Source: a virus
Virus record (IMG/VR): IMGVR_UViG_3300045988_101308
Coordinates: 60,792 to 124,791 of that record
Reading direction: 5' to 3' (one strand)
Length of the DNA: 64,000 bases
Part shown: in pieces, positions 1-64,000 of the stretch
Numbering within the stretch: the first letter of the stretch is position 1
How the letters are laid out: each line of letters starts with the position of its first letter
Notes under the pieces: model-generated
The model's input: only the letters and a program-made list of their open reading frames with translations
Database searches by the model: none
What the model was told of the DNA's origin: nothing
Position numbers and translations under genes: made by a program

Positions 1-657
1 GAATTTAGACCAGCTATATGCTCGATTCTTCTTAATGTGAAGAAGGACTATATTGACATTGTTTCTACTGATATGTTCCGTCTGTTTATAGACAGGAAAG
101 AGTATGCTAATGCAGTAGAAGAAAGGTCGATTATGCTAAGTGAGGTCGCGGCTTCCATCTTATATCGCTTTCTATCTGATAAAGATACGGAGATCAGTAT
201 TTCCACAGATGGTGTTAGGACGTTCTTATGCTTTGATAATGTGATTATATCGGATATGAACGTAGAACAACAGTATCCTAACTACGAATACGTATGTAAC
301 AAATTCGAAAAATCTTCAAGGGTTAAGTTCGACAGGGATTTGCTTATATCGGTTCTTAATTCCATGACTTTAGTGGATAATGTTGTCAATGTTAAGGTAG
401 ATAAAGAAAACGGCATAACGGTAATGTCTGAGGATTTTGGAAATAGAAAAAAGATAATGGAATCAATGCCTTTTAATGCGCTTGAGGGCCCGTGTTTTAA
501 TTTTTCTATCGGTAAGGAAAATATACTGTCTTCCGTAAAATCACTTATAAAAGGAGATACTGTCATGGATTGGTCTGATCAGTATAAGATGATAAAGATG
601 TTCAATCCTAAATACGAATCAACATACGTCTTAAATCAAACATTGTATAATCTATAA
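1..657 (+). CDS. hypothetical protein, 5'-partial (frame open from nt 1; first Met at 37); weak resemblance to a sliding-clamp C-terminal domain
   Basis: Reading frame is open from the window edge. C-terminal region alternates beta-like segments (FNFSIGKENILSSVKSLIKGDTV) loosely reminiscent of clamp domains. No diagnostic motif. Confidence 0.3.
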   Translation, partial: EFRPAICSILLNVKKDYIDIVSTDMFRLFIDRKEYANAVEERSIMLSEVAASILYRFLSDKDTEISISTDGVRTFLCFDNVIISDMNVEQQYPNYEYVCNKFEKSSRVKFDRDLLISVLNSMTLVDNVVNVKVDKENGITVMSEDFGNRKKIMESMPFNALEGPCFNFSIGKENILSSVKSLIKGDTVMDWSDQYKMIKMFNPKYESTYVLNQTLYNL

Positions 658-670
658 AAAAAATAATAAT

Positions 671-1618
671 ATGGCTTTTAGAGAAAACAGAAGTTTTGGT
701 ACAACTTATTATTTGTATATTAATTCAGATGGTAACTTGTATGAAAAAAGTAACGAACCAAAAGAAGGTTTTGTTCAGCACATAAATCCTAATAGCGGTC
801 AGCCGGCAGGATATTGGAAAGAGTATTATAATGGAGTAGTTGGGTACATCAACTACATTGGATTAAAGTCGAGTACTTTCTCTAATGGAAATACTGTTAC
901 TAATTTCCTTATCGTATTAAAAGATTACGAGCTTAATGAAAACTATTGTATTTCCATACCTCTCGTCAATCAAAAAGGAAATATCAAGGGCTTTGTTAAG
1001 AGCTTCGTAAAATACTACGAAAATATCGATTTCAGTCGTGAAATTTATTTCAATATCTTTAAGAAGAAGAAAGATGACGAGTTTGGATCTTCGGAACTTA
1101 TTATTGCATATGCCGGAGTAGACGGAGAACAAGATCAGCTTGTTGAACGTTTTTATAAAAAAGGCGTAAATGGTTGGCCTGACCCTGTTGAAGTTACAGG
1201 ATTTGATGGCAAGAAAAGCCTCGATTATTCAGCTCAAAACAACTTTACTTATCAGAAGATTACTGAATATTCAAACAGGTTCAATGCTTCTATTAAAGAC
1301 ATCAGAGCCGGTATAATGGCTAAATTAGGTTTAGGAGGAAATACTCAGCAAGAGCCTACAGCTCCTCAGACTTATACCCAGCAGCCGGCCGAGCCTCAAC
1401 AGGTTCAACAACCTCAGTCTGTTCCGAGTGCTATTCCGTATCAAAATTACCAACAGCCTGCTCAACAGCCAGCACAGTATCAGGCACCGGCTCAGCCTGC
1501 TGCACCTGCCCAGGCGCCTACTACAAGGAGCACCAAGCCTCAGCATCAGACGCAGCCACAGCCGCAAGCACAGATGCCGAACTTCCCTCCTATGGAAGAA
1601 GAAGACCTTCCATTTTAA
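671..1618 (+). CDS. putative single-stranded DNA-binding protein (Gln/Pro-rich linker and acidic C-terminal tip ...MEEEDLPF)
   Basis: C-terminal about 90 aa are low-complexity Q/P/A-rich and end in an acidic tail ...EEEDLPF, the hallmark SSB protein-interaction tip (compare E. coli SSB ...DDDIPF). The N-terminal 220 aa are not a recognisable canonical OB fold from sequence alone. Confidence 0.5.
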   Translation: MAFRENRSFGTTYYLYINSDGNLYEKSNEPKEGFVQHINPNSGQPAGYWKEYYNGVVGYINYIGLKSSTFSNGNTVTNFLIVLKDYELNENYCISIPLVNQKGNIKGFVKSFVKYYENIDFSREIYFNIFKKKKDDEFGSSELIIAYAGVDGEQDQLVERFYKKGVNGWPDPVEVTGFDGKKSLDYSAQNNFTYQKITEYSNRFNASIKDIRAGIMAKLGLGGNTQQEPTAPQTYTQQPAEPQQVQQPQSVPSAIPYQNYQQPAQQPAQYQAPAQPAAPAQAPTTRSTKPQHQTQPQPQAQMPNFPPMEEEDLPF

Positions 1619-1629
1619 TATAAACATCA

Positions 1630-1660
1630 GCCCAGGAGAATAACATCTCTTGGGCTTTTA
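1630..1660 (+). terminator. rho-independent terminator after the SSB-like gene
   Basis: Stem GCCCAGGA / TCTTGGGC (8 bp, one G-U pair) with an 8-nt loop, followed by TTTT. Confidence 0.6.
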
Positions 1661-1924
1661 AAGATTGTGTAGAATGATAGTAGAAATAGTAACAAGATTT
1701 CCCCTTATTAAACTTCGTAGGAAAGTGACAGAAGAAAGGATTATGGCGAAGCATGGGGATAAATTATGTATGATCTACTCAGAAACCAGAGAAAAATATA
1801 AGCAAGGAGATGAGTGGGTCGATGATCCTAATGATGCAGACATAAGTACTTTTCGTGAGTGCTATGAATCAACGAAGGATATAAAAAAAGAAGGTATTGT
1901 TTATTGTACTATAAAAATATAATT

Positions 1925-2575
1925 ATGGACAAGTTGGAAGATATTGAAAGACTTCTTTCTGAAAAAGAAGATAGCAAGAAGGATACTGTTTCTGAAAAGA
2001 ACAACAAACATAAAAAAGAAGATAAGGTTGTTAATAAAATACCTGAATCTTATTTGACTCCAGGTTATCAGAAGACTGTGCAGGTAGGTATTAAGAAACT
2101 TTATCCTGATGTAGTGGTACCTGAATACAAACATGATGGAGATGCATGTTGTGATATTCGTGCATATAGAGTGGTGAAGATGGTGAATGACATGGGAGTG
2201 GAAATAGATGTTCCTTCCGATTTTGAATCAATTACCTTATATCAAGGTTATTCTGTTAGAATCGGAACCGGCTTCAAGTTGAATATCCCAGAAGGATGGT
2301 GTGCGAATGTAGAAGGAAGATCAGGATTCTCTTTTGACGAGGGAGTGGTAGTTACTAACGCACCCGGTAAATGCGAATTTACCTACAAAGGAGAGTATAT
2401 GGTTAATCTTACTAAAATCAATAAAAAACCGACCGTAATCCATAAAAACGATCGAATAGCTCAGATGGAAATCGTTCCACAATACAAAATGGTATTGGAA
2501 GAGGTGACAGATATTGAGGTAGAAGACGGAAATGAACGTGGAGAAAAAGGTCTTGGTAGTTCTGGAGTTAAGTAA
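1925..2575 (+). CDS. dut: dUTP diphosphatase (trimeric dUTPase) with a Lys-rich N-terminal extension
   Basis: dUTPase motifs: CCDIRA (motif 1-like), EGRSGFS (motif 3, RSG), GVVVTNAPG, and NDRIAQMEIVP (motif 5-like). Start placed at the second Met (1925) because the upstream ORF stops at 1922. Confidence 0.8.
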   Translation: MDKLEDIERLLSEKEDSKKDTVSEKNNKHKKEDKVVNKIPESYLTPGYQKTVQVGIKKLYPDVVVPEYKHDGDACCDIRAYRVVKMVNDMGVEIDVPSDFESITLYQGYSVRIGTGFKLNIPEGWCANVEGRSGFSFDEGVVVTNAPGKCEFTYKGEYMVNLTKINKKPTVIHKNDRIAQMEIVPQYKMVLEEVTDIEVEDGNERGEKGLGSSGVK

Positions 2576-2587
2576 TGTTTAAATATT

Positions 2588-3328
2588 TTGAAAATGAGCA
2601 TGTTAGGTTTTACATTCATCACAGACAGCAAGCTGTCAATGTACAGGGAGAAAGCTATTAAATCCGAAAATCTTGCAAAAGAAATTGAGGAAATGCAGGA
2701 TAAGGCTGATTTTTACAAGGAAAGGCTTTCAGAACTTAAGTCAGATATAGCTTCAAAGGATAAAGAGATTTTATCTATTGGCAAAGATCTTTCTGAGTCT
2801 AAGGAAAAGATTGACGCCTTGAAGGAAAATCAGAAAAAGCTGATAAAAAGCGTCAAGAAGAAAACGGAAGAACTTGATGCGGCCAAGGCTGATCTTGACA
2901 AAGCTAAGTCCGATCTTGATGAGGCTAATTACAAAATCAGCAACTTGGAAGAAAAGAAAAACAGTATCTCATCTGAATTAAAAAAGAAATCAAATGCATT
3001 GATTGAAGCCAGGATCAGAATCGGAGATTTGGAAAACGAGGTTTCGGTTGGGTCCAAAACAATACAAGAGTTAGAATCGAAGCTGAAATTAATGCAAGTA
3101 GAATTAAGAGGATACCAAATAGGTATAATCGGTAAAGACAAAAACGATTCCGCTGAGCCGGAATTGGATAAAGATGAGGAGTCAGATAAGGATGTGGCAG
3201 AACCAGAGAAGTCTGATGTTGTTCCTGAGACGGATGTGATTCAGGAAGAAGCCGGTGATATTGTGGAGCCCGAAAACGAAGCTGAACGAGTAAAAGACAC
3301 TAAAAAGAAGAAGAAAAAAAAGAAGTAG
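2588..3328 (+). CDS. coiled-coil protein with poly-Lys C-terminus
   Basis: Heptad-like, E/K/L-rich sequence throughout; C-terminus KKKKKKKK. No enzymatic motif. Confidence 0.5.
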   Translation: MKMSMLGFTFITDSKLSMYREKAIKSENLAKEIEEMQDKADFYKERLSELKSDIASKDKEILSIGKDLSESKEKIDALKENQKKLIKSVKKKTEELDAAKADLDKAKSDLDEANYKISNLEEKKNSISSELKKKSNALIEARIRIGDLENEVSVGSKTIQELESKLKLMQVELRGYQIGIIGKDKNDSAEPELDKDEESDKDVAEPEKSDVVPETDVIQEEAGDIVEPENEAERVKDTKKKKKKKK

Positions 3329-3356
3329 GTATTTTAATCCTTTTTATATTTTAATG

Positions 3357-3388
3357 TTTGCCATATTATGGGTTAGTACTTAACTTTG
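3357..3388 (+). promoter_or_regulatory. Bacteroidetes-type promoter (TTTG -33 element at 3357-3360, TAACTTTG -7 element at 3381-3388) ahead of the tRNA cluster
   Basis: TTTG, a 20-bp spacer, then TAnnTTTG; matches the Bacteroides sigma-ABfr consensus. About 85 bp upstream of the first tRNA. Confidence 0.45.
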
Positions 3389-3436
3389 CGTTGAGAGAGT
3401 TTTTAGGATAATTATTAGTTAATATTTAGCTGTTAT

Positions 3437-3470
3437 ATGCAGGCGTCTGTGAAGGCTCCTGCATATTTTT
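3437..3470 (+). terminator. hairpin plus T-run (terminator or attenuator) just upstream of the tRNA cluster
   Basis: Stem ATGCAGG / CCTGCAT, 14-nt loop, then TTTTT. Confidence 0.45.
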
Positions 3471-3472
3471 AA

Positions 3473-3545
3473 GGTCCTGTAGCTTAGTGGTGAAAGCAAG
3501 ATGCTCATAACATCGAGATCGTGGGTTCAAATCCCTCCGGGACCA
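3473..3545 (+). tRNA. tRNA-Met (anticodon CAT; could be Ile2-lysidine)
   Basis: Cloverleaf: acceptor GGTCCTG / CGGGACC; D arm GCTT-AGTGGTGA-AAGC; anticodon loop CTCATAA; T loop GGGTTCAAATCCC. No encoded CCA. Confidence 0.8.
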
Positions 3546-3546
3546 C

Positions 3547-3617
3547 TGTCCAATGGTGTAGTGGTAGCACAACAGATTTTGGTTCTGTTAGCGGAAGTTC
3601 GATCCTTCCTTGGATAA
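3547..3617 (+). tRNA. tRNA-Gln (anticodon TTG)
   Basis: Acceptor TGTCCAA / TTGGATA; anticodon stem ACAGA / TCTGT with loop TTTTGGT; T arm GGAAG-TTCGATC-CTTCC. Starts 1 nt after tRNA-Met. No encoded CCA. Confidence 0.75.
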
Positions 3618-3686
3618 CGATTAAGTTTTTGTGGAAATGTTAATTATCTCAGTGTTTGCGGTGTGTGAACATAGCAAACATTAAAT

Positions 3687-3758
3687 GGCCCATTAGTTTA
3701 ATGGATAAAACCTTTGAGTCCTAATCAAAAGTTGCCTGTTCGATTCAGGCATGGGCTA
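3687..3758 (+). tRNA. tRNA-Arg (anticodon CCT)
   Basis: Acceptor GGCCCAT / ATGGGCT; D stem GTTT / AAAC; anticodon stem TTTGA / TCAAA with loop GTCCTAA; T arm GCCTG-TTCGATT-CAGGC. Confidence 0.8.
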
Positions 3759-3761
3759 CAT

Positions 3762-3833
3762 GGCTTGTTGGATGAGTGGTTTAGTCAGGGGTCCGCAAAA
3801 CCTCGTATGGCGGTTCGATTCCGCCACAAGCCT
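3762..3833 (+). tRNA. tRNA-Cys-like (anticodon GCA) with a non-canonical C33 and a 3-bp D stem
   Basis: Perfect acceptor GGCTTGT / ACAAGCC and T arm GGCGG-TTCGATT-CCGCC. Anticodon stem GGGGT / ACCTC with loop CCGCAAA. Position 33 is C, not the near-universal U, so decoding identity is uncertain. Confidence 0.55.
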
Positions 3834-3850
3834 CTAAAAAAAGTAAGACA

Positions 3851-4543
3851 ATGAACTACCCAGAGCAACAAATGCTTAAGATCCTTAATAGGGATCTGTT
3901 AAGTAATCCGATGTATGTTATTAACAATCTCCATATATATGATTGGGAATCTGACTTCCTGGCCATAACAAGATCATTGTACGCTTATGAAGTAGAGGTC
4001 AAGATGTCTAAACAAGATTTCTTTAACGACTTCAAAAAGGATAAAAAACATAAGGTTCTTAAAGACGGCATTATTAAGGTAGGTGGTGTCATAAGCTATC
4101 CTCCAAACTATTTCTACTACGCCTGTCCGCCTAATATGATTGACGTAAGTGAAGTCCCTTCTTATGCCGGGCTGATTTATGTCGATGTTAGTAAAAATAG
4201 GAAGAACGTCGTTAAGGTAGCACCTTTAATTCATAGACAGAAGTTTGATGTAGTGGGTAGGAAACTGGTGGATAAGTTTTACTACAATATGCTTACTTGG
4301 AAGAAAAGAGCTATTTCAAACGTGTATGCTGACCCAGCCAAGGAAAGAGAGAAAGGCGTGCGTGCCGGAGCTGAGGCTGTGAGGAAGTCGGCCTGGGATG
4401 CGTTCAGGGCGCAGTGCCCGCACATTGCTTTCCCCTATGGAAAAGAATTTCCGATGTGTGACGATCACGAACAAGATCATCCCATGAGAGACTGCATACT
4501 TCAGTGTGAAAAAGGTAGAATATTTAAAAACAAATTAAAATGA
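3851..4543 (+). CDS. PD-(D/E)xK-type nuclease-like protein with a C-terminal Cys/His cluster
   Basis: IYDWESD ... YAYEVEVKMS fits the D...(E)xK catalytic arrangement. C-terminus CPHIAFPYGKEFPMCDDHEQDHPMRDCILQC looks metal-binding. Confidence 0.45.
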   Translation: MNYPEQQMLKILNRDLLSNPMYVINNLHIYDWESDFLAITRSLYAYEVEVKMSKQDFFNDFKKDKKHKVLKDGIIKVGGVISYPPNYFYYACPPNMIDVSEVPSYAGLIYVDVSKNRKNVVKVAPLIHRQKFDVVGRKLVDKFYYNMLTWKKRAISNVYADPAKEREKGVRAGAEAVRKSAWDAFRAQCPHIAFPYGKEFPMCDDHEQDHPMRDCILQCEKGRIFKNKLK

Positions 4544-4809
4544 GCACCCCACGTGAATTAAGCAGGATAGCTAATAGGATAGCCGGTAAGATGACTGATG
4601 ATGGATGGGTCAGCCCCGGTAGGAAGAATCTTGTCTCCGATAAGAAGGTTATGGAATTAATAGATTTGATCTTTAATGAAATATGGAGGGAATTAGATGA
4701 CGGGAAAAGAGTCCATATCAGAAAACAGATGATTTTAAAAAAGATTTTTGTCAGTAGGCAAAAAGATAAATACTACATACAATGCATAGAAAAAAGGGGC
4801 GCCAAATAG
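4540..4809 (+). CDS. hypothetical protein (89 aa)
   Basis: 4-nt overlap with the upstream gene (translational coupling); no motif. Confidence 0.4.
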   Translation: MSTPRELSRIANRIAGKMTDDGWVSPGRKNLVSDKKVMELIDLIFNEIWRELDDGKRVHIRKQMILKKIFVSRQKDKYYIQCIEKRGAK

Positions 4810-4839
4810 ACGCACCTTTTCTTTTTCTGTAAGTAATTG

Positions 4840-5496
4840 TTATTTCATTACTTTCCTTACCAACTTAGAAACAGCTTGCGTGATAGTCCACCTGATGTTT
4901 GCATTAACATTGATAGTCTGAGGAGTACCGTTTGCATCCAAGTTAATTACCTCCTTGTCTATCTCCAAGAACGGATCACCTGCTGTCTGGGTAATAACCG
5001 TATTAGCTGTCTGACCACCAGCGGCCGTCACCTTAAGAGTATTTACCAGATCGTTTATATTAGTGTTCGCTGCAATACCGGAGAATACGATACTGAAAGC
5101 AAAGCCCCCTGTTGCACCAGGGTCGTCGGCAATAACAGCGCCGTTGTTGGTAGCCTTGCCTGCTGCTTGATAGGAGGCTGGTATTTCCAGCGCCAGAGGA
5201 TGAGACTCGTCTGGAGTTAAGGAGAACGTTAATTTAGTTGAGTTACTTGTACCGTTGATCGTTACAGTACCACCTCCTTTTCCTACTGATGCAGTAGGAT
5301 CTATTTTTACAAACTCAGCTACCGCAGATTGGTTTATGGTAGCACTTTTCTTAACACCACCGGATTCGGCACCAAATTCTACTTGTAACGTACGCTGTAC
5401 ACGACCTTCGTATTTTTCACCTGATACGGTAACCGCCTGATCACCATCACCTGATCCCGGATTGAAGGTTACAAAACCTATTTTCATTTCTGCCAT
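4840..5496 (-). CDS. hypothetical Gly/Thr/Ala/Asn-rich beta-rich protein (possible Ig-like or structural/decoration protein); lone minus-strand gene inside the plus-strand block
   Basis: Minus-strand ORF converging on 4540..4809. Markedly higher GC than the flanks. Its own Bacteroidetes -7 motif lies at 5528-5535 (minus strand). Composition resembles beta-sandwich or surface proteins. Confidence 0.5.
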   Translation of the reverse strand: MAEMKIGFVTFNPGSGDGDQAVTVSGEKYEGRVQRTLQVEFGAESGGVKKSATINQSAVAEFVKIDPTASVGKGGGTVTINGTSNSTKLTFSLTPDESHPLALEIPASYQAAGKATNNGAVIADDPGATGGFAFSIVFSGIAANTNINDLVNTLKVTAAGGQTANTVITQTAGDPFLEIDKEVINLDANGTPQTINVNANIRWTITQAVSKLVRKVMK

Positions 5497-5527
5497 GACA
5501 TTTATTTTTAATTGATTAAGATACCGA

Positions 5528-5535
5528 CAAATATA
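5528..5535 (-). promoter_or_regulatory. Bacteroidetes -7 promoter element (TATATTTG on the minus strand) for 4840..5496
   Basis: Plus strand reads CAAATATA, which is TAnnTTTG on the minus strand, about 32 nt upstream of the minus-strand ATG at 5496. Confidence 0.4.
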
Positions 5536-5646
5536 TGATTATTTTTATTCTCTTACGTCATTGATTTATTTTTATTAAATACGTAGTGCTATGGTTTTTT
5601 TATCATATTTTAATCCTATTTATTTCTTCGCTGATTATTTATTATG

Positions 5647-5654
5647 TATGTTTG
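5647..5654 (+). promoter_or_regulatory. Bacteroidetes -7 promoter element (TATGTTTG) for the operon 5681-8277
   Basis: TAnnTTTG match 27 nt upstream of the ATG at 5681, in a divergent AT-rich intergenic region. Confidence 0.45.
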
Positions 5655-5680
5655 CAACATCAATATAAAATATTATAACC

Positions 5681-6094
5681 ATGAAAGTGGATTTTTTTAA
5701 CAGTAAGGATTTTTTAGGATCTAAAACTAAAGAAAGCAAGATCCGGAAGTTGTCAATCAGCAAAAGTAAGATAATGACTATCTCTGTCTATAATTTGAAT
5801 TGGATGGGGGTAACGGATGCGGTTGTTATCGGCTTAGAAGAAGGGAAGATATTTGAAGGAGTTGAAAATACGGTCTTTTATCTGGCTGCTTCTGATGTTG
5901 AAGACGAGAGATCGTTTAAGGTAAATAACCTTGGTGTAAAATACAAGAGGATTTACTTAAAAGACCTGCTCGATTATCTTGGATGGGATATAGGAGAAAA
6001 TTCTTATGCTGTGTATGATATTATAAAAGAAGACAGTAATCTATTCCGTCTTCAGCTTAGGGTGATAAAAAAGAGTAGGAGTGAAAAATTATGA
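5681..6094 (+). CDS. hypothetical protein (137 aa), first gene of the HAD/DHH operon
   Basis: Stop codon overlaps the start of the HAD gene (ATGA); no motif. Confidence 0.45.
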   Translation: MKVDFFNSKDFLGSKTKESKIRKLSISKSKIMTISVYNLNWMGVTDAVVIGLEEGKIFEGVENTVFYLAASDVEDERSFKVNNLGVKYKRIYLKDLLDYLGWDIGENSYAVYDIIKEDSNLFRLQLRVIKKSRSEKL

Positions 6095-6966
6095 ACGATG
6101 TAGATATTAAAAACAAAAGAATACTGCTATTCGATTTTGACGGGACGCTTATAGAAACCGCTTCTGGGAATACGTTCGCTACAGACTTGACAGATATGAG
6201 GATTAAGATGGATGTGGTGAATAAGGCTCTTGACCTCATGCAGGAGAACGGTGTTAAGGTATTTGCTATCGTAAGCAATCAAGGAGGAGTAGAAGCTGGG
6301 TTTGTTTCTGGAGCTGATATTGAAGCTAAGATAGAATACGTACTGAGGTCCGTACATGATCTGGCGGTAAAGAGAGGCATAAGAGGCGTCCTATATGAAA
6401 AAAGGTTGTGTTATTCAAATGACGAACAAAATCCGATGAGGAAGCCTAACACTGGCATGATTGATGATATTCTTATGAAGTGTAAAGACACGGTAATGCG
6501 TGGTATGAACTTTAGTCAACTTAAGGGATGTTCGTTGATGGTCGGGGACGCCAGTGGCCTACCAGGGCAGTTCTCTGATTCGGATAAGGTATGTGCTGAG
6601 AAGGCCGGCGTTGAATATATGGATGTTATCACGTTTGTTGGTAAAGACCTTGATTTGAATTATGTGTTGTCCAAAGAACATACAAGTGAAGGAATAGTTA
6701 TTCTAAACAACGATCATATATATATCCTTGAAAATCCATATGGGGTTGGTCTTAATATAAAAATCACTTTAAAAGATTTTTATAAGATTGAAACCGATGA
6801 TGGAAAAACTGCAACCGTAGATGATGTGCTGAATATAAGGATTGATAAAGATCAGAATTTCAATTCATATAGTGATGTTATAAAAATAGAAACATTAAAA
6901 GACGGTAGTATCAAATATACAAGCTTATATCATGAAAGTAAAGAAAACAGCGATAGTTTATCATAA
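6091..6966 (+). CDS. HAD-superfamily phosphatase (PNKP 3'-phosphatase-like or GmhB-like) with a C-terminal extension of about 100 aa
   Basis: HAD motif I LFDFDGTLIE (DxDGT), motif II VSNQGG (S/T), motif III K in RKPNTGM, motif IV MVGDASGLPGQFSDSD. Confidence 0.7.
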   Translation: MNDVDIKNKRILLFDFDGTLIETASGNTFATDLTDMRIKMDVVNKALDLMQENGVKVFAIVSNQGGVEAGFVSGADIEAKIEYVLRSVHDLAVKRGIRGVLYEKRLCYSNDEQNPMRKPNTGMIDDILMKCKDTVMRGMNFSQLKGCSLMVGDASGLPGQFSDSDKVCAEKAGVEYMDVITFVGKDLDLNYVLSKEHTSEGIVILNNDHIYILENPYGVGLNIKITLKDFYKIETDDGKTATVDDVLNIRIDKDQNFNSYSDVIKIETLKDGSIKYTSLYHESKENSDSLS

Positions 6967-7888
6967 ATCGGATTTAGATGGCGTTGTGTCGGCAGCCATC
7001 GCAACTATGTATGAACACAGTAAAAACAAGGATGTTGTTTATATCCCGTATTCGTATGAAGATGATGTTAAGAAAGTTACCAGCAAGGTGCGTGACTTAG
7101 ATGCTGTTTATGTTCTTGACGTGTCTTTCGGAGCCGATTCTAAAACGGTTTTCAAAAAGTGGCTTGATGAAGGAAAGAGCCTGATGTGGATAGATCACCA
7201 TAAGGGAATTATTGAGGACAGTAAGACATGGGGGTTCGTAGTTCCAGGGTTGAGGAGAGTCGGCGTCGGTGCGTGCGCTCTGGCTTCGGACCTGCTTATG
7301 GGGAAGGTGCCGGCGATCGTCCGGTGCCTGTCAGACTACGATGTGTGGAATAAAGAATCTGAATTAGGTTGGGATACGGTAGTAGCTATCCAGTATGCCT
7401 TGAGATCAAAAATAAGACTCAATGTATTAATAGCATTGTCGTATTTGTATGACCATTTTAAAGAAGATATGAAGGACAATGAAATTGATCTTATTTTTTA
7501 TGATCTCGCTAAAGAAGGACGTGCTATAATTAATTACATGGCTGGTAAAAACGAACAAGAGGTAAGTGCGTATTCGTTTGAAGCTTACGTCGATGAGGTG
7601 AAGGTAGTGGCGATGAATACCACGGAATTTAGTTCTAAAGTATTTGATTCTCTTACACGAGACTGGTTAGACGGTAGAAAAATTAAAGCCCTTATGCCAT
7701 TTTGTATCATGCCAGGTGGTAAGGTTAGGTTCTCTCTTTATGAATGCGTGGAAGACAGCGCGGATTGCTGTGAAGTAAGTAAGAGATTCGGTGGTGGAGG
7801 ACATGCTGGTGCTGCTGGGTTTGTGCTTGATGTCACGGATATCAGATTCAGGGAATTTATAGAAAAACATAAACTTATATCACAATGA
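6932..7888 (+). CDS. DHH/DHHA1 phosphoesterase (NrnA-like nanoRNase, or pAp/c-di-NMP phosphodiesterase family)
   Basis: DHH motifs HKSDLDG (I), VLDVSFG (II), WIDHHKG (III, DHH); DHHA1 motif FGGGGHAGAAGF near the C-terminus. Confidence 0.75.
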   Translation: MKVKKTAIVYHKSDLDGVVSAAIATMYEHSKNKDVVYIPYSYEDDVKKVTSKVRDLDAVYVLDVSFGADSKTVFKKWLDEGKSLMWIDHHKGIIEDSKTWGFVVPGLRRVGVGACALASDLLMGKVPAIVRCLSDYDVWNKESELGWDTVVAIQYALRSKIRLNVLIALSYLYDHFKEDMKDNEIDLIFYDLAKEGRAIINYMAGKNEQEVSAYSFEAYVDEVKVVAMNTTEFSSKVFDSLTRDWLDGRKIKALMPFCIMPGGKVRFSLYECVEDSADCCEVSKRFGGGGHAGAAGFVLDVTDIRFREFIEKHKLISQ

Positions 7889-8277
7889 AGTGCGAACTGT
7901 ATCAATTTTCCCCACAAGTCTATCCCTTTAATCTGTGGATATATGTAGGTAAAGATGTTTCTGGTATGGTAGAGTGTTTCAATAACGATTTTAGTTACAT
8001 AGATAATAGTATGGGCGCAACCATAACCGTACCGTATGGAGGATGCAAATTAGATCCTTGCACAGGATTCTTGATATGGTTTATTAATAAGAACGTTATT
8101 GATTTTAACACAGTCTCACACGAGGCAGCCCATGTGTCTCTCAATGCATTTGATTTCTTAGGAGAAAAAGTAATGCAATCAGAACCTTTCTGCTACCTCG
8201 TTGGATGGGTGGCAGGAAAGTGTGAAGAAGTAAAGAAAGGAAAAGTACGAGATAAATTAATATGGGAAAGTAAGTGA
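7885..8277 (+). CDS. small HExxH protein (putative Zn metallopeptidase-like, ImmA/DUF955-like)
   Basis: SHEAAHVSL contains HEAAH (HExxH). 130 aa. Overlaps the DHH gene stop by 4 nt. Confidence 0.4.
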   Translation: MKCELYQFSPQVYPFNLWIYVGKDVSGMVECFNNDFSYIDNSMGATITVPYGGCKLDPCTGFLIWFINKNVIDFNTVSHEAAHVSLNAFDFLGEKVMQSEPFCYLVGWVAGKCEEVKKGKVRDKLIWESK

Positions 8278-8311
8278 GGTAATTTTAAAATATTGTTGGT
8301 TGTAGTAAGTG

Positions 8312-8346
8312 GGGAGGTCCTAAATAGGCTTCCCTGCTTTTTTTTA
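8312..8346 (+). terminator. rho-independent terminator of the 5681-8277 operon
   Basis: Stem GGGAGG / CTTCCC, 11-nt loop, then TGCTTTTTTTT. Confidence 0.65.
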
Positions 8347-8368
8347 TGTGATGAGGAAGAAAGGTAAA

Positions 8369-8570
8369 AATGTTTATGTTACGGGAGAGAGATTAAGAAT
8401 GTTTATGTGATAGGAGAGAAGCTAAAAAAGGTTTGTGTGATGAGGGATATGAAAGATGTTTATGTGATGGGAGAGAGATTAAGAATGTTTATGTGATAGG
8501 AGAGAAGCTAAAAAAGGTTTGTGTGATGAGGGATATGAAAGATGTTTATGTGATGGGAGAGAGGGGGTAC
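8369..8570 (+). repeat. iteron array: 6-7 contiguous copies of a 25-33-bp unit, consensus ATGTTTATGTGATRGGAGAGA; higher-order period 86 bp
   Basis: Unit starts: AATGTTTATGTTACGGGAGAGAGATTAAG (8369), AATGTTTATGTGATAGGAGAGAAGCT... (8398), GTTTGTGTGATGAGGGATATGAAAG (8430), ATGTTTATGTGATGGGAGAGAGATTAAG (8455), then an exact 86-bp repeat of the last three. No spacers, so not CRISPR. Confidence 0.8.
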
Positions 8571-8582
8571 CTATCACGAACC

Positions 8583-8647
8583 TCCCGCCCCCGAAACGCG
8601 TTTTCTCCCCCACACCCCCTTCGCTGGAAAACCGGAAACGCGTTTTT
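8583..8647. promoter_or_regulatory. two copies of the perfect palindrome AAACGCGTTT (8585-8594 and 8636-8645) in a GC-rich spacer next to the iterons
   Basis: CGAAACGCGTTTTC and GGAAACGCGTTTTT. Further ACGCGT cores lie at 9099, 9628 and 9643, giving 5 within 1.1 kb of AT-rich DNA. Confidence 0.5.
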
Positions 8648-8977
8648 ACCTCAAACCTACAAACTGCCTTATTATCAATCACTTATTTAAATTGTTGTAA
8701 ATCAGCTTGTTACGATAACTCGTTGATTGTAAGCCATTTAAGCAAACATATATCCTACATATTAATGTACGCGTGTAATACTGCTCTTGTGTGCTTTGTA
8801 AATTGCTAATAATCAGATGATAGAATCGAAATTAATACAAGTTAACAAAAAAAAGATAGCATATATATTTGTAGTAATGATAAATGTAGTATATTTGCAA
8901 TGTCATCGAGAGAGATGAAAACAGTTAAGTGATGATATACTATATATACGCCGTTGGTAGTATAATGGTTAAATCTC

Positions 8978-9006
8978 GCAACCTATTTGCGTTGTAAATA
9001 GGTTGC
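8978..9006 (+). promoter_or_regulatory. perfect 11-bp inverted repeat (operator or terminator-like hairpin) upstream of 9048..9587
   Basis: GCAACCTATTT-gcgttg-AAATAGGTTGC. TAnnTTTG motifs sit at 8868-8875 and 8890-8897 upstream. Confidence 0.45.
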
Positions 9007-9047
9007 AAATAGAGATGATATTGTTTAACAAATAAATAAATATTGAC

Positions 9048-9587
9048 ATGATTACGAAAAAAAACATTAACAGGTTGCAAAACGTTGTTATAAAAGAAAA
9101 CGCGTCAAATTTAGTTGGCGCGGTAAAACTGTACAACGCTTTATTCGCCAACGGTGCAGATCTAAAGGCTGTTTGCAAGGCTTTGGAAATACCGGCAGAA
9201 TACGCCGTAAAGGTAGCAGCATTGGCAAAGGATAAAAAACGCCTTGTTGCAGTGTGTAGTCAAATGCTGCCAAAGGTTGGCGATACCTTTGTTAAATTTG
9301 CTTTATACTCTAAAGTGTATAAAGATACCAATGCGGACAAAGAAAAAGGAATTGAAGCTAAAACGGCTGATTGGTGCGCCGAGAATGTGGTTTACGGTAG
9401 CGAATATAAAGCATTCGGTTTTACTACTGCCGAATCATTGGAGACTAAAAAAAGTACTAAATGGTTGGTAAAAGAAACCGACGAGTACAAATCTACTTAT
9501 GTGGCTGTTAAGATCAAATCTTATTCAATCCGTACCATTGCAAAGTGTGTAAGTGAATACCTCGCACATGAAAGCAACCAGCAGTAA
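9048..9587 (+). CDS. hypothetical alpha-helical protein (179 aa) embedded in the repeat-rich regulatory region; candidate DNA-binding, partition or initiator factor
   Basis: Flanked by the ACGCGT palindromes and the CCGTT repeat cluster. No motif; function inferred only from context. Confidence 0.4.
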   Translation: MITKKNINRLQNVVIKENASNLVGAVKLYNALFANGADLKAVCKALEIPAEYAVKVAALAKDKKRLVAVCSQMLPKVGDTFVKFALYSKVYKDTNADKEKGIEAKTADWCAENVVYGSEYKAFGFTTAESLETKKSTKWLVKETDEYKSTYVAVKIKSYSIRTIAKCVSEYLAHESNQQ

Positions 9588-10084
9588 CAAGGCACGGAGA
9601 GCGCCGTTAAGCTCTCCAAAGGTTTGACGCGTACCGTTAAACGCGTCTGTACGCCGTTGTCAGTGGGTGCACGTCCCGCGTATGCTTTAGACTGAAGCTG
9701 ACAAAATAGAGAGTTATTTTACATATTGGAGATAGATATACCGTTGCCCTTGCCGTTGGCAATTAAAGGGCTGGTATTACTGCATGGACTATCCGAATAG
9801 GTATAGTTTATGTTAGGTATGTGATTACAGTTTGGAAAACATGCCGTTGTACGAGGTTTATCTCCAGATCGAAACGTGTCTTACTTGCTTACACGAAAAA
9901 TAGAACAAGGCTGTAGATTAAATTACAGGGTACAAGCATGTAGCCTACCATGTAGGTACGTGCCGTATCAAAACGCAAGGACACAATCGCCTTTATTTGT
10001 GGCTAAGTTGTGTAGCAGACGGAAAATATAATAACAACATAGTACGGGCCTGTACACAAGAACTACGTACTAATTACGGGCTGT

Positions 10085-10148
10085 TGGTTGTAGCATAAAA
10101 TTCGTACAGGATAGGAATGCGCGTTCGGTTCGATTCCGGAGCAACCTC
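10085..10148 (+). ncRNA. tRNA-like element A (T arm TTCGG-TTCGATT-CCGGA plus acceptor-like 3' strand GCAACC); too short (about 62 nt) for a canonical tRNA
   Basis: GGTTCGATTCC T-loop identical to that of the tRNA at 3762-3833. A 5' GGTTG can pair with the 3' CAACC. Ends 24 nt before a small ORF at 10172. Confidence 0.35.
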
Positions 10149-10171
10149 TAAATTATAAACAATATAATAAC

Positions 10172-10342
10172 ATGGAAAAGAAAGAAATGATCAACGCTTT
10201 AACTGAAGCGTTCAATAAATCTAAAAACATCTGCGTAAAAATAACATTGCGTAACTATATCGAGACGGTGGAAACACTCAGTGAAAATGAGTATAAAGAG
10301 GCGGAGGGTTTCTATATCGAAGCTCTTAACCGCTGGAGTTAA
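10172..10342 (+). CDS. small hypothetical protein (56 aa)
   Basis: ATG 24 nt downstream of tRNA-like element A. Not in the supplied ORF track because it is under 60 aa. Low confidence. Confidence 0.3.
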   Translation: MEKKEMINALTEAFNKSKNICVKITLRNYIETVETLSENEYKEAEGFYIEALNRWS

Positions 10343-10364
10343 TCATAATTAAAGCATAAAGAAA

Positions 10365-10571
10365 ATGGAAAGGAAATTTAAATCTTATATGGTAGACGTC
10401 CGCGGTCTGTCCAGGAAAGAAGCTAAAGAAAAGCGGAAAAGAGCGTATCGGGAATTTATGTTGTATCGTGATCTCAAAGAAGCGTATCATGCCGATACGG
10501 GAAAGGACAAATGCAAACGTAAAGTCCATACATCACGAACTTACGTGAAGGAAAACATAAACAGTATTTAA
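10365..10571 (+). CDS. small basic protein (68 aa, K/R-rich)
   Basis: Highly basic composition; candidate nucleic-acid-binding protein. Confidence 0.35.
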   Translation: MERKFKSYMVDVRGLSRKEAKEKRKRAYREFMLYRDLKEAYHADTGKDKCKRKVHTSRTYVKENINSI

Positions 10572-10676
10572 ACAGGAGTAGGGTTGTTTCGAATATCGGA
10601 GCAGCCCTATTTTTGTATCCTACTCTTTCTATTTACGGGTAGGATATTCTGAGAGTGAACGGCGGATGTAAGCTAT

Positions 10677-10769
10677 ATTGGTCTAAAACGAAACTAAAAT
10701 AGGATAGTTTGGATATAATGCCGGTATTTTGTCTATATCATGTCGTTAAAATTGGTCTAAAACGAAACT
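10677..10769 (+). repeat. 19-bp perfect direct repeat ATTGGTCTAAAACGAAACT (10677-10695 and 10751-10769)
   Basis: Exact duplicate 74 bp apart within a 1-kb non-coding stretch. Confidence 0.7.
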
Positions 10770-11296
10770 TTATGCGGTTTTCTGGCCAAAAATAGGGTTC
10801 CGGATTCCGCCTTTTTCGTCTCTATAGATTGAAAATTAGGCTTATTGTATTTTTCTTAAAAATTATGTATGCTTGATTATCAATTAGTTAGGTTTTATAA
10901 TCCCCGTATTTTCGGACATACTTATTGTATTTTTTTTATTTTATGTGGTGGTTTTTATTAGTAGCTGACTTGTATTTTCTGTCGGTTGGTATTCGCTCTA
11001 TGTTGGAGTACGGACCGGATCAGTATAATATTGTAATGGTCTTTTGCTTTTCTTTATTGGCTTTGATTATAGGCTTAAATATCTATCTTGATAGGAGGAG
11101 CAGGCGGTAGGGCGTGGGCTGAAGGCTCTCTATTCTCTCTATGGAATGATATTATCTCTAAATACCCCATACTTCATGCCAGAGTATAAGCTTGTAGCGC
11201 TCTCCGTATGCCTGTAGTGAGACCGAGAGCGCAGGTTCTATGCGGAAAGACAGAGGATTAGACGGGGTTGGAGAGGGGGAGAGGGAGGGCACTCTC

Positions 11297-11501
11297 TTCC
11301 CGCAAAATTCAACAGATCAGCGTTTTAAAACAGCATTCTGTAGGTTCTTCCCGCAAAATTCAACAGATCAGCGTTTTAAAACAGCATTCTGTAGGTTCTT
11401 CAAACAAAATTAAGGATTGCAGTGCTTTAAAACAGCATAATGTAGAATTTTCCAACAAAATTAAGACTTACAGCGTTTTTAAAACAGTATTCTGTAGGTA
11501 A
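11297..11501 (+). repeat. 4 x 51-bp tandem repeat (copies 1-2 identical, 3-4 degenerate), each carrying the palindrome GTTTTAAAAC
   Basis: TTCCCGCAAAATTCAACAGATCAGCGTTTTAAAACAGCATTCTGTAGGTTC x2, then TTCAAACAAAATTAAGGATTGCAGTGCTTTAAAACAGCATAATGTAGAATT, then TTCCAACAAAATTAAGACTTACAGCGTTTTTAAAACAGTATTCTGTAGGTA. Confidence 0.85.
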
Positions 11502-11569
11502 GGGTTAAGGACTGTATTATGTGAGTATTTTTTTCAATCGGAATGTATAACAATTAAAACATAAACAAC

Positions 11570-11791
11570 ATGAACGTATATGACTTTGCGCCTGACTTAG
11601 ATTTGAGTAAGGAGGTAGAAGGTTCTATTTTTGGGGTGAAAGGAATAGAAGGTAGTGATGGTATAGTATATGCTAAGGTAGTTAACTGTGTAGAAGTTAA
11701 GGATTACAGTTGTGATAGGTGTATTTTTGATGATTGTTATAAGAATAAATGTTTGTTATCACATAGCAATAGTTGTATAGATGGAGACTGA
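11570..11791 (+). CDS. small Cys-rich protein, paralog family member 1 (73 aa)
   Basis: Shares FxPDLDLSKE...CDRCIFDDC with 13261..13509 and CDRCIFEDYDSCSC with 39169..39366. Confidence 0.5.
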   Translation: MNVYDFAPDLDLSKEVEGSIFGVKGIEGSDGIVYAKVVNCVEVKDYSCDRCIFDDCYKNKCLLSHSNSCIDGD

Positions 11792-12354
11792 TGTTGTAGG
11801 TACGAACAGGCTGCCATAGAGGGGGAGTAGGCGGCGCCTTGGGCTAAGGCCTGCGGTTGTAGGTGGAACGTAGGTCGGAGCAGAGCCAGGACAGTTTATT
11901 GTGGAACGTAAAAAGAAAAAAGATGGAAAGGACAATACATTATATTTGGATAAATTGGGTATCTTCTACAGGTTCGGAAAGTAGTAGGCTAATAAGCAAC
12001 AGGTCTATGCCGGTATCAGATGCCAAAGAGATGATATTAAGAACGAGTGCTAAAGAATTGCTTAAATACAGACCGAGTTGGTTAAAGGACTGTGTTCGTA
12101 TTAGTGTAAGTGCACAGGATATTACGACCGGAGAGATCCTGTATAGAAGAACTATAAACATAAAGAAGAAGGAGATAGCGATATGAAAAAGGCATTTAAG
12201 ATATTTTCTATTATGTTTGTCATAGAAATAGTGCTGATAGCTATTTTAGATGCTATGGCGTAAGTGAGAAAAATTTCTTCATTAATTTTCTTATGCTTTA
12301 GACAGAGTGCTCCCGTCTGCGAAGATCGGAGCACTTGCTTTATGGGATTCATGG

Positions 12355-12388
12355 TGCGGTAGGTCGGTTCGATTCCGGCGATCTCACA
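12355..12388 (+). ncRNA. tRNA-like element B (T arm GTCGG-TTCGATT-CCGGC plus acceptor-like 3' strand GATCTCAC), preceded by the hairpin 12308-12336
   Basis: Same GGTTCGATTCC T-loop. A 5' GTGAGA at 12263-12268 could pair with TCTCAC at 12382-12387. Ends 29 nt before the ATG at 12417. Confidence 0.35.
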
Positions 12389-12416
12389 CAACATTAAAAA
12401 CAAAGGAGGAAAGAAA

Positions 12417-12764
12417 ATGAAAGATGGTATTACATTACATCCAGAACACGGATTGAATCCGTCTATAGAAGTCTGCATGATATGTGGCGAAGAGATGGGG
12501 ATTGCTTTATTAGGGAATAACATCAAAGGGCAGGCGCCGCATCATATATGCACGGGCGGAGTATGTGACAATTGCAAAAAGATAATAGATGACGGAGGTT
12601 GTTTTATTATCGAAGTCGAGGATGGATCAGATCAAAAGAATCCGTATCGTACAGGGAGATATTGTGCGATAAAGAAAGAAGCAGCAAAGAAAATACCTGG
12701 ACAGGAACATAGTGTTGTGTACATGGAAAAGTCTGCGTACAGTCAAATAATACCACAAAAATAA
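12417..12764 (+). CDS. hypothetical Cys-rich protein (115 aa)
   Basis: CMICGEEM ... HHICTGGVCDNCKK ... GGCF suggests zinc binding. Lies directly downstream of tRNA-like element B. Confidence 0.5.
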   Translation: MKDGITLHPEHGLNPSIEVCMICGEEMGIALLGNNIKGQAPHHICTGGVCDNCKKIIDDGGCFIIEVEDGSDQKNPYRTGRYCAIKKEAAKKIPGQEHSVVYMEKSAYSQIIPQK

Positions 12765-12772
12765 AGAAAGAT

Positions 12773-13087
12773 ATGTTTACAAAAGAAGAGCGATTATTCA
12801 TTTGGAAAAAGGTATATGAGATGATTGATTGGCAAGAGGATGGGGAATACATATGTGTTGCGTTAAGAAATGTAGTGTTTATGTATTTCAAAAAACATAA
12901 AAATATTTATGAGTTTCGTTCAGACGAAATGGTGAGAATATATTTCCCGGAATTGGAGGAAAAGAAAAGTATGGCTACAGAACCAGAAGAAGAATGGAGG
13001 ATATATGGATGGTTTGGCAGTATTAGTCCAGAAACGAAGGAGGTGAGGCTAAATATCGTAAAAGACATTATAAAAGAATTAGAATAG
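12773..13087 (+). CDS. hypothetical protein (104 aa)
   Basis: Tiles after 12417..12764; no motif. Confidence 0.4.
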   Translation: MFTKEERLFIWKKVYEMIDWQEDGEYICVALRNVVFMYFKKHKNIYEFRSDEMVRIYFPELEEKKSMATEPEEEWRIYGWFGSISPETKEVRLNIVKDIIKELE

Positions 13088-13147
13088 TATTTTTGTTAAT
13101 CTATTTTATTCATCAAATTAAGTTTTGGGTTTTGGCATGTCGGTTCG

Positions 13148-13241
13148 TGAGAATAGGCATGCCTATTTCTGTATCATAGAGGGATGGCGCGGCGTGCCGG
13201 TATGTATGTGTCGGTTCTGGTTCGATTCCAGGAATCTCACA
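13148..13241 (+). ncRNA. tRNA-like element C (T arm TCTGG-TTCGATT-CCAGG plus acceptor-like 3' strand AATCTCAC; 5' TGAGAAT at 13148-13154 can pair with it)
   Basis: 93-nt span with a 6/7 acceptor-like pairing and a canonical T arm, but no convincing D or anticodon arm. Ends 20 nt before the ATG at 13261. Confidence 0.35.
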
Positions 13242-13260
13242 AACAATAAATCATAATCAT

Positions 13261-13509
13261 ATGGAAGTAATAACATTCAGTCCAGACATGGATTTATCTT
13301 CTAAAGAAGCAGGAGATGTATTTAGATTAAAATTGTATGGCATAGAGTATGATGTCAAAGTAGTTGGTGACGACGAAGATCCTCTTATGTTCTGCAAAGA
13401 TTGTATATTTTTTAACAACTCCGAACGGTGTTCACTCTCAGAATCGCAAGACTGGTGCTTAAAAAAGCAAGTTGTTTACTGTAAAATAAGACATGATGGG
13501 GGAATTTAA
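13261..13509 (+). CDS. small Cys-rich protein, paralog family member 2 (82 aa)
   Basis: MEVITFSPDMDLSSKEAGDVF...CKDCIFFNNSERC parallels 11570..11791. Confidence 0.5.
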   Translation: MEVITFSPDMDLSSKEAGDVFRLKLYGIEYDVKVVGDDEDPLMFCKDCIFFNNSERCSLSESQDWCLKKQVVYCKIRHDGGI

Positions 13510-14274
13510 TGCGAAAGACGCCAATTTCTTATGGCGTCAAATTGGTAGGATTGATGGGGTGATAGAAACTCTGAACCGTACCGAAGGAGAGATGCCGGAA
13601 ATTATAGCCGGAGTGCTAAAAAGAATAAGAGACGATATAGATAAGTTTGTAGATAATAAAACAAAAGATTATGAGAATATACAAGAATGATATTATAAAG
13701 GCGTCAGCAATAAGCACCGGAGCCGACAGAGGCGTGTTGCTGTGTTCAATAACAGATTCAGGCTTTACGTCTATAGCGGGCGTAATATCGGCTGTTAAGG
13801 ATAGGTTACCAAACGAAGATCACAAGAAGATGGTTTTTGAAATCTTGAATGATACGAAAAAAGAGTACGGAAGATATAATAATTGCGGAACAAAAGTATT
13901 GTAATAAAGAGTAGAAAACAATATGTTTATGTAATATTAGTTTTTTCATTTTTATTGAAAGGAGCGCCGGCCTGTGAAGGTATGCGCTCTTTGTATTTGT
14001 ATAATGCATAAAACAATAATAATATGACAGAGAATAGTATAGACGTAAATATCGTACCTGTAAAGAATGGTATGAAACGTGTTGTGGTATCATATTACCA
14101 TTATTCACGCAAGGAGAAAGATCGCATGAGTTCCCAAACGGATTACGTTTGGGAAACAAAGAATGAAGAAATGTTTAAATACTTTGAGGCCAGGAGGACA
14201 AAAGTATTTTATAGTCAGATTCGTGCCATGTGTAGATTCTATGGCAAGAAAAATGTACGTAAATACAAAAAGTT

Positions 14275-15084
14275 ATGATATTAAAAACGACAACCAACGA
14301 GTTTTGTTTCATTAACGTAAGTTTCTACGAAACAATAGCAGATCCTCGTCATTTCTTTGAACAGGATTATGAAGAGATGCCAGAATATGAGGAGGAATCG
14401 GATTTTGATTTTGATTCTTATTACAATAAGTTTATTCCTTTTGTACAGGAATGGGCGAATGAGGTAAGTGAACGCCTTTACGGATATGGCGTGAATAGTA
14501 TAAAGGTAACATCGGTCGGATATCCGAAAGAATATAATTATGGTACTGATTGGATGAACGTAGAGGTAGAGTTTTGTGATGAATGGAGGCAAAAGATGTT
14601 ATCTAACATTAGTAAGATTGTCAATGATGATAAATGCAAGAAGTATGCGGAGACTAATTACCGGTCGGTATCAGGATACATCTTTTTAGGACCTGAAGAT
14701 TTAAAGGAATTTGAAAAGGAAATAATAGAAAGAAAGTCGGATTCCGGATATGATGTAACAATATTATTAAATATGTATCTAACTTTGGCTTTTGTAAAAG
14801 AATTTGGATTTAAAGCCGGAGAAGCATGGAGTGAAATAACAGAATATGCTTACGGATGTTTATCGTATTCCGATTTTGCAACAACAGAGATGCTTATACC
14901 GGAAGGTTCGGAGCATTTATTCAAAGACATTTACACGGCAAAGGCCGACGAATTATATCATCATGTCCTGGATAAATTCGGATGGGCGTGGCGTGATCCG
15001 AAATATAAGTCAGAAACAGAATTATGCGCGATGCTAAAGTGGGCAAAAGAAAAAGGCTTGACCATTGAAGAGTTAAGTATTTAA
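14275..15084 (+). CDS. hypothetical protein (269 aa)
   Basis: Long ORF tiling on the plus strand; acidic N-terminus; no motif. Confidence 0.5.
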   Translation: MILKTTTNEFCFINVSFYETIADPRHFFEQDYEEMPEYEEESDFDFDSYYNKFIPFVQEWANEVSERLYGYGVNSIKVTSVGYPKEYNYGTDWMNVEVEFCDEWRQKMLSNISKIVNDDKCKKYAETNYRSVSGYIFLGPEDLKEFEKEIIERKSDSGYDVTILLNMYLTLAFVKEFGFKAGEAWSEITEYAYGCLSYSDFATTEMLIPEGSEHLFKDIYTAKADELYHHVLDKFGWAWRDPKYKSETELCAMLKWAKEKGLTIEELSI

Positions 15085-16286
15085 TTGTTAAACATAAGGC
15101 AGTAGTGGTGCGTGAGTATAGGTGCTGCCGTTAAAATATTTTATAAGATGAAAAAAGAAGAGATTCAAACTATTTTATACACAATCAAAGAAGGAGACAG
15201 TATTAAAATCAAAGTACAAGACAAAAGTGAAGAGATAAGACTGCGGGATCATGTAAGAAGAGTACAGAAATACGGATACAGGTTTTGTTTGTCTCATTTA
15301 CATGATGGAATTTTCTATCTGGAGAAGTTGAAAGAAGGGGATAAGGATAAATACTATAGAGTAATAAACAGAGGAAATGGAAAGACCGGAGTATAATAAG
15401 CTACGCAAAATGGCTAAGACTACTCCAGGTCTGATAGTGGACGAGGTGCAAAACATGATGCGTGTATCGCTATACGATAATGGGGAACTTAAGAAGGTGG
15501 TAGTAGTAATGAAATGCGATTCTTTTTTACAGTCAAAAAGTAACATAGAAAAGATAATGTTATTATCATCTTCTATAGAAGATAGAAAAAACAAGGAAAA
15601 AAATAAAACAAAATCAGAAAATGAACAGAATAACAAAAATAAGAGAAGAAATAGGAGGAAAACAGGTTGATTTGACCTTTTACGGGCGCTTTTGCAGCCT
15701 TATCGAAGGTGATAGAAAGATAATACTAAGGGCGATAAAAAACGGTCGTAAAAAAGGCGTAATCGGAGCTATTCAGCCTGGGAGACATGATAGAATTTGG
15801 ACCACATGGTCTATTGCTTTTGATGATCTGAAGGTGGGGAATACGGTAGAGTTCAGTACATCTGGAAAATACAATCCAGGTTTTCATTCTACAGAAAAGT
15901 ATGTAGGATGTGTAGAATGGATAAAAGGATCGGAATGTGCGATAAAAACCGGCAATGGAATGGCGGTAGTATTAATTAAACACATAGAAAGGGTAGTAAA
16001 ATGATGGATTTAAGGATGTTTATAGACCTATTTCAGGAGATTGAGGTAGAAAACTTGTTTAAAGCGTTAGATTTATGTATGGAATATGTAAGATTAGATT
16101 TACATGTGTTTAATGTAGGAGCTCATGTAACGTGTTCATACAGCAATGATCTTGAATCTCTTTCACAGGCAGAAGGTTGTAATGTGAATATGATAATAGA
16201 GGTACCCTACTTATTCGAAGCATTCATGGAATATGCTTCACCGGAAATGAAGTTGTATTATGAAAAACTAACAGAGATAGTATAAT

Positions 16287-16760
16287 ATGAAAGAAGAAGT
16301 AGAACGGATAAAGAAGTTGGTAGGCATAGATCATAACAGATGGGAGCAACCTTGTACATGTGATAAATGTAAAAACATGTGTAAAGTTCCTTGTATTGGT
16401 ACGCCAAAAGACATAGAGGCTATCATAGATGCCGGATACGCTGACAGGTTAAAAGAAACAATGTGGATGGTAGGGTATCTTGCAGTGAAAGAAAAACCAA
16501 TAGCGATGATCCAGCCAACAGAGAAAGACGGGTGGTGCGCATTCCGCCAGCCGGGCGGTCTCTGCGAGCTGCATGACCTCGGACTAAAGCCGACTGAAGG
16601 AGTTCTGGCTTCTTGTAAGGTGGTTGAAGAAGACGATATTCCGACATACGAAACATCCGTACTTAGAGCAGTAGCTCACGAGTGGGTTAAGGTGGAGAAC
16701 TTTGGAAATGTAATGAAGGTCGTTTTTAAATTTTTGCATGAAAATGAACGTAGAAAATAA
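16287..16760 (+). CDS. hypothetical Cys-rich protein (157 aa)
   Basis: CTCDKCKNMCKVPC cluster. Contains a GC-rich codon patch at about 16540-16600. Confidence 0.45.
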   Translation: MKEEVERIKKLVGIDHNRWEQPCTCDKCKNMCKVPCIGTPKDIEAIIDAGYADRLKETMWMVGYLAVKEKPIAMIQPTEKDGWCAFRQPGGLCELHDLGLKPTEGVLASCKVVEEDDIPTYETSVLRAVAHEWVKVENFGNVMKVVFKFLHENERRK

Positions 16761-17168
16761 ATTAAATAAAGTGGTTAAGATCCTAAAAGAAAAAGGATTC
16801 GTAGTATATAGAAAGGGCGGGAAGGAGCCAGGTGTATTTTATGCCAAAGAAGGTGACAGCCGGATAGGATTCGTTTATCCAAACAACGGATATATATACG
16901 ACAGGATAAAAATGTGGTCTTTTTCAAGGGTGTATAAACCACATAAGAAAACCGGATCTTCGTGTTTAATGTGTGTCAGCGACGAATTTACTATAGAAAA
17001 TGCGATTAAGAACATAGAGGATAGACTGTGGGTGAATTACATAAAAGACGGTAACAGAAAACGACCAGAAGAATATAAAAATATAAGAGAATTTGTTGGT
17101 AGCTTCACTAAATTCTACAACTCTGTAGAATTAGTTGAGGTTAAGTAGTTTTCCATGTAAGTTAGTTA

Positions 17169-17205
17169 CCGGCACTGGTCTGCGAAGATAGGTGCCGTTT
17201 TTTTT
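17169..17205 (+). terminator. rho-independent terminator after 16738..17148; its loop carries the motif GTCTGCGAAGAT
   Basis: Stem CGGCAC / GTGCCG, 16-nt loop TGGTCTGCGAAGATAG, then TTTTTTTT. Confidence 0.65.
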
Positions 17206-17474
17206 ATTCAAGAAAGGAGGACAAAGATGGAGAAAAGAGACAAGAAGATGCCTTACGAGGTAGTCATACAGGAAAGAAAAAGAGTGGATTTATACGGTAA
17301 CGTAGTGTATTATATCTATTGGTTTGATAAATATGGGTACAATATCACAAAAGAATGGAAATTCTGGAGCAAGGGCCCGAAAAAGAAATACGATAGAGTT
17401 AATCGTTATCTAACGGATAGTTGGCTGAAGGAATACTGTGGGAATAACGATTTAAAGATAAGGAGAATAAAGGA

Positions 17475-17990
17475 ATGAAAAAGATAAAAGTAGACAAAGT
17501 GATATTATATTACATGGATCGGGTAGACCCTGACGGGAACCTATACCGGTTCTATGTATATAAAGGCATGGCATCTGAAATAGAATACTTTTGCACGGAA
17601 AAGGCAGGCAATATGACTATACCAATCGGAGAAGGAGAGTATGTCAAGATTGTACCAAAAGAAATAGAGAAAATACCAGTAAGGGGATATAGGAAGCTTA
17701 CTGGAATATGGAATCGTGAAACATGTAACGGGAAGGGATGGTATAGGCTTTTTAATTATTTCAAATACAAGCCGACCCTATGTTATTTTAAAAAAGCGGG
17801 ACATGGTGAAAATGGGAACACAAGATACGAAATATCATTATTTAACAACATTATAAATGTGACAAGATATTTTAATCTGTGGAGAATGAAGCCAGGAAAG
17901 TATGCTATGGTAACAAACGAGTGTGGCGCCTTGGATGTTATAAAAGAAAAATTTGACAACATAAATATAGTGGAATATGGATCTGAATGA
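17475..17990 (+). CDS. hypothetical protein (171 aa)
   Basis: Plus-strand tiling ORF overlapping the upstream stop; no motif. Confidence 0.45.
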   Translation: MKKIKVDKVILYYMDRVDPDGNLYRFYVYKGMASEIEYFCTEKAGNMTIPIGEGEYVKIVPKEIEKIPVRGYRKLTGIWNRETCNGKGWYRLFNYFKYKPTLCYFKKAGHGENGNTRYEISLFNNIINVTRYFNLWRMKPGKYAMVTNECGALDVIKEKFDNINIVEYGSE

Positions 17991-19706
17991 ATTGTACAAA
18001 GAAATAGAAAAAGCAGAGGTTGATCTGAATGCAAAAAGATTAAAGTACATCAAAGAGGCATTAGTGGAGAACGGTGGAAGTATAAAGCTAAAATTCAAAG
18101 AATTTAAAGAGTTTAAAGAAACTAATGATGCGTTTGACTTCGATGATCAGTTTCCGGTGATAATAGAAATTGCTGGGATTCCTATGTATTTAACGGAAGT
18201 GTATGTCAAAAAAAACGATTTTCGTATAGTTCTGCTGGATTATGATGATATGACTTTAGGTGATTATGATAATACAGGGGAAAATGAACAGGTTGCTTAT
18301 TTTATTAACTATTGTTTAAATCAAGACAAAGATGGGAAAGAGTAGAAAAGATTATGAGAAGTTTCTTAACTCCATATCTCCAGATAGAGACGATGAAGCA
18401 TGGGTTATTGGAGGAAAGAACAGGTATTGCGGTAGAGAGAATTATGGCACTATGATCAAAAGGTATGATCCTATTGGTTTTAATGTAGGGTACAGGGAGT
18501 GGGTAGAACAGCCAGGGTAAGGCGACGCCTGCCCTGCCATGAGGTCGGCCTGGCTGTTCGTGACCAGGACCGTACATTAGTCAGATAGTGAACAGCGAAA
18601 ACAATGCATAAAATGGGAAACGAATTAAAACTTAACAGCGCAGAAGAAGCAGAAGTAGTCTTAATAAGATTAACTCCAGAAGAGTATCCTATTGCGTACG
18701 CAAATAAGGTGAAATGTTTAATGCTTTCAGGTCTTAGCAAGAAAGAAGCTGAGAGGATGGCGATGGAGCCAATAGATCTTGAACTGTATTATGAAGTAGG
18801 TGTAGGACTGATGGCGGTAGAACCTGGAGCGGTGGAAGCCGGAACAATATACAGTCCATATTCAGGGGAATTATATGACAATTCAAAAATTTAATGAGGT
18901 AATTATATACCTAAAATAATAGCTTATGACATTCAAAGAATTTATGAAAGAAGTGGGCTATAACCTAATGACTACCTTTTGGGAAGATTTCAGCATAGCC
19001 GACAAGTATGGTATAGCAGGTGTCAAGGATACCTACAGACGTGCGTTTAATGAATGGAAAGATGATTATAAGTTTTTCACGGAATTAACGCTTGTATTGA
19101 ATCATAAAATCTGGCAGCATTATGAAGGTGATCGCGAACTGGCTGCATTGTATGACCGGTTGTGGCGAGAAGCTGACGAGTATGCCATGAACAACTTTAA
19201 GGGAGAAGAACTTGATTATTATTACAGAATAACAGATTAAAAGTGGTTATGAAAAATACGATAGTAACAGGTAGCCTAATTGTATTCAGTGACGGATTTG
19301 TTTGGAAAAGATTGTCCAACGAAAAAGCCTATAAGATATGGGTGTCGGCAGAAAATGAAGATTTTGAGTTATACAAGATAAGAATAGATGATGAGTCTGA
19401 GTCATTGATAGAGAGTCTTGAAGACTTGCAGGATGCCTTTAAACAAGGTCATTATGTATGTATAGAAGTAGGCAAGCTACCATATAGCATAGATTTGAAT
19501 TATTTACGAAATCTGCAAGAGATGTCGGTGATAGCCGTGGATGATCTAATGGGATTAAAAGAATGTAGCAGGGAAGAGGCATTTGCCATCATTCAAGAGT
19601 GGGCTAAAGAGTTTACAGAGAAATATGGGGATTTTGATGGCTCATACTATGATGTAATAGATGAATTTATCGAAGAAAAATTAAGAACTATTTAAAATAT
19701 AAAGAC

Positions 19707-20516
19707 ATGGAAGACGATCTTATTACAACAAAAGAAGTAGGCGATTATCGCATTAAAGTGTATTATTGCCATGATTCAGAATGCCCTATAACTAATTGGG
19801 GTTTGTTTGGGTCATTCTTTTTTGAATACTCTGATATGCATCGATTGCATGATGAATGCAATTGGAAAACTTTCTTCTACGATAACAAGCATAATCTTAG
19901 AGATGTTATTGATGCTATTGTAATGAAGCATATAGAACAGAAAGACATTGTAAAATATTTAAAGAAAGGGGAAGCGAATGGGATCTCATTCACATACAAC
20001 AGAGGTAGCAATGTATGGGAGTTGAAGCATAAGACAAGTCCATATATAGGTCAAGAGTTTTTTCCAAGTGATTTGACGGACTTTGATTGCAGAGGGGAAT
20101 TAATAGAGGATCTGGATGACGAAGATTTGTTAGATATCATATCCAAATATGGAAAAGATGTGGTGGCTATAGAGTGGTCAACAAGGGGTTATAGTCAAGG
20201 TGATTATATAAAAGGGATAGCATACGTTACAAAAGAAAAATATGATAATGAAGTCTGCGATAAGGAAGGAGACTGGAAAGAAGATTGTGCCAAAATTATA
20301 GATAATGAAGTAAAGTCCATAGGTATGTGGATGTGGGGAGATGTAAAAGGGTACGTTCTTGAAAAGAAGGTAGCATTTACCAAGAAATACAAAGACGAAT
20401 CAAGAGAGGATGAAGATTGTGAAGAATGGGAAGAGGTTGATTCTTGCTGGGGATGTTACGAGGAGACAGATGAATTGATAAAGGAAGTTATGATAGAGAA
20501 TGATTTAGAAGAATAG
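19707..20516 (+). CDS. hypothetical protein (269 aa) with acidic, Cys-containing C-terminus
   Basis: EDCEEWEEVDSCWGCYEE; no enzymatic motif. Confidence 0.45.
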   Translation: MEDDLITTKEVGDYRIKVYYCHDSECPITNWGLFGSFFFEYSDMHRLHDECNWKTFFYDNKHNLRDVIDAIVMKHIEQKDIVKYLKKGEANGISFTYNRGSNVWELKHKTSPYIGQEFFPSDLTDFDCRGELIEDLDDEDLLDIISKYGKDVVAIEWSTRGYSQGDYIKGIAYVTKEKYDNEVCDKEGDWKEDCAKIIDNEVKSIGMWMWGDVKGYVLEKKVAFTKKYKDESREDEDCEEWEEVDSCWGCYEETDELIKEVMIENDLEE

Positions 20517-22066
20517 GTTATAATGGCTGATAGTGACGGACGCCACAGGAGACAGGTGGGAAAGTGCGAAGAGCTCCGGTTCAGGGGAGACGGGGCCTGC
20601 TTTGCGTGGCGTAAGGCTACAGTAGATGAAATTGTTGAACATTTTAAAAACAGATAATTATGGGATATATATGTACAAGATGTGGTGGAACAAATGTTGC
20701 TTGTGAAGCCATAGTAAATCCGAATACCGGAAAAATAATAGATTATTTTGATGGATCTTTTATGCATGCTATTTGCTCGAATTGTGAAAACGAGGTGATA
20801 ATATCCAACATTGAAGAAGTCAAACATGAAATTGATTTAAGGTTTCATGAATTTGTAGAAAGAACAGGGAAGGAGCCTGAATACGTAGAATGTCAGATTG
20901 TACGGAAAGAGACAGGAGATGAACAAAGAAAGACAATGAAACTATCATTGAACATCAACGATGATGACAATGATGATGTTTTTTGTTACTGCAATGGGAT
21001 AGAATCGTTTAAGCAACTTGCTGAATACGGAATGGGAGAATTTATCGTAACATTTTGTTGGAGTTTCTTTTAAGAAACATATTTAGTTATCATTTTTAAT
21101 AACATATCTTATGAAAACACAAGAAGAATATGCCCGTGAAATTGACGAAATCGTTCGTCGGGATGTGGAGAGTTGCCAGAGTGACTGGTTTAAAATCGAC
21201 AAGGAGATATTTATGCAACCGAAAAACAAGAATAAGATATTTATTCTTGGAACCAGAAAGACCGGATGTGATTTAATAATACTGGGTGGCACTAATTGTG
21301 ATGAAGGTAGTATGGATTGGCTTTTTGGGAGTCTTGGCAATGAAAACTTCTATGTATGTCAACCGTTATCTTTCTACAAATCACAGCGGGAAATCCAGAA
21401 AGTAAATCCGCTGTATGCTTTTAAAGTGGCCACTGCTTATTTTAGAGAACAAGGGATGATTCCGGTATTTGAAGATGCAAATTGCAGACTAATGAAGATA
21501 TAAAATGAAAGAATTTGATAAATATATAACCATATCATTTAAATATGGTGGGTGTAAACATAATTACAAAATAGATAAAAAAGAGATTGAAATACATGAA
21601 GACAATAATGTCTGGTTCTCTTATTTTGATTTCGGAAAATATCATTTTGAGGTATGGGGTGGGTTAGATGAGGATAATAATCCCATCACTGGAGGAGAAT
21701 CAAAAAATGGTTTCTGTTCGCCTTTTGCAGTTAATGTATATATCATAGAAAACGACGAAGGTGTACAGGTTGCTCAAATTGATGATGTGGATATAATAGA
21801 ATGCGTATAAACGAAGGTGGTATGATAGAAATAATAAGATACAGGCTTCCGATTTATTGGGCTTGCGCTCTGATAAACGGTGATTATTCAGGACTGTCTG
21901 AAGAAGAAATACAGGAAATAGATGCTTTTTTGAAAAAAGCAGAAGGTTATCCGGTAGATGTAGATTTGGAAACACAAGGGTTTTACCGTTGTAATGACGC
22001 AGGAACACTTCCCGGAGAGTGTGCAGATTTTATTTTTCATAAGTGTAATGATTAAACTAAAATAAT

Positions 22067-22963
22067 ATGGAAACTGCAAACAAACTAACTTATTTAAGTA
22101 CAAAATTCTTTACAGAAAACAAAGAAGAATACAGAATAACAGTCACAGTATCTTTAGATGATGATTGTCATAACAATATGTGTGACTGGAGAGTAACAGC
22201 CGATGTTAGATGGAAAAATCAACGTGGACAATACAAGGAGTATATGGGAGGCTGCTGTCACGATGAAGTTGCAAAACATTTTCCGGAATTGGCAAAATTC
22301 ATATCGTTGCATCTTTGTAACCATTATGGTGCTCCTATGTATCCGGTGGAAAATGACATATATCACGTTAGAAGAAGTGGCATGTCTGTAGCAATGGAGT
22401 ATTTGCGTATATCAGAACAAGAATGCGCAGAATTATATAAAGCCTCTGAGGATGAGTTGTATTTCAAGTATCAGCTTTTCAATCTTGGGATTGTGGATAG
22501 ATGGAAAAGAGAATCAGAAGAGCTTATTGCGGAACTTGAAAAATTGTGTGGAAAGAAGTGGGTTAATCCATATAAGCCGGAAGAAGAAAGATTTGTTTTA
22601 ACACTAACGGACGAGGAACGATCTCTTATTGAAGAGCGTATTAAAGCCGGGCATTATTCCTCAGAAAATATAGAGAAACGCAGAGTGGAAGCCCATAAAG
22701 CAAAGATGGCGGCAAAACGTGCTGAAATTTGTGAGCGATACGATAAAAAAATCAGACAAGCAGAAGCAGAAAAGAAGATAATACTCTGTGTGTTTGATTA
22801 TGGATTGCCAATTAATAATGTTATATATTATCCTCACACGAACACTTTATTTTTCAACTGGAACGATTATGGAGGAAAAATCACACAGGAAGAGTTTGAT
22901 GATTTTGTGAATAACGTAGACCGCTCTCAGTTGCCGGAAGGCATCAAGTTTGAACTTAAATAA
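22067..22963 (+). CDS. hypothetical protein (298 aa) with a Cys/His cluster
   Basis: DDDCHNNMCDW ... GGCCHDEVAKHF ... HLCNHYG suggests possible metal binding. Confidence 0.45.
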   Translation: METANKLTYLSTKFFTENKEEYRITVTVSLDDDCHNNMCDWRVTADVRWKNQRGQYKEYMGGCCHDEVAKHFPELAKFISLHLCNHYGAPMYPVENDIYHVRRSGMSVAMEYLRISEQECAELYKASEDELYFKYQLFNLGIVDRWKRESEELIAELEKLCGKKWVNPYKPEEERFVLTLTDEERSLIEERIKAGHYSSENIEKRRVEAHKAKMAAKRAEICERYDKKIRQAEAEKKIILCVFDYGLPINNVIYYPHTNTLFFNWNDYGGKITQEEFDDFVNNVDRSQLPEGIKFELK

Positions 22964-23274
22964 TACAGGATATGGAAAGGTTGGATTTTGAAACGTTACT
23001 TCGTGTCGTAATATGGGATTACAACCGTTGTTTTAAAGATGAATCGTTGGACAAGGATTTGTTCATAGAAAAATACGGGAAAGTTATGGGAGAACATTAT
23101 TACAATAAGTTTGTCCATGAGTTTAACGGGAATATCCTGAAGATGATTGGTTACTTCAGAGGTTCCGAAAAAGAGGGGCAAATTTTCTGCGATATGATAA
23201 CCGAACGTATTGAAAAATACGAAAAAAGAATGTCATATGATAAAGGTAAGTTGAACAATTAAAAAGATATTTAT

Positions 23275-24339
23275 ATGAACAATTTAATGGTCGCTCACTT
23301 GTGGGCTCATGAACAAGAAGAATCAGCGAATGGTAGTAACTTCTATTTTGAAGGTGAAAGTATTTACTCCTATGGAAGACATTTTGAAATCGGAAGAATC
23401 GTACGGAACAAGCGTGGAGAAAAGGCGTATTTGATTAATGATACATACTATTCTTCTACTACAAGCAAGCATCAATATTATGTTCGTGAAGCAATACCAA
23501 CTGGCTCAAAGGTGTTCTATGTTGAATGTAATATATCATATTGTATCGGTAACATGCTCTTTGTTACCAATATGTTGGAATCCATTAAAGATGCTATTGA
23601 AAAATACAAGAAAGCCAGAACCGAATTGTCTTATCGGGATGTTTGGGGGAATTTTAAAAATATTATGGATTATATTGAGTTCTTTGATATGGAAACTCCC
23701 CAACGTCTTCTTAAAAAGAGCGCAAACGAATGGCTTGGAACTAACCATGAATTATCATATAAATCAGATAAGATTAAACGTGAGCATGTCCGTGAATTGA
23801 AACGTGTTTTCCAGATCTTGTTGAATCATCAAGCACTGGAAGTCCTTGGAACCGTTAATGTGATTGTAGATGAAGTTTGCGGGGAAGGTACATGGATTAA
23901 GTATTCAGAAAGATCTGAAAGATGGAGAAAGGGTGAGGAAGAAAGAGAAAGAATAAAATTAGAGAGATTAAGAAAGGAAGAAGAAGCCCGTTACAAGGAT
24001 TTTGATGAAAAACTGGAAGAGTGGAAGTCAGGAGAAATCAATTTCTTGAATACACCTTTCTATATTCCTGATGAAAAACCTAACGCCTGGATCCGTATAA
24101 AAGGAAATATTATTGAGACAAGTAAACAGATAAAGATTGGAATAGCAGAAGCCAAAAAACTGTGGCGGGCTGTGTCGGCAATGCACCGGGGCGCCGAGTT
24201 TCGGCACGGTCTGGTGGAGGACGTCACCGGTAACCAGTGGAGTCTAAATCGGTACGAAAACGATTTGCTAACCGCTGGATGTCATAGGATAGAATATAAC
24301 GAAATGGAGAGAATAGCAAAACAACTGGGATGGGTTTAA
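23275..24339 (+). CDS. hypothetical protein (354 aa)
   Basis: Long ORF; C-terminal half E/K/R-rich. Contains a GC-rich codon patch at 24170-24250. Confidence 0.5.
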   Translation: MNNLMVAHLWAHEQEESANGSNFYFEGESIYSYGRHFEIGRIVRNKRGEKAYLINDTYYSSTTSKHQYYVREAIPTGSKVFYVECNISYCIGNMLFVTNMLESIKDAIEKYKKARTELSYRDVWGNFKNIMDYIEFFDMETPQRLLKKSANEWLGTNHELSYKSDKIKREHVRELKRVFQILLNHQALEVLGTVNVIVDEVCGEGTWIKYSERSERWRKGEEERERIKLERLRKEEEARYKDFDEKLEEWKSGEINFLNTPFYIPDEKPNAWIRIKGNIIETSKQIKIGIAEAKKLWRAVSAMHRGAEFRHGLVEDVTGNQWSLNRYENDLLTAGCHRIEYNEMERIAKQLGWV

Positions 24340-24379
24340 GTAACCCATCTTATTTTATAACAATTAAAAACGAAAAGAT

Positions 24380-25123
24380 ATGGGAAATCCAATTGTTGTT
24401 CCGTTTGATTTAAATACGGCGAGAAAAATTAAAAGCGGAGAAATAGAAGGTTCGGTATTAATTAATGATATTGAAATAGAATTTGTATATGAGTCGAAAA
24501 ACTGTGCAAGTCCTTATAATTTGCTTTTTGTAAAAAAAGATGGATATGGAATAAGCGCTATATATGCTAACACAGAAGGTTGTACTTTTGCTGACGCCAC
24601 TCTGGAATTGAGGGTAGAGGCTGGAGCGTATTTCAAGAAAGGAGATATATTAATAAGCACGCTTGGGAACCCATTTATATATAATGGTATTATTAATAGA
24701 GAAGGAGATATGGGATGCATATATGGCATATCGGCATATGGCGAGATTATATCTGAAGAAGTTCCAATATGGACAAGTGTGTGTAGTGAGGATAAATCCA
24801 AGTATGTTAGATTAGCCACAGAGGAAGAGAAAAAATCTTTTGCTGAAAGAATTGCTAATACAGAAAACCTTAAAAAAGCAGGAATAATAAAACAATATCT
24901 AAGTAAGTACGAATATTTACTTGACGAACAAAAGAAATGCGATTTTAAGCCATTCGATCAAGTCTTGGTGAGAGCGAGCAATTTGGGAAATTGGAATCTA
25001 CACTTATTTGCCAGAGTAAGAGAAGAAGAATATAAATATGAATGCTTGGGAGGTTTGAGATACAAAGAGTGTATCCCATACCAAGGAAATGAGCATCTTT
25101 TAGGAACTAATAAAAGCAAATAA
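24380..25123 (+). CDS. hypothetical protein, tandem paralog A (247 aa)
   Basis: Shares N-terminal VPFDLNTARKIK and C-terminal YECLGGLRYKECIPYQGNEHLLGT with 25128..25862. Confidence 0.5.
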   Translation: MGNPIVVPFDLNTARKIKSGEIEGSVLINDIEIEFVYESKNCASPYNLLFVKKDGYGISAIYANTEGCTFADATLELRVEAGAYFKKGDILISTLGNPFIYNGIINREGDMGCIYGISAYGEIISEEVPIWTSVCSEDKSKYVRLATEEEKKSFAERIANTENLKKAGIIKQYLSKYEYLLDEQKKCDFKPFDQVLVRASNLGNWNLHLFARVREEEYKYECLGGLRYKECIPYQGNEHLLGTNKSK

Positions 25124-25127
25124 GATC

Positions 25128-25862
25128 ATGGAACAGAGAACAGCAACAATTCCGTTTGATTTAGAAACGGCGAAAAGAATAAACATAGGGGGAATAGTAG
25201 GTCGGATTGTGACAGAGAAAGGACGAAATAGAGCAGAAATAGTATATGAAGACAATTCGTCAAGTTGTCCGTTATTGGTTGTAATTCATTCGATTACTGT
25301 ATCAGCGGATTGGTTTTCTGCTACAGGAAAAGCACTTAGCAGCGAAAATCGCCTCCTTCTTGAAGTTCCAGAATATATTACATTTAAAGATGGAGAGGTG
25401 TTAAGCAACGAAGATGGAAGTTTTATTTTTATTTTAAATATACATGGGAAATATTTAACATCTTTTTATGCGAGTCTTGCAGCGGGAGTAGGTCTTAATA
25501 TATCGGATAATTTTTCTGCATGTAATAACGAAATAGAACGCTATAGACTTGCAACAGATTCGGAAAAACAGAGGATGATTAAAGCGTTAAAGAAAAGCAA
25601 AAATCCTAAAGCAAAAGAATATCTAAAACGCTTCTTCGGAATTGAAGAAAGGCCGAAATATAAGTTTAAGCCGTTTGACAAAGTGTTAGCAAAATATTAT
25701 GAGGACGATAATTGGGAGGCCAGTTTATTCATAAGAACAATTACAGACGATCAGGATGGGGAGACTAAATATGAATGCTTGAATGGAACAGTGTATGTTT
25801 ATTGCATTCCTTTTGAGGGCAATGAATATCTTTTAGGAACTGCTGAAAATCCAGAAAAATGA
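25128..25862 (+). CDS. hypothetical protein, tandem paralog B (244 aa)
   Basis: IPFDLETAKRIN ... YECLNGTVYVYCIPFEGNEYLLGT; paralog of the preceding gene. Confidence 0.5.
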   Translation: MEQRTATIPFDLETAKRINIGGIVGRIVTEKGRNRAEIVYEDNSSSCPLLVVIHSITVSADWFSATGKALSSENRLLLEVPEYITFKDGEVLSNEDGSFIFILNIHGKYLTSFYASLAAGVGLNISDNFSACNNEIERYRLATDSEKQRMIKALKKSKNPKAKEYLKRFFGIEERPKYKFKPFDKVLAKYYEDDNWEASLFIRTITDDQDGETKYECLNGTVYVYCIPFEGNEYLLGTAENPEK

Positions 25863-26055
25863 AAACGGTAAAGTTATCTGATTTTTCTCCTTATGACAAA
25901 AACAAAGGAGGAATACAAGAATTGCATCATAAAATTGAGCCTAAAACACTTCAGTATTGGGGCGAAGATAGTGGTATTCTGATCGGCATCACTCCGATAT
26001 ATAAGAGACATTTGTGGAGCGAAGAAGTAAATGTTATAAATGATAAACAATAAAT

Positions 26056-26355
26056 ATGAAAACAAGAACATACAAAGGGGTGCAGCATGGAGACTGGGTG
26101 AGATGTACTCAATGTGGAGCACAAATGCTTCTTCCACGTGGAGCTGACCAATGTCCAGAATGTTATGGATACGACACGTTGGTGTGGGTAGATGAAGATA
26201 GGCAAGAAATGGACACTAAGCATCTGGATTGCCTTGCTCCAATGCGCAAATTGGAGCTACAAGAATATTTGTCTCAAGATGTTTTGGCGATAGAGCATAG
26301 CGAATATTATAAACAATTGATAGGGGAGGATGAATGGTGTGAAGAAGAAATATAA
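26056..26355 (+). CDS. zinc-ribbon protein (99 aa)
   Basis: CTQCGAQM ... CPECYGYD matches a CxxC...CxxC ribbon. Confidence 0.45.
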   Translation: MKTRTYKGVQHGDWVRCTQCGAQMLLPRGADQCPECYGYDTLVWVDEDRQEMDTKHLDCLAPMRKLELQEYLSQDVLAIEHSEYYKQLIGEDEWCEEEI

Positions 26356-26662
26356 TAAAGAGTATCATTATTAAAACAATAGAGAAATTATGAACGAGGA
26401 TATTTTAAGCAATATGTTTGGGTGTGATACATATTGCATATGTGACAGTTCTTCAAATAGGTACTGTTTTATTGGGCCTATTGAATGTAACGGGAAGTTA
26501 ATAGAAGAGTTTAGGAAGGGAATAATAGTAAAATTGAAATATGTGGAAAAGAGGGTTCTGGATACATTCAAAGAAAATGGGGTTGATCTGGATAACTATA
26601 CCCACTGTGTTATAGTAAAGCGGAATTTTTATCTCGCTTGGTGACAGTAAAATACAAACAAT

Positions 26663-27325
26663 ATGAACAATTTTATAATAGATACTCCAGATAATTTCTG
26701 GCAAATAAGATGGCTTGACAAATATATGGAAGGTCACAAGGGGTTCATAGCTGGTGGATGTTTTAAGAATATCCTTTCCGGAGAAAAAGTAAAAGATATT
26801 GATATTTTCTTTGAAAGCGAAGACGATTTTCAGGAAGCTGTTGATTTGTTCAATGATGAAAAACATCAGAAAGAAGGATGGAAATTTAAGTACAGGAATG
26901 AGAAGGTATGTGCGTTCCATAAAGAGGGAGAAAGGGTATGGATAGAGTTCATAGAGTCAGAGTTCGGAAAGCCTGAAGAGATTCTCAGGAGCTTCGACTT
27001 TACTGTGGCAAAAATGGCTTACTACAAGGAGCCTAAATACGAAGAAGAGGAAGATGATTATTTTCCATTCTCATCTGCAAGTATAGTAGCATACGAGTAC
27101 AAACTACTCTACCATGAGAAATTCTTTGAACATCTTCATATGAAGAGGCTGGTCATTGATGAAAATATTCCTTTTCCAGTAAGCACATGGGAACGCTCAT
27201 ATCGGTATAAAGGATATGGTTACAATATGTGCCGGGAGACAAAGAAAAAACTTCTACAGGCTCTTAAAGGTGTAAACGTAGAGGAGGAAGATGTATCTTT
27301 GTACACTACTGGAGGATGGGATTAA
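26663..27325 (+). CDS. minimal Pol-beta-superfamily nucleotidyltransferase of the tRNA CCA-adding / poly(A) polymerase class II head-domain type (220 aa)
   Basis: FIAGGCFKNILSGEKVKDIDIFF matches GGxVRDxLLGxxxKDxD. RSFDFTVAKMAY matches the RRDFTINAMA motif. Too short to contain a full neck/body region. Confidence 0.65.
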   Translation: MNNFIIDTPDNFWQIRWLDKYMEGHKGFIAGGCFKNILSGEKVKDIDIFFESEDDFQEAVDLFNDEKHQKEGWKFKYRNEKVCAFHKEGERVWIEFIESEFGKPEEILRSFDFTVAKMAYYKEPKYEEEEDDYFPFSSASIVAYEYKLLYHEKFFEHLHMKRLVIDENIPFPVSTWERSYRYKGYGYNMCRETKKKLLQALKGVNVEEEDVSLYTTGGWD

Positions 27326-27794
27326 CCTATAAAACAAAATTGCTTATGAAAACATTAGAACAACTTAAAGAATTAACATCAAAATGTTTAGACGGTAGAG
27401 ATTTTAACAGACTGGCTAAATTTATCCCATATAACATGATAAAGGATTTCGGTATGGAGCCGAACGAAGAATACAATAACGAAGAAAGGTGGAACAGTAC
27501 TGTAGTTGAATTTACCAGGGAGAATGTTTTGAAACAGCTTGAAGAAGACGTAAGATTCGGTTTTGAAAAGGCATTAAATCAGAGAGGAATATCAGCCAGT
27601 TTGATGTTTGAATGTGTGATGATGTGGAACTACATTCTGGAAGAAGGTCTTGAAGGCTGGGGTGAGGATGATTATGCATTTTATGGACTCCCTCTATTTA
27701 AAGCTACGGCTGTAAAATATGGATGGGACAATCCGATAGGGGAAGACAGCGGGAGAGAAAGAAAATATGATTCACAATATTAAATCGGTATATT

Positions 27795-28649
27795 ATGAGC
27801 ACAAGTAAAGAATACAAGGCAGTAAGGAACTATATATTAAATGAACTTCACCTTACCAAAGAAGATATAATCAAAAACATAGAGCTGTTATTAGAGAAAC
27901 ACGTAAAACGGTACATGGTTAATACATATGGAGGTGACAACCAGATAGAAAACTGGATCAGATGCATGGTGAATGATGAACTCAAACAAAGAGATCATGA
28001 TTTTGTAAGAAGAGCGTGCGAGAATGTCATCAGGAATCATGTATTAAATGAATTGAATATAATCGTAAGATCCAAAAGTGAGAAATGTACATGTGAAAAC
28101 AGAGTACCATCCGAAGAGGATAAGAAAGAGTCAACTGACGGACTGTATATAATCTACGAAGACGGACATGCAGAGCCGTTTACCGGCGATAACTCCAAAG
28201 ATTGTGTACGATACATCGGGTTGAAGCACAGATACATGTCATTTGCAATCTCACTGACGGAGCATGATATCGTACAATTGCTTGACGATGATAGCCGTGA
28301 AGAATCCGGAAGTGGGACATATTACGAACGTGAATGTGATGCGCTGTTTGACATTGACGGACGCGGCAATACGGAACGCCTTGTAGCCAGAAATCCAAAA
28401 TTGAGAAATCTGCTGGAAGATGGCGAGTATATACCATCTCTTGGTCAATTAAATTTAATGGCCCATTATATGAACGAACTAAACAAAGCATTCGCTTATG
28501 TTTCGGCATCTCCCCTCTCCTCGACGTGGTATTGGTCCAGTACTGAGAGCAGCCAGGCCGTCGCGTGGTACGTGGTCTTCTCCAGTGGCCTCACGGGCAC
28601 TGGCAACAAGCACATCGGAGACATGGTTCGGGCGGTAATTGATTTTTAA
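27795..28649 (+). CDS. hypothetical protein (284 aa)
   Basis: Long ORF. C-terminal 45 codons form a GC-rich patch (28500-28640). Confidence 0.45.
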   Translation: MSTSKEYKAVRNYILNELHLTKEDIIKNIELLLEKHVKRYMVNTYGGDNQIENWIRCMVNDELKQRDHDFVRRACENVIRNHVLNELNIIVRSKSEKCTCENRVPSEEDKKESTDGLYIIYEDGHAEPFTGDNSKDCVRYIGLKHRYMSFAISLTEHDIVQLLDDDSREESGSGTYYERECDALFDIDGRGNTERLVARNPKLRNLLEDGEYIPSLGQLNLMAHYMNELNKAFAYVSASPLSSTWYWSSTESSQAVAWYVVFSSGLTGTGNKHIGDMVRAVIDF

Positions 28650-28990
28650 AAGGATTACAATGATAACATCAAGGTGATTATACACCACTTTACGCAAAAA
28701 AGCGTAAAACAATATACATTTGTATGAAACTTCATACTGGGTATCACCAATACCCTCTACCGGTTGCTCGAAAGTGAGATCACCGGATTCTTTTACTAAA
28801 CAAAACGTTTTTGATTTTACTTACCCAACGAATATTTTTTTAGGGTAAAACCTTATATCAAAGACCTCTTTTACCCAACCGTCTTGTCCGAAACAAGGGA
28901 CTATATGATTCGATTGAGTAAAACAAAGTTAGAGAAGAAAAATATGAAATTAAATAACATCCGTATGTTTTATAACATAGCCAGTATAAA

Positions 28991-29788
28991 ATGATATATA
29001 AAGTAAAAATAAAAGACAATACAAAAACTCCTTTTGAATATGCTTCTGACATAGAAGCGTTTGAAAATGGCAGAGAATTTATTTTCAAGCCAGGAGTGAA
29101 TGTAATTATAGGTAAAAACGGTAGCGGAAAATCAACCTTGCTTAACATCATATCAATGTATGCGTTATGCGAGAAATCCATGTGCTCTGAAATGCCGACC
29201 GAGGCACTGGATTTTCCACCTATATTTGATGACGATGATAAGGTTTTTGATGGGATTGACATATCATCCGATTATGCAGGGAAAGTATTCCGTTTATTGC
29301 CATCGGCGGAGATGAATCGAGATAGTATATTGAAAAACATCAGCAATTTAGATTTGTATGTGAATAATATTCGAAAATCTTATGGAGAGAAAGTGGTGTT
29401 ATCATTGGAATCGCTTTTCAATTTAATGTTCAGTCAGAAGGATTGTACGTTTCCAATACAAGATCTTGTAGAATACAAGAAAAAATCAAATGCGTTTTGG
29501 ATTAAAAGAATTGATAACCTGTTGAAGTATTATAAAAGAAACCGCATAGCATTAACAAAAAGCAGTTTTGAATACACGGTTCTCATGGATGAGCCAGACA
29601 GGAATCTTGATATTGATAACATAATGCAAATTTATAATGTATTGTCATTCCATAAACCACAAACACAAATTATAGCCATAGTACACAATCCGGCATTGAT
29701 TTACAAGTTAAGCAAATTAGATTGTGTGAATTTCATAGAGATGACAGAAGGATATCTTAGTAAAACTTGTATATTTATGTCTAATTAA
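28991..29788 (+). CDS. compact ABC-type (RecF/SMC-like, AAA_15/21-like) ATPase, 265 aa, with no obvious partner domains
   Basis: Walker A GKNGSGKST; signature-like SYGEKVVLSL (compare LSGGEK); Walker B with D-loop YTVLMDEPDRNLD; H-loop IAIVHNP. Preceded by a 340-bp non-coding region. Confidence 0.7.
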   Translation: MIYKVKIKDNTKTPFEYASDIEAFENGREFIFKPGVNVIIGKNGSGKSTLLNIISMYALCEKSMCSEMPTEALDFPPIFDDDDKVFDGIDISSDYAGKVFRLLPSAEMNRDSILKNISNLDLYVNNIRKSYGEKVVLSLESLFNLMFSQKDCTFPIQDLVEYKKKSNAFWIKRIDNLLKYYKRNRIALTKSSFEYTVLMDEPDRNLDIDNIMQIYNVLSFHKPQTQIIAIVHNPALIYKLSKLDCVNFIEMTEGYLSKTCIFMSN

Positions 29789-29800
29789 ATATTTTCAACA

Positions 29801-30184
29801 ATGAGCTATTTTGTATTAATGGGGAGAAGAATCCCAAAGCAAGCCATAACAGGCTTCAGATTCCAAAATGAAACAGACAACATTCGTCCTTTCCTATCAA
29901 TCAGGATAAGAGGGAAGGAGGAAATTATACCCTTTAAAGATAAAAGGGAAATACTGTCCGTGAAAGCGCATTTGTGTTCTGTCTTCTCCAAATTTGTGAA
30001 AATAGGTGACTGGTATCTCAAGATGTCGGAAGTTAAGGAGTATAAGCCGGTGACTGCCGAAGATATGAATCCTTACATCTTATTTAAAACATCTAAGTTC
30101 GGAAACATAAAGGTTCGTTTCCAAAAAGATGAAGATATGAATGCAGAATTATTGGTATTGGATCAACTTTTTGATGTGGAATAA
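29801..30184 (+). CDS. hypothetical protein (127 aa) immediately downstream of the ABC-type ATPase
   Basis: 12-nt gap, same strand; no motif. Confidence 0.45.
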   Translation: MSYFVLMGRRIPKQAITGFRFQNETDNIRPFLSIRIRGKEEIIPFKDKREILSVKAHLCSVFSKFVKIGDWYLKMSEVKEYKPVTAEDMNPYILFKTSKFGNIKVRFQKDEDMNAELLVLDQLFDVE

Positions 30185-31489
30185 ATTAGTAATCACCTTT
30201 TATAAATCAAGCTATGACTTGGAAAGAATTGAAAGACAAAATATCTCTTATGACAGAAGAAGAGCAACAGCAGGAAGTTGCAGTTTGGGGAGAATATCTG
30301 AATTTGATGAAAGATTGCTCCTTGGAGAAAACAAATGAGAATATGTACTACAACTCTGAATGGGATTATACTTGTGAAGAGAGTGAATTGGAACCGGAAG
30401 ACAAGAATGACCCTGATGTACATAAGGTATATGAAGCAGGAATGTATTATATTTATTCGAATTGATTTTAAAAAGATCTGATTATGGCAGTATTATTCAG
30501 CAAGCGGAACATTACATGTAATGATGCATGGAGATACAAACTATAATCCCACACCGGAATTTACGCAATATGGAGGCAGTAACATTGAAAATAGTATAAC
30601 CATCATTGATGGAATACCGAATGATGGCGGAGATTGGTAATAATATAAAAAGAAATGAACGATATACTATTCAGGAAAATAAAAAGAGCTAACAGTAAAT
30701 ATACTGAATACTTATCAGCTTGCGATAAAGTAGCTAAAGCAGCCCAAAAGCATATAAACTGGAATAATAACGTAGGTTGTGCCTATATACCGGGTGACGG
30801 TCTTTGTGTGGAGATTGAAGCACATGTTTGTCCGGTTACAAGATTTTTTGAGCTACCTGAGATTATCGGTAATGATATGATTGATGAATACACATATCGA
30901 ACAAATTGTATTTAACGAATAACTAAAAAGAAATGAAACGAGAAGATATTGAAAAAGCAGCAAAAGATTATACCATAGGTAAAACACATTTTCGGCGAAA
31001 CGTTCTCAAAGAAGTGGATGCAGACGATTATGTTTTACGCAAGGATAATTGCTATGAAGACTTCATGGCAGGTGCAGAATGGAGCATCAGCAGCGCGTGG
31101 CATGATGCAAGCGAAACACCACAACACAGTGGAATGTTGATTGCTATTAAACAAGATGGAACTCCTATTGTCTGTGGGCCAAATAACTCTAATTGGAAAA
31201 TAGCTGTTAGAATTTTCCATATCGTAAGATGGGCCTACATCGAAAATTTACTGCCTATTACATGTTGAATAATATATTTTCACGAGATCATGACCGACAG
31301 AGAACTTCTTGAAGAAAACAATAAGATGTTAAAGGAAATTCTAAGTTTTGTGAGAAAAGTTGATTCTGTTGAATACAGGGATCATCAAGACTTTATGGAA
31401 TTTCTTAGAAATGTGGCAGCCGATATATGGGTGGAATATACGGAGCCTGAACAAAGAGGTAGATTGTTTAATTTAATAAATAAAAAGAA

Positions 31490-32155
31490 ATGAAAACAGT
31501 TTTTGATTTAAGCAGAGATGAGATTGTGGCATTGACAGACGAAGAGATAAGTCTGTATATAGACAAAGAGCTTGTTGGTAAGGGTATTCCAATTGAAGCT
31601 AAAAATTGGAATATAAAGAACGAAAAAGAAGTCGTGTATCCAAGAACGGGAGTTCCAGTATTTATGTTAAAAGATGTCGGCATCGGTTTTAGAACCATAG
31701 AAGGTGCAACTGAGGTGGCTAATTTGCTTGTTAAATATAATGCATTTAAAATAGAATCAAGGTTTCTGACAGGATCGTATGAACAGTTTTGGATCATAAA
31801 AGAAAGTGTTTGCCCGGCTATTAAAGGGGAAGCGGGGTATAGCAAAGAAGAGTTTGATAAGGTAAACAAGGAAAACCAAGATCCAGAATTGGAAAGTATA
31901 AATTCCTTCAATAACACTTTGAAAAATGCCAATGAAATTAAAGACAGGGTGTTGAAATACGTGTACAACATAAAACAAGAGCGTTCATATAACAATGACC
32001 TGGTTGGTATCTTTGAAAGGTATAAAGATATAGCAGACGGTGATATGGAGGTAGCTATGAATTTTATTAAGGAGGCCTATCCATTCAATGAAGAAACAGA
32101 ATCGTTTATCAGGAAAAAGTTTGACATGCCTATGCCGGACGAATCAAAAGAGTAG
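31490..32155 (+). CDS. hypothetical protein (221 aa)
   Basis: Stop-start overlap with the upstream small gene; no motif. Confidence 0.45.
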   Translation: MKTVFDLSRDEIVALTDEEISLYIDKELVGKGIPIEAKNWNIKNEKEVVYPRTGVPVFMLKDVGIGFRTIEGATEVANLLVKYNAFKIESRFLTGSYEQFWIIKESVCPAIKGEAGYSKEEFDKVNKENQDPELESINSFNNTLKNANEIKDRVLKYVYNIKQERSYNNDLVGIFERYKDIADGDMEVAMNFIKEAYPFNEETESFIRKKFDMPMPDESKE

Positions 32156-32960
32156 TAATTAAGCTAAATTAAATCATTTTGAATCTTTTTTATTATCAAA
32201 AGACATATCTTTGTCCAAAAAAACAAACAAAATGGAAGAAAAAGAGATAAAAGAAGCTATGATTGAAGCCCTGACGCACTTAGAGGGGTGTAAGTATTTC
32301 GTAGCCACGATAGTAAATGAAGAGGAAAGAAGATTTGATATGAGCCTAAGAATGTCACAGCATCAATTGGCGTTAATTATAAAAGGCATCTTATCTAATA
32401 ATGAGATGATGATGATGGATGTTTTGCAGTGGTGTTCTGAAAGATTTAAAAACAGTATAGAGAAAGGAAAGAAATCAACTAATTAAATATTAATACAATG
32501 AATCGCTGGTTTGAAATTACGGTAAAAGCCGAGATTGATAATATCGAGAACGGCAAAAAAAAGAAAGTAACTGAAAAGTATTTGGTGGATGCCTTGTCTT
32601 ATACAGAGGCAGAATCAAGATCGTTGGAGATCTTTAAGGATTTGTACAATTCTTTCGAGGTTGTAAAAATTAACCCTATTAAAGTGTCAGAAATCTTTTT
32701 CAACGGAGAAGCTGAGTACTGGTATAAGTGCAAGGTGAATTACATTACACTGAATGAAAAGAAAGGTAAAGAAAAGAAAACGCCATGCTATATGTATGTC
32801 CAAGCCGGCAATCCTAAAGACGCCGAAGCTGTGTTGACTAAAGGTATGCAGGGTACGTTGGGAGACTGGAATTGCGAGTCTATTGCTGAAACAAAGATCA
32901 TTGAAGTGTTTAAATACGATCTGCAAAAAGGTGTAGAAAAATTGGGAGAAAAGAAAACTG

Positions 32961-33191
32961 ATGAGTGATGTTGTTTCCCGTGTAGCACTTGCGACGGCAA
33001 TTGTATTATTGGTAGTAGCAGGTGCTACTTTGCTGATAGTGATTAAGACCGAAGAAGTACCGAGATGGTTAATGAACTTACCATATACGTTATCTTTAAC
33101 GGCAGTATCCTTTTCAATTATATCACTTGTATTGAAATATAGAGAGTGGAAAAGAAATTGTACGTCTGCGAAAGATGCGGACGAAAAGTGA
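32961..33191 (+). CDS. small membrane protein with two predicted TM helices (76 aa)
   Basis: VALATAIVLLVVAGATLLIVI and YTLSLTAVSFSIISLVL are hydrophobic stretches; C-terminus charged. Confidence 0.4.
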   Translation: MSDVVSRVALATAIVLLVVAGATLLIVIKTEEVPRWLMNLPYTLSLTAVSFSIISLVLKYREWKRNCTSAKDADEK

Positions 33192-33664
33192 TGATAAGAA
33201 GTCATGGCTTATGCCAGGCTTGCAGGAGTAAAGAGTTGACTCCGAAGAAAAAAGACAGAATTACATCCATTAAAAACAGCAGCAAGAAGAAAAAGTTAGA
33301 GAACCCGGATTTATCCGGGTTTTTTCGTCTTATGCTGGAAGAGTTAAATAATAGTCGGATGTCTATGACCGGTAAGGCTATTCATTTTCCTACAGTATGT
33401 AACGTCTGTCACATACTTCCGAAAAGGATATATAAGTCGGTTGCTACTTGCAGGGATAATATAGTTTTCCTTCATGAATCGGAGCATACGGTATTCGACA
33501 TGTATCTTGACCGGATGGAATTTGATAAACTTGAAACAGAATTTCCTTTTGTGTGGAAGTATGCGGTAAAGAAGGTACTGGATATGGAAAGCAGAGGAAT
33601 GATCAAGGAAAGAGGTAGGTTGATTATTGAAATAATTGATAGGTATGATAGAAGAAAAGATTAA
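33146..33664 (+). CDS. hypothetical protein with N-terminal zinc ribbon (172 aa)
   Basis: CERCGRK...CQAC, then a K-rich linker. Confidence 0.4.
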   Translation: MEKKLYVCERCGRKVMIRSHGLCQACRSKELTPKKKDRITSIKNSSKKKKLENPDLSGFFRLMLEELNNSRMSMTGKAIHFPTVCNVCHILPKRIYKSVATCRDNIVFLHESEHTVFDMYLDRMEFDKLETEFPFVWKYAVKKVLDMESRGMIKERGRLIIEIIDRYDRRKD

Positions 33665-34964
33665 AATATTAATAGATTTAGGGTTTGTACCTATGGTGGA
33701 AGGAGAAGGAAATACGTTGTTTAGAATGAACGACGTTGTGATGTCAGTATCAGATCCTAACCAAACACCAGAGCAGTTGAAGAAGGAGGTTATGTCTTTA
33801 ATAAAGAACAGAGACATAGCAGAAAGAGGCGGACAGGTTCCAGTAGTTGAAGAGCCGGCGCCTGAGCCAGAGCCGGTCCAGGGAGAGGAACCGGAAGCTC
33901 CGGCGGAGGAAGCCGCTCCTAACCCTGGAGAAGAAGATTCGAATCCGTTTACAGAAAATCAGGAAACGTTAGAGCCGTTTTATATCTGTGATGAGTTAAA
34001 GAAGATCGAGACTCCCAAATTCGTAAGATTGACATTAGACGGTAATCGTTTTTATGTAAGAAAGATGGACGATGGGACAGCCAAGATATACGCCTCGGTA
34101 ACAACCATGATTAGAGACGGATTCGTAGATGACAAGACGGCTCTTCAAGAATGGAGACAGGAGATGAGGATGATTGGTCGCAATCCGGAAGAAGTATCAG
34201 AATATGATGCAGATAAAGGAACGATCATGCACTACCTATACGGATTGTACTTGACGGGTAGAGATATGGTCTTAAATCGAAGTTTTATAGTTAAGACAGT
34301 GCAAGAAGGCAAGCTTAAGATATCGAAAAAGAATCTTGACAAATTCTTTGGTAGCATAGATGATCTTGACGATATGATTGTCAGAGTTATGAAGTTTGCT
34401 AAATTTTGTTCGGAGTATAAGGTTAAGCCGATGATGATTGAAAGAATATTGTCATTAGAAGATTATTTGGTAGCTACGCCGATAGATGCGATGGTTAAAA
34501 TGACATTCAAATACAAAGAAGAAGGTTATTTTGGAGCCGTGTATCAAAGGGCTACGGGGCAGTTCAAAAAAGGCGATCCGAAGAAGGAAGTGAGAGAAGT
34601 GGAGAAAGAAGAGATTGTTATCTTAGATTTTAAATCGGGTGACATACGAAATGAACATGCTTTTCAATTGGAGGCTGAAAGGAGAATGGTTAAAAACTGG
34701 TACGGAATTGATGCACGTATTATGAATTTTTCTCCAAAAAGCACGAACAGTAAAGGTTATACGCTAAAAGAATGGTCTGATAAAAATGCTGCTATGGAGA
34801 AGGCAGACTGTGTATTCCAACAAGGTATGTTGAATCATATCAGAAAAGATAAGAGGTTTAAGGTAAGAAAAGGAGTGCTGAATATCAATAAGCCATACAA
34901 TGAAGAGGATCATATTGTTGTATATGATATTGCTGAGGAAATGTCTAAAAGATTTGTAATATAA
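33636..34964 (+). CDS. RecB-family PD-(D/E)xK nuclease (lambda-Exo/YqaJ/Cas4-like core) with an acidic Pro/Glu-rich N-terminal region
   Basis: VILDFKSGD (hhhDxK) followed by HAFQLEAERRMVKNWYG (QxxxY), as in RecB-family nucleases. No Fe-S cysteines. Confidence 0.5.
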   Translation: MIGMIEEKIKILIDLGFVPMVEGEGNTLFRMNDVVMSVSDPNQTPEQLKKEVMSLIKNRDIAERGGQVPVVEEPAPEPEPVQGEEPEAPAEEAAPNPGEEDSNPFTENQETLEPFYICDELKKIETPKFVRLTLDGNRFYVRKMDDGTAKIYASVTTMIRDGFVDDKTALQEWRQEMRMIGRNPEEVSEYDADKGTIMHYLYGLYLTGRDMVLNRSFIVKTVQEGKLKISKKNLDKFFGSIDDLDDMIVRVMKFAKFCSEYKVKPMMIERILSLEDYLVATPIDAMVKMTFKYKEEGYFGAVYQRATGQFKKGDPKKEVREVEKEEIVILDFKSGDIRNEHAFQLEAERRMVKNWYGIDARIMNFSPKSTNSKGYTLKEWSDKNAAMEKADCVFQQGMLNHIRKDKRFKVRKGVLNINKPYNEEDHIVVYDIAEEMSKRFVI

Positions 34965-34973
34965 ATAAGCATT

Positions 34974-35987
34974 ATGCTTGATTTTAGAAGATACGAAAAC
35001 GTACCCCGGTTTCAACTTGACCGCAGGCCTGGCAGGAGCCGACTAAAGCTGACCTGCCCGGCTTGCGGAAAAAGCCGGTGCCTTACTCCTTATATTGATG
35101 TGGCGACCGGTCAGGTTGTTGGAAACGAGTTCGGAAGATGCGATCATGAACGGACTTGCGGTTATGATAAACGGCCTACCGGCAAGGATGTGGGCGACAA
35201 AGATCTTTGGATTTCGGGAAACAAGTGTATAAGAGCTTATCGTCCTCCTGTAAATCCTGACGTTGTAAATTACATACCTTTTAGCGAGTTTGAGAGGACT
35301 GTGGTTCCAGACGACAGAAACACCGTATTTAGATTTTTATCGTCTCTATGGGGAAAAGAAAGGGTATCTGATGTATTCAGGAGGTATCATGTCGGAACAA
35401 TGGACTTATGGGGATGGAAAGGGTGTTGTATATTCTGGCAGATAGACAAAGATTTTGTATGCAGAACCGGCAAGATCATGGACTTTTGTATAAAGACCGA
35501 CAGCCAGGGGAATGAGATTGATGTAAAAAGAGTGAAGGAAAAAGACGGTGACAATGAGCGACCTCATGTCATGTTTTATCACTCGTTGCATGCAAGAGAC
35601 TTCTTGTTTAGACAATGCCTGTTTGGAGAACATCTTCTAAGCCAGTATCCGGATAAGGTGGTTAATTTAGTGGAATCAGAAAAGACGGCTATTATATGCG
35701 CTGTGAATAAACCAGATGAGTTATTTGTGGCTACCGGTGGGTTGCAGAATCTAAGGCCGGAAGTGATAGATGTTTTAAAAGATAGAAAGACTGTAGCTTT
35801 TCCGGACAAAGGACAAGCATTTGAGACATGGAGTAAAAAGATAGATGGGATGATGATGAAGTCAAGGATAAAAGTATCAGACTATCTTCAAAATGTTGAA
35901 AATGTAGGAGACGGAGATGATGTGGCAGATTTGATAATTAATAACAAGGTAAAAGAGAAATATCATGAGCCTGGATGTTTATATTAA
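34974..35987 (+). CDS. primase-like protein (N-terminal zinc-binding CxxC...CxH..C plus TOPRIM-like segment)
   Basis: CPACGKSRC ... GRCDHERTCGY zinc motif. VVNLVESEKTAIICA ... VAFPDKGQAF is TOPRIM-like (E ... DxG). Confidence 0.45.
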   Translation: MLDFRRYENVPRFQLDRRPGRSRLKLTCPACGKSRCLTPYIDVATGQVVGNEFGRCDHERTCGYDKRPTGKDVGDKDLWISGNKCIRAYRPPVNPDVVNYIPFSEFERTVVPDDRNTVFRFLSSLWGKERVSDVFRRYHVGTMDLWGWKGCCIFWQIDKDFVCRTGKIMDFCIKTDSQGNEIDVKRVKEKDGDNERPHVMFYHSLHARDFLFRQCLFGEHLLSQYPDKVVNLVESEKTAIICAVNKPDELFVATGGLQNLRPEVIDVLKDRKTVAFPDKGQAFETWSKKIDGMMMKSRIKVSDYLQNVENVGDGDDVADLIINNKVKEKYHEPGCLY

Positions 35988-36543
35988 GAACAAGAAGAAA
36001 GAAGAGGATCGTGAATGGGTTGCAAACATCACCCACAACATGAACAAGATGGCACAAAGAATATTCGTATCAAAAAATAAAGAAACGCTGTACGATTATG
36101 TTTGGAGACCAGAAGAATTGTATAAAGAAATATATACCAATGAGATGAAGAATGTACTTACAAAAGGTATATGTGTTATGATCTCTAAGAGAAAAAGTCT
36201 TTTGAGATACGAGCCGGAAAACGGATGGGGGTCTTATGATTCATTTCTTAAGTTTCTTATCGAATATAAAGAGGCGTGTGAAGATAATCCAGGTTATATA
36301 ATTGAAGCAAGCAGATAATATGGAAAATTACAAAAACACTTTAAACGAGGTAGTGGTGATCGAATCGTCACCAGAAACGTATTTTGTTTACGCTATTCGT
36401 AATGCTATTCGTATCTCTAAATGCGCGTATCCGACAGCCAAGAAAGTAATTTTCAAAAGAGAGGACGTAGAGGTAGAGATCTCAGAAATGGAAACTGAAA
36501 GCAGTTTGTATGAAAAGTTTAAAGAAAAACAAAAGAATAGGGT

Positions 36544-37110
36544 ATGGAACTTAATGAGCGCCAACAACGGGTTTTAAGAGGCGAAATTTGTCCTTATTGC
36601 GGAAGAGAAACTGAGCTGGTAAATGCCGATAAAATATATAGCAGAAAAGGCTTAGGGATGGTTATGATGTGCAAACCATGCAACGCTTATGTCGGTGTTC
36701 ATGAATCAGGGCCGAATAAGGGAAAAGCTAAAGGCCGGCTTGCGGGGCCATCACTGAGATCTCTTAAGATAAGAGTCCATGCCGAACTTGACAGACTATG
36801 GTCTACGCCGGAGGAACGGAAAAGGATGTATAAAGATTTATCTGAATTTCTCTCTATACCGGAAGAATACACACATATAGGTATGTTCGGCGAGAAGACG
36901 ATGGGAAAAATCTTTCAGTTCTGTCATGTAAACAAAGAACGATCAGGTTCGAGAATAGAATGGCATAAACCTGGAGATAAGTGCCCTAATAAAAACAATC
37001 AAATAGTGTCAGGCAGTAGCGCATGTAGAGGATGTCCTGAGTATCTTCATGATGAGAAAGACGGATATGTCTGGTGTGATCCTGATATGAGCTACGGCAG
37101 GTTGAAATAG
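36544..37110 (+). CDS. hypothetical zinc-finger protein (188 aa)
   Basis: ICPYCGRE ... CKPCNAY and a C-terminal CRGCPEYLHDEKDGYVWC. Confidence 0.4.
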   Translation: MELNERQQRVLRGEICPYCGRETELVNADKIYSRKGLGMVMMCKPCNAYVGVHESGPNKGKAKGRLAGPSLRSLKIRVHAELDRLWSTPEERKRMYKDLSEFLSIPEEYTHIGMFGEKTMGKIFQFCHVNKERSGSRIEWHKPGDKCPNKNNQIVSGSSACRGCPEYLHDEKDGYVWCDPDMSYGRLK

Positions 37111-37161
37111 GGCGCGAATTGCCTATCTTTGTGCTATTATTAATCAAAAAAATATAAGCAT

Positions 37162-37440
37162 ATGGGCAGATCAACAGAGTACTACAGGACTCATCCCGAA
37201 GCCAGGAAGAAAAAGGCTAAAAAGGACAAGGAGATAAATGCCAGACCGGAACAGAAAGCCAAACGCCGAGAGCTTGGTCGTAAAAACTACGAAACGGACA
37301 AGAAGAAGGGTAAGGGCTGGAGAAAAGGAAAGGATTGTTCTCATACCAAGAACGGTCTTAGGTATAAATCAGTAAAAGCTAATAGGGGATCCAAATCGGA
37401 TACGAAAGGTGACAAAAATGCAAGAGGATCTGAAAAATAA
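37162..37440 (+). CDS. small highly basic protein (92 aa), likely nucleic-acid binding
   Basis: Composition is more than 35% K/R. Confidence 0.4.
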   Translation: MGRSTEYYRTHPEARKKKAKKDKEINARPEQKAKRRELGRKNYETDKKKGKGWRKGKDCSHTKNGLRYKSVKANRGSKSDTKGDKNARGSEK

Positions 37441-38536
37441 AATAGATATAAGAAGGATATTCAAAACCTCTAAACAGGTTATGGAAGAGGCGTATGAGAA
37501 TATCTTGAAATACAGGCGGGGAGAGCTTATCCCCGCTAAAACCGGATACGATTATATTGATGAGGCTTTGCTTGGAGGTATTTTTCCTCAGCACGCTATT
37601 GCCATAGGAGCCCGGCCATCTGTAGGTAAATCGTATGTGGCCCAAAAGATATTGGAAAATGTGATGAATCCGATGATCAACCCGCAAGCAGAAGATTATT
37701 TTCTTGTTAATTGCGAGTTCGAAATGAATCCTCAAGATCTTCTTCTTCGCAGAATGAGCCAGGATATGAAAAAGCGAGCTCCTGAAATATTAAGAAGGCA
37801 AGATTCTAATACAGTAGAAGAGATGAGGATGTTTGAAATCCTTCAAGGTGAAATCAGGAATAATATAATATACATCGATGCTCCGTGTACGGTAAAAGAG
37901 TTTGAGGCGGCTGTGTATCATATAGCTACCAAACATAAAGACAAACGTCTTATAATATTTAAAGTCGATCATATTGCTTTGATAAAAAGAATGGGATTAG
38001 ATCCTAAGTCGGCTATAGATGATTTGGTGGCGGTTATGAATGAGGCTAAATTAGTATATAAAAACATATTTTTCCTCATCATATCCCAATTCAACAGAGA
38101 GATAGAAGGAAGGATAAAAAGTCCACAAGAGCAGCCTCCGCGTCTTTCTGATTTTTACCAATCTGATACACTGGGTCAGTTATGTACGTTAATGATAGGT
38201 TTGCATAATCCTCGTCGGTACGGGCTGGATAAGTATATGATATTTGGGAAAGATTGGTATCAGACTCTTGATAGGTTTAAAACTGAAAACAAAACATCAT
38301 TCAGGACAGCCGGACTTGTGTTTCATCATATACTGAAGGTAAGGCAAGTTAGTATGGAAGAGCTTACTAATACAATCCACCCAGAGATACTGCCGGGACA
38401 TGGATGGATGTACGGGGAGGGCGGGACGAAGTTCGTGAACCCCAACCAGCCGCCGACGCCGCCTAAGCTCTATACTGTGGAAGACGTTACGGACAATCAG
38501 GAACAAGAGACAAAAGAAGAACAGTCATTGTATTAA
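37409..38536 (+). CDS. DnaB-like replicative helicase, RecA-like C-terminal domain only (375 aa)
   Basis: Walker A GARPSVGKS; Walker B LIIFKVDHIAL; DnaB motif H4-like ISQFNREIEGR (compare SQLSR). Confidence 0.7.
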   Translation: MTKMQEDLKNKIDIRRIFKTSKQVMEEAYENILKYRRGELIPAKTGYDYIDEALLGGIFPQHAIAIGARPSVGKSYVAQKILENVMNPMINPQAEDYFLVNCEFEMNPQDLLLRRMSQDMKKRAPEILRRQDSNTVEEMRMFEILQGEIRNNIIYIDAPCTVKEFEAAVYHIATKHKDKRLIIFKVDHIALIKRMGLDPKSAIDDLVAVMNEAKLVYKNIFFLIISQFNREIEGRIKSPQEQPPRLSDFYQSDTLGQLCTLMIGLHNPRRYGLDKYMIFGKDWYQTLDRFKTENKTSFRTAGLVFHHILKVRQVSMEELTNTIHPEILPGHGWMYGEGGTKFVNPNQPPTPPKLYTVEDVTDNQEQETKEEQSLY

Positions 38537-38550
38537 AAAAAATAAGAACC

Positions 38551-39153
38551 ATGAGACTAACAGTAGAAGAAAACGAATACCTGATAAGTAAGTTCCTTTT
38601 GGTTCTTACTGAGTTTGCAGGGGATGAAAGAGAGATGTTTTTAATCAACTCCATACATGATAAGGCGGTGGCGGATATGAATTATCGTCTTCCGTCTTTA
38701 ATAAGCAGAGAACGTAAAAGACGAGTTATTGAGCTCCTTAAAGAAGGAACCAGAATAATCAAGGACTTTTCTGGCTATGCTGGTGATATGGGTATGATTA
38801 ACGAATACGATCGTCTAAAGAAAGAAATAGGAACCGTCCAAGACCAGCTTGGTGACGTAGAAGGTCAACTTCGGGCAGCAGGAGAAGTTATTAAAAAAGA
38901 ACTTGATATGATTGCTGACCGAATCAAAGAAGATCTTCTTGATCGAGAACTGGCTAAAAGTAATGCCGAGGCTGAAAGAAAAGCCAAAGTAGATCCGAGA
39001 TACGAAGTAGCTTTAGGTGATTACAAGGAAATGTTGGAAGTGATTTTTACAACCAGAAACAAGTATTCTACGGTAGATTCTGTACATGACGATCTTCGCC
39101 AGTCGGTATCTACCGGTAGAAATTCGATTATTAAAGAAGGGTACAACAGTTAA
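38551..39153 (+). CDS. hypothetical coiled-coil protein (200 aa)
   Basis: No motif; same operon as the DnaB-like gene. Confidence 0.45.
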   Translation: MRLTVEENEYLISKFLLVLTEFAGDEREMFLINSIHDKAVADMNYRLPSLISRERKRRVIELLKEGTRIIKDFSGYAGDMGMINEYDRLKKEIGTVQDQLGDVEGQLRAAGEVIKKELDMIADRIKEDLLDRELAKSNAEAERKAKVDPRYEVALGDYKEMLEVIFTTRNKYSTVDSVHDDLRQSVSTGRNSIIKEGYNS

Positions 39154-39168
39154 AAACAAGGAGGGAAT

Positions 39169-39366
39169 ATGGAAAAGAAGGAATTTAAAGTAGGAGAAGT
39201 ATTTGATGCCGGACTTGTAAGATTAAAATGTGTGGAAGGTGATACATGCGATAGGTGTATATTCGAAGATTACGATTCTTGTTCATGTACAGACATAATT
39301 GTTGGTCCATGTGGACATGTTGATAGACAAAATAACAAGAATGTTATTTTTATTAAAGCTGATTAA
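39169..39366 (+). CDS. small Cys-rich protein, paralog family member 3 (65 aa)
   Basis: GDTCDRCIFEDYDSCSCTD ... CGH parallels the CDRCIF motif of 11570..11791. Confidence 0.5.
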   Translation: MEKKEFKVGEVFDAGLVRLKCVEGDTCDRCIFEDYDSCSCTDIIVGPCGHVDRQNNKNVIFIKAD

Positions 39367-39368
39367 AA

Positions 39369-40082
39369 ATGTACATCAATTTCAGACAACTTGCAGCATC
39401 AGACATGACCCCTAATGATCTTGCTAATCTTCTTGCCATAAGACAGAAGGATACGGTTATGATCGAAGCCATGCCGGAAGAAGATGCTGGGAGGTATATA
39501 GAGCTTGGCCTGGTTGAGAAATTAAAATCAGGCGTGATGAGATTAACCAACAAAGGAACGTCTTTTGTAAATTATATAGAGACACCGGAAATGACAGACG
39601 AGGTTCTGGAAACGTTGAAGATTATGATAGGAATGTACGAATCGTATTCAAAAGACATAGGTGTCAGCAGAAAAGAAGCGGAATCCAGGTTGTGTTGGTT
39701 TATGGGTAACACCTCATTCAAGAAAGAGGTCATACTTCAGGTAACGGAATCTTATATAGCAGAGTCAGGAGATTATACAATGAGCTTATGTAACTTTATA
39801 TGGAAACCGCCTTCTCAGGCTTTTTCAGTCCATATGAACCTTAAAAACTCAAAGCTCTTCGACTTAATAGCTGAAAAATTCAAGATCGCTACCGAGCCTT
39901 ATTTGGAGTCTAAGAAGAATAAGGAAATGGATTGGTTGTTTGCCGTATCTAAATTGCCTACGCCGCCGGCTAAAGGCAATCCGGATTATTTGTTTACCGG
40001 AAGTTCTGAAACAGACAAAGAGAGATTGAAAAACATAAAAACGTATTTATTTAACAAAATTAGAAAGCAATGGAAAAAGTAG
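39369..40082 (+). CDS. hypothetical protein (237 aa), first gene of the ACP-NfeD-flotillin cluster
   Basis: Overlaps the ACP gene start by 13 nt; no motif. Confidence 0.45.
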   Translation: MYINFRQLAASDMTPNDLANLLAIRQKDTVMIEAMPEEDAGRYIELGLVEKLKSGVMRLTNKGTSFVNYIETPEMTDEVLETLKIMIGMYESYSKDIGVSRKEAESRLCWFMGNTSFKKEVILQVTESYIAESGDYTMSLCNFIWKPPSQAFSVHMNLKNSKLFDLIAEKFKIATEPYLESKKNKEMDWLFAVSKLPTPPAKGNPDYLFTGSSETDKERLKNIKTYLFNKIRKQWKK

Positions 40083-40321
40083 AAATCAGAAAGATTATAG
40101 AGGATATAATTATTACTCAGTTTCTTAATTCAGAAATGGATATAGTTCATGAAGAAGATGTGACGTTTAAAGAACTTGGATTAGATTCTCTTGATCAAAT
40201 TGAACTTGAAATGATGGTGGAACAAAAATTCAATATTGTTATTATTGATTATGATATGGAGACCATCAAAGATATGACTGATCTTGTTTACAAAACAATA
40301 ACAGAAGGATATGGGAAGTGA
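40070..40321 (+). CDS. acyl carrier protein-like (phosphopantetheine attachment motif)
   Basis: ELGLDSLDQIELEMMVEQKF matches LGxDSLDxVELVM, the ACP Ser (DSL) motif. 83 aa, acidic. Confidence 0.7.
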   Translation: MEKVEIRKIIEDIIITQFLNSEMDIVHEEDVTFKELGLDSLDQIELEMMVEQKFNIVIIDYDMETIKDMTDLVYKTITEGYGK

Positions 40322-40805
40322 TATAATTTTATGCATGGCTTTAATAGCGTCATTTGCTTTTGTTATACAGTTTTTGTTGTCGATATTAGGATCTGATCTG
40401 GATACGGATATTGACATTGACAGTGCTTCTGATTTAAGCATGTCTTTGTCGGACATCATATCATTCAAGGGCATAACACATTTCATTCTTGGATATAGCT
40501 GGACTACTTACTTTTCGGGTTCCCATTTAGTAGGGGTTGTGATAGGGTCGTTTTTCTTTATCGTTTTGTTTTACGTATATAAGTTACTTCTTAAGTTAAA
40601 GCAAGAAATGGTGTACGAATGTCCGGAAGATTTAAACGGAAGAGAAGTGGAGATAGTATTTAGATCAGGGAAGAATCATTATATGGTAAATATTTCTAAA
40701 AATGGAAGACAAGAGCAAATGAGAGTAAGATGCTTGTCTGGAAAAACCTACAAAAACGGCGACAAGGCGAATATAAAATATGAAGAAGGAGAATTAAGTA
40801 TCTAA
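40311..40805 (+). CDS. NfeD-like membrane protein (short form: N-terminal TM helices plus C-terminal beta-barrel)
   Basis: Two or three hydrophobic helices, then GREVEIVFRSGKNHYMVNI...QMRVRC (OB-like). The classic partner gene of an SPFH protein lies directly upstream of a flotillin gene. Overlaps the ACP gene stop. Confidence 0.6.
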   Translation: MGSDIILCMALIASFAFVIQFLLSILGSDLDTDIDIDSASDLSMSLSDIISFKGITHFILGYSWTTYFSGSHLVGVVIGSFFFIVLFYVYKLLLKLKQEMVYECPEDLNGREVEIVFRSGKNHYMVNISKNGRQEQMRVRCLSGKTYKNGDKANIKYEEGELSI

Positions 40806-40836
40806 TTTTTTTATCAACAATTAAATTTTAAAAGTT

Positions 40837-42537
40837 ATGACAACAATCATGTACGTGTCAGCTATCTTAGCTGTAGTGATTATTTTGACAATCATCGGAG
40901 TCTTATCAAGGTATCGTAGATGTAAGCCTAATCAGGTCTTGGTCGTTTACGGTAAGACAGGTGGGGAAAAGAAGTCGGCAAAATTATATCATGGTGGAGC
41001 GGCATTTGTCTTGCCTATTATTCAAAGCTATGATGTTTTGTCAATGGAGCCTATGCAAATAGATTGCAAGCTTACCGGTGCTTTGTCATCTCAGAATATT
41101 AGAGTAGATGTACCTACGACCATTACAGTAGCTATCAGTACAAATCCCGAAATCATGCAAAATGCGGCAGAAAGACTTTTGGGGATGAATACCGAATCTA
41201 CTGAAAATCTTATTACGGACATCGTTTACGGTCAGATGCGTTTGATTATTGCTGAAATGACAATCGAAAAACTTAATTCTGACAGGGATGAGTTTTTGGA
41301 TAAGGCGAGAAAGAACATTGATAACGAGCTTAACAAGTTAGGTCTTTACCTCCTGAACATCAACATCAGTGACATCAGAGACGAAGCCGGTTATATTATG
41401 AACCTTGGTAAGGAAGCTGAAAGTAGGGCTCTGAACGAGGCACAGGCTAATATCGAAGAACAGGAGAAGCTGGGTGCTATTAAAATTGCTGTACAGCAGA
41501 AGGAAAAAGAAACGGCTGTGGCTAATACCAAAAAAGAACAAGAGATTCAAATTGCTTGTACTGAAAAAGAAAAGGAGACAATAGTAGCTGAAACGAAGAA
41601 AGAAAAAGAAATAGCTTTAGCTTTAACCGATAAAGAGAAACAGATCGGTGTAGCTCAAGCAGATAGAGACAGGGCTGCGGTTATCGCAAAAACTTTAACC
41701 GACAAGGAATCGGCGATCGTAAGATCTAAGGCAGAACTTGAAGTAAATAAAGCCGAGGCTGAAAGAATGGAAGAAGTCGGAAAGAATAAGGCTGAAGCTG
41801 ACAAGGAAGCAGCTATAGCAATACAAGACTCTGAAGCTCAGATTAAGAAGGCTGAGGCTGAGAAAAATGCGTCTATAGGATACAACAATGCCCAGAAGGA
41901 GGTTGCTGTATCAGTATCAGAACTACAGATCATCAAAGCTCAATCAGAGAAGAAGGCCGGAGAAGAAAAAGTTAAATCGGAAGCGGCTGTAAAAACAGCA
42001 AAAGAGCTTGCCGACAAAGAAGTGGAAGAAGCTAAGGCTAAGAAAGTTCAGGCTGCGCTTAAGGCTGAAAAGATTGTGCCGGCTGAAACCCAGAAGGAAG
42101 AGGCTATCTTGCAAGCTGATGCTGAGGCAGAGAAGATCAAACGCCGGGCTGAGGCAGAAGCAGCAGCACATTTGGCAAAAGCTGAGGCGGAGGCAAAAGC
42201 TATTCAGATGAAGCTGGAGGCAGAAGCCGAAGGTAAGAAAAAATCGTTGATGGCAGAAGCCGACGGATTTAAGGCTATGGTGGAAGCAGCAGAATCCAAT
42301 CCTCAGATCGCCATCCAGTACAAGATGGTTAATCAGTGGAAAGAAATTGCCGGAGAACAGGTTAAGGCATTTGAGCACATTAACCTCGGAAATATCACGG
42401 TATTTGACGGCGGTCAGAACAGTACCGGTAATTTCCTTAACAATGTTGTCAAGACCGTCGCTCCGGCATTGGGAGTCATTGATCAGCTTCCGATTGCAGA
42501 TACTTTAAAGAAGTTAAAAGGAGATGACAAAAAATAA
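40837..42537 (+). CDS. flotillin-like SPFH/band-7 protein (FloT/YqiK-like, 566 aa) with a long Ala/Glu-rich coiled coil
   Basis: N-terminal TM helix, then an SPFH core (CKPNQVLVVYGKTGG ... GGAAFVLP ... RDEFLDKARKNIDNELNKLGLYLLNINISDIRDEAGYIMNLGK), then EA-rich repeats (AEAERMEEVGKNKAEADKEAA...). Confidence 0.8.
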   Translation: MTTIMYVSAILAVVIILTIIGVLSRYRRCKPNQVLVVYGKTGGEKKSAKLYHGGAAFVLPIIQSYDVLSMEPMQIDCKLTGALSSQNIRVDVPTTITVAISTNPEIMQNAAERLLGMNTESTENLITDIVYGQMRLIIAEMTIEKLNSDRDEFLDKARKNIDNELNKLGLYLLNINISDIRDEAGYIMNLGKEAESRALNEAQANIEEQEKLGAIKIAVQQKEKETAVANTKKEQEIQIACTEKEKETIVAETKKEKEIALALTDKEKQIGVAQADRDRAAVIAKTLTDKESAIVRSKAELEVNKAEAERMEEVGKNKAEADKEAAIAIQDSEAQIKKAEAEKNASIGYNNAQKEVAVSVSELQIIKAQSEKKAGEEKVKSEAAVKTAKELADKEVEEAKAKKVQAALKAEKIVPAETQKEEAILQADAEAEKIKRRAEAEAAAHLAKAEAEAKAIQMKLEAEAEGKKKSLMAEADGFKAMVEAAESNPQIAIQYKMVNQWKEIAGEQVKAFEHINLGNITVFDGGQNSTGNFLNNVVKTVAPALGVIDQLPIADTLKKLKGDDKK

Positions 42538-42544
42538 ATACAAT

Positions 42545-42566
42545 GGCCCAAGGTTACACTTGGGCC
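42545..42566 (+). terminator. GC hairpin after the flotillin gene (possible terminator, no clear U-tract)
   Basis: GGCCCAAG-gttaca-CTTGGGCC. Confidence 0.35.
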
Positions 42567-43056
42567 TAATTGAAGAAGCAAAAGCAGCATTCATAGATTT
42601 CCTGCCGGCAGGGACAGTGATTTTAAGTGCTTTACTAATTACGATATTTTTAACATGGATTTTGGACAAGATTTAGAACCAGAAGAACTGACCAAGCATT
42701 ATGATCAGTATTATGGAATTGATTTTGAAACAGAAGAAGAGGAGGATGAAGAGTATGACTGACGAGGAATTTGTATTGGATAATAAGAAAAGGGTTGTTG
42801 TAAGAAAAAGAATATCTTATTTAAGCAAAGGGGATAAAGTGTGGATTGTGTCTTCCGACGGGTATCTGCTACACACGGACGTGGTTAGAGCCGACCGCGG
42901 CCGATCTTATGTGGATATAGACGGTATCCTGTATTGGAAACGAGGATTGGATGGCAAGCATCGTAATCGTAATAACTACATGCAGTTTGCCATGACACCA
43001 GAAGACGGTAAGAAGTATGTCGTATATTACCCAGAAGGATTTAAAGACAATGACTT

Positions 43057-44076
43057 ATGATGGTCCCGGAAACGCATTTGCTATATAAGGAGTTTAATGG
43101 TGTGAAACGTCTTGCCATATCTTATTCCCAGATAGATACGTTTCTTACCTGTCCAATGAAATGGTATAAAACTTACGTAGAGGGCAAAAGGTCTACAGAA
43201 AAACAAGAAGCTACATCTTATGGTACGGTTATCCATAAGACACTGGAATACTTCTTTAAGAACGGAAGACAGCCTTCTGGTAAAGACCTTGGAGAAGCAA
43301 TAAGTTACTATGCTTACCAAGAAGACATACCTTGGCTATCACCGGAAAATATGATGATAGCCATGAAACAATCTGGGGAGCTTCTTGCTTGGATTGTGGA
43401 TCTGTTTAAAAAAGACGGGAATAGGTTTATGATAGCTGATAGTGATCTTAATCCCTGTGAGAAACTTATCAGACACGGCGCTATAGTTGGAGTCGAAGAA
43501 GATTTTGTGCTGCCGTACCGTCTTCCTAAGCCTGTTGATATAAATGGAGTAATTCATACTCATGTGTACATAGTAGGATCGGTAGACCTTCATCTGGCTA
43601 TAAAGAGCAAGAACGTAGTTCACCATTATGTCATAGATTGGAAATCAGGGAATAAGATTTTTGATTCTAAGAAGTTGGAAACGAATTTACAGCATCCTAT
43701 ATATTCATTTTACATCTATAGAAAATATGGTGGAGTTCTGCCAGATATGAACATCTATTTCTTTACCAGAACCAGGCAGTACCAAAAGGTTAAGATAGAT
43801 GAAGAGCGTAAAACAAAATCTATAGAAATGCTAAATGACACTTTGTCTAAAATGTATGATTTTGAAGATAATAGTGTAAAAACATTTCAAGCGTACATCC
43901 AGGGAGCAGAAGAAGCCAGGTATAGCAAGCGGCGCGCCACCCTAAGCCAGCCTGTTTCGCAAAACAAGCTACCCTGCCCGTCGGCGCTGTGTTATTATTG
44001 TGACTTTGGATTACATAACAAAAACGAATGCCCTTTCTCTTCAGATTGGGATCCGTCTAAAAAGATAAAACGATGA
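43057..44076 (+). CDS. Cas4/RecB-like PD-(D/E)xK nuclease with a C-terminal 4-Cys (Fe-S-type) cluster
   Basis: QIDTFLTCPMKWY N-terminal motif; VIDWKSGNK (hhDxK); LQHPIYSFY (QxxxY); C-terminal CPSALCYYCDFGLHNKNEC. Confidence 0.6.
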   Translation: MMVPETHLLYKEFNGVKRLAISYSQIDTFLTCPMKWYKTYVEGKRSTEKQEATSYGTVIHKTLEYFFKNGRQPSGKDLGEAISYYAYQEDIPWLSPENMMIAMKQSGELLAWIVDLFKKDGNRFMIADSDLNPCEKLIRHGAIVGVEEDFVLPYRLPKPVDINGVIHTHVYIVGSVDLHLAIKSKNVVHHYVIDWKSGNKIFDSKKLETNLQHPIYSFYIYRKYGGVLPDMNIYFFTRTRQYQKVKIDEERKTKSIEMLNDTLSKMYDFEDNSVKTFQAYIQGAEEARYSKRRATLSQPVSQNKLPCPSALCYYCDFGLHNKNECPFSSDWDPSKKIKR

Positions 44077-44948
44077 AATACGAGGATGTTCAAAAGTTAA
44101 GAACGAAATACCGGCAAGATCCGAAAGTTATAAACGTAGAATACATGAGAGACGTTGCTGTAAGATGCGGGAATTTCAAGAAAGCGTTTGAGCTTCAGGA
44201 GAAGCTGGAGGATATATGGTTCAACTATTTAAAAGGAGTGTAATGAAAGAAGATCTAATATGTGGAGTAGCGATCCTTTTGTATTTAGTTTTATTATACT
44301 TACTCACGACAGCTTTCATAAAAACAGGTAGAGCAGTAGAGCGTTATAAGATGAAGAAGAAAACTGACAAAATCAAAGTAGGTCAAAGATACGAACATAA
44401 GAGCTACTTTGAGGATCCATTTGAAAGAGGCAAGCATGTGATTAAGATATTAGACATAAAAGAAGGGTACGCTCTATATGAGTACGAAGAAAAACTATAT
44501 ATACGTTCTTCTGTGAGTCTTGAAGATATTGCTAAAATATATGTTTTAATTACTGATATAAAATAAGGGATTATGGAAAAGAAAGTCACAATCAAAGAAG
44601 GAATGGATATTTTTTACAAAAATGCAGGGAAAGATATATGGGTCTATATTGGACTTTTTGGAAATAAAGTGCTATCCATTTTAAAAAACAAAGGTGTTAT
44701 TGCATGCGAAAACGATGCTGAATATTGCGTGTTGATGGATGGAGAAGATCATTTTATAAGTATAGCAAAAGACATGAGTCACGACTATTGTTGTGAGTAC
44801 GTTGTAGAAAGAGCAGAAGCCTACAGAGACTACCCCTCCAAAGGTGCTACATGCAGTGTATGCCTGTTTGAAGATAATGAGAATAAAGCAAGGGAGATGT
44901 TGAAAGAGGCGATAATAGAACTTTCAAAAAATAATATAATAGATTGCG

Positions 44949-46370
44949 ATGGGCTTTGAACTTAGACCTTACCAAAAAGAAGCAGTAGATGCCGGGCTTA
45001 AGTTTCTTACAGGAAGATCTAAGAAGCCTGGCATAATCGTAGCCCCATGCGGATGTGGAAAGAGCCTTCTGATATCCAAGATAGCACATGAAATAAATAG
45101 ACCGACATTAGTATTACAGCCCTCAAAAGAGATTCTGGAGCAGAATTATGCAAAGGCCGTATCATTCGGTTCTAAACCTACTATATATTCTGCTTCATGT
45201 GGTATAAAGGAGCTGTCGGCTATGACTTATGCTACACTTAAAAGCATAAAGAAAGACGTAGCAAGGTTGAAAGATATAGGGATAGATACCTTATTGATAG
45301 ACGAATGTCATTCAGGATATTCTCCTGAAGAAGGTTCTGAATTTATGGAGTTTATGAACGGGTTCCCAGAGGCGAAGGTGCTGGGCTTCACCGCCACTCC
45401 CTGCCGCCTCCGAACCTACAGTTCCATGCTGGAAGGAAACTATAGCAAGCTCAATATGCTGACGAAAGACGAGCATAACTTCTTCAAGAAAATAGTTCAT
45501 GTGACTCAAATACAAGAACTAACTTCTCAAGGGTTTTGGTGTCCACTTAAGTACGAACGATGGTCGTTTGATGAATCAGCTCTGATGTTAAACAGCACCG
45601 GGGCTGAATACACCAACGAATCTATTAAAGAAAGTATTGTACGAAACGGCTTAAACAACTCTATCTACAAGCGCCTTCTTCAACTTATGAACGAACGTAA
45701 AGCCATTTTGGTTTGCATGGATTCTATCGAATCATGTAATAGAATATCAGAGTTCATGAATGCCAAGATGGGAGCTATAACCGGTGTCGTGACATCGCTA
45801 ACAACCAAAAAGAAAAGAGAACAAATCATATCCGATTTCAAAGAAGGTAAGTTGAAGGTGGTTTTTAATTATTCAACGCTTGCTACCGGATTTGACTTTC
45901 CTGAACTTGATTGTGTGATGTTTGGACGTCCAACTTTCTCATATTCAGTATATTACCAAGTGCTCGGTCGATGTGTCCGCATCCATCCTGACAAGAAAGA
46001 GGCGCTGATAGTTGATTGCTGCGACAACATGAGGCGTTTCGGTCGGATAGAAGACCTGACAATCGAGCAATTCCCTTCTAAGGGCTGGTGTATGTTTGCC
46101 GGCAATCAACTTCTGTCTAATATAAGGATGGGTGATATTATTACCAAAGACGAGATCCTTCGTCGGGCAGCCTCGCTTAAATCTGTGAATGGAGATGGTA
46201 GGAGAGAAGACGATCTTGACAGTATAATAATGTGGTTTGGAAAATATGAAGGAATTAGATTCAAGGACATACCGGTGTCGTATTTTAGGTTCTTGGCTGA
46301 GAATATGGCAGTAAAACCAGGAGACAGAAAAGAAAAGATTATCGAATATTATAATAGGATAAAAGCATGA
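44949..46370 (+). CDS. SF2 DEAD/DEAH-box-type helicase (DECH)
   Basis: Motif I APCGCGKS; motif II LLIDECH; motif III FTATPCR; motif VI YYQVLGRCVRI; preceded by a Q-motif-like PYQKEA. Confidence 0.8.
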   Translation: MGFELRPYQKEAVDAGLKFLTGRSKKPGIIVAPCGCGKSLLISKIAHEINRPTLVLQPSKEILEQNYAKAVSFGSKPTIYSASCGIKELSAMTYATLKSIKKDVARLKDIGIDTLLIDECHSGYSPEEGSEFMEFMNGFPEAKVLGFTATPCRLRTYSSMLEGNYSKLNMLTKDEHNFFKKIVHVTQIQELTSQGFWCPLKYERWSFDESALMLNSTGAEYTNESIKESIVRNGLNNSIYKRLLQLMNERKAILVCMDSIESCNRISEFMNAKMGAITGVVTSLTTKKKREQIISDFKEGKLKVVFNYSTLATGFDFPELDCVMFGRPTFSYSVYYQVLGRCVRIHPDKKEALIVDCCDNMRRFGRIEDLTIEQFPSKGWCMFAGNQLLSNIRMGDIITKDEILRRAASLKSVNGDGRREDDLDSIIMWFGKYEGIRFKDIPVSYFRFLAENMAVKPGDRKEKIIEYYNRIKA

Positions 46371-47393
46371 ACAACAAGAGAAGAAAAAAAATATCAGATG
46401 TTATTAACAACGTAAATAAGTATAAAACAGATTTTGAATACATCAAATCAAAGTTGTCGGAGTTGAAGCACAACATAAATTCAGCCAAAGATGATGTTGA
46501 TATGATTTTAGACGAAGAGACTGAGGCGAGAGATAATATACCAGAATCGTTACAAGACTCAGAAAGATATTGGGAATCAGATCAGGCTGTAACTGATATG
46601 GAGGAGGTGGTTGATGACATGGAAGGTATTATAAATGATTTAGATGATGTGATTTCAACCATAGATGGGAGCATTAAAACCATAAATGGTTCTATAAAAG
46701 TAAATTTAGTAGGAATAATATAAATGGAAACAAATGAATTAAGGGAAATACTTAAATTGTATGGTCTTCAACATGATGTTGTTATCAACAAAAGTTCAAG
46801 AAGGTATTCCATTATATTGGATAACAATATAATAGGAACCAACCACGCCGAAGAGAGGGTGGTTGTGTTCCGTCCTATACCGGAAGGAAAAAACACATTC
46901 TGCATGGAGCGAGATAGGTTCTACACGGAGTTTGAAGAAGCTTTTGATGATGATAAAGCCATAGAAGCCGTAAGACAATATTTTGAAAACAATAAAAACA
47001 GAAAGTCATGAACGAAAATGAAATATTTAGATTAAAGGGAAGAATAGCCATATCCAACCTATCACGTAAGGACAAGGATATGATAAATAGCATCCTTGAT
47101 GGTATTAACAAAAAGGATGAAGATGAAAAAGGGTATGTCTATACCGTAAGAATAAAACAAAACAACGGAAGGGTTGTGCATGCTACTTTATTTTTTAAAG
47201 ACAAGAAAGGCCCTACATTTGAAGATTTAAAGAAGGAGCTTGATGACATGGGAGTTAAAAATGATAGTTATAGCAATAACGGCATAATTATCATTAACCG
47301 CATTGTCATGAGCGGAGAAGAATTTGACCGCTTTGCAAAAGAAAAATGATGGACTATATTATTATATCAAATAATTAAAACAACGATAAAACA

Positions 47394-47951
47394 ATGGAAA
47401 AGATGGACAATAATACTAAAAACATCCTTTATCCAAAAGGATCTATTTTTCGCATGTTGGAAAGTGATGTAATCAGTTCCGAATTAGAAATAGCCAGAGG
47501 AGCTATAGTGGAGGCAGTATCAGACATAGAGGTAGATGATGAATATGCTGAGGTTTGTTGCAATGGAGAGACGTTTATCGTAGGAACGGACATTATGGGT
47601 ATTATTCCTGTCAAAGTATCCAGAGAAAACAAATCGGTGAAAAATGACATCATTGACGATAAACTACGATGGGATTTACTTCCAATGGAAGAGATTGAGG
47701 ACATTGTAAAAGTCTATCATGCTGGTGCAAAGAAGTACGGACCCAATAAATGGCAGAACCTTGACAACGGGTTTGAACGGTATCGTGCTGCGGCTGCCAG
47801 ACACCTAATGGAATACATGAAAGGGGAAAGAATAGACTCAGATACAGGATGTTTTCATCTTGCACAATGTGCATGGAACTGCATAGCTATGCTGTGGTAT
47901 GACAAGCACGGGAAAGGATTAATACCAATAAATAAGGAGGAAAAGAAATGA
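47394..47951 (+). CDS. hypothetical protein (185 aa); possibly a nucleotide-pyrophosphohydrolase-like domain
   Basis: RWDLLPMEEIEDIVKVYHAGAKKYG...W...RYRAAAARHLMEY is vaguely reminiscent of phage dNTP diphosphohydrolase N-terminal domains; unverified. Confidence 0.3.
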   Translation: MEKMDNNTKNILYPKGSIFRMLESDVISSELEIARGAIVEAVSDIEVDDEYAEVCCNGETFIVGTDIMGIIPVKVSRENKSVKNDIIDDKLRWDLLPMEEIEDIVKVYHAGAKKYGPNKWQNLDNGFERYRAAAARHLMEYMKGERIDSDTGCFHLAQCAWNCIAMLWYDKHGKGLIPINKEEKK

Positions 47952-48260
47952 CAATAGAACAACTAAATTATTTATTAAGAAAAGAGCTTTATGCTATAAA
48001 AAACCATAAAGACAATATTGATAGAATCAAAAAAGAATATTTTGATTCCAATTATGGATTAAAAGAAGGAGATAAGATCCGTATTTTACACGAAACAGGA
48101 GATGAAATGATAGGCTTCTTGAAAAAAGTTGAAGTATGTGAAGACGGAGATCTGTACTTGACAATCCAAAAACAAAACGAAAAAGGTGACAGAGGCAGAA
48201 GAACATGGAATATGTATCTATCATCAAAATCAATTAAAATTGAAAAATGTGTATAATGCC

Positions 48261-49391
48261 ATGAGAGTGTTAAGTTTATTTGACGGAATGTCATGTGGTC
48301 AAATAGCGTTAAAAGAAATAGGGATTACACCTGAAGTATATTATGCATCAGAAATAGATAAGTTTGCTATTAAACAAACGCAATTAAATTTCCCTAATAC
48401 TATACAAGTAGGAGATGTAAGGGATTTGAATGTAGAAGATCTTGGACACATAGATCTTATTTTAGCCGGCAGCCCATGTACAGATATGTCCTTTTCTGGA
48501 AAAAGAAAAGGGTTGTCTACCGTAGAAGGAATAGAAATCAAATCACTTAATGAGTATCTTGAATTAAAAAAAAAACAAGGATTTGAGTTTTCCGGTCAGT
48601 CTTACTTATTCTGGGAGTTTATCCGTATTTTGAATGATGTAAGAAAAACTAATCCCGATGTGTTGTTTCTTCTTGAGAACGTTAAGATGGGAAAGAAATG
48701 GGAGCCGGTATTTGATAATGCTATAGGGTGTAAAGGCAATCATATTAATTCAGCGCTTGTTTCCGCTCAAACCAGGAAACGTATTTATTGGACTAATATT
48801 CAAGGCGGCATTATCCCTCAGCCTAAAGACGAGGGTTTGACCATAAGTGATATATCTGAATATGAAGTAGATGAAAAATATTACTTATCTGAAAAAGTTT
48901 TAAACAATTTAGCTTTTCACTTGAAAAGAAATCACGACAAGGGGAATTATTATGGAGCTAATATTAAAACAAAAGATGAAAAATCCAATACTGTTACCGT
49001 AAAGGGTAAATACATGTACGATCTTATTTGTGTAGCAATGAGAGGTAGGAATCCAGAAAAACCTACATGTAGAGAATCTGGTCTTAAAACAGTTCAGAAA
49101 GATAATCTTATTTTACAAATACCAAGAGGATTTAACAAAGGTGGATTTCATGAAGATAAGGCTCCAACATTATCTTGTAATTCATATGATAGAAACAATT
49201 TTATCATACAGAGAACATTACATGGCGATTTCAGAATAAGAAGATTAACCCCTACAGAGTGCTCCAGGTTACAGACTGTACCAGATTGGTATAAATGGGA
49301 ATGCAGCGAAACCCAACAGTACAAGATGTTGGGAAACGGGTGGACTATTAAAGTGATTGAACATATACTTAAAAGAATAAAAGAATCATGA
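48261..49391 (+). CDS. DNA (cytosine-5)-methyltransferase
   Basis: Motif I LSLFDGMSCG; motif IV GSPCTDMS (PC); motif VI LLENV; motif VIII QTRKRIYW; motif X LGNGWTI. Start chosen at Met 48261 after the stop of the upstream ORF at 48256. Confidence 0.85.
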   Translation: MRVLSLFDGMSCGQIALKEIGITPEVYYASEIDKFAIKQTQLNFPNTIQVGDVRDLNVEDLGHIDLILAGSPCTDMSFSGKRKGLSTVEGIEIKSLNEYLELKKKQGFEFSGQSYLFWEFIRILNDVRKTNPDVLFLLENVKMGKKWEPVFDNAIGCKGNHINSALVSAQTRKRIYWTNIQGGIIPQPKDEGLTISDISEYEVDEKYYLSEKVLNNLAFHLKRNHDKGNYYGANIKTKDEKSNTVTVKGKYMYDLICVAMRGRNPEKPTCRESGLKTVQKDNLILQIPRGFNKGGFHEDKAPTLSCNSYDRNNFIIQRTLHGDFRIRRLTPTECSRLQTVPDWYKWECSETQQYKMLGNGWTIKVIEHILKRIKES

Positions 49392-49913
49392 TTAGAACAA
49401 GATTTTACATTAAAAAATCCGACTGCGATAACGACTACCGTCCAGTCAAATGGCCTATAAAATATCCATATTGGTGTAGTGGTGAATCCGATGATTCATT
49501 CATACTTGTAGCGTATGCCGAAGACGAAGACAGCATAAAAGAGCTGTGGCCGGAAGCATACGATATTAATGTCTTAGAAAAAGATACTGAGGTTAAATTC
49601 ACATTAAGATTTCCTAAGCCTAAATGGTATGAATTGCAAGAAGAGAGATTAGAAGAGTATGATAAATTATATGGTAAATTCGTATGGGTTACGGACATGT
49701 GTCTAAAAGATGGGAAAATAAGAAAGGTAAAAGCCAGAATAGAAGATTGTGGTGGTCTTTTATTAGCCGACACTCCTGGTCGTTACACCCCTTATCAGAT
49801 AGGGGATTGTGCTTTTGAAAGCAAGGAAGAGGCTTTAAAACATGCAGAGGAACAGAGAACGGATTTAATTAAGTCTCTTAAGTTACAAATACATGAACTT
49901 GAAAATCTAAAAT

Positions 49914-50636
49914 TTGAATACGATGATTAACTATGCAGCAAAAGCCAGAAAAGCTTATTTGATAAACAATTTCGATAAGATTCTTAACAGCCTCAACACG
50001 CTTCATTCGACGGTTGAAACCATGACGTTGTTCGTAAACGACCAGGCTTATAATTACATTCTTAAGCTGAAGGAAGTGATTAAGGGTGGTCCTATGTACA
50101 AACATAATGTCAAACGATTTTTGAATGATATGGACAAAGAGATAAAGAGGTACAATGCTTCTATCTACTACATAAATAAAGAGCGTAGTGAGGTTATAGC
50201 TGATATAACACAAGCGATGGAAGATTGCCTCATGCCATACATAGACGACCTGGCCGGCGCTATAAGGGCAGCCGTGTGGTCGAGGGGTGTGTCCGAGGAG
50301 CGGACGGAAGCGGCGGTACTGTCCCTAATCGTATCCTCCTTGGCTACGACATCAGGCAGACTTATCTCAGGTGGATATCAGATCATGAAAGAAATGGGTG
50401 GAGGTCAAGGTGGTAATCCATTTACGTTTATGAGCATTGATAAGATAAGACACTTATCTACATCATTGTCTGATGCTATTACCGGTGGAGAAATAGCTCT
50501 TGAAGAAAAAGAAGCCAATAACATAACTAAGGCAATGGATGTTTTTATTGAGAAAATGTCTGATTCGGATATTGTCGATAAGGTAATTAGCATACTCGAA
50601 GAATCAGAATCTAAAAATAAGGAGGAGCGATCATGA
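49914..50636 (+). CDS. hypothetical protein (240 aa)
   Basis: Long ORF. Contains a GC-rich codon patch at 50235-50330. Confidence 0.45.
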   Translation: MNTMINYAAKARKAYLINNFDKILNSLNTLHSTVETMTLFVNDQAYNYILKLKEVIKGGPMYKHNVKRFLNDMDKEIKRYNASIYYINKERSEVIADITQAMEDCLMPYIDDLAGAIRAAVWSRGVSEERTEAAVLSLIVSSLATTSGRLISGGYQIMKEMGGGQGGNPFTFMSIDKIRHLSTSLSDAITGGEIALEEKEANNITKAMDVFIEKMSDSDIVDKVISILEESESKNKEERS

Positions 50637-50831
50637 ATTATTTGGATGGGTATGTAGAAGAAGTTCTTTCTGAGCCGTACTATGATGATTATGGCTCTGG
50701 GATTTTTAGGTGGTGGGTGGAAGTATCTTACATTTGTGAAGGTACAGAATCAACTACTACATTAATGTTTGATACGAGAGAAGAAGCAGAGGCAGTAAAA
50801 CCAGGTTATAAATTTTTATGTTGAAAATAAC

Positions 50832-51068
50832 ATGAGGTATTTTGTTTTATTGATGGCACTTGTGTTATCATCATGTTCGCATGATGATAGTCAGGTTAAT
50901 AACGGATGGGTTATATATGATTTACGTCCTTTAGAAGATGGATGTATAATGTATTATGGTGAAGACGAAAGAATTTCAATATTTTATAATAATAGGCTTA
51001 TAAAATTCGTTGGATACCAAGGGGAATACAATATAGGAGATTCTATTAAAATCGTAAAAGTGAAATAA
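50832..51068 (+). CDS. small lipoprotein (signal peptide plus lipobox LSSC)
   Basis: MRYFVLLMALVLSSCSHDD fits a type II signal peptide with Cys +1. Confidence 0.5.
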   Translation: MRYFVLLMALVLSSCSHDDSQVNNGWVIYDLRPLEDGCIMYYGEDERISIFYNNRLIKFVGYQGEYNIGDSIKIVKVK

Positions 51069-51069
51069 T

Positions 51070-51558
51070 ATGAAAAATAATTTGAAACTCGTATGTCCAA
51101 AATGTGGCACCCCTCACCAGCCTCATTCTCCGCACACGATGGATGCAGATGGATTTGAAAGGTGTGAGATAAGAACGGTCATGGAAGACAGGGGATGGTG
51201 CTACGAATGCTCTTTTTGGCAAAATATGTACGACAAGCACAAAGACGATCCTGGATGGGTTAGGATAGACGGTGAAAGCTGGGTGCTTAAGCCTATGGTG
51301 AAAAACGTACCGAGCGGATGGAACAGCCTTGGATGCGGTGGAAGAAAGATGTATATCAATATCGAAGGGAAAGGCATTGTTGTATCAAATAACTGCTGGT
51401 GCCAAGGTGATGTTTCGGACGCATTTAAGGATCTGATGCCTGATAATGCTACTTGGGCTACGAAGGAGGAATTTGACAAAGCCCCTGTAGTAGGATATAT
51501 TATAGAAGGTATTGGTTTAGTTTTCACGGATAGGGGAGGTCATGAAGTTAATGCTTAG
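51070..51558 (+). CDS. hypothetical Cys-rich protein (162 aa); last plus-strand gene before the strand switch
   Basis: CPKCGTPH ... CYECSFW zinc-ribbon-like N-terminus. Confidence 0.45.
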   Translation: MKNNLKLVCPKCGTPHQPHSPHTMDADGFERCEIRTVMEDRGWCYECSFWQNMYDKHKDDPGWVRIDGESWVLKPMVKNVPSGWNSLGCGGRKMYINIEGKGIVVSNNCWCQGDVSDAFKDLMPDNATWATKEEFDKAPVVGYIIEGIGLVFTDRGGHEVNA

Positions 51559-51601
51559 AAACTTATTTCATGTTCTGCTTATACAAGAAAAGATGGTAAC
51601 T

Positions 51602-51648
51602 ACAACAATCCCCAACCATACAATAGGCGTACGGTTGGGGATTGTTGT
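51602..51648. terminator. bidirectional terminator at the convergence of plus-strand and minus-strand modules
   Basis: 16-bp perfect stem ACAACAATCCCCAACC / GGTTGGGGATTGTTGT with a 15-nt loop. U-rich tract follows on the minus strand. Overlaps the stop codon of 51648..52385(-). Confidence 0.7.
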
Positions 51649-52385
51649 CATATCGTAAAATTAAGTGTTTTTTTTAATATCAGATATTCAGTATGAACTT
51701 TACTTCCGCCATCATCTATCAAGTCCAAATTAATATAAGCTGTATATGATACATGATGATCACCAGGAGTAAGACGTTTCATTTCTGATAAGAACATAGA
51801 ATTTAAACCTTGGCCAGACCATGATTCTGGATATGGCAAAGGTGTAAAGTCGGCATCTGTACATCTTATAGCCCAAGTAAAATTAGGATCTGCCCTAACT
51901 ATTCTATCATGAGGTCCATCAATTACAAGATCTGGCATCTCATATTGGTAACTATCATAATTAAGGACAATAGGATCACTAAAGTTTACACCGTATATAG
52001 CAGCAGGTGGAGTAAAGCTTGTTATTAAAAAGGTTCTATTAATCCTATTGGTTGTTCTTAGCGTAAACTCATCAGGTGCTATCACACTTACTCTAAATCC
52101 ATAATAAGGAGAGGTTGTTAAAGCAATAGCAAGAACCACCGAATCCTGTTCAAGCAATTCCTCTGTCGTATCAACCTGACTATCGATCTCTTGCCTATCT
52201 TCTATTGGAACACCTCCTCGAATATACACAGTATCCAACCGTTTTTTAGAAGATTGGTATATAAGCTCACCACCATCAGGGACAGTTCCGATAAGTTCAT
52301 TGTTTACATAACACCCCCCCCCTATACAGTTACTAACTATCTTATACTCATATAGTTTAGCATTATTTTGATATCTTCTTCTCAT
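51648..52385 (-). CDS. hypothetical protein (245 aa), possible tail fibre or receptor-binding component
   Basis: Last gene of the minus-strand module; beta-rich, Gly-containing. Assignment by position only. Confidence 0.4.
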   Translation of the reverse strand: MRRRYQNNAKLYEYKIVSNCIGGGCYVNNELIGTVPDGGELIYQSSKKRLDTVYIRGGVPIEDRQEIDSQVDTTEELLEQDSVVLAIALTTSPYYGFRVSVIAPDEFTLRTTNRINRTFLITSFTPPAAIYGVNFSDPIVLNYDSYQYEMPDLVIDGPHDRIVRADPNFTWAIRCTDADFTPLPYPESWSGQGLNSMFLSEMKRLTPGDHHVSYTAYINLDLIDDGGSKVHTEYLILKKTLNFTI

Positions 52386-52389
52386 AATT

Positions 52390-53094
52390 TCATAAAATTA
52401 ATTCAGTAAAAGGACGGACATAACGTGGATTACTCCTTGTACTTGTACTCAAATGATCTCCTTGGATGTTTATATCATAATACCACGAATAGGTAAATTG
52501 TGTAGATTGAGTGGATGTCCACATTCTATTACTCATTATCGTACCTCCTACCATTAAAAGGCATTCGTTTATTTCATTCGCATACAATGATATCAAAAAA
52601 AACTCTCCGGCGCCACCTACATATCCATTTTGACCATTTTTAAATAAATAGCTATTAGCTTTATTAAAAGCGTAATTTTCATTACTGGTATCATATTCAA
52701 GATACGCATTCTGATTTTCACGCCCCCAATAATCCTTTTTAACGGTCTCCATATAAGAACTATTTTGTGCAAATATATTGTCTATTTCTCCATCCTTACC
52801 CCAACGAAATGTGCCAATATATTCGGTGGCTATAACAAAACACACTTTATCTACAAGAGCTATTCCATTGCATAGATCATTGGAATATCCTTTATTAGAC
52901 CAATTTTCTTTCGTATATAATCCTCCATCTACATGTTGGATGTATATGCCTTTATTGATTATAAGCGAGGGATTTACCCCCATCCCTATTTGAAATCTTC
53001 GTCTCATGATTTTTGTTTGCAAGATAGCAATAATTGACAACATAAAAGAAACCGGTTCCCTATCATCTCTGACTAAGAACCGGTAAGAAAACAA
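52390..53094 (-). CDS. hypothetical protein (234 aa), possible tail fibre or receptor-binding component
   Basis: Aromatic/Asn/Gly-rich beta-type sequence downstream of the giant gene. Assignment by position only. Confidence 0.4.
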   Translation of the reverse strand: MFSYRFLVRDDREPVSFMLSIIAILQTKIMRRRFQIGMGVNPSLIINKGIYIQHVDGGLYTKENWSNKGYSNDLCNGIALVDKVCFVIATEYIGTFRWGKDGEIDNIFAQNSSYMETVKKDYWGRENQNAYLEYDTSNENYAFNKANSYLFKNGQNGYVGGAGEFFLISLYANEINECLLMVGGTIMSNRMWTSTQSTQFTYSWYYDINIQGDHLSTSTRSNPRYVRPFTELIL

Positions 53095-53220
53095 TTTCAG
53101 AAAAAAATTAACCTACATAATCTTTCAAGTAAGAACAAAAAACGTACAATCTACTCTTTGACGATGCTAATATAACATATTGGAATCATACAAAAACAAT
53201 GCAAGTCCGATATTCTTCGT

Positions 53221-56200
53221 CTACTTGTAGCTAACATCATCGTCTCCTTCCGAATCAGGAGTAGCGCCGATGAAGAACATCATTGACTTGTTGTTCGTCT
53301 GCTGCCACCAATTATAGGCGCGCGCTACGTCTTCCGGCGTCTTGATGTTATACCATTGTTTGATAAACGTCTGTTTGGCGAGTTGCCTAAATAACTTAGA
53401 CTCTCCCTTGTATGTACCGGATGTTACTTTATCAAGTGAATAATTCCTAAGATCGGTAAGATCCTTCAGTTTTCGCCCCATAACAAACGGATCGTTAATG
53501 ATATCTACCACGTTAAGCTCCATAATAAACGGCATCTGTGAAGCTATTTCGTTTATGGTTCTGAATCCGACATAGGATCCAAATTGAGTAAGCCAACTTT
53601 CTTCGTTTTCATCATCATCACGCCATCCGGCAAGAAGCATAGATACGGCTTGCATGATAAGAAACGTGCCGGCATAGACACTGAGGCGTTTGAGATTAGT
53701 TTTTTCTACCTCATTCATATTGTCTTTATTTTCGTTCCAGGCATCTATGATGTTTTTCATACCAGACTCGGAAGCCAGGCTAAATGTTTTGGCTATCATA
53801 TTCTTTAACGTAATTGACAACCCTTCCTCTTCTTGCATTGTCTGGAAATTGAAGCCACGTCTTTTCCACAGACGTTGAGCCGCCAGCACCAACCATCCTC
53901 GGTGGGCGGTCATGAACCTGGCTATCCAGTTGCGCGATGCGGCAGTTCGGTTTTCTTCATTCAAAGATCCGTTACATATCTGCGACAAGCTACGGACTTG
54001 ATTCCTGGTTATAGCCATCTGGGTTTCAACTTCCTCAACAGTAACACCTGATCCGGGCTTTACAACCACCTTCCCATCCACGACGTCTACCATACTCCAT
54101 AAAGTACGATCTTTTAATGCGTTCCATTCTCTTTTTATGGTACTCTGTTCTTTATTACGTTCTTTTTCCATCTTGAAATCTTGGAACGTGTAGAACCGAC
54201 CTTTGTAATAACGAACATTGTCCATAGTAGCAATCATAACCTGCGGATCAAGAGGGTAGTTCAGGATTTCCATAAAAGCATACATAGGCGAACGCATTAA
54301 GGTCCTGGCCGCTCTATTGTATCCGGCACCATACATACGATTTCGGATATTGAATATCCCCATTCTCTCACCTATGACATATAATTTGCTTTTCCTATCT
54401 ATGTCTCCGGTTTCTGCTATACAAGATGGAGCAAGGCGTGAAAATTCAGCCGATGCGTATTTAAGGGAGTCTTTGCTTATATACTGTCCTACGGCAGATT
54501 CCATGATGAGGTTGATATGACCTGTTAAGGCGCCGGTAGCTGCCACAAACGGAGACAGTGCCAAGTTCATGACCGACATAAATCTTTCAACAGCCATCAT
54601 AATTCTTGTAAGGTCTACCGTATATCCTCCGATGTTCACCGTAAGTTTTTTGGTGTTCATCCTAATGCCATAATAATGATCGTTGAAGAAGTCCCTGAAC
54701 ATCTGATATGCTTGGGTTGCTTCAGCCTTCTTACCGCCTTCAAATTGTTTATTCAGTAACATCTGCTCCAGTCCTTGGGCAAGCTCTATAGACTTCTGCT
54801 TTTCGTTATATAACGATGACTGCATCATAAGCATAGAATAAGAGTAGCCAAAATCGTGAGATACATCATCTTGGTTCTCCAATTCATATATGTAGTATTT
54901 AGGTATAGACCTAAGTCTATCTTCCGGATCATATACTTCTCCTTGCCTGGTTTTACCGTATAGAGAATCGTCTACTCTGTCCAGGCACAGATCTGATACA
55001 AAATTACGAACCGTATTTTTGAAGTTAATACCCAATCCTTCCATACGTTCTATGTCTTGTTTTGATATCTGTGGAATAGCATACAGGTTCGGGCTCTGCT
55101 CTTTGTATAGATCAAGGGATTGTCTTTTTATTTCCTTGAGTTTTTGAATCATATTCCACTGCTCTACGTTTTTAGTAGCAACTTCATTACCGTCAGCATC
55201 ATACTTGATACCAAAGTCATTGAAATACGATTCGTCACGATACAGGCTTTTCTTAGGCATGCGATGACCATACCCATGATCTTTTACATAATCAGGATTA
55301 CGGCCGCTATTTTCGGCTTCAGATTCAGCCACCCATGCCCTTGCAGGATCGAAAGACAGGTACGATATGTCCATGCCATAATCTTGGGTGGATGTACCGT
55401 TTTGTACGTCCTTAACCATCTGCGCCACATCTATCTCACCTCGACCTATTTTGTCGATCATAGCCGCATATCCGGTAGGCGCCATGCGTTTATAGTACGA
55501 AAAAACCTGGCTCCTGGCAAATTCATTAACAATAGCATTAGCTTCTTCTATGCCCGCTTTTATGTCAGCTTCTATACCCTCTTCTCTTGTATTATTTAAA
55601 AATAAGCTGGCCATCTTAGCATTAACAGCATTCCTGAAATCTCTACCGTCTAATTCTTTGCTTATACCAAGCTTTTCTGACAGGTAGTTGGTTTCAGATA
55701 CGGTAAACAGATATCGGTTATCAGCAGCCTTAAACAGCTTATCCCTTAAAGCCTGAATCCTTTTTGCTTTCTTCGCCGTAGTATGACGTTGTACGAACTT
55801 CCATTCCACTTCCTTGGAGTCAGCAAGAGCATTTAAATAAGACTGATTTACTTCGTTTTCAGCCTTACTGCTTTTAGTAAGGTACTTATCAATATCTTCA
55901 AGACCCACCATCTTAGCATAATCTATCAAAATAGCGTAATCGGCTTCAATAGCTTCAGATGCGGCCCTAAAAGCATCTCTTTCGGATGAGGTAAATGTCG
56001 CTTCGTTAATTTCTCCGATATCAGCCACATCGCGGTTGTTTCCGATTATTTCCTTGATAATGGCCTTATTTTTTTCTATATCTTTCACAATAGAATCCAC
56101 GTCAGTCGCATCTCTATCACTTGTTGTAGAACTAATGATATCATGCGCCATTTTGAGATACGAAGCCTTGTTATTTGATTCGGTACGTGCCGACTGTTCC

Positions 56201-59200
56201 GATTCTACATCATTCCAAAACCGATCATTAAATGACAGGTGACCTCCCAACATAAGTGTCTTCAGCGCAGCTTCTCCTCCAGACTCACGCTGAATCGTTC
56301 TCAATCTTTCCAAAAATGATTCTGATACGGCATTAGTGACATTATTTGATTCTTTTCTCCAAACTTCATTTATGGCTTGTATTTCTTTAGCCATCTTAAG
56401 TTGGTCGCCGGTTTTTTCAACACGTCTGGTACCAACATATATGTATTCCGAAGCTGCTTCCTTACGTTGTTTACGAAGCAGTCCTTCTTCTTCGTAGTTA
56501 CTACTCTTATAGTAATCAACCTCATCAAAATTACCACCGCTATCAATAAAAGGCTGCCTCAGTATTCGTTTTTGCCGGGAAAGAGCATTAAGATATTCTT
56601 TAGTTGTTTGAGAAACTGGATGCCCTAATTCTTCTTCAGCCTTTTTGTATATGGATTCCATTCTTGTGGCATAACTTTCACTAAATTCCAATTCTGAATT
56701 TTCAGCATCCCACTTTTCCATCTGTTCTGTATAGATCTTTTCCTGCTCGATGGTGAAAATATCAGTATTAACCCTGTCAGATGAGGGCTTAAATTTAGCG
56801 TTTTCAGTAACCGTATTTCCGTCCTTGTCAACTACTTCTCTTTTAAATACGTAATTACGATTATTGTCAACCACATCATTGATTTCTTCTTCTGATATTT
56901 CTATGTTCATGGCAGTTGCAAACGCACGCATCTGTGCCAGCTTCTTATTACGATCGTATTTAGCCATATCAAGAGCACTACGAAGGTAATTGGAAGTTTT
57001 GCCATCTACTTTCTGAAGTAGTTTTTCAAATTCGGATTTGTTGAAACCATGCTTTTTAGTATATGCCAGGAAGTCAGATATAGCGGGCTGGGCATTTACC
57101 ATCGCATTATAATTATCTTTGGCAATCATAGCTCCAAGAGCGTTATTGAACGGACTGGAAGAATGCTCTAATATACCAAACCACCTACTTATCCAAGAAA
57201 CATCATGTTGAACCTTGTCAAAAAATTCTTTTACTCTCTTTACCTTATCTGCCGGCACATGAAGTTCGTTCATTAACTTATCAAGCAACGTACTTTCATC
57301 AAGGTCTTGTACTGATTTAATATCAGACTGAATACCATTGATGTCGGCAATGACGGTATTGATCCTATTTGTATAATCCTGCTTTTCACGTTCATCAAAT
57401 TCGGTACTTCTATTACGGATATATCCTCGAAGATCGTTCATGATCGGAAGAACCTGATTGTTGATAATATCTACGTTCTTTCGATCATTGGTATTGAAGT
57501 GAAGTTTACCGTCTTTGGTATCACCATGAAGGATGGTGTTCACCACATTACTTAAGTATCTGACCTGAGCTTCGGCTGTGGAGATCATGCTGTTCATGGC
57601 AGCCGCCATCTCATTCTTGTCTATTTCGGTCTCTACCTTATTTATCTTATCTTCTATGGTCTTAAGCTGAGCAAGGGTCATAGACGTAGTTACAGCCCTA
57701 TCAGAGCTTATCTGACGTAAGTCTCTTAATGTTTTTCTTAGTGATCTGATCTTAGACTCAAGAAACTTGTTCTTGTTCATAGAAGAAAGGGAGTATAATG
57801 TAAAGTCATTATCCTTTAACAGAGAGGTGTCAAATCCTTTATCTATGTCAGTAATGGCAAGATCACGAATGTTTTTAATAACGTTATTCAAATCTTGTCT
57901 TTGGGTTGATAAAGCTGATTTAAGCCAGCTTACGATTCCAGAGAAAAGCTGCCGGACGCGCCCCAGGAAGGAGGTGGGCTCTACCGGCGCCTGTGCTGTG
58001 CCGGCCTGCATCTCCCTGGCGAGGATCTTTCCAAGAATTTCTCTCCTAACAGCATTATCAAGCTCAGCTCCTTCATACGCTTTACCGTATGTATTATAAT
58101 ACTGACCTGCATACTGGTTCCACTCTTCCGTACCTTCTACATCTTGCAGAACAGCCTCAACAGCATTCTGATCTCTGTATGCCTCTACAAGAAAGTGGGC
58201 TGTTTCTTCTACTAAATCAGATAAAGTAGCATCTTCACCAACTGCTATTACGTTATTAGCAATATCCGCCAATGCCTTAGCAGAAGGTTCGTGCCCGTAT
58301 TTGGTTTGGTACTTCTCTATATAGTCGGTCATACCTATGACACTAACGCCAAGCGTTTTCAGTATCTCGACAATAGAATTTCGTTGGTCACGTTCCTGCC
58401 TGCTATAATCTGATACGATCTTAGCTTTAGTATCAGCATAAAGATCGTTATCTTCTAATATGAATGAAACTACAAGCGCATCAAAATGATCGTACTTGGC
58501 GTCCAATTCATTGTATCTTCCTGACTTAAGATCGTTCTTTATCTGTTCCCTACTAATCCTTTCCGTTCCTCCGGTGGCGAGTCTCATAGTTACCTTACTG
58601 TTATCCAACGAGCTTATGGTTATCATACCTTGGTCGTTCATGGAAACATCGGAACCAAAATGATTACGGAGCTCGGTGTATGATAAGGCTGAATTGAAAA
58701 GTCTAATTTGTCCTGTATGACCTTCTCCTGTAAGATAATAGCTTCTTGTTTCAGGATCGAATATCTTAGATCCGGACAAAAGACCTTTCTTTATAAGGTA
58801 GTTAATTATACCACCTTTTGTTGATAAAGAAGTAGAAGCAGAAGCGGTCATGACCGGTATAAAAGATTTGGGATTATTAAGAACATACTTTCCAGCTTTG
58901 TAAGTAATGTCTGCCACGCCATCCACGGTAGATTCTTGAACGGTGCCTGATAAGAACCCTATTCTGATATCATTCCCGCCAGAGCGAAGAGCTTCTCCGT
59001 AATCTTCAAATAATTGACTACGATCGTTCATGAAAAACAAACGAGGCTCTCCAGTCTGATACGTTACACCCACAGGATTAGAATCTGTTTCTGGTAGCTC
59101 TTCTGGGCTAAATATCTTAAGACCGTCTTTTATAACCATATAATTAACACCCTTATCCTGTACCACAGATACGGGAGTGAAGTCCGAAAATATAGCATCT

Positions 59201-59667
59201 TGTAAATACTGCCCGGCGTCTATTCCTGGTTCTTCCGGTACGGAAATACTTGATGGGATCATAGCATCCACCAACATAATATTATCACCCAGATCTTGGC
59301 TATAGAATCCGAAGCCTGATTCTTGAATCCCATAAGTTGCATCTGATTTTGATACAAGAACAGGATTACTCATCTTAGAAGCCTTATCCAGCACCCTTTC
59401 TCTATAGGCTTCTGGGATAAGATCGATGTTGGATTTTACCTTATTATAAGCCTGTTTGTTGATAGGCACTCTCTTTCTCCAGTCGCCAAAAGCCTTTAAG
59501 AACTTGTTGGAAAATACGGTTTTAAAAACAGTAGTAGCCCGCTCCCTGTTCTCCATAAGAGGAACAGATGCTATTTTATCAAACAACATAGACCTGTCCC
59601 CTGATCTGGTAGAGACAGAAACAACTTTCTTTTTATTATCTCTTTTAATAATACACGTTGATGTCAT
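53221..59667 (-). CDS. giant protein (2148 aa) of the late/virion module; function unknown (candidate tail, ejection or cargo protein)
   Basis: Uninterrupted 6.4-kb ORF. Globular beta-rich N-terminal 400 aa, long charged alpha-helical middle, Trp-rich C-terminus. I found no RNAP DxDGD/DxDxD metal motif or P-loop. Confidence 0.85.
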   Translation of the reverse strand: MTSTCIIKRDNKKKVVSVSTRSGDRSMLFDKIASVPLMENRERATTVFKTVFSNKFLKAFGDWRKRVPINKQAYNKVKSNIDLIPEAYRERVLDKASKMSNPVLVSKSDATYGIQESGFGFYSQDLGDNIMLVDAMIPSSISVPEEPGIDAGQYLQDAIFSDFTPVSVVQDKGVNYMVIKDGLKIFSPEELPETDSNPVGVTYQTGEPRLFFMNDRSQLFEDYGEALRSGGNDIRIGFLSGTVQESTVDGVADITYKAGKYVLNNPKSFIPVMTASASTSLSTKGGIINYLIKKGLLSGSKIFDPETRSYYLTGEGHTGQIRLFNSALSYTELRNHFGSDVSMNDQGMITISSLDNSKVTMRLATGGTERISREQIKNDLKSGRYNELDAKYDHFDALVVSFILEDNDLYADTKAKIVSDYSRQERDQRNSIVEILKTLGVSVIGMTDYIEKYQTKYGHEPSAKALADIANNVIAVGEDATLSDLVEETAHFLVEAYRDQNAVEAVLQDVEGTEEWNQYAGQYYNTYGKAYEGAELDNAVRREILGKILAREMQAGTAQAPVEPTSFLGRVRQLFSGIVSWLKSALSTQRQDLNNVIKNIRDLAITDIDKGFDTSLLKDNDFTLYSLSSMNKNKFLESKIRSLRKTLRDLRQISSDRAVTTSMTLAQLKTIEDKINKVETEIDKNEMAAAMNSMISTAEAQVRYLSNVVNTILHGDTKDGKLHFNTNDRKNVDIINNQVLPIMNDLRGYIRNRSTEFDEREKQDYTNRINTVIADINGIQSDIKSVQDLDESTLLDKLMNELHVPADKVKRVKEFFDKVQHDVSWISRWFGILEHSSSPFNNALGAMIAKDNYNAMVNAQPAISDFLAYTKKHGFNKSEFEKLLQKVDGKTSNYLRSALDMAKYDRNKKLAQMRAFATAMNIEISEEEINDVVDNNRNYVFKREVVDKDGNTVTENAKFKPSSDRVNTDIFTIEQEKIYTEQMEKWDAENSELEFSESYATRMESIYKKAEEELGHPVSQTTKEYLNALSRQKRILRQPFIDSGGNFDEVDYYKSSNYEEEGLLRKQRKEAASEYIYVGTRRVEKTGDQLKMAKEIQAINEVWRKESNNVTNAVSESFLERLRTIQRESGGEAALKTLMLGGHLSFNDRFWNDVESEQSARTESNNKASYLKMAHDIISSTTSDRDATDVDSIVKDIEKNKAIIKEIIGNNRDVADIGEINEATFTSSERDAFRAASEAIEADYAILIDYAKMVGLEDIDKYLTKSSKAENEVNQSYLNALADSKEVEWKFVQRHTTAKKAKRIQALRDKLFKAADNRYLFTVSETNYLSEKLGISKELDGRDFRNAVNAKMASLFLNNTREEGIEADIKAGIEEANAIVNEFARSQVFSYYKRMAPTGYAAMIDKIGRGEIDVAQMVKDVQNGTSTQDYGMDISYLSFDPARAWVAESEAENSGRNPDYVKDHGYGHRMPKKSLYRDESYFNDFGIKYDADGNEVATKNVEQWNMIQKLKEIKRQSLDLYKEQSPNLYAIPQISKQDIERMEGLGINFKNTVRNFVSDLCLDRVDDSLYGKTRQGEVYDPEDRLRSIPKYYIYELENQDDVSHDFGYSYSMLMMQSSLYNEKQKSIELAQGLEQMLLNKQFEGGKKAEATQAYQMFRDFFNDHYYGIRMNTKKLTVNIGGYTVDLTRIMMAVERFMSVMNLALSPFVAATGALTGHINLIMESAVGQYISKDSLKYASAEFSRLAPSCIAETGDIDRKSKLYVIGERMGIFNIRNRMYGAGYNRAARTLMRSPMYAFMEILNYPLDPQVMIATMDNVRYYKGRFYTFQDFKMEKERNKEQSTIKREWNALKDRTLWSMVDVVDGKVVVKPGSGVTVEEVETQMAITRNQVRSLSQICNGSLNEENRTAASRNWIARFMTAHRGWLVLAAQRLWKRRGFNFQTMQEEEGLSITLKNMIAKTFSLASESGMKNIIDAWNENKDNMNEVEKTNLKRLSVYAGTFLIMQAVSMLLAGWRDDDENEESWLTQFGSYVGFRTINEIASQMPFIMELNVVDIINDPFVMGRKLKDLTDLRNYSLDKVTSGTYKGESKLFRQLAKQTFIKQWYNIKTPEDVARAYNWWQQTNNKSMMFFIGATPDSEGDDDVSYK

Positions 59668-59690
59668 AGTAAAACATTTTTGTTATAAGA

Positions 59691-59698
59691 CAAAGGTA
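59691..59698 (-). promoter_or_regulatory. Bacteroidetes -7 element (TACCTTTG on the minus strand) for the giant gene
   Basis: Plus strand reads CAAAGGTA, about 24 nt upstream of the minus-strand ATG at 59667. Confidence 0.4.
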
Positions 59699-59715
59699 GT
59701 TAAAAATCAAGCATA

Positions 59716-59757
59716 TCATAAAAAATTAAGCCATCTAACTTCTCAGTCTGATGGCTT
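59716..59757 (-). terminator. rho-independent terminator (minus strand) after 59809..60132
   Basis: Stem AAGCCATC / GATGGCTT (8 bp) followed on the minus strand by AATTTTTTA. Confidence 0.55.
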
Positions 59758-59808
59758 AAAAATAATATGAAAAAAAATTATAATCTGACGTAAATCGTCA
59801 AGTTACGC

Positions 59809-60132
59809 TTATGCATTATATTTGTACCCATTTCTATGAATAAACCTTCCAGATTCGAACCTTTCCACATCATCCGGTCCAATAGGTCCGCAGTCTTCCC
59901 TCCTTGCCTCATACCACAGCCCCGGCTTACGGAGCCGGCAGGTTATGACGTATTTAAAGCAGTTGTGAGTAAAATGGAATACGGATCCTACTGGGAAATA
60001 CCTGGTAGTTTGAAACACTATTCTTTTTCGTTTAGTATCAAACGTGATATCTCCTACTACCTTAGTCACGTAATAGCTTATGCCATTTAACGTTTCATCT
60101 GTCTGCGGTATCCAATAATAACCTCGTGCCAT
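59809..60132 (-). CDS. hypothetical protein (107 aa)
   Basis: Minus-strand tiling ORF; aromatic-rich. Confidence 0.45.
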   Translation of the reverse strand: MARGYYWIPQTDETLNGISYYVTKVVGDITFDTKRKRIVFQTTRYFPVGSVFHFTHNCFKYVITCRLRKPGLWYEARREDCGPIGPDDVERFESGRFIHRNGYKYNA

Positions 60133-60161
60133 GCCACAAATATATGAAAAAGTCGGATAAC

Positions 60162-60482
60162 TTACGTACCCGACTTTATTATTTGTTTAAATAGTCCAAT
60201 TTCATCTATTTTTACATGACCGCTTTGCATACTACCATTATTAGAATTGTAAAGAAAATTGAAACCACTTTCTTTTTCCTGTCTTTCAAAAGAACTGATA
60301 TCCTTTCCTCTACGAGCTCTTCCAAAAGCTTTCTTGAACAACTTTCCTCTGAAGGTCTTGATGAGGATCTTGGTAGCGTTATTGCCAGCTCTTACCATCG
60401 CTTTCCTTGCCTGGTCCTCCGAGACAAAACTACTTTGGAAAATATACGATGCTGCTGCTTGTATGTCCTGCTTGGTAATCAT
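60162..60482 (-). CDS. hypothetical basic protein (106 aa)
   Basis: K/R-rich centre (KTFRGKLFKKAFGRARRGKD). Confidence 0.45.
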   Translation of the reverse strand: MITKQDIQAAASYIFQSSFVSEDQARKAMVRAGNNATKILIKTFRGKLFKKAFGRARRGKDISSFERQEKESGFNFLYNSNNGSMQSGHVKIDEIGLFKQIIKSGT

Positions 60483-60850
60483 ATTATAAACATTTCTTTC
60501 AAAATACTATTTTGTATACTATATATCAATTTCATCCCATCTCTATCATATACGTCAAAAAAGGATTCACTTAAGTTCTTTGGATTTACATTCAGTTGAA
60601 TTATGCAATTACCGGTATAAACCTTAATCCCGTAATTATCAGAGTATATATCCTGCATAGTATCAAATGTCTCAATTAAATTTTCAACAAGGGCTCTGTT
60701 AAATGAAAAAGATTCTTTACCATTACCTTTAAATGTGATATGATCTAAATTAATGTTGTCAAATACATACTCTAACTGATTGCCGTCCATCATATTATAA
60801 GTGATTGACTTTTTGATTACAAATCCCATATTATTCTGTTTTTTTAGTTG

Positions 60851-61156
60851 TTAATATAAATCTTCTGAATACAATTGTTCCCTAATGGCACTCCTATCTA
60901 CTACCATTTCCTGATTATTATTTTTAACAAGTTCAGACGCATCCTCTCTTGTTAAAAACCGGTTCTTGCTTGTCAAAAATCCTTGAACACTGCGGTTTTT
61001 ATGAGCAATACCATAAGCTGCAAACTGAGAAATGATAGAACAATGTCTCAATCCACAGAACACGGCGCCGGATGGTATATTGGTGGGCTGATGGGGACGC
61101 TTCTTGCCGTCCTGCACCCAGATGGCCGCGCATATCACGATTTCCTTATCACACAT
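60851..61156 (-). CDS. hypothetical protein (101 aa)
   Basis: Contains a GC-rich codon patch (61060-61140). Confidence 0.4.
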   Translation of the reverse strand: MCDKEIVICAAIWVQDGKKRPHQPTNIPSGAVFCGLRHCSIISQFAAYGIAHKNRSVQGFLTSKNRFLTREDASELVKNNNQEMVVDRSAIREQLYSEDLY

Positions 61157-61159
61157 AAA

Positions 61160-61435
61160 TCAATAATTTAAAATACCGTTTTTACCAATATGCTTCTTTT
61201 CTTCTTCAGTAGGCCATTCTTTCTTGAACTTACCGTGCCACGTTCCAGGAACCACCACCAGTTGGTCTTCCTTATCATATTCAATAGCAGCACATTCAGA
61301 ACAAAGAGGCTTACCTTCATATCCCTTTAGCGACTTATCGTAAATACGATTCTTACAAGGTCTTGTAAGAGCCCAGTAACACGATGTGGCTGTATTATCT
61401 ATACAGCCACATCGTGAACAAACAAACAAACTCAT
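61160..61435 (-). CDS. zinc-ribbon protein (91 aa)
   Basis: CSRCGC ... CSEC match paired Cys motifs. Confidence 0.45.
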   Translation of the reverse strand: MSLFVCSRCGCIDNTATSCYWALTRPCKNRIYDKSLKGYEGKPLCSECAAIEYDKEDQLVVVPGTWHGKFKKEWPTEEEKKHIGKNGILNY

Positions 61436-62205
61436 TTCACAACCTCCCAGTCATTCGACGATATATCTTCTATACTTGGATTCCACGATGTCAGCCTCCG
61501 TGTTTCTTCATTTATAATTATGATCAATGACTTTTCCACATGAATTGAGCTAACACCACTTTTTCTAAAAGCATCAAGATGTTCATTTTTCCACCCATGC
61601 CTTTTGATATTATTACCATTTTTCAAAAATTTAAAAGCTTCTTCAAATGTTAAACCCGATTTCTTTCGAAAAAGATACTGTTCAAGTCTGTCTGCGGCTT
61701 CATTTGGTGTATGGCCATCATATTCGAAAGCGGTTTCTCTTTCTGGAACATCAAACAAATCCCAGTATTTGCTTTCATAGTGATTAGACACCTGACCAGT
61801 GGGTAACATTGCCATCACAATAAACCAGTCATCAGAACCGAAGCATCTTTCTCCGTCGCTGTGTCTCCTTGATTTGCAAACTTCAACCTGTCCGTTTCTG
61901 GCTAATAAATTAAAGAAGGCGGCATTATACAACATACGGTACCGATACAATTCATTGAAAGTATGGTATCCGTCAGAAACTTCTCCCATGTCTCCTGGTT
62001 CTGCTTCAGGTTTAGAATGATTAGGATAGTAGTAGTCCACTGATGCTTTTAACACGGACTCGATGTGTTCCAATATCCTCGTAGCATCATCATGTTTAAA
62101 AAAATACTTGAATCTTTCAACGAATTTAATATCTTCATTGATTGTTGATTCGAACTCTTCTTTTGTCATCATTCTAATTACATCTTTAAAATCTTTTAAT
62201 TCCAT
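61432..62205 (-). CDS. hypothetical protein (257 aa)
   Basis: Overlaps neighbours by 4 nt on both sides (operonic); no motif. Confidence 0.5.
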   Translation of the reverse strand: MELKDFKDVIRMMTKEEFESTINEDIKFVERFKYFFKHDDATRILEHIESVLKASVDYYYPNHSKPEAEPGDMGEVSDGYHTFNELYRYRMLYNAAFFNLLARNGQVEVCKSRRHSDGERCFGSDDWFIVMAMLPTGQVSNHYESKYWDLFDVPERETAFEYDGHTPNEAADRLEQYLFRKKSGLTFEEAFKFLKNGNNIKRHGWKNEHLDAFRKSGVSSIHVEKSLIIIINEETRRLTSWNPSIEDISSNDWEVVK

Positions 62206-63705
62206 TATTTGTAATATTTTAATTGTTCATAAATCCTATATTTACTTATATCATCGCACAGGTTACACCCTTCCGTACATCCACAAACCGAACAATACGA
62301 GTCTCTTTCTTCCTTCGGTCTGGATTGAAAATCTCTTACAGCCTTAATCCATATAGGAGAAATAATCTTACCGGAAAATACAGGTACATTTAAAAGTAGT
62401 GTTTTCATGATTTTGGCAAAACATTCATATAACACGGCACATCTACCACATCTCTTCTATGAAGTCCCTTTTCAAAATAGGAAACCATGTAAGTGTTTTT
62501 ACCTTCGTGATCAGGTCTGGGATCAAAGCATTCAAAAACGAATCTTGTTCTACCTTCAAGATGACCAAACATGAAAACAAATTCGCCACCGTATCTTTTA
62601 CTGGCTAATTCTTCTACGGTCATAACCTATCTCCTCCCAATCCTGAATTGATGCTAACGTACTTGACACGAACTTCATTTCCACGTCCAAGCTGACCCCA
62701 GCCGGGCGATGGCGTTCCCTTAGCCGGAGCAGGGGCAGCCCTAAGCCGAGACCAGTCCTGCTTTTGCCTCATGGCTTCAGCCTCTTTGTAATACCGGTTA
62801 CACAGTTCTTGATCTTCGTAACCAACGTAATCTTCCTTATTTTCCATAAAAAAATACTTTTTCAACAAAAGTACGACATTCATAAATTAATTAGATTTAA
62901 AATAAAACAATATAAATTAAAATAAAAACCCGATACGTTAAAATCGCATCGGGCCTGGTATTGGGAAAAATAGGTTCAGATCTTGGGTAAAGATTCGAGC
63001 CAATTTTTAACATCTTTATATTTAGGGTCTTTGTCTATTCTATCTTTCAGTTCATGCAATGCTGAGTCCATAACCGTATTCGGTACGCCAATCAACTCTC
63101 CTATTAAATACAAGGGGGTTTTATTCGATTTAGATTCGTGTGCTATATTCATGTCCAAAAAAAAAGTTATGTGAAACAAACCGGCCACGGGTATTCTATT
63201 GCCCGCCGACCGGTATAATATTTTTATTCCTTTTTTTTCCAAACGGGAAAAACGGGAATGCGGGAATCATATTTTTTACTATGGCTCCCGCACCACCGGA
63301 AGGACCTGGGTCTGGATCTCAGGTCAGATCCTTCCAGTTTATTTTTTCGCCGAGGTAATCTTGCACGGCAAGCCATCTTATAAAGGCTACTCCTTCGGGA
63401 GCATCCGGATCATCCAAATACATTAACGTAGCTTTCACCAACTCGTTCTCACATTTGAAGACCTTCGGAAAACCATCCGAATAGTACATTGCAAAGACAT
63501 ATTGGACATCGCCCCATGTCGCTTTATCCGGCTTCTTCGCTCCGCACTTTTCAAAAATATCTTTTATTTCCGGCTGCTTCCAGATCCTCTTGGATCCATC
63601 GACGTTGACCATCTTCTTTACCGCCTCATCAGCGAGAGCATTAGAAAAATGGTAGCCGTAAGTATCTACATATTTCTGATAAGCTGGATCCTCTGCGTCT
63701 GCTCC

Positions 63706-63963
63706 TCAATAAGAACGACCTCTGCCACGTCCGCGACCTCTACGCATCTGAGGTCCGTCACCGTAGTATCTGTCGTCTCCATAGTAATCGGTCGGGTAGG
63801 ATTCGTAACCCATCCTCCGGTATTCCCGGTCCTCCATTTCATGACGACGTTCGCGCTCTTCAAGCCTTCTTTCCCTTTCTTCCAGCTCGTTTTCGCGTTC
63901 TTCCATTTCCTTCATCTTCTCATGCATACCGTAATGGTCGTAAATACCACCACCGTACCCCAT
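63706..63963 (-). CDS. low-complexity Arg/Glu/Gly-Tyr-rich protein (85 aa)
   Basis: RGRGRGRG, ERERRLEERERR and YGGGIYDHYG repeats; start lies close to the window edge. Confidence 0.35.
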   Translation of the reverse strand: MGYGGGIYDHYGMHEKMKEMEERENELEERERRLEERERRHEMEDREYRRMGYESYPTDYYGDDRYYGDGPQMRRGRGRGRGRSY

Positions 63964-64000
63964 GTACGTCCCATCAGAACGCCGGCTTCTGCCTCTGCCT

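Follow-up and report, generated by a model that had tools for sequence, protein, structure and literature searches.

A predicted HAD 3'-phosphatase paired with a DHH/DHHA1 phosphoesterase in a dispensable transcription unit of a gut Bacteroidota phage

The DNA analysed here (the window) is a stretch of 64,000 nucleotides from the viral record IMGVR_UViG_3300045988_101308, positions 60,792 to 124,791, and it carries a cassette of four co-directional, overlapping ORFs on the + strand that together span 5681-8277 (Table 1). Consecutive ORFs overlap by 4 nt (ORF1/2), 35 nt (ORF2/3) and 4 nt (ORF3/4), and all four genes are under purifying selection, with dN/dS values of 0.13-0.19 (0.19 for ORF1). 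The -7 promoter box, TATGTTTG, lies 27 nt 5' of the ORF1 ATG, within a 184-nt AT-rich gap that separates divergent genes. By itself the TAnnTTTG pattern is not enriched across the window (77 found vs 70 expected); the box is kept in 72 of 73 related loci at -34/-33 from the ORF1 ATG, and variation is confined to the nn positions. At the other end, the terminator hairpin folds with -18.7 kcal/mol (z = -3.1). A preliminary description of this DNA had a promoter and a terminator bracketing four overlapping genes, and the ORF, motif and folding checks agree with it. The four-gene operon that it proposed holds as anatomy but not as a fixed unit, since about 50 of 78 close relatives lack ORF4.

Table 1. 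Coordinates of the genes and expression signals of the cassette, numbered from the first letter of the window.
Feature	Position	Strand	Description
-7 promoter box TATGTTTG	5647..5654	+	Bacteroidetes-type; fits TAnnTTTG; read from sequence
ORF1	5681..6094	+	137 aa; lineage-restricted orphan; no family match
ORF2	6091..6966	+	291 aa; predicted HAD 3'-phosphatase with C-terminal extension; PF08645, HAD-IIIA
ORF3	6932..7888	+	318 aa; two-domain DHH/DHHA1 phosphoesterase; catalytic motifs complete
ORF4	7885..8277	+	130 aa; small HExxH...E protein (zincin-like motif); phrog_1365
Intrinsic terminator	8307..8347	+	13-bp G+C-rich stem (8307-8339), 7-nt loop, then T8 run

The cassette forms a transcription unit of its own, and a dispensable one, in a gut Bacteroidota phage of about 150 kb. 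Upstream of it in the window are genes for RuvC, a sliding clamp, SSB and an MmcB-like protein, and the same genome arm encodes a dUTPase, a thymidylate synthase and a dATP/dGTP diphosphohydrolase. Natural variants include deletions, several circulating alleles and, in some relatives, insertion of an IscB-like gene, while the catalytic domain of the DHH protein has been lost recurrently. As the natural deletions show, replication does not require the cassette.

Residues 11-177 of ORF2 correspond to a HAD-IIIA polynucleotide 3'-phosphatase domain of the PNKP/Tpp1 type, without a kinase domain, and the protein is predicted to be such an enzyme. It matches PF08645 (PNK3P) with 73.8 bits (cut-off 22; E = 1.7e-20) and TIGR01662 (HAD-IIIA) with 51.3, above the cut-off of 44.6; its score against the DNA 3'-phosphatase equivalog TIGR01664 is 71.8, below the cut-off of 107.65 (E = 6e-20). 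A bifunctional PNKP was rejected as an identity, as only the phosphatase part of TIGR01663 is matched (46.7 vs a cut-off of 502.8), and the match to the T4-type family PF25109 is insignificant (E = 0.079). The four catalytic motifs, read from the translation, are complete (D15-F-D17-G-T19, S62, K118, and G152-D153 with D163/D165), and ORF2 aligns to the phosphatase domain of mouse PNKP, DxDGT (motif I) included. HAD enzymes of this cap-less type accept polymer ends. ORF2 thus shares its HAD fold family and its DxDGT, S/T, K and GD motifs with PNKP, Tpp1 and ZDP. It differs from them in having no fused 5'-kinase or FHA domain, in scoring below the NCBIfam DNA 3'-phosphatase cut-off, in being phage-encoded beside a DHH gene, and in carrying a variable, beta-rich C-terminal extension of about 105 aa (residues ~185-291). 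This extension is missing from many relatives, about 30 of 78 having a HAD form of ~185-190 aa without it, and its profile has no match in PDB or Pfam. The motif IV Asp is missing in 18 of 116 related cluster representatives, or about 15% of HAD alleles.

ORF3 has the two-lobed architecture of the DHH/DHHA1 phosphoesterases, its domains joined by a long helical linker (residues ~147-214). Its scores against the Pfam models are 24.3 for DHH (PF01368; gathering score 28.1) and 22.4 for DHHA1 (PF02272; gathering score 25.9), whereas phrog_4771 is matched at 2.6e-27 and a profile of the ORF3 family matches DHH proteins in the PDB at 1e-8. Residues H11, D14, D16, D63, D88, H89, H90 and D137 and the motif G288-G-G-H291 are invariant across 42 homologues, and the catalytic residues of ORF3 are all intact. 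Its clade appears to be largely virus-specific: homologues were almost confined to viral contigs in a scan by short peptide patterns, which is indicative and non-exhaustive. The complete HAD and DHH/DHHA1 motifs and the 3'-phosphatase likeness that had been reported for this pair of genes are therefore upheld.

ORF3 shares only 12-18% identity with any DHH enzyme that has been characterised. The nearest solved relatives are all enzymes directed at 3' ends, namely MjRecJ2, the DHH domain of HAN, a PAP phosphatase and the NrnB-like protein 6mtz of H. pylori, the last being the best PDB profile match and covering both domains at 1e-8; one ORF3 homologue is labelled NrnB by JGI. NrnB proteins (6mtz included), RecJ2 and HAN share with ORF3 the DHH/DHHA1 two-domain plan, the helical linker and the catalytic motifs. 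Among the NrnB clades A-C (PMC12709177), clade A has a C-terminal extension that is absent from ORF3, as are the S1/OB/Zn modules of HAN. The NrnA, GdpP, Pde2 and CnpB proteins share with it the superfamily, a size of about 320 aa and the GGGH motif, and the closest GenBank record labels the ORF3 counterpart NrnA. We do not adopt that label: no NCBIfam NrnA model matches at E <= 1, and PDB chains of NrnA and GdpP align over only ~60 residues at the DHHA1 GGGH region. The earlier assignment to an NrnA/GdpP family was thus too specific. An identity as RecJ was likewise rejected (TIGR00644 15.9 vs a cut-off of 396.9). With two domains and no OB-fold or other DNA-binding module, ORF3 is minimal, like DHH enzymes that act on short oligonucleotides.

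The two remaining genes differ in how closely they follow this pair. ORF1 travels with it, being present in 75 of 78 close loci, where two alleles occur (~98% and ~62% identity), and has no match in Pfam, PHROG or NCBIfam. An exhaustive HMMER search of 1.84 billion representatives returned 10 matches, all lineage relatives or repeat proteins; two of them are repeat proteins rich in PF09479, and residues ~52-99 of ORF1 bear a weak likeness to the Listeria-Bacteroides repeat (InlB B-repeat/Flg_new). ORF1 and the HAD C-terminal extension, when compared, were unrelated. ORF4 is an independently mobile passenger among Bacteroidota phages that elsewhere is not tied to a DHH gene. It occurs in 28 of 78 close loci (absent from ~64% of close relatives) and matches phrog_1365 (5e-11). 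The HEAAH motif noted previously is present, and homologues from LoVEphage, a Porphyromonas phage and crAss-like phages, which stand in unrelated gene surroundings, all keep H79, H83, E100, Y104 and G107, though one distant homologue has HDxxH in place of HExxH. Searches with ORF4, profile searches included, found no Pfam or PDB match, its similarity to the 'zincin' gene of the crAss-like ctbg_1 was not significant, and an AF2 model from 8 close homologues (pLDDT 44) was of too low quality to be searched for its fold.

The HAD and DHH genes, which overlap by 35 nt in the window, occur together in 76 of 78 close loci, and one relative (P0007) carries a natural in-frame HAD-DHH fusion. This pairing is confined to a single lineage of ~150-kb gut phages. 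In 48 other DHH groups, the +/-5 kb around the DHH gene contained no PNK3P gene, and no DHH, ORF1 or ORF4 homologue was found within +/-4 kb of PNK3P at 80 other PNK3P loci; in MT836001 both genes are present, one at each end of a linear scaffold of 14 kb. Predicted viral DHH phosphohydrolases of the phrog_4771 type, which resemble ORF3 in their ~300-aa two-domain fold (TM ~0.7), are encoded by the jumbo phages PaBG, PhiEaH1, RP12 and AR9 and by Marseille-, Klosneu- and Pithoviruses, and a paired PNK3P phosphatase was not found at the phage loci of this kind that we examined.

Our tentative preference is that the two enzymes act one after the other, as a 3'-phosphatase and a DHH exonuclease that dispose of and salvage oligonucleotides for phage DNA synthesis. 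Metal-independent RNases and some DNases leave 3'-phosphate ends. ORF2 would strip such phosphates off single-stranded RNA or DNA fragments, and ORF3, in a Mn2+/Mg2+-dependent reaction, would turn the unblocked oligonucleotides exonucleolytically into 5'-mononucleotides, probably from the 3' end. Host and phage oligonucleotides would in this way enter the nucleotide pool feeding phage DNA synthesis. The known biochemistry of the relatives fits such a sequence of events, in that NrnB proteins attack RNA at its 3' end, with a preference for short substrates (PMC12709177), and HAN needs a free 3'-OH, its removal of the first nucleotide being strongly inhibited by a 3'-phosphate (PMC6158738). This block of HAN offers a direct rationale for giving such an enzyme a 3'-phosphatase as partner.

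Fragment degradation for salvage, one of two roles first proposed for these genes, is thus consistent with the 3'->5' exonucleases and nanoRNases among the solved relatives, with the 3'-phosphate block of HAN and with the neighbouring genes. We also count in its favour the tight HAD-DHH coupling, the context of the genome arm, the minimal two-domain ORF3, and the adjacency of distant DHH homologues to genes for dGTP diphosphohydrolase, ThyX and dCMP deaminase. Against it we count the identity of 12-18%, the restriction of the pairing to a single lineage, the losses of the motif IV Asp and the natural deletions. NrnA works 5'->3', so a 3' polarity of ORF3 is not guaranteed. Moreover, the neighbours of distant homologues belong as often to recombination and replication (SF2 helicase, PDDEXK, RusA, SSB, ligase) as to nucleotide metabolism, and those neighbours favour a role in repair equally.

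Such a role is a close rival, although we consider it unlikely on balance. PNKP and Tpp1 are DNA 3'-phosphatases that act on nicks and breaks, and the PNK3P family is defined by enzymes of this activity. ORF2 could accordingly clean 3' ends of DNA for recombination, repair or replication, while ORF3 could work as an ssDNA exonuclease like RecJ2 or HAN, trimming flaps or resecting ends together with phage helicase and nucleases. In the largest group of related gut phages, 92 of ~104 loci have an SF2 helicase gene directly 5' of the DHH gene, and a PDDEXK nuclease is encoded nearby; RusA, SSB, DNA ligase and RecF/SMC genes adjoin further homologues, a HAD homologue lies near DNA ligase in ctbg_1, and the cassette itself follows the RuvC, clamp, SSB and MmcB-like genes. 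Nevertheless, in this lineage the DHH gene is displaced from the helicase and nuclease genes and forms part of a separate transcription unit that is lost in natural variants, DNA ligase is not annotated in the closest complete genome, and ORF3 scores below the RecJ equivalog cut-off and is without the OB-fold and the additional domains seen in RecJ and HAN.

The other role first proposed, degradation of cyclic nucleotides by a new class of anti-defence enzyme, gained no positive support, and we regard it as distinctly improbable that ORF3, alone or with ORF2, destroys a host immune second messenger, be it SAM-AMP (type III-B CRISPR-CorA), a cyclic oligoadenylate or a signal of CBASS, Pycsar or Thoeris. 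There is precedent among DHH-family phosphodiesterases acting on such messengers. Bacteroides type III-B CRISPR-CorA signals via SAM-AMP, which is specifically degraded by B. fragilis NrN and not by generalist RNases (PMC10600005), and Sulfolobus MAD is a membrane-bound DHH nuclease that degrades cA4 (PMC8284326). The likely host clade is also the source of NrN, and an anti-defence function would suit both the almost entirely viral distribution of the ORF3 clade and the accessory-like nature of the cassette, which has a promoter and a terminator to itself, varies in presence and in alleles, and has recurrently lost the catalytic domain. Two distant phages also have Tad2-like or Acb2/Tad1-like genes 2-5 kb from the DHH gene. 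NrN and MAD are, however, host-encoded off-switches or co-effectors, and NrN is linked to CorA; ORF3 is soluble, unlike MAD, lies beside a 3'-phosphatase, and has no CorA/cmr context because it belongs to a phage. No specific sequence affinity of ORF3 to NrN or MAD was detected; for NrN the comparison covered the Nrn-type structures 3w5w and 4py9 of B. fragilis, to which ORF3 has only a weak match.

Nor do the four proteins resemble known anti-defence nucleases: PADLOC returned nothing for any of the four, there is no Pfam link, and none of them has a Pfam, PHROG or PADLOC match to the Acb1 2H-phosphoesterase, the Apyc1 MBL fold or AcrIII-1/DUF1874, the fold of ORF3 being DHH/DHHA1. A scan for anti-defence families among the ten ORFs 3' of the cassette returned nothing but one weak EcoRI-like match. 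Across the 48 DHH groups the neighbours are replication and nucleotide-metabolism genes rather than anti-defence islands, and the sponge-family genes near two of the inspected loci do not amount to a consistent link. It is not obvious what a 3'-phosphatase would contribute against 3'-5' cyclic signals, NrnB-type proteins do not cut c-di-AMP (PMC12709177), and the literature searched contained no paper describing an anti-defence DHH enzyme from a phage. In its most specific form, slightly more doubtful again, the proposal would make the virus-specific DHH protein a counter-defence phosphodiesterase for a messenger that ordinary RNases cannot remove, most likely SAM-AMP and otherwise cyclic oligoadenylates. 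It would then be the first DHH-family anti-CRISPR or anti-signalling enzyme, and the recurrent loss of its catalytic domain would reflect host-dependent costs. Of the preliminary interpretation as a whole, then, the enzyme assignments and the operon anatomy stand, the salvage option fits the evidence, and the anti-defence option is improbable.

The least probable alternative is the healing of RNA ends, in which ORF2 would remove 3'-phosphates or 2',3'-cyclic phosphates left on tRNAs by host anticodon or acceptor-stem nucleases, ORF3 would trim and a CCA-adding enzyme would rebuild: phage tRNA genes lie ~1.8 kb upstream of the cassette and the closest genome encodes a CCA-adding/polyA polymerase and a Ro60-like protein, but no RNA ligase is annotated there, the CCA-adding gene is ~19 kb away and outside the cassette (window 26663-27325, where only synteny identifies it with the polyA/CCA-adding gene of OR575929 and there is no Pfam match), and ORF2 lacks a 5'-kinase domain and matches well the family of eukaryotic and bacterial DNA 3'-phosphatases rather than the T4 type. 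T4 Pnkp is the precedent here: this HAD 3'-phosphatase of a phage heals the ends of nucleic acids and counters a tRNA nuclease, but it has a fused 5'-kinase and works with RNA ligase, neither of which the cassette encodes.

The cassette enzymes are members of known enzyme kinds, and under salvage or repair they would serve ordinary auxiliary nucleic-acid metabolism; degradation of an immune messenger by the DHH enzyme would instead bring a new class of enzyme into phage counter-defence, in a setting where the main CRISPR type of the probable host clade signals through a DHH-cleavable molecule. Many large phages and giant viruses have genes annotated as DHH/DHHA1 phosphoesterases of ~300 aa, and we found no study of the function of these enzymes in the literature searched. 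The present locus is a clean test case for them, as the DHH gene is hard-wired to a 3'-phosphatase gene and natural knock-out, fusion and allelic variants exist. The lineage is also very abundant in human gut metagenomes, with thousands of member sequences behind its cluster representatives.

The four genes of the cassette form a compact transcription unit whose features are listed in the table. Consecutive reading frames overlap by 4, 35 and 4 nt, and pairwise comparisons with relatives gave dN/dS values of 0.13-0.19 for each gene, indicating that ORF1-ORF4 are all genuine coding genes. The unit is bordered by a divergently oriented gene on its 5' side and by a 770-nt repeat-rich spacer on its 3' side. 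The box TATGTTTG matches the Bacteroidetes -7 consensus TAnnTTTG, a motif that is uninformative alone (77 occurrences window-wide vs 70 expected). In 72 of 73 related phage loci such a box precedes the start of ORF1 by 33-34 nt, even where ORF1 is only 62% identical, with variation confined to the two free (nn) positions. The terminator stem folds with an energy of -18.7 kcal/mol (z = -3.1). Thus, the operon drawn in the preliminary description, with four overlapping genes between a Bacteroidetes-type promoter at 5647 and a terminator at 8312-8346, is upheld by the coding signal, the conserved box position and the folding, respectively.

Features of the cassette, its borders and an insertion seen in related loci
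Feature	Coordinates	Strand	Remarks
ORF1	5681-6094	+	orphan
ORF2	6091-6966	+	HAD, PF08645 (PNK3P) type
ORF3	6932-7888	+	DHH/DHHA1
ORF4	7885-8277	+	phrog_1365, HExxH...E
Flanking gene	4840-5496	-	divergently oriented; 5' border of cassette
-7 box TATGTTTG	5647-5654	+	fits TAnnTTTG
Terminator	8307-8339	+	coordinates of the 13-bp stem; T8 follows; from folding
IscB-like insert, related locus L015	4751-5977		RuvC-like N-terminus, HNH motif; absent from window
IscB-like insert, related locus L041	4784-5977		RuvC-like N-terminus, HNH motif; absent from window

A tandem array lies right behind the terminator (window 8343-8563), and can be described as ~7.7 copies of a 29-30-nt unit or as 2.3 copies of an 86-nt unit with a 97% match. 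In IMG/VR, many of the lineage's contigs stop ~0.3-1.6 kb past the DHH/ORF4 genes, and the record of the closest complete phage genome, csAssE-Sib (OR575929), begins ~2.2 kb past ORF4. This array might correspond to points where assemblies break, to the end of the genome or to an origin.

Profile searches place both central enzymes in known families, of which they are divergent new members. Residues 11-177 of ORF2 match PF08645 (PNK3P) at 1.7e-20, far over the cut-off, and its N-terminal half, including DxDGT, aligns with the phosphatase domain of mouse PNKP; the kinase part is absent from ORF2 in these searches. The protein scores over the HAD-IIIA cut-off and under that of the DNA 3'-phosphatase equivalog, and its HAD motifs are complete. 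For residues ~185-291, relatives were detected only within the lineage; this part is missing from ~30 of 78 close relatives, which carry a short HAD form. Among the homologues, 18 of 116 cluster representatives (~15%; P0273-P0296) have S, N, G or Y in place of the motif IV Asp (LMVG-D-ASG) while retaining DxDGT, and to judge from this substitution phosphatase activity may be altered or lost in these alleles. Some lineage phages encode an additional HAD protein of PNK3P type (L326, L328 and L329, on the contigs of L064, L084 and L090) at ~35-60 kb from the cassette; the window and OR575929 contain one such gene each.

ORF3 matches phrog_4771 at 2.6e-27, with each Pfam match sub-threshold. Its catalytic residues (H11, D14, D16, D63, D88-H89-H90, D137 and GGGH288-291) are invariant across 42 aligned homologues, the most distant of them at ~30% identity, and its AF2 model is confident (pLDDT 93.3). 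Among solved structures, the top sequence-profile match is H. pylori 6mtz, which covers both domains; next are B. burgdorferi DhhP, a T. maritima PDE and M. jannaschii RecJ2, and for NrnA and GdpP chains the match is limited to the surroundings of GGGH. Identities are 12-18% throughout, so ORF3 represents a distinct subfamily. The best matches in a viral structure library (TM ~0.7) come from jumbo phages and giant viruses and are uncharacterized DHH phosphohydrolases. A short-peptide pattern scan of 185,579 species genomes, to be read as indicative, recovered only 24 weak relatives (<=34% identity), none of them in Bacteroidota, and each IMG/VR scan returned >400, which argues that the clade is largely viral.

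ORF4 matches phrog_1365 (5e-11) and has homologues in LoVEphage, Porphyromonas phages and crAss-like phages, where it occurs in unrelated contexts: adjoining a helicase, between portal and capsid genes, or beside a nucleotide-modification gene. H79, H83, E100, Y104 and G107 are invariant across these homologues, a pattern that reads as a zincin-like HExxH...E signature. ORF1, an orphan, has one stretch that weakly resembles an InlB B-repeat. The motif-based assignments made initially, namely a HAD enzyme resembling 3'-phosphatases, a complete DHH/DHHA1 phosphoesterase and a last gene with HEAAH, all agree with the homologue comparisons.

Gene presence and absence, insertions and deletions among 78 close IMG/VR loci indicate that the cassette is accessory and dispensable, with the HAD-DHH pair as its core. 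ORF1, HAD and DHH are retained together in 76 of these loci, and ORF4 in only 28. In the other 2 loci ORF1 and HAD are missing along with the N-terminal catalytic third of DHH; natural deletions of DHH motifs I-III, in some cases together with ORF1 and HAD, are represented by L087, L088, P0015 and P0018. In ~9 loci a gene for a 397-408-aa RuvC+HNH protein (IscB-like/RRXRR-HNH) is inserted between HAD and DHH, and one 2.6-kb contig encodes an intact in-frame HAD-DHH fusion of 536 aa (P0007).

The pairing is confined to this lineage. After dereplication of 235 DHH loci at 60% identity into 50 groups, none of the 48 other DHH groups had a PNK3P gene within +/-5 kb of DHH, and none of 80 other phage PNK3P loci had DHH, ORF1 or ORF4 nearby. 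DHH neighbors in the other groups include SF2 helicases, which immediately precede DHH in 92 loci of a single large gut-phage group, as well as PDDEXK, RusA, SSB, PHP, ThyX, dCMP deaminase, dGTP diphosphohydrolase, DNA ligase, HD, NYN and portal genes. The HAD homologue of crAss-like ctbg_1 sits amid ThyX, dNMP kinase, DNA ligase and dUTPase. These neighborhoods place both enzymes among the phage genes for replication, recombination and nucleotide metabolism, and it is the present lineage that joined them. The sole unusual feature of the cassette is that, in this lineage specifically, a PNKP-type phosphatase lacking the kinase is coupled to a virus-specific DHH/DHHA1 enzyme within a transcription unit that is both self-contained and dispensable.

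The cassette region is 86% identical in DNA to csAssE-Sib, a 151-kb human gut phage. All four genes occur there too; in order, their annotations read hypothetical, 'polynucleotide kinase, 3 phosphatase', 'phosphodiesterase / NrnA' and hypothetical. The upstream genome arm encodes thymidylate synthase, RuvC, a sliding clamp, SSB, dUTPase, four tRNAs and an MmcB-like protein, and the remaining genome encodes helicases, a PDDEXK exonuclease, dATP/dGTP diphosphohydrolase, CCA-adding/polyA polymerase and a Ro60-like protein. Phages of this lineage are very abundant: the ORF3 cluster representatives cover member sequences numbering in the thousands, on ~145-155-kb contigs.

The characterized enzymes nearest ORF3 are 3'-end-directed. 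RNA degradation by NrnB proteins runs 3'->5', with a preference for short molecules, and leaves c-di-AMP uncut (PMC12709177); short DNA is a further substrate of the B. subtilis NrnB (PMC10570053). A cap-less HAD-IIIA 3'-phosphatase encoded immediately upstream, in an overlapping reading frame, would unblock 3'-phosphorylated substrates and suggests sequential action, in which ORF2 would convert 3'-phosphate ends to 3'-OH and ORF3 would then degrade the unblocked oligonucleotide to 5'-mononucleotides. We tentatively favor oligonucleotide disposal and salvage as the role of the cassette, based on the minimal two-domain architecture and the nucleotide-metabolism neighbors. Cleaning of DNA ends is rather unlikely; helicase, nuclease and ligase neighbors, together with structural matches to RecJ2 and HAN, an archaeal DHH exonuclease, give it nearly as much contextual support as salvage has.

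The initial interpretation is upheld in part. Salvage was one of two roles initially proposed; the other, destruction of immune messengers, gained no positive support and appears improbable, and its specific form, an anti-CRISPR against SAM-AMP/cOA, is if anything harder to credit. DHH enzymes elsewhere do cleave such messengers in cells: NrN, the partner of a B. fragilis type III-B CRISPR system, specifically hydrolyzes SAM-AMP, which generalist RNases leave (PMC10600005), and a Sulfolobus DHH-DHHA1 nuclease degrades cA4 (PMC8284326). The cassette also behaves in populations as an accessory gene set, and sponge-family genes lie a few kb downstream of distant DHH homologues in two gut phages (an Acb2/Tad1-hairpin gene at 5 kb, L006 11779-12024; a Tad2-like gene at 2 kb, L007 9244-9783). 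However, c-di-AMP is not cleaved by the NrnB-type relatives, a 3'-phosphatase has no obvious role against 3'-5' cyclic molecules, none of the four cassette proteins was homologous to Acb1, Apyc1 or AcrIII-1 or matched a defense database, and literature searches yielded no report of a phage DHH counter-defense enzyme. The interest of the cassette is modest, and would become high only with proof of messenger-degrading activity. Healing of tRNA ends is very improbable, as the cassette has no kinase and no ligase; neither RNA nor DNA ligase is among the annotations of the closest genome.

Several other features of these genomes were recorded. A tRNA cluster (Met-CAT, Gln-TTG, Arg-CCT, Cys-GCA; window 3473-3834) lies 1.8 kb upstream of the cassette. 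The dATP/dGTP diphosphohydrolase (PF18909, 3.7e-26) maps to window 47394-47951, and a gene of this family is immediately downstream of DHH in the distant phage L006. A 122-aa ORF (window 17977-18345) has a weak, sub-cut-off match to an EcoRI-like restriction endonuclease (E = 5e-4). Finally, beyond the stretch that corresponds to the window, OR575929 (L002) carries two annotated TnpB genes and an annotated diversity-generating retroelement (45751-47816; VR/TR/IMH plus reverse transcriptase) at a tail-fiber gene.

Follow-up and report, generated by a model that had tools for sequence, protein, structure and literature searches.

The 1.9-kb hub described here most plausibly comprises the control region and body of a two-gene cassette, in which a gene for a protein of orphan fold (ORF179) is followed by a large structured RNA; we put the probability of this reading at roughly 0.7. 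The hub lies in the IMG/VR record IMGVR_UViG_3300045988_101308, and the window, by which we mean the whole 64-kb stretch of DNA analysed, covers one strand of positions 60,792-124,791 of that record. A sequence-only reading of the window had taken three kinds of repeat within the hub (a tandem array of iterons, ACGCGT palindromes and a cluster of CCGTT motifs) as a candidate origin, partition site or regulatory hub. All three repeat types exist and their clustering is far above chance, and the status of the region as a hub is borne out by its deep conservation, its mostly non-coding character and the retention of the array's position and core across phage lineages. However, the three repeat types do not form one system: the array is a conserved DNA element, directly beside which lie an invariant GC-rich block, a promoter and an AT-rich stretch, whereas the CCGTT cluster is RNA structure.

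The RNA core of ~530 nt (9620..10148, plus strand) was recognized by covariation. With consensus structures built from the same alignments that were scored, and the figures to be read in that light, RNAalifold gave 139 pairs among 56 close relatives (clade 1), with 99.4% of pair cells remaining paired and 108 double-change cells, compared with 34 ± 8 in shuffles (0 of 500 reached the observed value) and at most 29 in slid controls; in clade 2, there were 183 pairs, with 97.1% paired, compensatory double changes at 57 pairs and 854 double-change cells, whereas shuffling gave 250 ± 16 and slid controls did not exceed 123. The ratio of G·U to A·C was 965:27 in clade 1 and 2119:132 in clade 2, and this 16-36-fold excess of G·U indicates an RNA encoded on the plus strand. 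Variable sites fell on the three codon positions as 40/29/29, showing no codon periodicity, and were concentrated at compensating stem positions. Compensatory helices, strand-specific tolerance of G·U and the absence of a coding signal are general properties of structured RNAs, and their pattern here identifies 9620-10148 as a real, highly structured non-coding RNA. Conservation was 95-99% across 9648-10157 compared with 85-92% in the adjacent coding sequence; because the entire 8560-11264 module is conserved to an unusual degree throughout, high conservation alone is not specific to the RNA.

The helices are kept by compensatory changes in two clades, across at least three lineages. A covariance model of the central domain of the RNA (R1) detected lineages outside its seed, namely L170 (E 3e-17) and L165/L166 (E 8e-6). 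The R1 search did not reach clade 2, whose RNA is tied to that of clade 1 by synteny, short motifs and an nhmmer match (E = 2e-4) alone. Rfam 15, whose families include ROOL, GOLLD, group I/II introns, RNase P and 6S, gave no match at the gathering threshold in the window, and at E values up to 10 gave chance-level matches only, in the window and in clade 2 alike. The RNA is not previously described and no described family matches it; the region is also unmentioned in the papers on csAssE-Sib (PMC11054128), zeta crAss-like phages (PMC12386605) and Yutin 2021 (PMC7886860). A group I intron or split gene was rejected, since exons that could be joined are absent and Rfam gives no signal. We give almost no credence to the view that 9588-10171 is protein-coding, like a 96-aa hypothetical protein annotated in a relative. 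A coding sequence is indeed present at the homologous place in GenBank OR575929.1, but the ORF is not conserved (the window retains a 51-aa fragment only), one- and two-base indels occur among relatives, and the flat codon profile and stem-centred variation described above differ from the 37/9/122 distribution of ORF179.

In the predicted structure, both the CCGTT motifs and the two ACGCGT cores at 9627/9641 are loops and stems of this RNA. The cluster of RCCGTT copies is real and lies on the plus strand, although it consists of six copies in 9603-9848 (9603, 9633, 9653, 9740, 9752 and 9843; 22 in the 64 kb) and not seven in 9600-9970, the supposed seventh at 9961 being GCCGTA. The RNA core contains five of the six copies together with the ACGCGT pair, and the sixth is found in hairpin 1. 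Both adjacent hairpins noted earlier were recovered, GGAGAGC-GCCGTTAA-GCTCTCC at 9596-9617 and GACGCGT-ACCGTTAA-ACGCGTC at 9626-9647. The former, hairpin 1 (plus strand), is optional: it has an invariant loop GCCGUUAA, and was present in 33 of 56 distinct relatives with compensatory pairs AU/CG, AU/GC and GC/AU. The proposal that the cluster and these hairpins are DNA binding-site repeats is contradicted by strong covariation, which makes them loops and stems of a plus-strand RNA instead. Two to three of the six CCGUU copies are invariant, and the same loop motif is absent from clade 2. Local and long-range pairings compete at hairpin 2, the 9884-9910 helix and the acceptor-like stem. An extra GCCGTTG occurs at 8950.

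The 3′ end of the RNA carries a tRNA-like module (10086..10147, plus strand), which combines an acceptor-like stem (GGUUGU/GCAACC), a long arm made up of two helices of 4 bp each, and a T-arm (10124-10140) with a canonical T-loop UUCGAUU at 10129-10135. The T-arm pairs covary (CG to UA), and in its predicted fold the 3′ end imitates that half of a tRNA which holds the acceptor stem and T-arm; a D-arm and a 7-nt anticodon loop were not found. With default settings ARAGORN detected no tRNA or tmRNA in the region, and the Rfam tRNA model found nothing at 10078-10148. Only at a relaxed threshold did ARAGORN return a 71-nt 'tRNA-Ile', and its anticodon arm is contradicted by covariation, which favours the arm of 4+4 bp closed by a loop of 5 nt. 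In L165/L166, the corresponding gap likewise ends, on its 3′ side, in a tRNA-like element of 71 nt that scores below threshold; clade 2 has no canonical T-loop. In ending a longer RNA with a T-arm and, directly after it, an acceptor-like 3′ strand, the module resembles tmRNA, the T4 stable RNAs C and D and viral tRNA-like ends, and as in tmRNA the 5′ AGGUU (9620-9624) might instead pair with a 3′ AACCU to close the entire molecule. Unlike those RNAs, the present one has no encoded CCA, tag frame or D-arm, the loop of its 'anticodon' arm is 5 nt and variable, and in clade 2 even the canonical T-loop is missing. A tmRNA was rejected because the acceptor-like stem has U3-A70 and not G3:U70, there is no plausible tag, and neither ARAGORN nor Rfam calls one; the Rfam tmRNA model scored 7.1 bits, confined to the T-loop, and 'tmRNA (permuted)' calls by relaxed ARAGORN were regarded as noise. 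A tmRNA-like closure via AGGTTGC at 9000 was also rejected, since this 5′-UTR sequence is specific to the window and not conserved.

ORF179 (9048..9587, plus strand) was found in the ORF list where the 179-aa gene had been placed, and its product is modelled as an N-terminal five-helix bundle with a C-terminal alpha/beta domain. The third-position bias of its variable sites (37/9/122) marks it as a genuine gene under purifying selection. The sequence-only reading had named this protein as the obvious candidate binder of the repeats. Family and structure searches found no winged-helix/Rep, HTH or other known DNA-binding fold; the protein model matched neither ToxN nor any solved fold, its top structural matches being weak ones to NusB-like helical bundles. 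The protein is thus without similarity to Rep, Par or HTH proteins, and assignments as Rep, ParB, HTH or ToxN were rejected for want of family or fold support. The family is small and every member occurs in the cassette context; IMG/VR scans with P0126 and P0140 yielded no matches. In both main clades and in five divergent lineages (L164, L165/L166, L168 and L170), the gene is followed by 400-780 nt of non-coding sequence, and a gap is present in every lineage with downstream sequence, down to 24% protein identity. ORF179 and the RNA are therefore likely to be a conserved protein and RNA cassette of epsilon crAss-like phages. Downstream of the RNA, two small ORFs of 56 aa (10172-10342) and 68 aa (10365-10571) occupy 10172..10614 on the plus strand together with a terminator-like hairpin and its T-run (~10579-10614), as judged from the ORF list and the sequence, and the transcription unit probably ends at this hairpin. 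Clade 2 has a 68-aa ORF in the matching position (the likeness of the ORFs was assessed by eye), and there too a hairpin and T-run come next.

On its left, the hub is bounded by the intrinsic terminator of an upstream 130-aa gene (8307..8346, plus strand; a 13-bp stem and T8 found by terminator scan). Following the first array is a GC-rich element with C-runs (8564..8650, plus strand), near-invariant in clade 1. It contains the 10-bp palindrome AAACGCGTTT, which does occur twice as reported, with the second copy at 8636 and the first at 8594 and not 8585 (off by 9); the copies (8594-8603 and 8636-8645) can pair in the predicted fold, providing 13-bp stem arms around a C-rich loop. The clade 2 counterpart is one long hairpin with arms CCGUUUUU/GGGAACGG and U-G/U-A variation, and L170 has a single AGAACGCGTTCT palindrome flanked by C-runs. 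The idea that the two AAACGCGTTT copies are separate protein-binding palindromes is weakened by the non-palindromic arms of clade 2, while L170 keeps one palindrome. An operator-like palindrome of TGATTATCAATCA type (here TTATTATCAATCAC, 8668..8683, unstranded) is kept in clade 1, clade 2, L170 and L164. The motif ATTAATGTACGCGT (8761..8774, unstranded), which includes the third ACGCGT of the window, is present as a single copy and deeply conserved, being invariant in clade 1 and found also in L170 and L164, where the proteins are 38% and 26% identical.

In the whole 64-kb window, ACGCGT occurs six times (8596, 8638, 8769, 9100, 9627 and 9641), all within a span of 1046 bp, for which we estimate a chance probability of ~7e-9; the GC content of the window is ~0.36-0.40, and 6 of 9 CGCG sites in the region are in ACGCGT context. 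Three cores beyond the palindromes had been listed at 9099, 9628 and 9643; these are present at 9100, 9627 and 9641, and the one at 8769 had been missed. A Bacteroides-type host promoter (8867..8897, plus strand) combines TTTG at 8867-8870, N19 and TATATTTG at 8890-8897; the Bacteroides consensus, reportedly from Bayley et al. 2000, is TTTG-N19-21-TAnnTTTG. The promoter is invariant in clade 1, and clade 2 and L170 have GTAGTATATTTGC with TTTG-N20. Its position would place the transcription start near 8905. The 5′ UTR of ORF179 contains a hairpin (8978..9010, plus strand) with an 11-bp stem that differs and covaries among relatives and an invariant loop GCGTTGT. The first array, the invariant GC-rich hairpin and the AT-rich stretch could constitute a cis-acting region, either a control region or an origin.

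The tandem repeats reported at 8369-8570 are present, with their extent corrected to 8343..8563 (array 1, unstranded) and their period to 29-30 bp; TRF gives 7.7 copies of a ~29-bp unit, above which an 86-bp super-unit is repeated 2.3 times at 97% identity. Array 1 is purine-rich on the plus strand, with the core motif GTTTATGTGAT(R)GGAGAGA / GGGATATG. The sequence GTTTRTGTRAT occurs seven times in it, with a 64-kb total of 16 compared with 7.2 ± 2.8 in shuffles, and outside it at chance level only. The position of array 1 is conserved in 43 relatives, in which it has 2-13 copies and ends ~480 bp upstream of ORF179. Its units are 27-33 bp in clade 1, where super-units are 57-145 bp; in the counterpart arrays of clade 2 the units measure 9-49 bp and carry a GGGATATG core, and L170 has an array of ATATGTGGAGA type. 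In every lineage the arrays are rich in purines on the sense strand of transcription. Among relatives they are hypervariable, with unit lengths of 9-60 bp and 2-17 copies, and such unit lengths without fixed phasing are atypical of phased iterons. The ATGTG..GGA-type core and the array position nevertheless persist across lineages with 31-38% protein identity. Array 1 is a conserved element of the DNA itself and might still serve in replication or control. A CRISPR-like array was rejected because the repeats are without unique spacers. The order of a ~30-nt repeat array, a hairpin element and a ~175-aa protein recalls the type III toxin-antitoxin system ToxIN; unlike ToxIN, ~400-480 bp and the gene's own conserved promoter separate array and gene, the units of relatives go down to 9 bp, and the protein model lacks a ToxN-fold match.

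A second array (array 2, 11295..11499, unstranded; 51 bp x 4 by TRF) lies just after a G-run at 11262-11290 and is hypervariable, compared with 92-99% conservation of 10365-11264; clade 2 has an array at the matching relative place. Arrays 1 and 2 bracket an ultra-conserved 2.7-kb module, of which array 2 is the right boundary. Contig ends fall 14 times in array 1 and 15 times in array 2, together 29 of the 80 clade-1 contigs, and many Logan contigs of ~2.75 kb correspond to the inter-array segment, so that the two arrays account for the recurrent assembly breaks of these phages at two fixed points. It is conceivable, though we consider it somewhat unlikely, that the arrays (and the arrays only) are slippage-prone, near-neutral minisatellites or recombination hot spots delimiting an exchangeable module, with the breakage of short-read assemblies as their chief visible effect. 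Both the contig ends and the differences in unit length and copy number even between near-identical phages would agree with minisatellites, and an inter-array module more uniform than the remaining genome would suit homogenization by recombination. However, the same two positions are kept across lineages ~70% diverged in protein and the upstream array retains a recognizable core, ATGTGR..GGA, which argues for selection on the presence of repeats.

The locus is the largest non-coding island of the early region and is conserved above the surrounding genes. Some 45 small co-oriented ORFs lie downstream of it, and replication genes are located 22-27 kb downstream. RNA-related neighbours in the window include four tRNA genes, a PNK 3′-phosphatase and a DHH phosphoesterase, and the genome of a relative encodes a CCA-adding enzyme. 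No ParA or ParB domain was found in neighbouring ORFs, and one neighbour annotated as 'ATPase' gave coiled-coil matches only; a partition centromere (parS/parC/sopC) was rejected, there being no adjacent gene for a ParA-type ATPase or a centromere-binding protein. Epsilon crAss-like phages lack their own RNA polymerase and DNA polymerase and have a minimal set of replication genes (PMC7886860).

This gene content would require epsilon phages to have a host-recruiting origin, and we weighed whether the hub is an iteron-type theta origin, with the 179-aa protein as initiator on the array at 8343-8563, the GC- and AT-rich blocks as core and unwinding element, and the palindromes as autoregulatory operators. 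Its array, GC-rich block, AT-rich block, promoter and gene order are like those of plasmid basic replicons, and direct repeats beside GC- or AT-rich blocks with a small gene and promoter palindromes are also found in RK2 oriV, P1 oriR, pSC101 and lambda ori; the array's position and core, moreover, outlast extensive protein divergence. We nevertheless judge this origin unlikely. In contrast to those replicons, unit length, copy number and phase are not fixed, the protein lacks a Rep-like winged-helix or other known DNA-binding fold, no DnaA-box-like motif was seen by eye, and the CCGTT portion, one third of the supposed sites, is explained by RNA structure. GC and AT skew do step up at the locus despite co-oriented genes (GC from 0.17 to 0.30, AT from 0.06 to 0.15), but without a change of sign; GC-skew analysis, which had been suggested as a check, places the sign changes at strand-switch points ~15 kb upstream and ~42 kb downstream, away from the locus. 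The step is also one of A over T, as would fit a different transcription block that is more strongly loaded with purines, and the replication genes are distant. The same step coincides exactly with the locus and precedes the co-oriented ORFs, as would be expected if the RNA, with or without ORF179, were a processive antiterminator on host RNA polymerase (cf. put, nut/N and EAR), letting the polymerase pass the terminator near 10614 and continue through ~40 kb of genes in the same direction. The strong terminator that closes the cassette, the weak NusB-like matches of ORF179 and a phage without RNA polymerase (PMC7886860) would all be in keeping with such a ribonucleoprotein, which we regard as quite unlikely.

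Very improbable, in our assessment, is a transcription-primed origin, in which the RNA would be a pre-primer like RNA II of ColE1 or an R-loop nucleator, host Pol I/III would extend the processed RNA, and purine/G-rich arrays and G-run/C-run elements would stabilize RNA-DNA hybrids. RNA II of ColE1 is ~555 nt, and the RNA of 530-670 nt is likewise highly structured and preceded by a host-type promoter, in a phage reliant like ColE1 on host DNA polymerases (PMC7886860). Sense-strand purine richness in all lineages, the G-runs and C-runs that flank the module and the RNase P/Z processing site offered by the tRNA-like end are also compatible with priming. Conversely, neither the sequence nor the structure of the RNA resembles RNA II, an antisense RNA I-like promoter and a Rom-like gene were not identified, the terminator separates upstream transcription from array 1, and a protein gene precedes the RNA in what would be one transcript, unlike ColE1.

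Returning to the two-gene cassette, we propose a single transcription unit that begins near 8905, covers ORF179, the RNA and both small ORFs, stops at the terminator near 10614 and would be read by host RNA polymerase. The tRNA-like end of the RNA might help in its release or maturation by way of RNase P/Z, and perhaps also of the CCA-adding enzyme of the phage. The binding partner of the RNA would be the 179-aa protein, recognizing loops of (C/G)CGUU(G/A) type; several of these are in the RNA and one, on a covarying stem, is in the 5′ UTR of the protein's own gene, which could permit autoregulation by mimicry. As a leading guess, the ribonucleoprotein may be an early-expressed factor acting on the host RNA or transcription machinery in phages without polymerases. 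In its most elaborate form, which we put forward as a tentative possibility that is more likely wrong than right, the model is of a new ribonucleoprotein in which an ornate RNA of 530-670 nt, ending at its 3′ side in a tRNA-like module, is joined by a dedicated orphan-fold protein; expressed early from a host-type promoter between purine-rich hypervariable arrays, it would capture host machinery as an RNA-primed/R-loop origin or an RNA-polymerase-reprogramming factor.

The cassette provides a concrete, clonable pair of protein and RNA, and links a large covarying RNA without known family to a protein of orphan fold in very abundant human-gut phages: epsilon phages account for ~13-18% of reads assigned to crAss-like phages, which are dominant in the human gut virome (PMC7886860). 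Few structured phage RNAs of very large size are on record, and this one is a further candidate. Like ROOL and GOLLD, it is several hundred nt long, has many covarying helices, is phage-encoded with tRNA genes nearby, and has a function that is not evident from sequence. It differs from them in showing no covariance-model similarity at E values up to 10, and in having a dedicated upstream protein partner, a tRNA-like 3′ module and a place in epsilon crAss-like phages that infect Bacteroidota.

Eighty related loci were gathered from IMG/VR via the 179-aa protein encoded at 9048..9587 on the + strand (ORF179). Within clade 1, the close relatives of the window, per-column conservation is 95–99% in the non-coding interval 9648–10157 versus 85–92% in the flanking coding sequence, and RNAalifold applied to 56 distinct sequences yielded a multi-helix fold of 139 pairs. 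Standard pairs account for 99.4% of the clade 1 pair cells; in 108 cells both partners have changed, whereas column shuffles produced 34 ± 8 (none of 500 reaching 108) and sliding the partners gave no more than 29. The second clade, phages of ~150 kb (MT836733.1, which is L082, and L083–L162) whose ORF is only 31–33% identical to ORF179, has a more variable non-coding interval of ~670 nt 3′ of this ORF. Here 183 pairs were predicted, and they are 97.1% paired; 57 of the pairs show compensatory double changes, and the 854 double-changed cells compare with 250 ± 16 after shuffling and no more than 123 after sliding. The ratio of G·U to A·C cells is 965:27 for clade 1 and 2119:132 for clade 2, as fits an RNA of + strand sense but neither a − strand transcript nor a DNA cruciform. 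In the RNA region, variable sites are distributed 40/29/29 by codon position, without periodicity (ORF179, 37/9/122), and a 96-aa hypothetical CDS annotated there in a relative (L001 7661–7948, equivalent to OR575929.1 556–843) is therefore almost certainly spurious. Rfam 15 contained no family matching the window or clade 2 at any threshold.

A covariance model for 9881–10036, the central domain, seeded with clade 1 and the divergent lineage L170, detected L165/L166, which lie outside the seed, with E = 8e-6. Across these lineages the single-stranded blocks AUCAAAACGCAAGG and AGCAGACGGAAAA are kept while the intervening hairpin stems are compensatorily rewritten. The link between clade 2 and clade 1 is weaker, comprising synteny, common blocks such as GAGUUAUUUNACAUAUUG and GCCGUUGGC, and an nhmmer match with E = 2e-4. 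Within 9884–9910, CUUGC has two competing pairings that may represent alternative conformations: a local hairpin, backed by a variant in L031 and a T-A to C-G change at 9889/9904, and a long-range helix with GCAAG (9976–9980), backed by L165. In the most divergent lineages, L164 (2686–3500, 4086–4700) and L168 (1488–2560), the protein is ~25% identical and the RNA partner may be shorter or differently arranged; both share their own conserved non-coding blocks (e.g. GCGTGGAAGGTYCG) and have terminator-like hairpins 3′ of the gene, and L164 has a 5′ leader of ~650 nt.

The sequence-only reading had taken an iteron-like array, ACGCGT palindromes and an RCCGTT cluster for a candidate origin, partition or regulatory hub with ORF179 as the likely binder. 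All three repeat types are present, at coordinates slightly different from those first assigned. ACGCGT is indeed clustered, with six occurrences in 64 kb that all fall within 8596–9641, including an overlooked copy at 8769; the RCCGTT cluster is real and holds six copies (+ strand, 9603–9848; 22 in the window), one fewer than had been counted, and both hairpins bearing a CCGTTAA loop are confirmed. The GCCGTTAA hairpin (9596–9617) is an optional stem-loop with a covarying stem and an invariant loop, and the ACGCGT pair at 9627/9641 constitutes two arms of one stem, replaced in many relatives by GCGCGT...ACGCGC. Two CCGTT copies are invariant, GCC-GTT-GGC (9752) and CCGTTGTA (9843), and those at 9633, 9653 and 9740 vary. 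The CCGTT region was rejected as a set of DNA origin sites.

The 3′ end of the RNA carries a T-arm, UUCGG-UUCGAUU-CCGGA (10124–10140), with a canonical T-loop and a CG to UA covariation; this T-loop is absent from clade 2. Directly 3′ of the arm, GCAACCU could pair with GGUUGU (10086–10091) or AGGUU (9620–9624); all of these positions are invariant, so either pairing may apply. ARAGORN reported a 71-nt 'tRNA' here at relaxed thresholds only, and L165/L166 have an equivalent sub-threshold 71-nt tRNA-like element in the same place. Covariation favours an arm of 4+4 bp with a 5-nt loop rather than an anticodon arm, and, judged on defining features, the module is neither a tRNA nor a tmRNA.

ORF179 is a real gene, with protein identity of 89–98% at 80–90% DNA identity and substitutions biased to third positions. 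It belongs to a very small family, with 38 clusters (50% identity) in a set of 1.84 billion representatives. Neither Pfam nor PHROG gave a match, leaving nothing to identify the proposed origin or partition binder as a Rep, ParB or repressor protein. AlphaFold2, run with a 20-sequence alignment, produced a confident model (pLDDT 88.9, pTM 0.81) composed of an N-terminal five-helix bundle and a C-terminal alpha/beta domain. A gap of 400–780 nt without called genes follows the gene even in the divergent members P0126, P0136, P0140 and P0153 (24–43% identity; P0137 and P0144 were left out because their contigs end too soon), indicating that protein and RNA form a conserved cassette. We place the probability of this cassette, with a genuine RNA, at roughly 0.7; the principal result is a large structured RNA, new to science, that ends in a tRNA-like module and has its own protein partner, and that belongs to a widespread group of gut phages.

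Upstream of ORF179 lies a Bacteroides-type promoter (TTTG at 8867, N19, TATATTTG at 8890–8897) that is invariant in clade 1 and near letter-for-letter in clade 2 and L170. A TGATTATCAAT-type palindrome and ATTAATGTACGCG, which bears the ACGCGT of 8769, are likewise kept across lineages. The GC-rich block at 8564–8650 is nearly invariant. In clade 2 it corresponds to a stem, CCGUUUUU/GGGAACGG, that encloses a C-rich loop and shows U-G/U-A variation, which suggests that the two AAACGCGTTT copies (8594 and 8636) are arms of one hairpin. They could instead be a palindromic protein site, as L170 retains a single 12-bp palindrome between C-runs. In the 5′-UTR of ORF179, a hairpin at 8978–9010 covaries in its stems but keeps the loop, GCGTTGT, unchanged. 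Since this loop is similar to the CGUU-type loops of the RNA, we tentatively propose, at somewhat below even odds, that ORF179 would contact the RNA by binding such loops and so autoregulate.

Tandem Repeats Finder confirmed the iteron-like array at 8343–8563 (~29 bp × 7.7, or alternatively 86 bp × 2.3 at 97% identity), to which the GTTTRTGTRAT core is limited. It always ends ~480 bp before the ORF, with 2–13 copies of 27–33 bp units and super-units of 57–145 bp; this variable unit length differs from that of classical iterons. Arrays of 9–49 bp units (GGGATATGC and others) occupy the same relative place in clade 2; a short array of the ATATGTGGAGA type is present in L170. An origin at 8343–8900 is unlikely, and an RNA-primed variant there is more improbable still. 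The + strand carries the genes from 1 to ~52,000 and the − strand those beyond, and GC skew tracks gene direction, changing sign solely at strand switches (divergent ~15 kb upstream, record position ~17.4 kb; convergent at ~52 kb of the window) and not at this locus. Across ~8000–11500, with co-oriented genes on either side, GC skew does step from ~0.17 to ~0.30 and AT skew from ~0.06 to ~0.15, as also seen in a relative (OR575929.1, around record position 1); the step could be a replication signal but could equally mark a border of transcription blocks with different purine loading. Replication genes lie 22–27 kb downstream, and partition finds no ParA/ParB gene nearby. The sequence-only reading is partly supported: the hub is conserved and non-coding, but nothing here supports an iteron origin bound by ORF179.

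A second array (11295–11499; 51 bp × 4), which with the G-run just before it (GGGGTTGGAGAGGGGGAGAGGGAGGG) spans 11262–11499, is hypervariable among relatives and a frequent end point of contigs. In clade 2, a second array occupies the corresponding place, ~2.1 kb past the start of the ORF. The stretch between the arrays (8560–11264) is 92–99% conserved. Clade 1 contigs end inside one of the two arrays in 29 of 80 cases, and many Logan contigs measure ~2.75 kb, the inter-array distance. As their positions recur across lineages and contigs end within them, the arrays are both conserved features and strong assembly breakers. The mostly non-coding ~700 bp at 10572–11264 (92–99% conserved), with a 61-aa hydrophobic ORF (10925–11110) and a direct repeat, GGTCTAAAACGAAACT, at 10680 and 10754, may harbour additional RNA or DNA elements.

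Over 8000–10400, the stretch used as query, the window shares 83% identity with GenBank OR575929.1, 'phage csAssE-Sib', a 151-kb phage from the human gut that belongs to the epsilon crAss-like phages (PMC11054128). Yutin et al (2021, PMC7886860) describe epsilon-group phages as ~150 kb in size, with neither a DNA polymerase nor the crAss transcription gene block, so these phages need host polymerases. Upstream of the cassette are four tRNA genes (Met, Gln, Arg-CCU, Cys; 3473–3834), a PNK-type 3′-phosphatase (6091–6966) and a DHH/DHHA1 phosphoesterase (6932–7888); with the CCA-adding-type nucleotidyltransferase encoded downstream in a relative, this looks like a neighbourhood for RNA repair and tRNA maintenance. 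The gene sits on ~2.75 kb contigs in very many public assemblies (Logan and ENA contigs carrying P0001–P0120), so the inter-array module has been assembled alone in many samples, and some ORF179-family protein clusters exceed 2000 member sequences. The abundance of these contigs is consistent with a common phage.

What the first reader, a model, noticed from the sequence alone, without database searches (positions are those of the whole stretch)
10085..13241. Three tRNA-like elements (T arm plus acceptor 3' strand) placed 20-30 nt upstream of small genes
Elements at 10085-10148, 12355-12388 and 13148-13241 all contain the exact T-loop GGTTCGATTCC (identical to the bona fide tRNA at 3762-3833), closed by a 5-bp stem and followed by a 7-8-nt acceptor-like 3' strand. 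Two of them end ...ATCTCACA.

Partial 5' complements exist 60-125 nt upstream, but D and anticodon arms cannot be drawn, so these are not canonical tRNAs. Each ends 20-29 nt before the ATG of a small gene (10172, 12417, 13261). Two of those genes encode Cys-rich proteins and one is a member of the CDRCIF paralog family.

Candidate functions:
- RNase P / RNase Z processing signals that define mRNA 5' ends;
- translation enhancers or tRNA-mimic regulatory elements;
- armless tRNA-like RNAs;
- remnants of att core sequences.

The positional regularity argues for a dedicated function.
Basis: seen in the sequence. Interest (0 to 1): 0.65.

Follow-up and report, generated by a model that had tools for sequence, protein, structure and literature searches.

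The report
Anticodon-less tRNA-like elements in crAss-like phage
A gut crAss-like phage carries three conserved stripped-down tRNA look-alikes (acceptor stem plus T arm only), two of them behind a terminator-like hairpin and all just ahead of small genes, which most likely recruit the host's tRNA-processing enzymes to cut its messenger RNAs, as plant mitochondria do.

Summary
GGTTCGATTCC occurs at 10127, 12366 and 13219, and each element ends 19-28 nt before an ATG.

The anatomy needs correcting. Each element is a compact minihelix: a 6-bp acceptor-like stem lies directly next to a 5-bp T stem with a canonical T loop. An insert of 13-32 nt replaces the D and anticodon arms, and the element ends N-C, like the phage's real tRNAs.

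ARAGORN and Rfam reject all three. No bacterial tRNA shares their 3' end.

They are conserved in more than 117 related phage contigs, vary less than synonymous sites, and their substitutions keep the pairing.

E2 and E3 follow a GNRA-capped, terminator-like hairpin. The same hairpin precedes the real tRNA-Met and tRNA-Arg, and also tRNAs in a distant crAss-like family. Among 120 such hairpins in IMG/VR, 12 precede tRNAs and 35 precede anticodon-less tRNA-like elements (random control 1/120).

The best reading is tRNA-derived RNase P/RNase Z processing signals, a phage counterpart of plant mitochondrial t-elements. Cleavage itself is inferred, not shown.

The parts
10086..10149 (+). E1 minihelix. 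Layout: GGUUGU (10086-91), 32-nt insert, T arm UUCGG-UUCGAUU-CCGGA (10124-40), GCAACC (10141-46), tail UCU. A tRNA-sized 71-nt reading starts at 10078 (GGGCUGU).
   Evidence: The descriptor finds it. Across 16 distinct variants 99.6% of cells are paired, and the T stem has a two-sided compensatory change (CG to UA). The acceptor and T arm vary at 14% of sites, against 39% at third codon positions. Similarity to the phage tRNA-Cys gives z=6.8, most of it from the T arm.
10041..10081 (+). Structured region 5 nt upstream of E1, made of two interleaved stems (pseudoknot-like): S1 10041-46 with 10066-71, and S2 10048-54 with 10075-81.
   Evidence: Divergent relatives carry compensatory changes: AGTACG/CGTACT becomes ATCACG/CGTGAT, and GCCTGTA/TACGGGC becomes GCCCGAA/TTCGGGC. 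This was read directly from the sequences. It rests on few sequences, and no formal pair count was made.
12305..12336 (+). Hairpin H1 of E2: GAGUGCUCC-C-GUCU-GCGA-AGAU-C-GGAGCACUU (GNRA loop, 1x1 internal loop).
   Evidence: Three pairs show two-sided compensatory changes among 45 variants. It matches the H1 descriptor, which finds 7 copies in the window against 0.11 in shuffles.
12344..12388 (+). E2 minihelix. Layout: GGGAUU, 13-nt linker CAUGGUGCGGUAG, T arm GUCGG-UUCGAUU-CCGGC, GAUCUC, tail ACA. U12343 can pair with A12386 to give a 7th pair.
   Evidence: The descriptor finds it. T-stem variants GUCGG and GCUGG both pair with CCGGC. An unrelated phage group has the same design, GGGCAU-[14 nt]-T arm-AUGCCC-AC. 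Conservation of the 3' 23 nt is biased, because that sequence was the retrieval pattern.
12264..12304 (+). AT-rich, highly conserved stretch between the stop codon of a 26-codon ORF and the H1 of E2. It is promoter-like and contains GUGAGA 12264-69, an alternative partner of the tail UCUCAC.
   Evidence: Only 10% of sites are variable. RNAalifold pairs GUGAGA with UCUCAC, but without any covariation. Its role is unresolved.
13088..13133 (+). Invariant AT-rich stretch upstream of the H1 of E3. It begins with a perfect Bacteroidota -7 box, TATTTTTG (13088-95).
   Evidence: None of its 46 sites varies in about 100 genomes. That it is a promoter is an inference.
13134..13163 (+). Hairpin H1 of E3: GGCAUGUC-G-GUUC-GUGA-GAAU-A-GGCAUGCC.
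   Evidence: All 12 pairs are kept in 42 variants; every change is one-sided. Only 9% of sites vary. The same inner core, with many different covarying outer stems, occurs in at least 120 IMG/VR contigs.
13181..13241 (+). E3 minihelix. Layout: GGGAUG, small hairpin GCG-CGG-CGU, 8-bp hairpin 13196-13215, T arm UCUGG-UUCGAUU-CCAGG, AAUCUC, tail ACA.
   Evidence: RNAalifold predicts this fold. Across 29 variants 98.4% of cells are paired, against 26-51% when partners are slid; 17 of 22 pairs vary. L015 carries a two-sided change, GGAAUG/CAUUCA. G-run indels rule out coding.
3437..3464 (+). H1-type hairpin 8 nt upstream of the bona fide tRNA-Met. A canonical promoter, TTTG-N20-TAACTTTG, lies at 3357-3388.
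3653..3680 (+). H1-type hairpin 6 nt upstream of the bona fide tRNA-Arg. tRNA-Cys follows and ends 17 nt before the ATG at 3851.
26663..27325 (+). Gene for a truncated, 220-aa class II tRNA nucleotidyltransferase-like protein (CCA-/A-adding family). This is context, not part of the elements.
   Evidence: It is 95% identical to the csAssE-Sib protein annotated as a CCA-adding enzyme. The AF2 model has pLDDT 77. The top 43 PDB fold matches are all tRNA nucleotidyltransferases, with E down to 9e-6. Pfam gives only E=0.06.

Best explanation
E1, E2 and E3 are tRNA-derived elements reduced to the part of a tRNA that processing enzymes read. That part is an acceptor-like stem stacked on a canonical T arm, with a short insert where the D and anticodon arms used to be. 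The insert contains GG and may mimic the D loop.

The elements lie inside + strand transcription units. Each follows a stable upstream structure: a terminator-like GNRA hairpin for E2 and E3, and a pseudoknot-like region for E1. Each lies 19-28 nt ahead of the next start codon.

Proposed mechanism:
1. RNase P cuts at the 5' edge of the minihelix. The upstream RNA is left ending in the protective hairpin.
2. RNase Z, or exonucleases acting with the CCA-adding enzyme, acts at the N73-C flank. This releases the downstream mRNA with a short A-rich leader.
3. The polycistronic phage RNA is thereby split into separate, independently stable messages.

Shown: the structure, its conservation under constraint, its parallel with real tRNAs in the same phage, and the wide recurrence of the design. 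Inferred: transcription through the elements and the cleavages themselves.
For: - Minihelix architecture. It is present in E1 and E2 by a strict descriptor, which finds 0.7 hits per 64 kb in shuffles. It is present in E3 in most relatives.
- Paralogs. Four paralogs, including E4 in L033, have unrelated stem sequences that all pair.
- Structure-preserving variation. 98-99.6% of cells are paired, against 26-53% when partners are slid. Compensatory changes occur in the T stem of E1, the acceptor stem of E3 and the hairpin of E2.
- Constraint. 9-21% of element sites vary, against 39% at third codon positions and 31-39% in other non-coding DNA.
- Same geometry as a real tRNA. tRNA-Cys ends 17 nt before an ORF. 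All real tRNAs and all elements are followed by N73 plus C.
- Hairpin coupling. H1 hairpins occur 7 times in the window against 0.11 expected. Four of the seven lie 6-17 nt upstream of a tRNA or tRNA-like element. The same arrangement appears in a distant Intestiviridae phage.
- Wide recurrence. Of 120 IMG/VR hairpins, 12 precede tRNAs and 35 precede anticodon-less tRNA-like elements; the control gives 1 of 120.
- Phage toolkit. The phage encodes a tRNA nucleotidyltransferase-like enzyme, a Pnkp and an Rsr.
- Precedents. Plant mitochondrial t-elements were found with the same GGTTCRANYCC scan and direct RNase P/Z cleavage (PMC1920247). Phage RNAs and mRNAs are known RNase P substrates (PMC11143913).
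Against: - There are no transcript-end data, so cleavage is entirely inferred.
- The acceptor-like stems have 6 pairs rather than 7. E2 and E4 can add a U-A pair. E3 and E1 have an A.A or U.U mismatch at that position. The effect on RNase P or RNase Z is unknown.
- Most variation within the family is one-sided wobble change among close relatives (93-96% identity), so formal covariation within each element is weak. The shuffle controls for E3 are uninformative.
- A terminator-like hairpin just upstream could stop transcription before the element is ever made.
- An alternative pairing of the tail with GUGAGR exists.
- The invariant AT-rich stretches suggest the elements may lie at the very start of their own transcripts. 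If so, the '3'-end protection' half of the model does not apply.
Confidence: 0.5

Rival explanations
1. Trans-acting tRNA mimics. After release from the transcript, the 45-65-nt minihelix RNAs are themselves the functional product. They could be decoys or sponges for host tRNA-targeting defence nucleases or acceptor-end-modifying toxins. They could equally be ligands or substrates of the phage's own truncated CCA-adding-like enzyme, Pnkp or Rsr.
For: - A perfectly canonical T loop and a conserved GG-containing linker suggest that a tRNA-elbow mimic is maintained.
- The phage invests in tRNA and RNA-repair functions: an NTase, a Pnkp, and an Rsr with a YrlA-like RNA.
- The same element sits in front of different genes in different relatives. 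Its value therefore does not depend on the downstream gene.
Against: - The elements have no anticodon arm, so they cannot decoy anticodon nucleases, the best-known tRNA-targeting defences.
- Nothing indicates a stable small RNA.
- The strict placement just upstream of start codons, and behind hairpins for E2 and E3, is better explained by a cis role.
- The elements do not match YrlA.
Confidence: 0.2
2. Decaying tRNA pseudogenes with no function of their own. They are remnants of duplicated 'hairpin + tRNA' modules and persist only because the phage lineage is young.
For: - E1 has exactly tRNA length and resembles the phage tRNA-Cys.
- The hairpin-plus-tRNA module is ancestral.
- Low-scoring tRNA 'pseudogenes' are reported in other Crassvirales (bioRxiv 10.64898/2026.08.21.746148).
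- The comparison set is closely related (93-96% identity).
Against: - The acceptor and T arms vary 2-4 times less than synonymous sites and other non-coding DNA.
- The substitutions that do occur keep pairing: in E3 there are 18 extra standard pair types, and non-standard cells occur at only four of the 22 pairs.
- Decay is selective. The middle of E1 varies while its arms do not.
- At least six unrelated sequence types of anticodon-less elements sit behind hairpins in other phages. Independent neutral decay would not keep producing the same architecture.
Confidence: 0.15
3. Recombination modules. The repeated, conserved elements serve mainly as homology patches that shuffle small gene cassettes between phages, like the promoter-stem-loop (PeSL) cassettes of T4-type phages.
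For: - Synteny breaks within about 12 nt of the element's 3' end. E2 is followed by MKDG... in about 65 contigs and by MLKEEF... in about 51. E3 is followed by MEVITF... or directly by MRIYKND....
- One contig joins E2 to E3's gene, as expected from crossover between the shared ...GGTTCGATTCC..ATCTCACA.AAC tails.
- A fourth copy sits at a variable position in L033.
Against: - Any conserved element flanked by variable genes will appear as a mosaic boundary.
- Shared sequence between copies is only about 30 nt.
- Recombination does not explain why pairing, a canonical T loop and the hairpin coupling are maintained. It is more likely a side effect than the selected function.
Confidence: 0.1
4. 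Relics of attachment sites, or copies of host tRNA 3' ends.
For: T arm plus acceptor 3' strand is the typical content of a tRNA-borne att core.
Against: - GGTTCGATTCCNNNNATCTCACA gives 5 matches in 596 Gb of bacterial and archaeal genomes, which is about chance, and none lies in a tRNA gene.
- No integrase appears in the annotated complete relative.
- The 5' strand is present and paired.
- There are three to four copies per genome.
Confidence: 0.01

Closest known systems
t-elements of plant mitochondria (Hanic-Joyce 1990; Forner et al. 2007, PMC1920247)
   Same: Both are non-canonical tRNA-like structures that keep the GGTTCRANYCC T arm and an acceptor stem. Both are embedded in mRNA precursors next to coding regions. 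In mitochondria their borders coincide with mRNA 5' and 3' ends made by RNase P and RNase Z. Canonical tRNAs do the same job at other genes in the same genome.
   Different: The system is a bacteriophage of Bacteroidota, not an organelle. These elements are more reduced (inserts down to 13 nt). Two of the three here, and many elsewhere, are coupled to a specific GNRA terminator-like hairpin. Cleavage has not been demonstrated here.
mascRNA / MEN-beta tRNA-like elements of MALAT1 and NEAT1
   Same: In both cases a tRNA-like structure lies directly downstream of a 3'-end-protecting structure. RNase P cleavage creates the mature 3' end of the upstream RNA.
   Different: Those RNAs are eukaryotic. 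The protecting structure is a triple helix, not a hairpin. mascRNA keeps a cloverleaf. No Rfam mascRNA match covers E1-E3; the model only weakly hits the real tRNA-Met.
Bacterial and phage RNase P substrates that are not tRNAs (P1/P7 C4 antisense RNA, phage M3 RNA, operon mRNAs; reviewed in PMC11143913), and tRNA-mRNA operons such as E. coli tyrU-tufB
   Same: These are phage or bacterial RNAs whose processing relies on acceptor/T-arm-like mimicry, or on tRNAs co-transcribed upstream of an mRNA.
   Different: Those are single cases. This is a recurring, modular family with a canonical T loop and a dedicated upstream hairpin. The comparison with tyrU-tufB rests on general knowledge, not on a test made here.
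YrlA (bacterial Y-like RNA with a tRNA-like module, Rfam RF02553)
   Same: Both are tRNA mimics lacking an anticodon. The phage encodes Rsr (Ro60) and has a weak YrlA-like match next to it (28.5 bits).
   Different: YrlA has a permuted T-arm/D-arm module enclosed by a Ro-binding stem. E1-E3 give no YrlA match, lack the closing stem, and lie more than 60 kb from rsr.
Promoter-early stem-loop (PeSL) cassettes of T4-type phages
   Same: Both are short repeated regulatory modules with a stem-loop, sitting between small genes in a plastic genome region and coinciding with gene-shuffling boundaries.
   Different: PeSLs contain no tRNA-like part. This comparison comes from memory of the literature and was not tested.

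Membership tests
Canonical tRNA (Rfam RF00005 / ARAGORN) | Cloverleaf with a D arm and a 5-bp anticodon stem closed by a 7-nt loop; scores above the model threshold. | tested here: not met
   ARAGORN in default mode makes no call. Rfam gives no tRNA hit at E<=10 for E1 or E2. E3 scores 16 bits against tRNA-Sec, whose threshold is 47. The inserts are 13 nt in E2, hairpins with 3- and 4-nt loops in E3, and a variable 32 nt in E1.
Canonical tRNA | Acceptor stem contiguous with a 5-bp T stem, and a T loop of the form UUCRANY. | tested here: met
   Descriptor hits and alignments show this. The T loop is UUCGAUU in all three. The acceptor stem has 6 pairs rather than 7; E2 can form a 7th.
tRNA-like processing element (t-element type) | A non-canonical tRNA-like fold that retains the T arm and acceptor stem and lies inside an mRNA precursor next to a coding region. 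| tested here: met
   The structure is established. The elements are intergenic, on the coding strand, 19-28 nt before an ATG. The real tRNA-Cys has the same geometry.
tRNA-like processing element (t-element type) | Transcript ends coincide with the element borders; the element is cleaved by RNase P and RNase Z. | not testable with these tools
   This needs 5'/3' end mapping or in vitro cleavage.
tmRNA / alanine-accepting minihelix | A conserved G3.U70 pair, A73, and a tag reading frame. | tested here: not met
   In E2 and E3 a G.U pair falls at 3-70 in tRNA numbering. It is G-C in the L015/L116 variants and in E4, and A-U in some variants. There is no credible tag ORF; only a low-threshold ARAGORN call exists. 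tmRNA models match the T arm alone, at 6-7 bits.
YrlA / Y RNA | A Ro-binding closing stem together with a permuted T-arm/D-arm module. | tested here: not met
   No RF02553 match overlaps E1-E3. By contrast, a separate locus next to rsr in the relative scores 28.5 bits.
tRNA-borne att site relic | Identity to the 3' part of a host tRNA gene. | tested here: not met
   The pattern gives 5 chance-level matches in 596 Gb, and none lies in a tRNA.
Intrinsic (Rho-independent) terminator, for the upstream hairpin H1 | A stable G+C-containing hairpin followed by a U tract just after a stop codon. | tested here: inconclusive
   Most copies are followed by a U-rich tract and lie after stop codons. The E3 hairpin resembles the terminator hairpin of the Bacteroides sRNA BTnc231 (17.4 bits). 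However, tRNAs start 2-14 nt after the hairpin with no room for a promoter. The motif also has extra conserved features: G.U in 12/15 and 3' A in 10/15.

The most novel reading that the evidence does not exclude
Gut crAss-like and related phages carry a widespread, undescribed two-part RNA module. It consists of a specific GNRA hairpin with a G.U pair and a 1x1 internal loop, followed by a tRNA or an anticodon-less mini-tRNA.

In this reading the mini-tRNAs are not mere processing signals. They are released as stable tRNA-elbow mimics, matured by the phage's own truncated CCA-adding-like enzyme, and act in trans. They might titrate or misdirect host factors that recognise the acceptor/T-arm half of tRNAs, such as defence nucleases, acceptor-end toxins, RNase P/Z, or modification enzymes.
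Probability: 0.15. Interest if true: 0.85.

Novelty: new variant of a known kind. Interest (0 to 1): 0.62.

Why it matters
If these minihelices are cut by RNase P and RNase Z, the most abundant phages of the human gut punctuate their transcripts with stripped-down tRNAs. That strategy is known from mitochondria but not described for phages. It would explain how small early genes gain defined, short leaders in hosts that lack Shine-Dalgarno-based initiation.

It would also reclassify many 'tRNA pseudogenes' in phage annotations as functional elements.

Finally, it would give two searchable motifs for annotating transcription-unit boundaries in uncultured Crassvirales: the minihelix and the covarying GNRA hairpin. 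The coupling with a phage-encoded minimal CCA-adding-like enzyme, Pnkp and Rsr suggests a larger phage programme acting on tRNA-shaped RNA.

Tried and rejected
- **ARAGORN in relaxed, intron and organellar modes.** Only low-threshold, mutually inconsistent calls came out: tRNA-Ile(gat) for E1, intron-containing calls, and a permuted 'tmRNA'. I rejected them as evidence.
- **Single-sequence folding.** z-scores were weak (+0.7 to -2.0) and not informative on their own.
RNAalifold also proposes it for E2. It shows no covariation. In E3 it lies inside the hairpin. An unrelated E2-like element supports the short-range stem instead. I keep it only as an unresolved alternative pairing.
- **Alanine identity (G3.U70).** It is not conserved.
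- **YrlA or Rsr ligand.** There is no model match.
- **Host tRNA or att relic.** Refuted.
- **Sigma-70 promoter and terminator scan.** Counts were at background and uninformative for a Bacteroidota phage.
- **More distant annotated relatives through Pnkp.** Few exist. One, MT835492, showed nothing relevant in the 50 kb examined.
- **Literature on 'csAssE' and on crAss-like tRNA-like elements.** Nothing relevant was found.
- **Pfam on the downstream genes.** No domains were found.
- **Shuffle control for E3 pairs.** It is uninformative because the changes are one-sided wobble steps.

Full report
**Source and setting**

The window is about 93% identical to phage csAssE-Sib (OR575929.1; 151 kb; human gut). 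That phage is crAss-like, with ring, muzzle and BACON-type proteins. Around the finding all genes run on the + strand. The elements lie in a stretch of small ORFs and long non-coding gaps at 8.3-14 kb.

The genome has six tRNAs: Met, Gln, Arg and Cys at window 3473-3834, and Tyr and Lys elsewhere. It also encodes:
- a polynucleotide kinase/3'-phosphatase (PF08645, E=1.7e-20);
- an Rsr/Ro60 homologue, with a weak YrlA-like RNA beside it (28.5 bits);
- a 220-aa protein at window 26663-27325. Its predicted fold matches only class II tRNA nucleotidyltransferases among the top 43 PDB hits.

**Check of the observation**

GGTTCGATTCC is exact at 10127, 12366 and 13219, and in tRNA-Cys. With up to one mismatch there are 5 sites against 0.79 expected. 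ARAGORN and Rfam recognise only the four real tRNAs. This holds even on short stretches with permissive thresholds.

**Corrected anatomy**

RNAalifold on 42 distinct E3 sequences pairs the 3' strand (C/A)AUCUC with GGGAUG, immediately upstream. This stem is contiguous with the T stem. The same register exists in E2 (GGGAUU/GAUCUC, with a 13-nt linker) and in E1 (GGUUGU/GCAACC, with a 32-nt insert).

A strict descriptor asked for a 6-bp stem abutting a 5-bp T stem with a T-loop consensus. It recovers three real tRNAs plus E1 and E2. Shuffled sequence gives 0.7 hits per 64 kb. The window copy of E3 has one G.A mismatch, but 77 relatives have the perfect stem.

**Conservation and structure-preserving change**

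The 23-nt 3' end of E2 occurs in more than 117 IMG/VR contigs. All are the same homologous element. E1 was found in 50 of these loci and E3 in 102.

| Region | Sites variable |
|---|---|
| Third codon positions | 39% |
| Other non-coding DNA | 31-39% |
| E1 acceptor + T arm | 14% |
| E3 hairpin | 9% |
| E3 minihelix | 21% |

E2's own 3' end is biased by the way the loci were retrieved.

In E3, 17 of 22 pairs vary, yet 98.4% of cells stay paired. Sliding the partners gives 26-51%. In E1, 99.6% of cells are paired, and the T stem has a two-sided change. The E2 hairpin has three compensatory pairs.

Most changes are one-sided wobble steps between close relatives, so covariation within each family is modest. 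The stronger evidence comes from paralogs and variants:
- A fourth copy in L033 reads GGGACG...CGUCCC-ACA.
- An E3 variant reads GGAAUG/CAUUCA.
- Six unrelated sequence types in other phages share the same architecture.

**What the elements are not**

- *Decoding tRNAs.* No anticodon arm can form.
- *tmRNA or alanine minihelices.* The G.U at 3-70 is not conserved.
- *YrlA.* There is no model match.
- *Host-tRNA or att relics.* The pattern gives 5 chance-level matches in 596 Gb of genomes, none inside a tRNA.

No relative has a full tRNA at these positions. E1 has exact tRNA length and resembles the phage tRNA-Cys. The overall z is 6.8, mostly from the T arm. The first 13 bases match at 10 positions and the trailer CCUCUAAA is shared. 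This suggests descent from a tRNA gene.

**The hairpin partner**

E2, E3 and E4 each follow a hairpin of fixed design: a variable outer stem of 7-9 bp, a 1x1 internal loop, a 4-bp inner stem and a GNRA loop. This design occurs 7 times in the window, against 0.11 in shuffles.

- Two copies lie 8 and 6 nt upstream of the real tRNA-Met and tRNA-Arg.
- In the distant Intestiviridae phage MH616963, copies lie 3 and 11 nt upstream of tRNA-Gln and tRNA-Leu. One shares E3's inner core but has a different outer stem.
- The pair next to the internal loop is G.U in 12 of 15 copies, against 14% in the null. The 3' unpaired base is A in 10 of 15.

I then scanned IMG/VR for the inner core. Of 139 matches, 120 were genuine hairpins. 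Their outer stems covary strongly: 198 doubly changed cells against 68 +/- 7 in shuffles, with 0 of 500 shuffles reaching the observed value.

| What follows the hairpin within 25-30 nt | Count out of 120 |
|---|---|
| tRNA called by ARAGORN | 12 |
| Acceptor + T-arm element that ARAGORN rejects | 35 |
| Neither | 73 |
| Control: minihelix found at a random site | 1 |

Elsewhere the hairpin sits after stop codons and is followed by a U-rich tract. It resembles a Bacteroides sRNA terminator hairpin. No Rfam family covers it.

E1 has instead a pseudoknot-like pair of stems 5 nt upstream. These show compensatory changes in a few divergent relatives.

**Flanks**

The real tRNAs are followed by N73 plus C: AC, AC, AC and UC. 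The elements show the same flank: UC for E1 and AC for E2-E4 and for all six outside types. The real tRNA-Cys ends 17 nt before the ATG at 3851, so a genuine tRNA occupies the same position relative to a gene.

A canonical Bacteroidota promoter lies upstream of the tRNA-Met hairpin. A perfect -7 box opens the invariant AT-rich stretch before E3's hairpin.

**Mechanism**

The acceptor/T-arm minihelix is the part of a tRNA read by RNase P, RNase Z and CCA-adding enzymes. This is established knowledge (see PMC11143913).

The best-supported model is cis-acting punctuation:
- RNase P cuts 5' of the minihelix. The upstream RNA is left with a hairpin-protected 3' end.
- RNase Z, or trimming, at N73-C frees the downstream mRNA with a short A-rich leader.

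Plant mitochondrial t-elements are the closest precedent. They were found with the very same GGTTCRANYCC scan (PMC1920247). MALAT1/mascRNA shares the logic of a protective structure followed by a tRNA-like element.

The cleavage steps are inferred, not shown. It also remains open whether the hairpin terminates transcription, attenuates it, protects a 3' end, or marks a transcript start.

**Rivals**

- *Trans-acting mimics* (0.2). This fits the phage's tRNA and RNA-repair toolkit, and the element's independence from the downstream gene.
- *Neutral pseudogenes* (0.15). Constraint and recurrence argue against this.
- *Recombination modules* (0.1). Synteny does break at the 3' edge, but this is probably a by-product.
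- *att relics* (0.01).

**Verdict**

This is a real, conserved, structured feature. It is a new bacteriophage variant of tRNA-like processing elements, and it belongs to a wider hairpin-plus-(mini)tRNA module that I could not find described in the literature searched or in Rfam. Its function still needs RNA-end mapping.

Noticed in passing
window 3437-3464, 3653-3680, 12307-12334, 13135-13162, 17170-17197 (+); 59756-59729, 53081-53054 (-); also L130, L131, L134-L253: A conserved hairpin motif: covarying 7-9-bp outer stem, 1x1 internal loop with a 3' A, 4-bp inner stem starting with G.U, and a GNRA (mostly GUGA) loop. It is widespread in gut phage contigs, absent from Rfam, often followed by a U tract, and often followed by a tRNA or mini-tRNA.
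   Followed up: partly
window 26663-27325 (+): A 220-aa protein with a GG-x11-DxD motif. Its predicted fold matches only class II tRNA nucleotidyltransferases (CCA-/A-adding), but it appears to lack the body and tail domains. It has more than 1100 homologues in metagenomes (PF26128).
   Followed up: partly
L130 22601-22705 (csAssE-Sib record 72601-72705), outside the window: A weak full-length YrlA (Y RNA-like) match (28.5 bits, E=0.006). It lies just upstream of tRNA-Tyr, tRNA-Lys and a phage Rsr/Ro60 gene, suggesting a phage-encoded Ro-Y RNA system.
   Followed up: partly
window 11295-11500 (+): Four tandem copies of a 51-nt unit (TCTTCCCGCAAAATTCAACAGATCAGCGTTTTAAAACAGCATTCTGTAGGT). They lie in a 1-kb non-coding region next to the point where the linear GenBank record of the relative ends. 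This could be an origin, a packaging region or a regulatory array.
   Followed up: no
window 8356-8562 (+): Five copies of a 35-nt repeat containing ATGTTTATGTGAT, at alternating 29- and 57-nt spacing (an 86-nt super-unit). They are followed by a C-rich stretch and lie in non-coding DNA.
   Followed up: no
window 10572-10616 (+): A very stable 21-bp hairpin followed by a T tract (-29 kcal/mol, z=-7.5), right after the two small genes downstream of E1. It is probably the terminator of that unit. The GenBank record of the relative ends about 40 nt later.
   Followed up: partly
window 6091-6963 (+): The polynucleotide kinase/3'-phosphatase is only 65% identical in protein to that of csAssE-Sib, whereas flanking DNA is about 93% identical. 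This looks like a mosaic replacement of an RNA-repair gene.
   Followed up: no
window 12264-12269; E3 hairpin loop 13147-13152; E4 in L033: GUGAGA or GUGAGG upstream of E2, E3 and E4 is complementary to the tail UCUCAC or UCCCAC. This pairing overlaps the acceptor 3' strand and would compete with it. It could be a conformational switch or a coincidence.
   Followed up: partly
L129 45751-47816 and L130 8986-10125, 14190-15413 (csAssE-Sib, outside the window): The relative's annotation lists a diversity-generating retroelement (VR/TR/IMH plus reverse transcriptase) next to a tail-fibre gene, and two TnpB-type genes.
   Followed up: no

Follow-up and report, generated by a model that had tools for sequence, protein, structure and literature searches.

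An apparently host-derived flotillin module, distinct from a neighbouring acyl carrier protein gene, in the replication block of an epsilon crAss-like gut phage

The locus described here raises the question of why a gut phage should carry, within its block of replication genes, an acyl carrier protein (ACP) gene followed by a flotillin gene and its putative partner, and whether these genes act together. The window that we analysed is a stretch of 64,000 nt (IMG/VR record IMGVR_UViG_3300045988_101308, positions 60,792 to 124,791). It is 98% identical to OR575929.1, the epsilon crAss-like phage csAssE-Sib, whose annotation already names the ACP and the flotillin as such; phages of this type form an abundant, uncultured human-gut crAss-like lineage with a genome of 151 kb. 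An earlier sequence-only reading of the window had described four translationally coupled genes at the end of an operon, closed by a GC hairpin, that would build or remodel membrane microdomains, for instance for replication, superinfection exclusion or lysis timing, and possibly with an acylated component. The four ORFs are real, all on the + strand at 39369-42537 (Table 1). The starts of the ACP and ORF3 genes indeed overlap the preceding stops, by 13 and 11 nt respectively, but ORF3 and the flotillin gene do not overlap and lie 31 nt apart. Nor does the cluster end the operon: same-strand genes, including a PD-(D/E)XK nuclease and a helicase, continue downstream without a gap.

Table 1 Features of the locus, with nucleotide positions in the window and protein lengths or residue ranges.
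Feature	Position (nt)	Strand	Length or residues	Remarks
ORF1	39369-40082	+	237 aa	
ACP	40070-40321	+	83 aa	
ORF3	40311-40805	+	164 aa	most likely NfeD-like flotillin partner
Flotillin-family protein	40837-42537	+	566 aa	
Flotillin, N-terminal membrane anchor		+	aa 5-25	hydrophobic stretch, then RYRRCK
Flotillin, SPFH/Band_7 domain	40924-41469	+	aa 30-211	PF01145
Flotillin, hendecad coiled coil	41470-42183	+	aa 212-449	Ala/Glu/Lys-rich
Flotillin, C-terminal Flot domain		+	aa 450-559	PF15975
p50, putative ORF	42524-42676	+	50 aa	ATG overlaps last flotillin codons
GC-rich hairpin	42545-42566	+		8-bp stem, 6-nt loop

The identification of the fourth gene product as a flotillin/SPFH protein with a long coiled coil is confirmed by Pfam, where both expected domains are recovered: the protein scores 91.4 bits against Band_7 (cut-off 23.6) and 38 bits against Flot (cut-off 27). 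The hydrophobic periodicity of the coil is 10.95 residues, a signal exceeding the 99th percentile of shuffles. With 144.6 bits against the FloT equivalog NF058507 (NCBIfam), under its 700-bit cut-off, the protein is a member of the flotillin family and not an orthologue of B. subtilis FloT; E. coli YqiK is 24% identical to it over the full length. Within the species, conservation of the SPFH and Flot domains is 99-100%. The coiled coil is polymorphic in length, in steps that are often 11 residues and also in larger in-frame blocks, and the 11-residue register is kept in 29 of 86 in-frame coil deletions, against about 8 expected. Between phage lineages, the flotillin shows a dN of 0.119 with saturated dS, and it is under strong purifying selection.

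The third gene had been called a short-form NfeD. In its predicted model, ORF3 presents three N-terminal hydrophobic helices (aa 2-25, 46-69 and 72-101), conserved across its family; an acidic DxDxD loop at aa 29-44 is invariant. A five-stranded OB-type beta-barrel (aa 110-164) forms the C-terminal part and resembles solved NfeD domains; the best structural matches of the model are NfeD C-domains. On the other hand, searches of Pfam, NCBIfam, PHROG and PADLOC returned no NfeD match for ORF3. Neither PF01957 nor YqiJ_OB (PF07290) matched ORF3, its sister-lineage orthologue or its Bacteroidales homologue at E <= 1, and YqiJ_N did not match ORF3, while the positive controls did match (YbbJ against PF01957 with 46.8 bits, YqiJ with 54 bits). 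This distinguishes the pair from B. subtilis YuaF (NfeD2)-FloT and E. coli YqiJ-YqiK, from which it also differs in being phage-borne. Three of the 64 ORF3-family members reach PF01957 (best 6e-5), and hhalign of ORF3 against YbbJ and YqiJ gives probabilities of only 2-10%. We consider it unlikely that ORF3 is instead a small membrane protein unrelated to NfeD, whose OB or beta-barrel domain is generic and which would make the pair a flotillin with an unknown partner. The helices, the barrel and the adjacency to flotillin of the proposed NfeD are all present. In 79 of 80 Bacteroidales chromosomes a co-oriented ORF3 homologue lies directly upstream of the flotillin gene, at a distance of 0-200 nt. 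Judged by its fold, architecture and gene order, and not by HMM, ORF3 is most likely an NfeD-like flotillin partner. Its family, the Bacteroidales flotillin partner, comprises 420 cluster representatives and has no Pfam model.

These chromosomal loci also bear on the origin of the pair. The Bacteroidales flotillin operon (for example in B. thetaiotaomicron, P. vulgatus, Parabacteroides, Prevotella) is a direct homologue with the same two-gene order, in which an unnamed partner of about 165 aa, with a TM-plus-beta-barrel layout like that of ORF3, is followed by a flotillin of about 545 aa and a hairpin with a T-run terminator, and it has no p50, ACP or ORF1 nearby. This bicistronic module is core to Bacteroidales chromosomes. 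By comparison, the phage coil is longer and variable in length, and the phage genes lie within a replication-gene block. The phage and chromosomal flotillins are 66-70% identical in every host genus (the SPFH core reaching 79%, the Flot domain 75-78% and the coiled coil 49-55%), ORF3 is 30-41% identical to the host partners, and host flotillin orthologues are mostly 81-94% identical across genera. Because the phage flotillins are monophyletic, on a long branch of their own, and share 82% identity with each other against their lower identity to the host genera, the ORF3-flotillin pair appears to have been captured once, long ago, from Bacteroidales by one epsilon crAss-like lineage.

Does the ACP belong to the captured module? 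Neither ACP nor ORF1 was found within 5 kb of the ORF3-flotillin pair in the Bacteroidales chromosomes (0/80). The more distant phage L170 keeps ORF1 with its overlapping ACP gene, and a DNA methylase is located between the ACP gene and the homologue of the p119 gene; flotillin is absent from this slot (12-13 kb of contig inspected), and two further relatives, L171 and L172, have neither ACP nor flotillin in the 12-13 kb inspected of each contig. The rates of evolution are also unequal, with a dN of 0.56 for the ACP against 0.12 for the flotillin, and the ACPs are 37-40% identical between lineages whose flotillins share 82%. The 80 bacterial loci, the layouts of L170-L172 and the unequal rates show that the cluster is made of two units: unit A, an older phage-specific pair of ORF1 and ACP, and unit B, comprising ORF3 and flotillin. 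Since the bacterial pairs occur without ACP or ORF1, and L170 keeps ORF1-ACP with a methylase in the slot, unit B reads as a host-derived cargo module in the replication block, and its insertion site, between the ACP and p119 genes, as a variable cargo slot.

The ACP motif itself proved genuine. The protein scores 27.7 bits against PF00550 (PP-binding, cut-off 20.8) and matches PHROG 5934 'acyl carrier protein' at 9.5e-11; it carries the attachment Ser40 in the motif LGLDSLD (nt 40187-40189) and a net charge of about -13. It does not reach the AcpP equivalog level, the best NCBIfam ACP models giving 30-37 bits against cut-offs of 70-106. ORF1 consists of an N-terminal MarR-like winged helix and an all-helical C-terminal domain. 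This winged-helix protein belongs to the conserved core of the replication block and stands outside the membrane module; it does not have a PPTase fold and is not a lipid enzyme. Host AcpS could act on the phage ACP.

According to the sequence-only reading, the four genes would form one functional operon in which the ACP supplies an acyl group to a phage-built microdomain. This would agree with the overlapping ORF1/ACP and ACP/ORF3 frames, the latter compatible with co-translation, with a gene order conserved in the window lineage and its 82% sister lineage, and with an attachment Ser that 87 of 88 phage loci retain. It is nevertheless very unlikely, as the bacterial pairs do without an ACP, L170 has ORF1-ACP with no flotillin in the slot and an Asp in place of the attachment Ser, the ACP diverges far more than the flotillin, and ORF1 is of the winged-helix type. 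No PPTase, acyltransferase or fatty-acid gene is present among the annotations of the 151-kb genome, and nothing supports the acylated component. The likeness of the window ACP to the phage ACPs of PHROG 5934 and 4154 ('moron, auxiliary metabolic gene') lies in its PHROG 5934 match and its DSL serine; it differs from them in its coupling, within a replication block, to a winged-helix protein, in evolving fast and in the loss of the attachment serine in one relative. The winged-helix/ACP pair is distinct and evolves fast, and it merits a study of its own.

Among deposited phages, unit B is rare (11 of 50,697 records give any match). The claim that such a pair is unusual in a phage can be kept for a flotillin with an NfeD-like partner inside a replication block, but not for a single unit with the ACP. 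The same neighbours flank the module in 163 IMG/VR contigs, and in metagenomic sequences numbering in the thousands, which excludes a chimeric artefact. It is also syntenic, together with its neighbours, in a diverged sister lineage whose synonymous sites are saturated, and unit B is retained with a dN of 0.09-0.13 at saturated dS. Conservation of the cluster extends to the sister lineage, but the components are not co-inherited across more distant relatives. The earlier reading had also named a host-derived chimeric insertion, not conserved in related phages, as evidence against it; the pair is indeed host-derived, but it was acquired long ago and the most closely related lineages conserve it.

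Some long contigs, otherwise syntenic, lack most of ORF3 and the flotillin gene through natural deletions of 1.46-1.75 kb; the overlaps at the junctions are 0, 1 and 9 nt, and one deletion variant recurs in several runs. The module is thus dispensable and non-essential in the phage. This dispensability, together with the host type of the pair, would be expected if the pair were non-functional passenger DNA, or host DNA wrongly assembled into a phage contig. Such a reading is hardly credible and we reject it: the same context recurs in the contigs and metagenomic sequences mentioned above and in a complete deposited genome, the flotillin is only 66-70% identical to that of any host, and purifying selection is strong across saturated synonymous divergence.

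Unit B probably includes two further elements, p50 and the hairpin. An ORF of 50-52 aa with a hydrophobic C-terminal segment is present at the p50 position in all phage lineages and is annotated as a CDS in OR575929.1; it was not found beside the flotillins of the 80 Bacteroidales chromosomes. Its constraint is weak (dN 0.70, dN/dS about 0.8) and it has no family match. Putative p50 is probably a small membrane protein of the phage module. The hairpin begins 8 nt past the flotillin stop, inside the p50 ORF, with a minimum free energy of -19.6 kcal/mol (z = -3.15), and the diverged lineage L084 keeps it between flanks that have themselves diverged, one compensatory change turning an A-U pair into G-C. 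The hairpin that was thought to close the operon is therefore real and conserved, but no U-tract follows it on the + strand and the gene array runs on past it, whereas bacterial flotillin genes have canonical hairpin and T-run terminators at the same relative position. Sigma-70-like and Bacteroidetes-type promoter motifs occur at chance level.

Overall, we favour as reasonably probable the explanation that the locus holds two units, of which unit B was captured once and forms a phage-specified membrane microdomain. By extension from the protein families involved, unit B would be co-expressed with the replication genes, the three ORF3 helices would insert into the inner membrane and the flotillin would attach through its N-terminal hydrophobic anchor. 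The coiled coil forms the wall of SPFH cages. Together with the Flot domain, the hendecad coil may oligomerise the flotillin so that a ring or cage forms at the cytoplasmic face, by analogy with solved SPFH assemblies, and the OB domain of ORF3 could bind the SPFH protein and promote or stabilise assembly, as proposed for QmcA-YbbJ and FloA-NfeD. According to PMC13086221, the QmcA-YbbJ cage (cryo-EM, Tan et al. 2024) has 26 heterodimers in which the SPFH protein binds the OB domain of NfeD, and in FloA-NfeD a role of NfeD in promoting or stabilising SPFH assembly is proposed; QmcA-YbbJ and HflK/C-FtsH, which form SPFH rings or cages at the membrane, are the likely mechanistic models. They belong, however, to other SPFH subfamilies (stomatin-like and HflK/C). 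The resulting microdomain would play an auxiliary, non-essential part by stabilising or reorganising the host's inner membrane in long or persistent infection, in keeping with the persistent lifestyle proposed for this phage (PMC11054128), with membrane integrity, a protease such as FtsH or the exclusion of other phages as candidate clients.

A more regulatory or competitive role seems to us possible though unlikely; the SPFH cage of the phage would then surround or sequester a particular membrane machine of the host, such as FtsH, or block the entry of competitors' DNA and so act in superinfection exclusion. SPFH proteins often work with membrane proteases, as in HflK/C-FtsH, which acts in the lysis-lysogeny decision of lambda, but the phage protein is of the flotillin type and not of the HflK/C type. 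Both a repressor and anti-repressors are encoded by the phage, for which PMC11054128 proposes a persistent or temperate lifestyle. Accessory or conflict genes typically occupy variable cargo slots such as this one, which in a relative holds a DNA methylase, and the recurrent loss and length polymorphism would also fit turnover driven by conflict. However, PADLOC defence models give no meaningful match to any of the four proteins, and selection on the SPFH and Flot domains is strongly purifying, not diversifying.

The uneven identity to the host proteins could also suggest hijack by co-assembly, in which the phage flotillin mixes into host oligomers and alters or poisons them, and the diverged ORF3 redirects them. 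The domains relevant for oligomerisation are indeed the ones closest to the host, ORF3 is far less similar and the phage branch is distinct and long; nevertheless, the overall divergence, and above all that of the coil, may prevent mixing, and we regard this purely inferential scenario as quite improbable. Similarly doubtful is a broader picture in which the phage sets up an SPFH compartment of its own at the inner membrane of its host, where coil length would tune the geometry and ORF3 and p50 would direct assembly, possibly mixing with host flotillin; this compartment would serve as a platform for persistence or replication or exclude rivals, and be repeatedly lost where costly.

SPFH/Band_7 ORFs are known in other phages, by annotation only, from the T4-like 44RR, Aeh1 and RB43 (PMC1524935) and from Vibrio phage KIT04. 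These ORFs are 24-31% identical to the window flotillin and have no Flot C-terminal domain, the KIT04 'flotillin family protein' being Band_7 only, and no NfeD-like partner is recognisable beside them (the ORF upstream in KIT04 has 82 aa and no match). In contrast, the window phage has the complete host-type two-gene module. The microdomain that we favour would add membrane scaffolds to the auxiliary functions of crAss-like phages. To our knowledge, no clear physiological role has so far been assigned to bacterial flotillin/NfeD modules. A very abundant gut phage lineage has long retained a complete host-type copy of the module under purifying selection, and offers natural alleles that include full deletions and a graded series of coil lengths; together, they provide a natural genetic system for the function and size of flotillin cages.

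Over its full length, the part of the window between positions 37000 and 45000 is 98.1% identical to csAssE-Sib (OR575929.1; 151,256 bp), an epsilon crAss-like phage from a human gut sample from Russia, which encodes ring and muzzle proteins, BACON-type proteins and a DGR. The annotation of OR575929.1 already contains an 'acyl carrier protein' and a 'flotillin family protein', with ORF3 named 'transmembrane protein'. The product names are public and no paper discusses these genes: flotillin, SPFH and ACP are not mentioned in the text of the csAssE-Sib paper (PMC11054128), where a temperate or persistent lifestyle is argued from one repressor and two anti-repressors, and our literature search found no paper linking flotillin with crAss-like phages.

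The four ORFs of the sequence-only reading are present exactly as it described them. At the first two junctions the start of one gene overlaps the stop of the gene before it, by 13 nt for ORF1 and ACP and by 11 nt for ACP and ORF3; between ORF3 and flotillin there is a gap of 31 nt. The same reading placed the cluster at the end of the DnaB operon. However, every gene between about position 1 and 52 kb is on the plus strand, and the array goes on downstream of the cluster with a PD-(D/E)XK nuclease and a helicase, so that the cluster is not at any obvious end. Motif scans for sigma-70 and Bacteroidetes TTTG...TAnnTTTG promoters gave both motifs at chance level. Two annotated boundaries in the region deserve mention. 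A very acidic 35-aa ORF (MDFGQDLEPEELTKHYDQYYGIDFETEEEEDEEYD; 42655-42762) overlaps p50 at its end and the downstream gene p119 at its annotated start; its counterparts (31-36 aa) are called as genes in related contigs, and the true p119 start may be an internal ATG near 42755. Upstream, the 251-aa CDS WOZ57350.1 of OR575929.1 overlaps the end of DnaB by ~140 nt; the first ATG after DnaB gives a 200-aa ORF (window 38551-39153), the length also called in all metagenomic relatives.

Coordinates of the genes, the hairpin and the traced natural deletions
Feature	Position	Strand	Description
ORF1	39369-40082	+	237 aa
ACP	40070-40321	+	83 aa
ORF3	40311-40805	+	164 aa
Flotillin	40837-42537	+	566 aa
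p50	42524-42676	+	50 aa; start inside the last flotillin codons; contains the GC hairpin
GC hairpin	42545-42566	+	-19.6 kcal/mol, z -3.15; begins 8 nt past the flotillin stop
Deletion in L175	40455-42204
Deletion in L176	40554-42299
Deletion in L178	L084 5819-7281		mapped against the sister-lineage contig L084

Comparison with related phages and bacteria divides the cluster into two units. The phage flotillin is found in 163 IMG/VR contigs (at least 96% identity in the 80 retained) and in thousands of metagenomic sequences, with contigs of up to ~140-155 kb. The order DnaB, 200-aa ORF, ORF1, ACP, ORF3, flotillin, 50-52-aa ORF and PD-(D/E)XK nuclease is identical in a sister lineage with an 82% identical flotillin (L084, L085) and in a strain of the same species with a coil-deleted flotillin (L086). 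Among cellular homologues, the chromosomal flotillins of Bacteroides, Parabacteroides, Phocaeicola and Prevotellaceae come nearest. In 79 of 80 such bacterial loci, flotillin is preceded at a distance of 0-200 nt by an ORF3 homologue with 30-41% identity, and ACP, ORF1 and p50 occur within 5 kb of the bacterial flotillin in none of the 80. More distant phages were reached via ORF1 homologues. One of these (L170; ORF1 and DnaB both 60% identical) has ORF1 followed by an overlapping ACP gene, then a DNA methylase between ACP and the p119 homologue, and two radical-SAM genes further downstream. The slot after ACP (L170 6941-9946) corresponds to 40311-42676 of the window, where it holds ORF3, flotillin and p50; its cargo differs among relatives. 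Two others (L171, L172) carry ORF1, with neither ACP nor flotillin within the inspected 8-13 kb.

The bacterial pairs lacking ACP and ORF1, together with the L170 layout, show that ORF1-ACP and ORF3-flotillin are separate units, contrary to the single ACP-NfeD-flotillin operon first proposed. ORF1-ACP is the older, phage-specific unit; the other, made up of ORF3 and flotillin together with p50 and the hairpin, entered a slot whose cargo varies. The ACP link, which gave the finding its exceptional look, is therefore not supported. In the neighbourhood of the block, TnpB/IS605 genes adjoin it in L084 and L171, and the downstream SNF2/DEAD helicase is enlarged in some relatives (607 to >817 aa; L176 6882-8480; L171 9014-10837), with matches to Hom_end_hint that are suggestive of an inserted intein or homing endonuclease.

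The flotillin assignment is borne out by Pfam, with both PF01145 Band_7 (91.4 bits) and PF15975 Flot (38 bits) above cut-off. Against NCBIfam FloT the protein scores 144.6 bits, below the cut-off of 700 bits, and it is thus a family-level member and not a FloT orthologue. The ACP assignment also holds (PF00550, 27.7 bits against a cut-off of 20.8; PHROG 5934 'acyl carrier protein', 9.5e-11), and the DSL serine (Ser40) is retained in 87 of 88 phage loci. In the ACP homologue of L170 (6675-6938) the Ser to which phosphopantetheine would be attached is replaced by Asp (LGFDDLD), a hint that in some lineages the prosthetic group may not be needed for the phage ACP-like protein to work. Among the sizeable genes of the block, ACP evolves fastest: its identity between lineages is 37-40%, against 76-82% for its neighbours, and the 88 loci hold 46 distinct sequences. 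A role of ORF1 as a PPTase or lipid enzyme was ruled out, its fold being a MarR-like winged helix plus helices, and its PADLOC match to LmuC (E 0.01, 13.9 bits) was taken as noise.

For ORF3, HMM scans against Pfam, NCBIfam, PHROGs and PADLOC returned no NfeD match, while the E. coli controls worked (YbbJ to PF01957; YqiJ to YqiJ_N and YqiJ_OB). On the other hand, the AlphaFold model, built from a 5-sequence alignment (mean pLDDT 73.5; C-terminal part 82-89), predicts three long hydrophobic helices followed by a small beta-barrel at aa 110-164. An exhaustive profile search yielded a family of 420 cluster representatives, mostly of 160-180 aa. PF01957 is reached by 3 of 64 members (best 6e-5), and UniProt lists a viral homologue with 34% identity as 'NfeD-like C-terminal domain-containing protein'. 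Searched against the PDB, a profile of the beta-domain only aligns YuaF across the whole domain, with an E of only 0.15. Fold, architecture and context thus mark ORF3 as NfeD-like, a member of a divergent branch outside current models.

Other profile matches of ORF3 were set aside. A weak SpoIIAA match (E 0.0065; PDB E 0.11) falls in the TM/acidic-loop region and was discarded as noise; the full-length family profile gave only TM-helix noise (ErbB2) in the PDB; and the designed beta-propellers (Bagel/Cake) on top of the OB-domain-only search were judged spurious because a short repeated motif is summed over repeats. With hhalign, the family profile gave an uninformative 2-10% probability against single YqiJ and YbbJ sequences, though the right segments were aligned. 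The bacterial members form a flotillin partner family of ~165 aa (L087 7480-7977; homologues in L090-L169) that is core to the Bacteroidales, comprises the 420 cluster representatives, has no Pfam, NCBIfam or PHROG model and carries an invariant acidic DxDxD loop between its first two helices.

A recent chimera as the origin of the module is not borne out: the flotillins of the two phage lineages group together and are 66-70% identical to every host genus, whereas from genus to genus the host orthologues mostly share 81-94% identity. This clustering and the even distance to hosts indicate that a single old capture was followed by faster evolution. The module is under purifying selection. Between the two phage lineages, synonymous sites are saturated and non-synonymous rates span a wide range: dN is 0.119 for the whole flotillin (SPFH domain 0.092, Flot domain 0.111), 0.26 for ORF3, 0.56 for ACP and 0.70 for p50. 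Identity to a bacterial flotillin homologue is 79% in the SPFH core, 75-78% in the Flot domain and 49-55% in the coil. In two metagenomic Bacteroidales flotillins, P0159 and P0169 (L087 8001-9980), ~90-130 aa within the SPFH domain are duplicated in tandem, so that the proteins measure 659 and 622 aa where ~545 is the norm; the duplications may be real or assembly artefacts.

The GC hairpin said to close the operon is present, and it is conserved in L084 (~7715-7736) with one compensatory A-U to G-C change in diverged surroundings; but it has no U-tract and the gene array continues past it. A canonical hairpin plus T-run terminator ends many of the 80 bacterial flotillin loci, and the phage hairpin may descend from the 3' end of the captured operon, as a relic or in modified form. 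The only residues common to both p50 versions, 'GP...LG', are encoded by the hairpin stem, which leaves the coding status of p50 uncertain.

SPFH ORFs in T4-like phages have been listed since 2006 (PMC1524935), and Vibrio phage KIT04 also carries an annotated 'flotillin family protein'. These proteins have neither a Flot domain nor a recognisable partner, whereas the present module has both; what is novel is that a phage carries the host-type NfeD-like/flotillin module in complete form. By analogy with the SPFH/NfeD literature as summarised in PMC13086221, ORF3 and flotillin would insert into the inner membrane, where flotillin would form an oligomeric ring or cage by means of the coil and the Flot domain, and the OB domain of ORF3 would bind flotillin and help assembly. 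The outcome would be a phage-specified microdomain during long or persistent infection. Alternatively, the module could control a protease in the style of HflK/C, serve superinfection exclusion, or supply a flotillin that co-assembles with that of the host.

Population-level polymorphism of the coil is an interesting extra. Database variants of flotillin show 86 in-frame internal deletions of 2 to 159 aa (protein lengths 408-566 aa), 82 of which fall in the coiled coil (aa 200-485); the polymorphic coil spans 41470-42250 (aa 212-470), and the SPFH and Flot domains are 99-100% identical. Multiples of 11 residues account for 29 of the 86, against ~8 expected, and the hydrophobic periodicity of the coil is 10.95 residues (>99th percentile of shuffles). 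TRF found no DNA-level tandem repeat in the coil, and the 11-aa steps are thus not simple slippage of identical units. Several coil variants were each seen in more than one independent source, for example the form of 481 aa in JGI, ENA and Logan contigs of up to 151 kb.

In several proteins the N-terminal helices of ORF3 are joined in frame to the flotillin C-terminus, at differing breakpoints. For three of them the source could be followed to long phage contigs that are otherwise syntenic and carry independent deletions of 1.46-1.75 kb, which remove the SPFH domain. De Bruijn-graph artefacts were ruled out, since the junction overlaps are 0, 1 and 9 nt, long repeats are absent, and one of the variants is present in several sequencing runs. 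The ORF3-flotillin module, intact in the large majority of genomes, is therefore dispensable. Contigs of 57-145 kb also encode shortened versions of ORF3, 90-120 aa in length.
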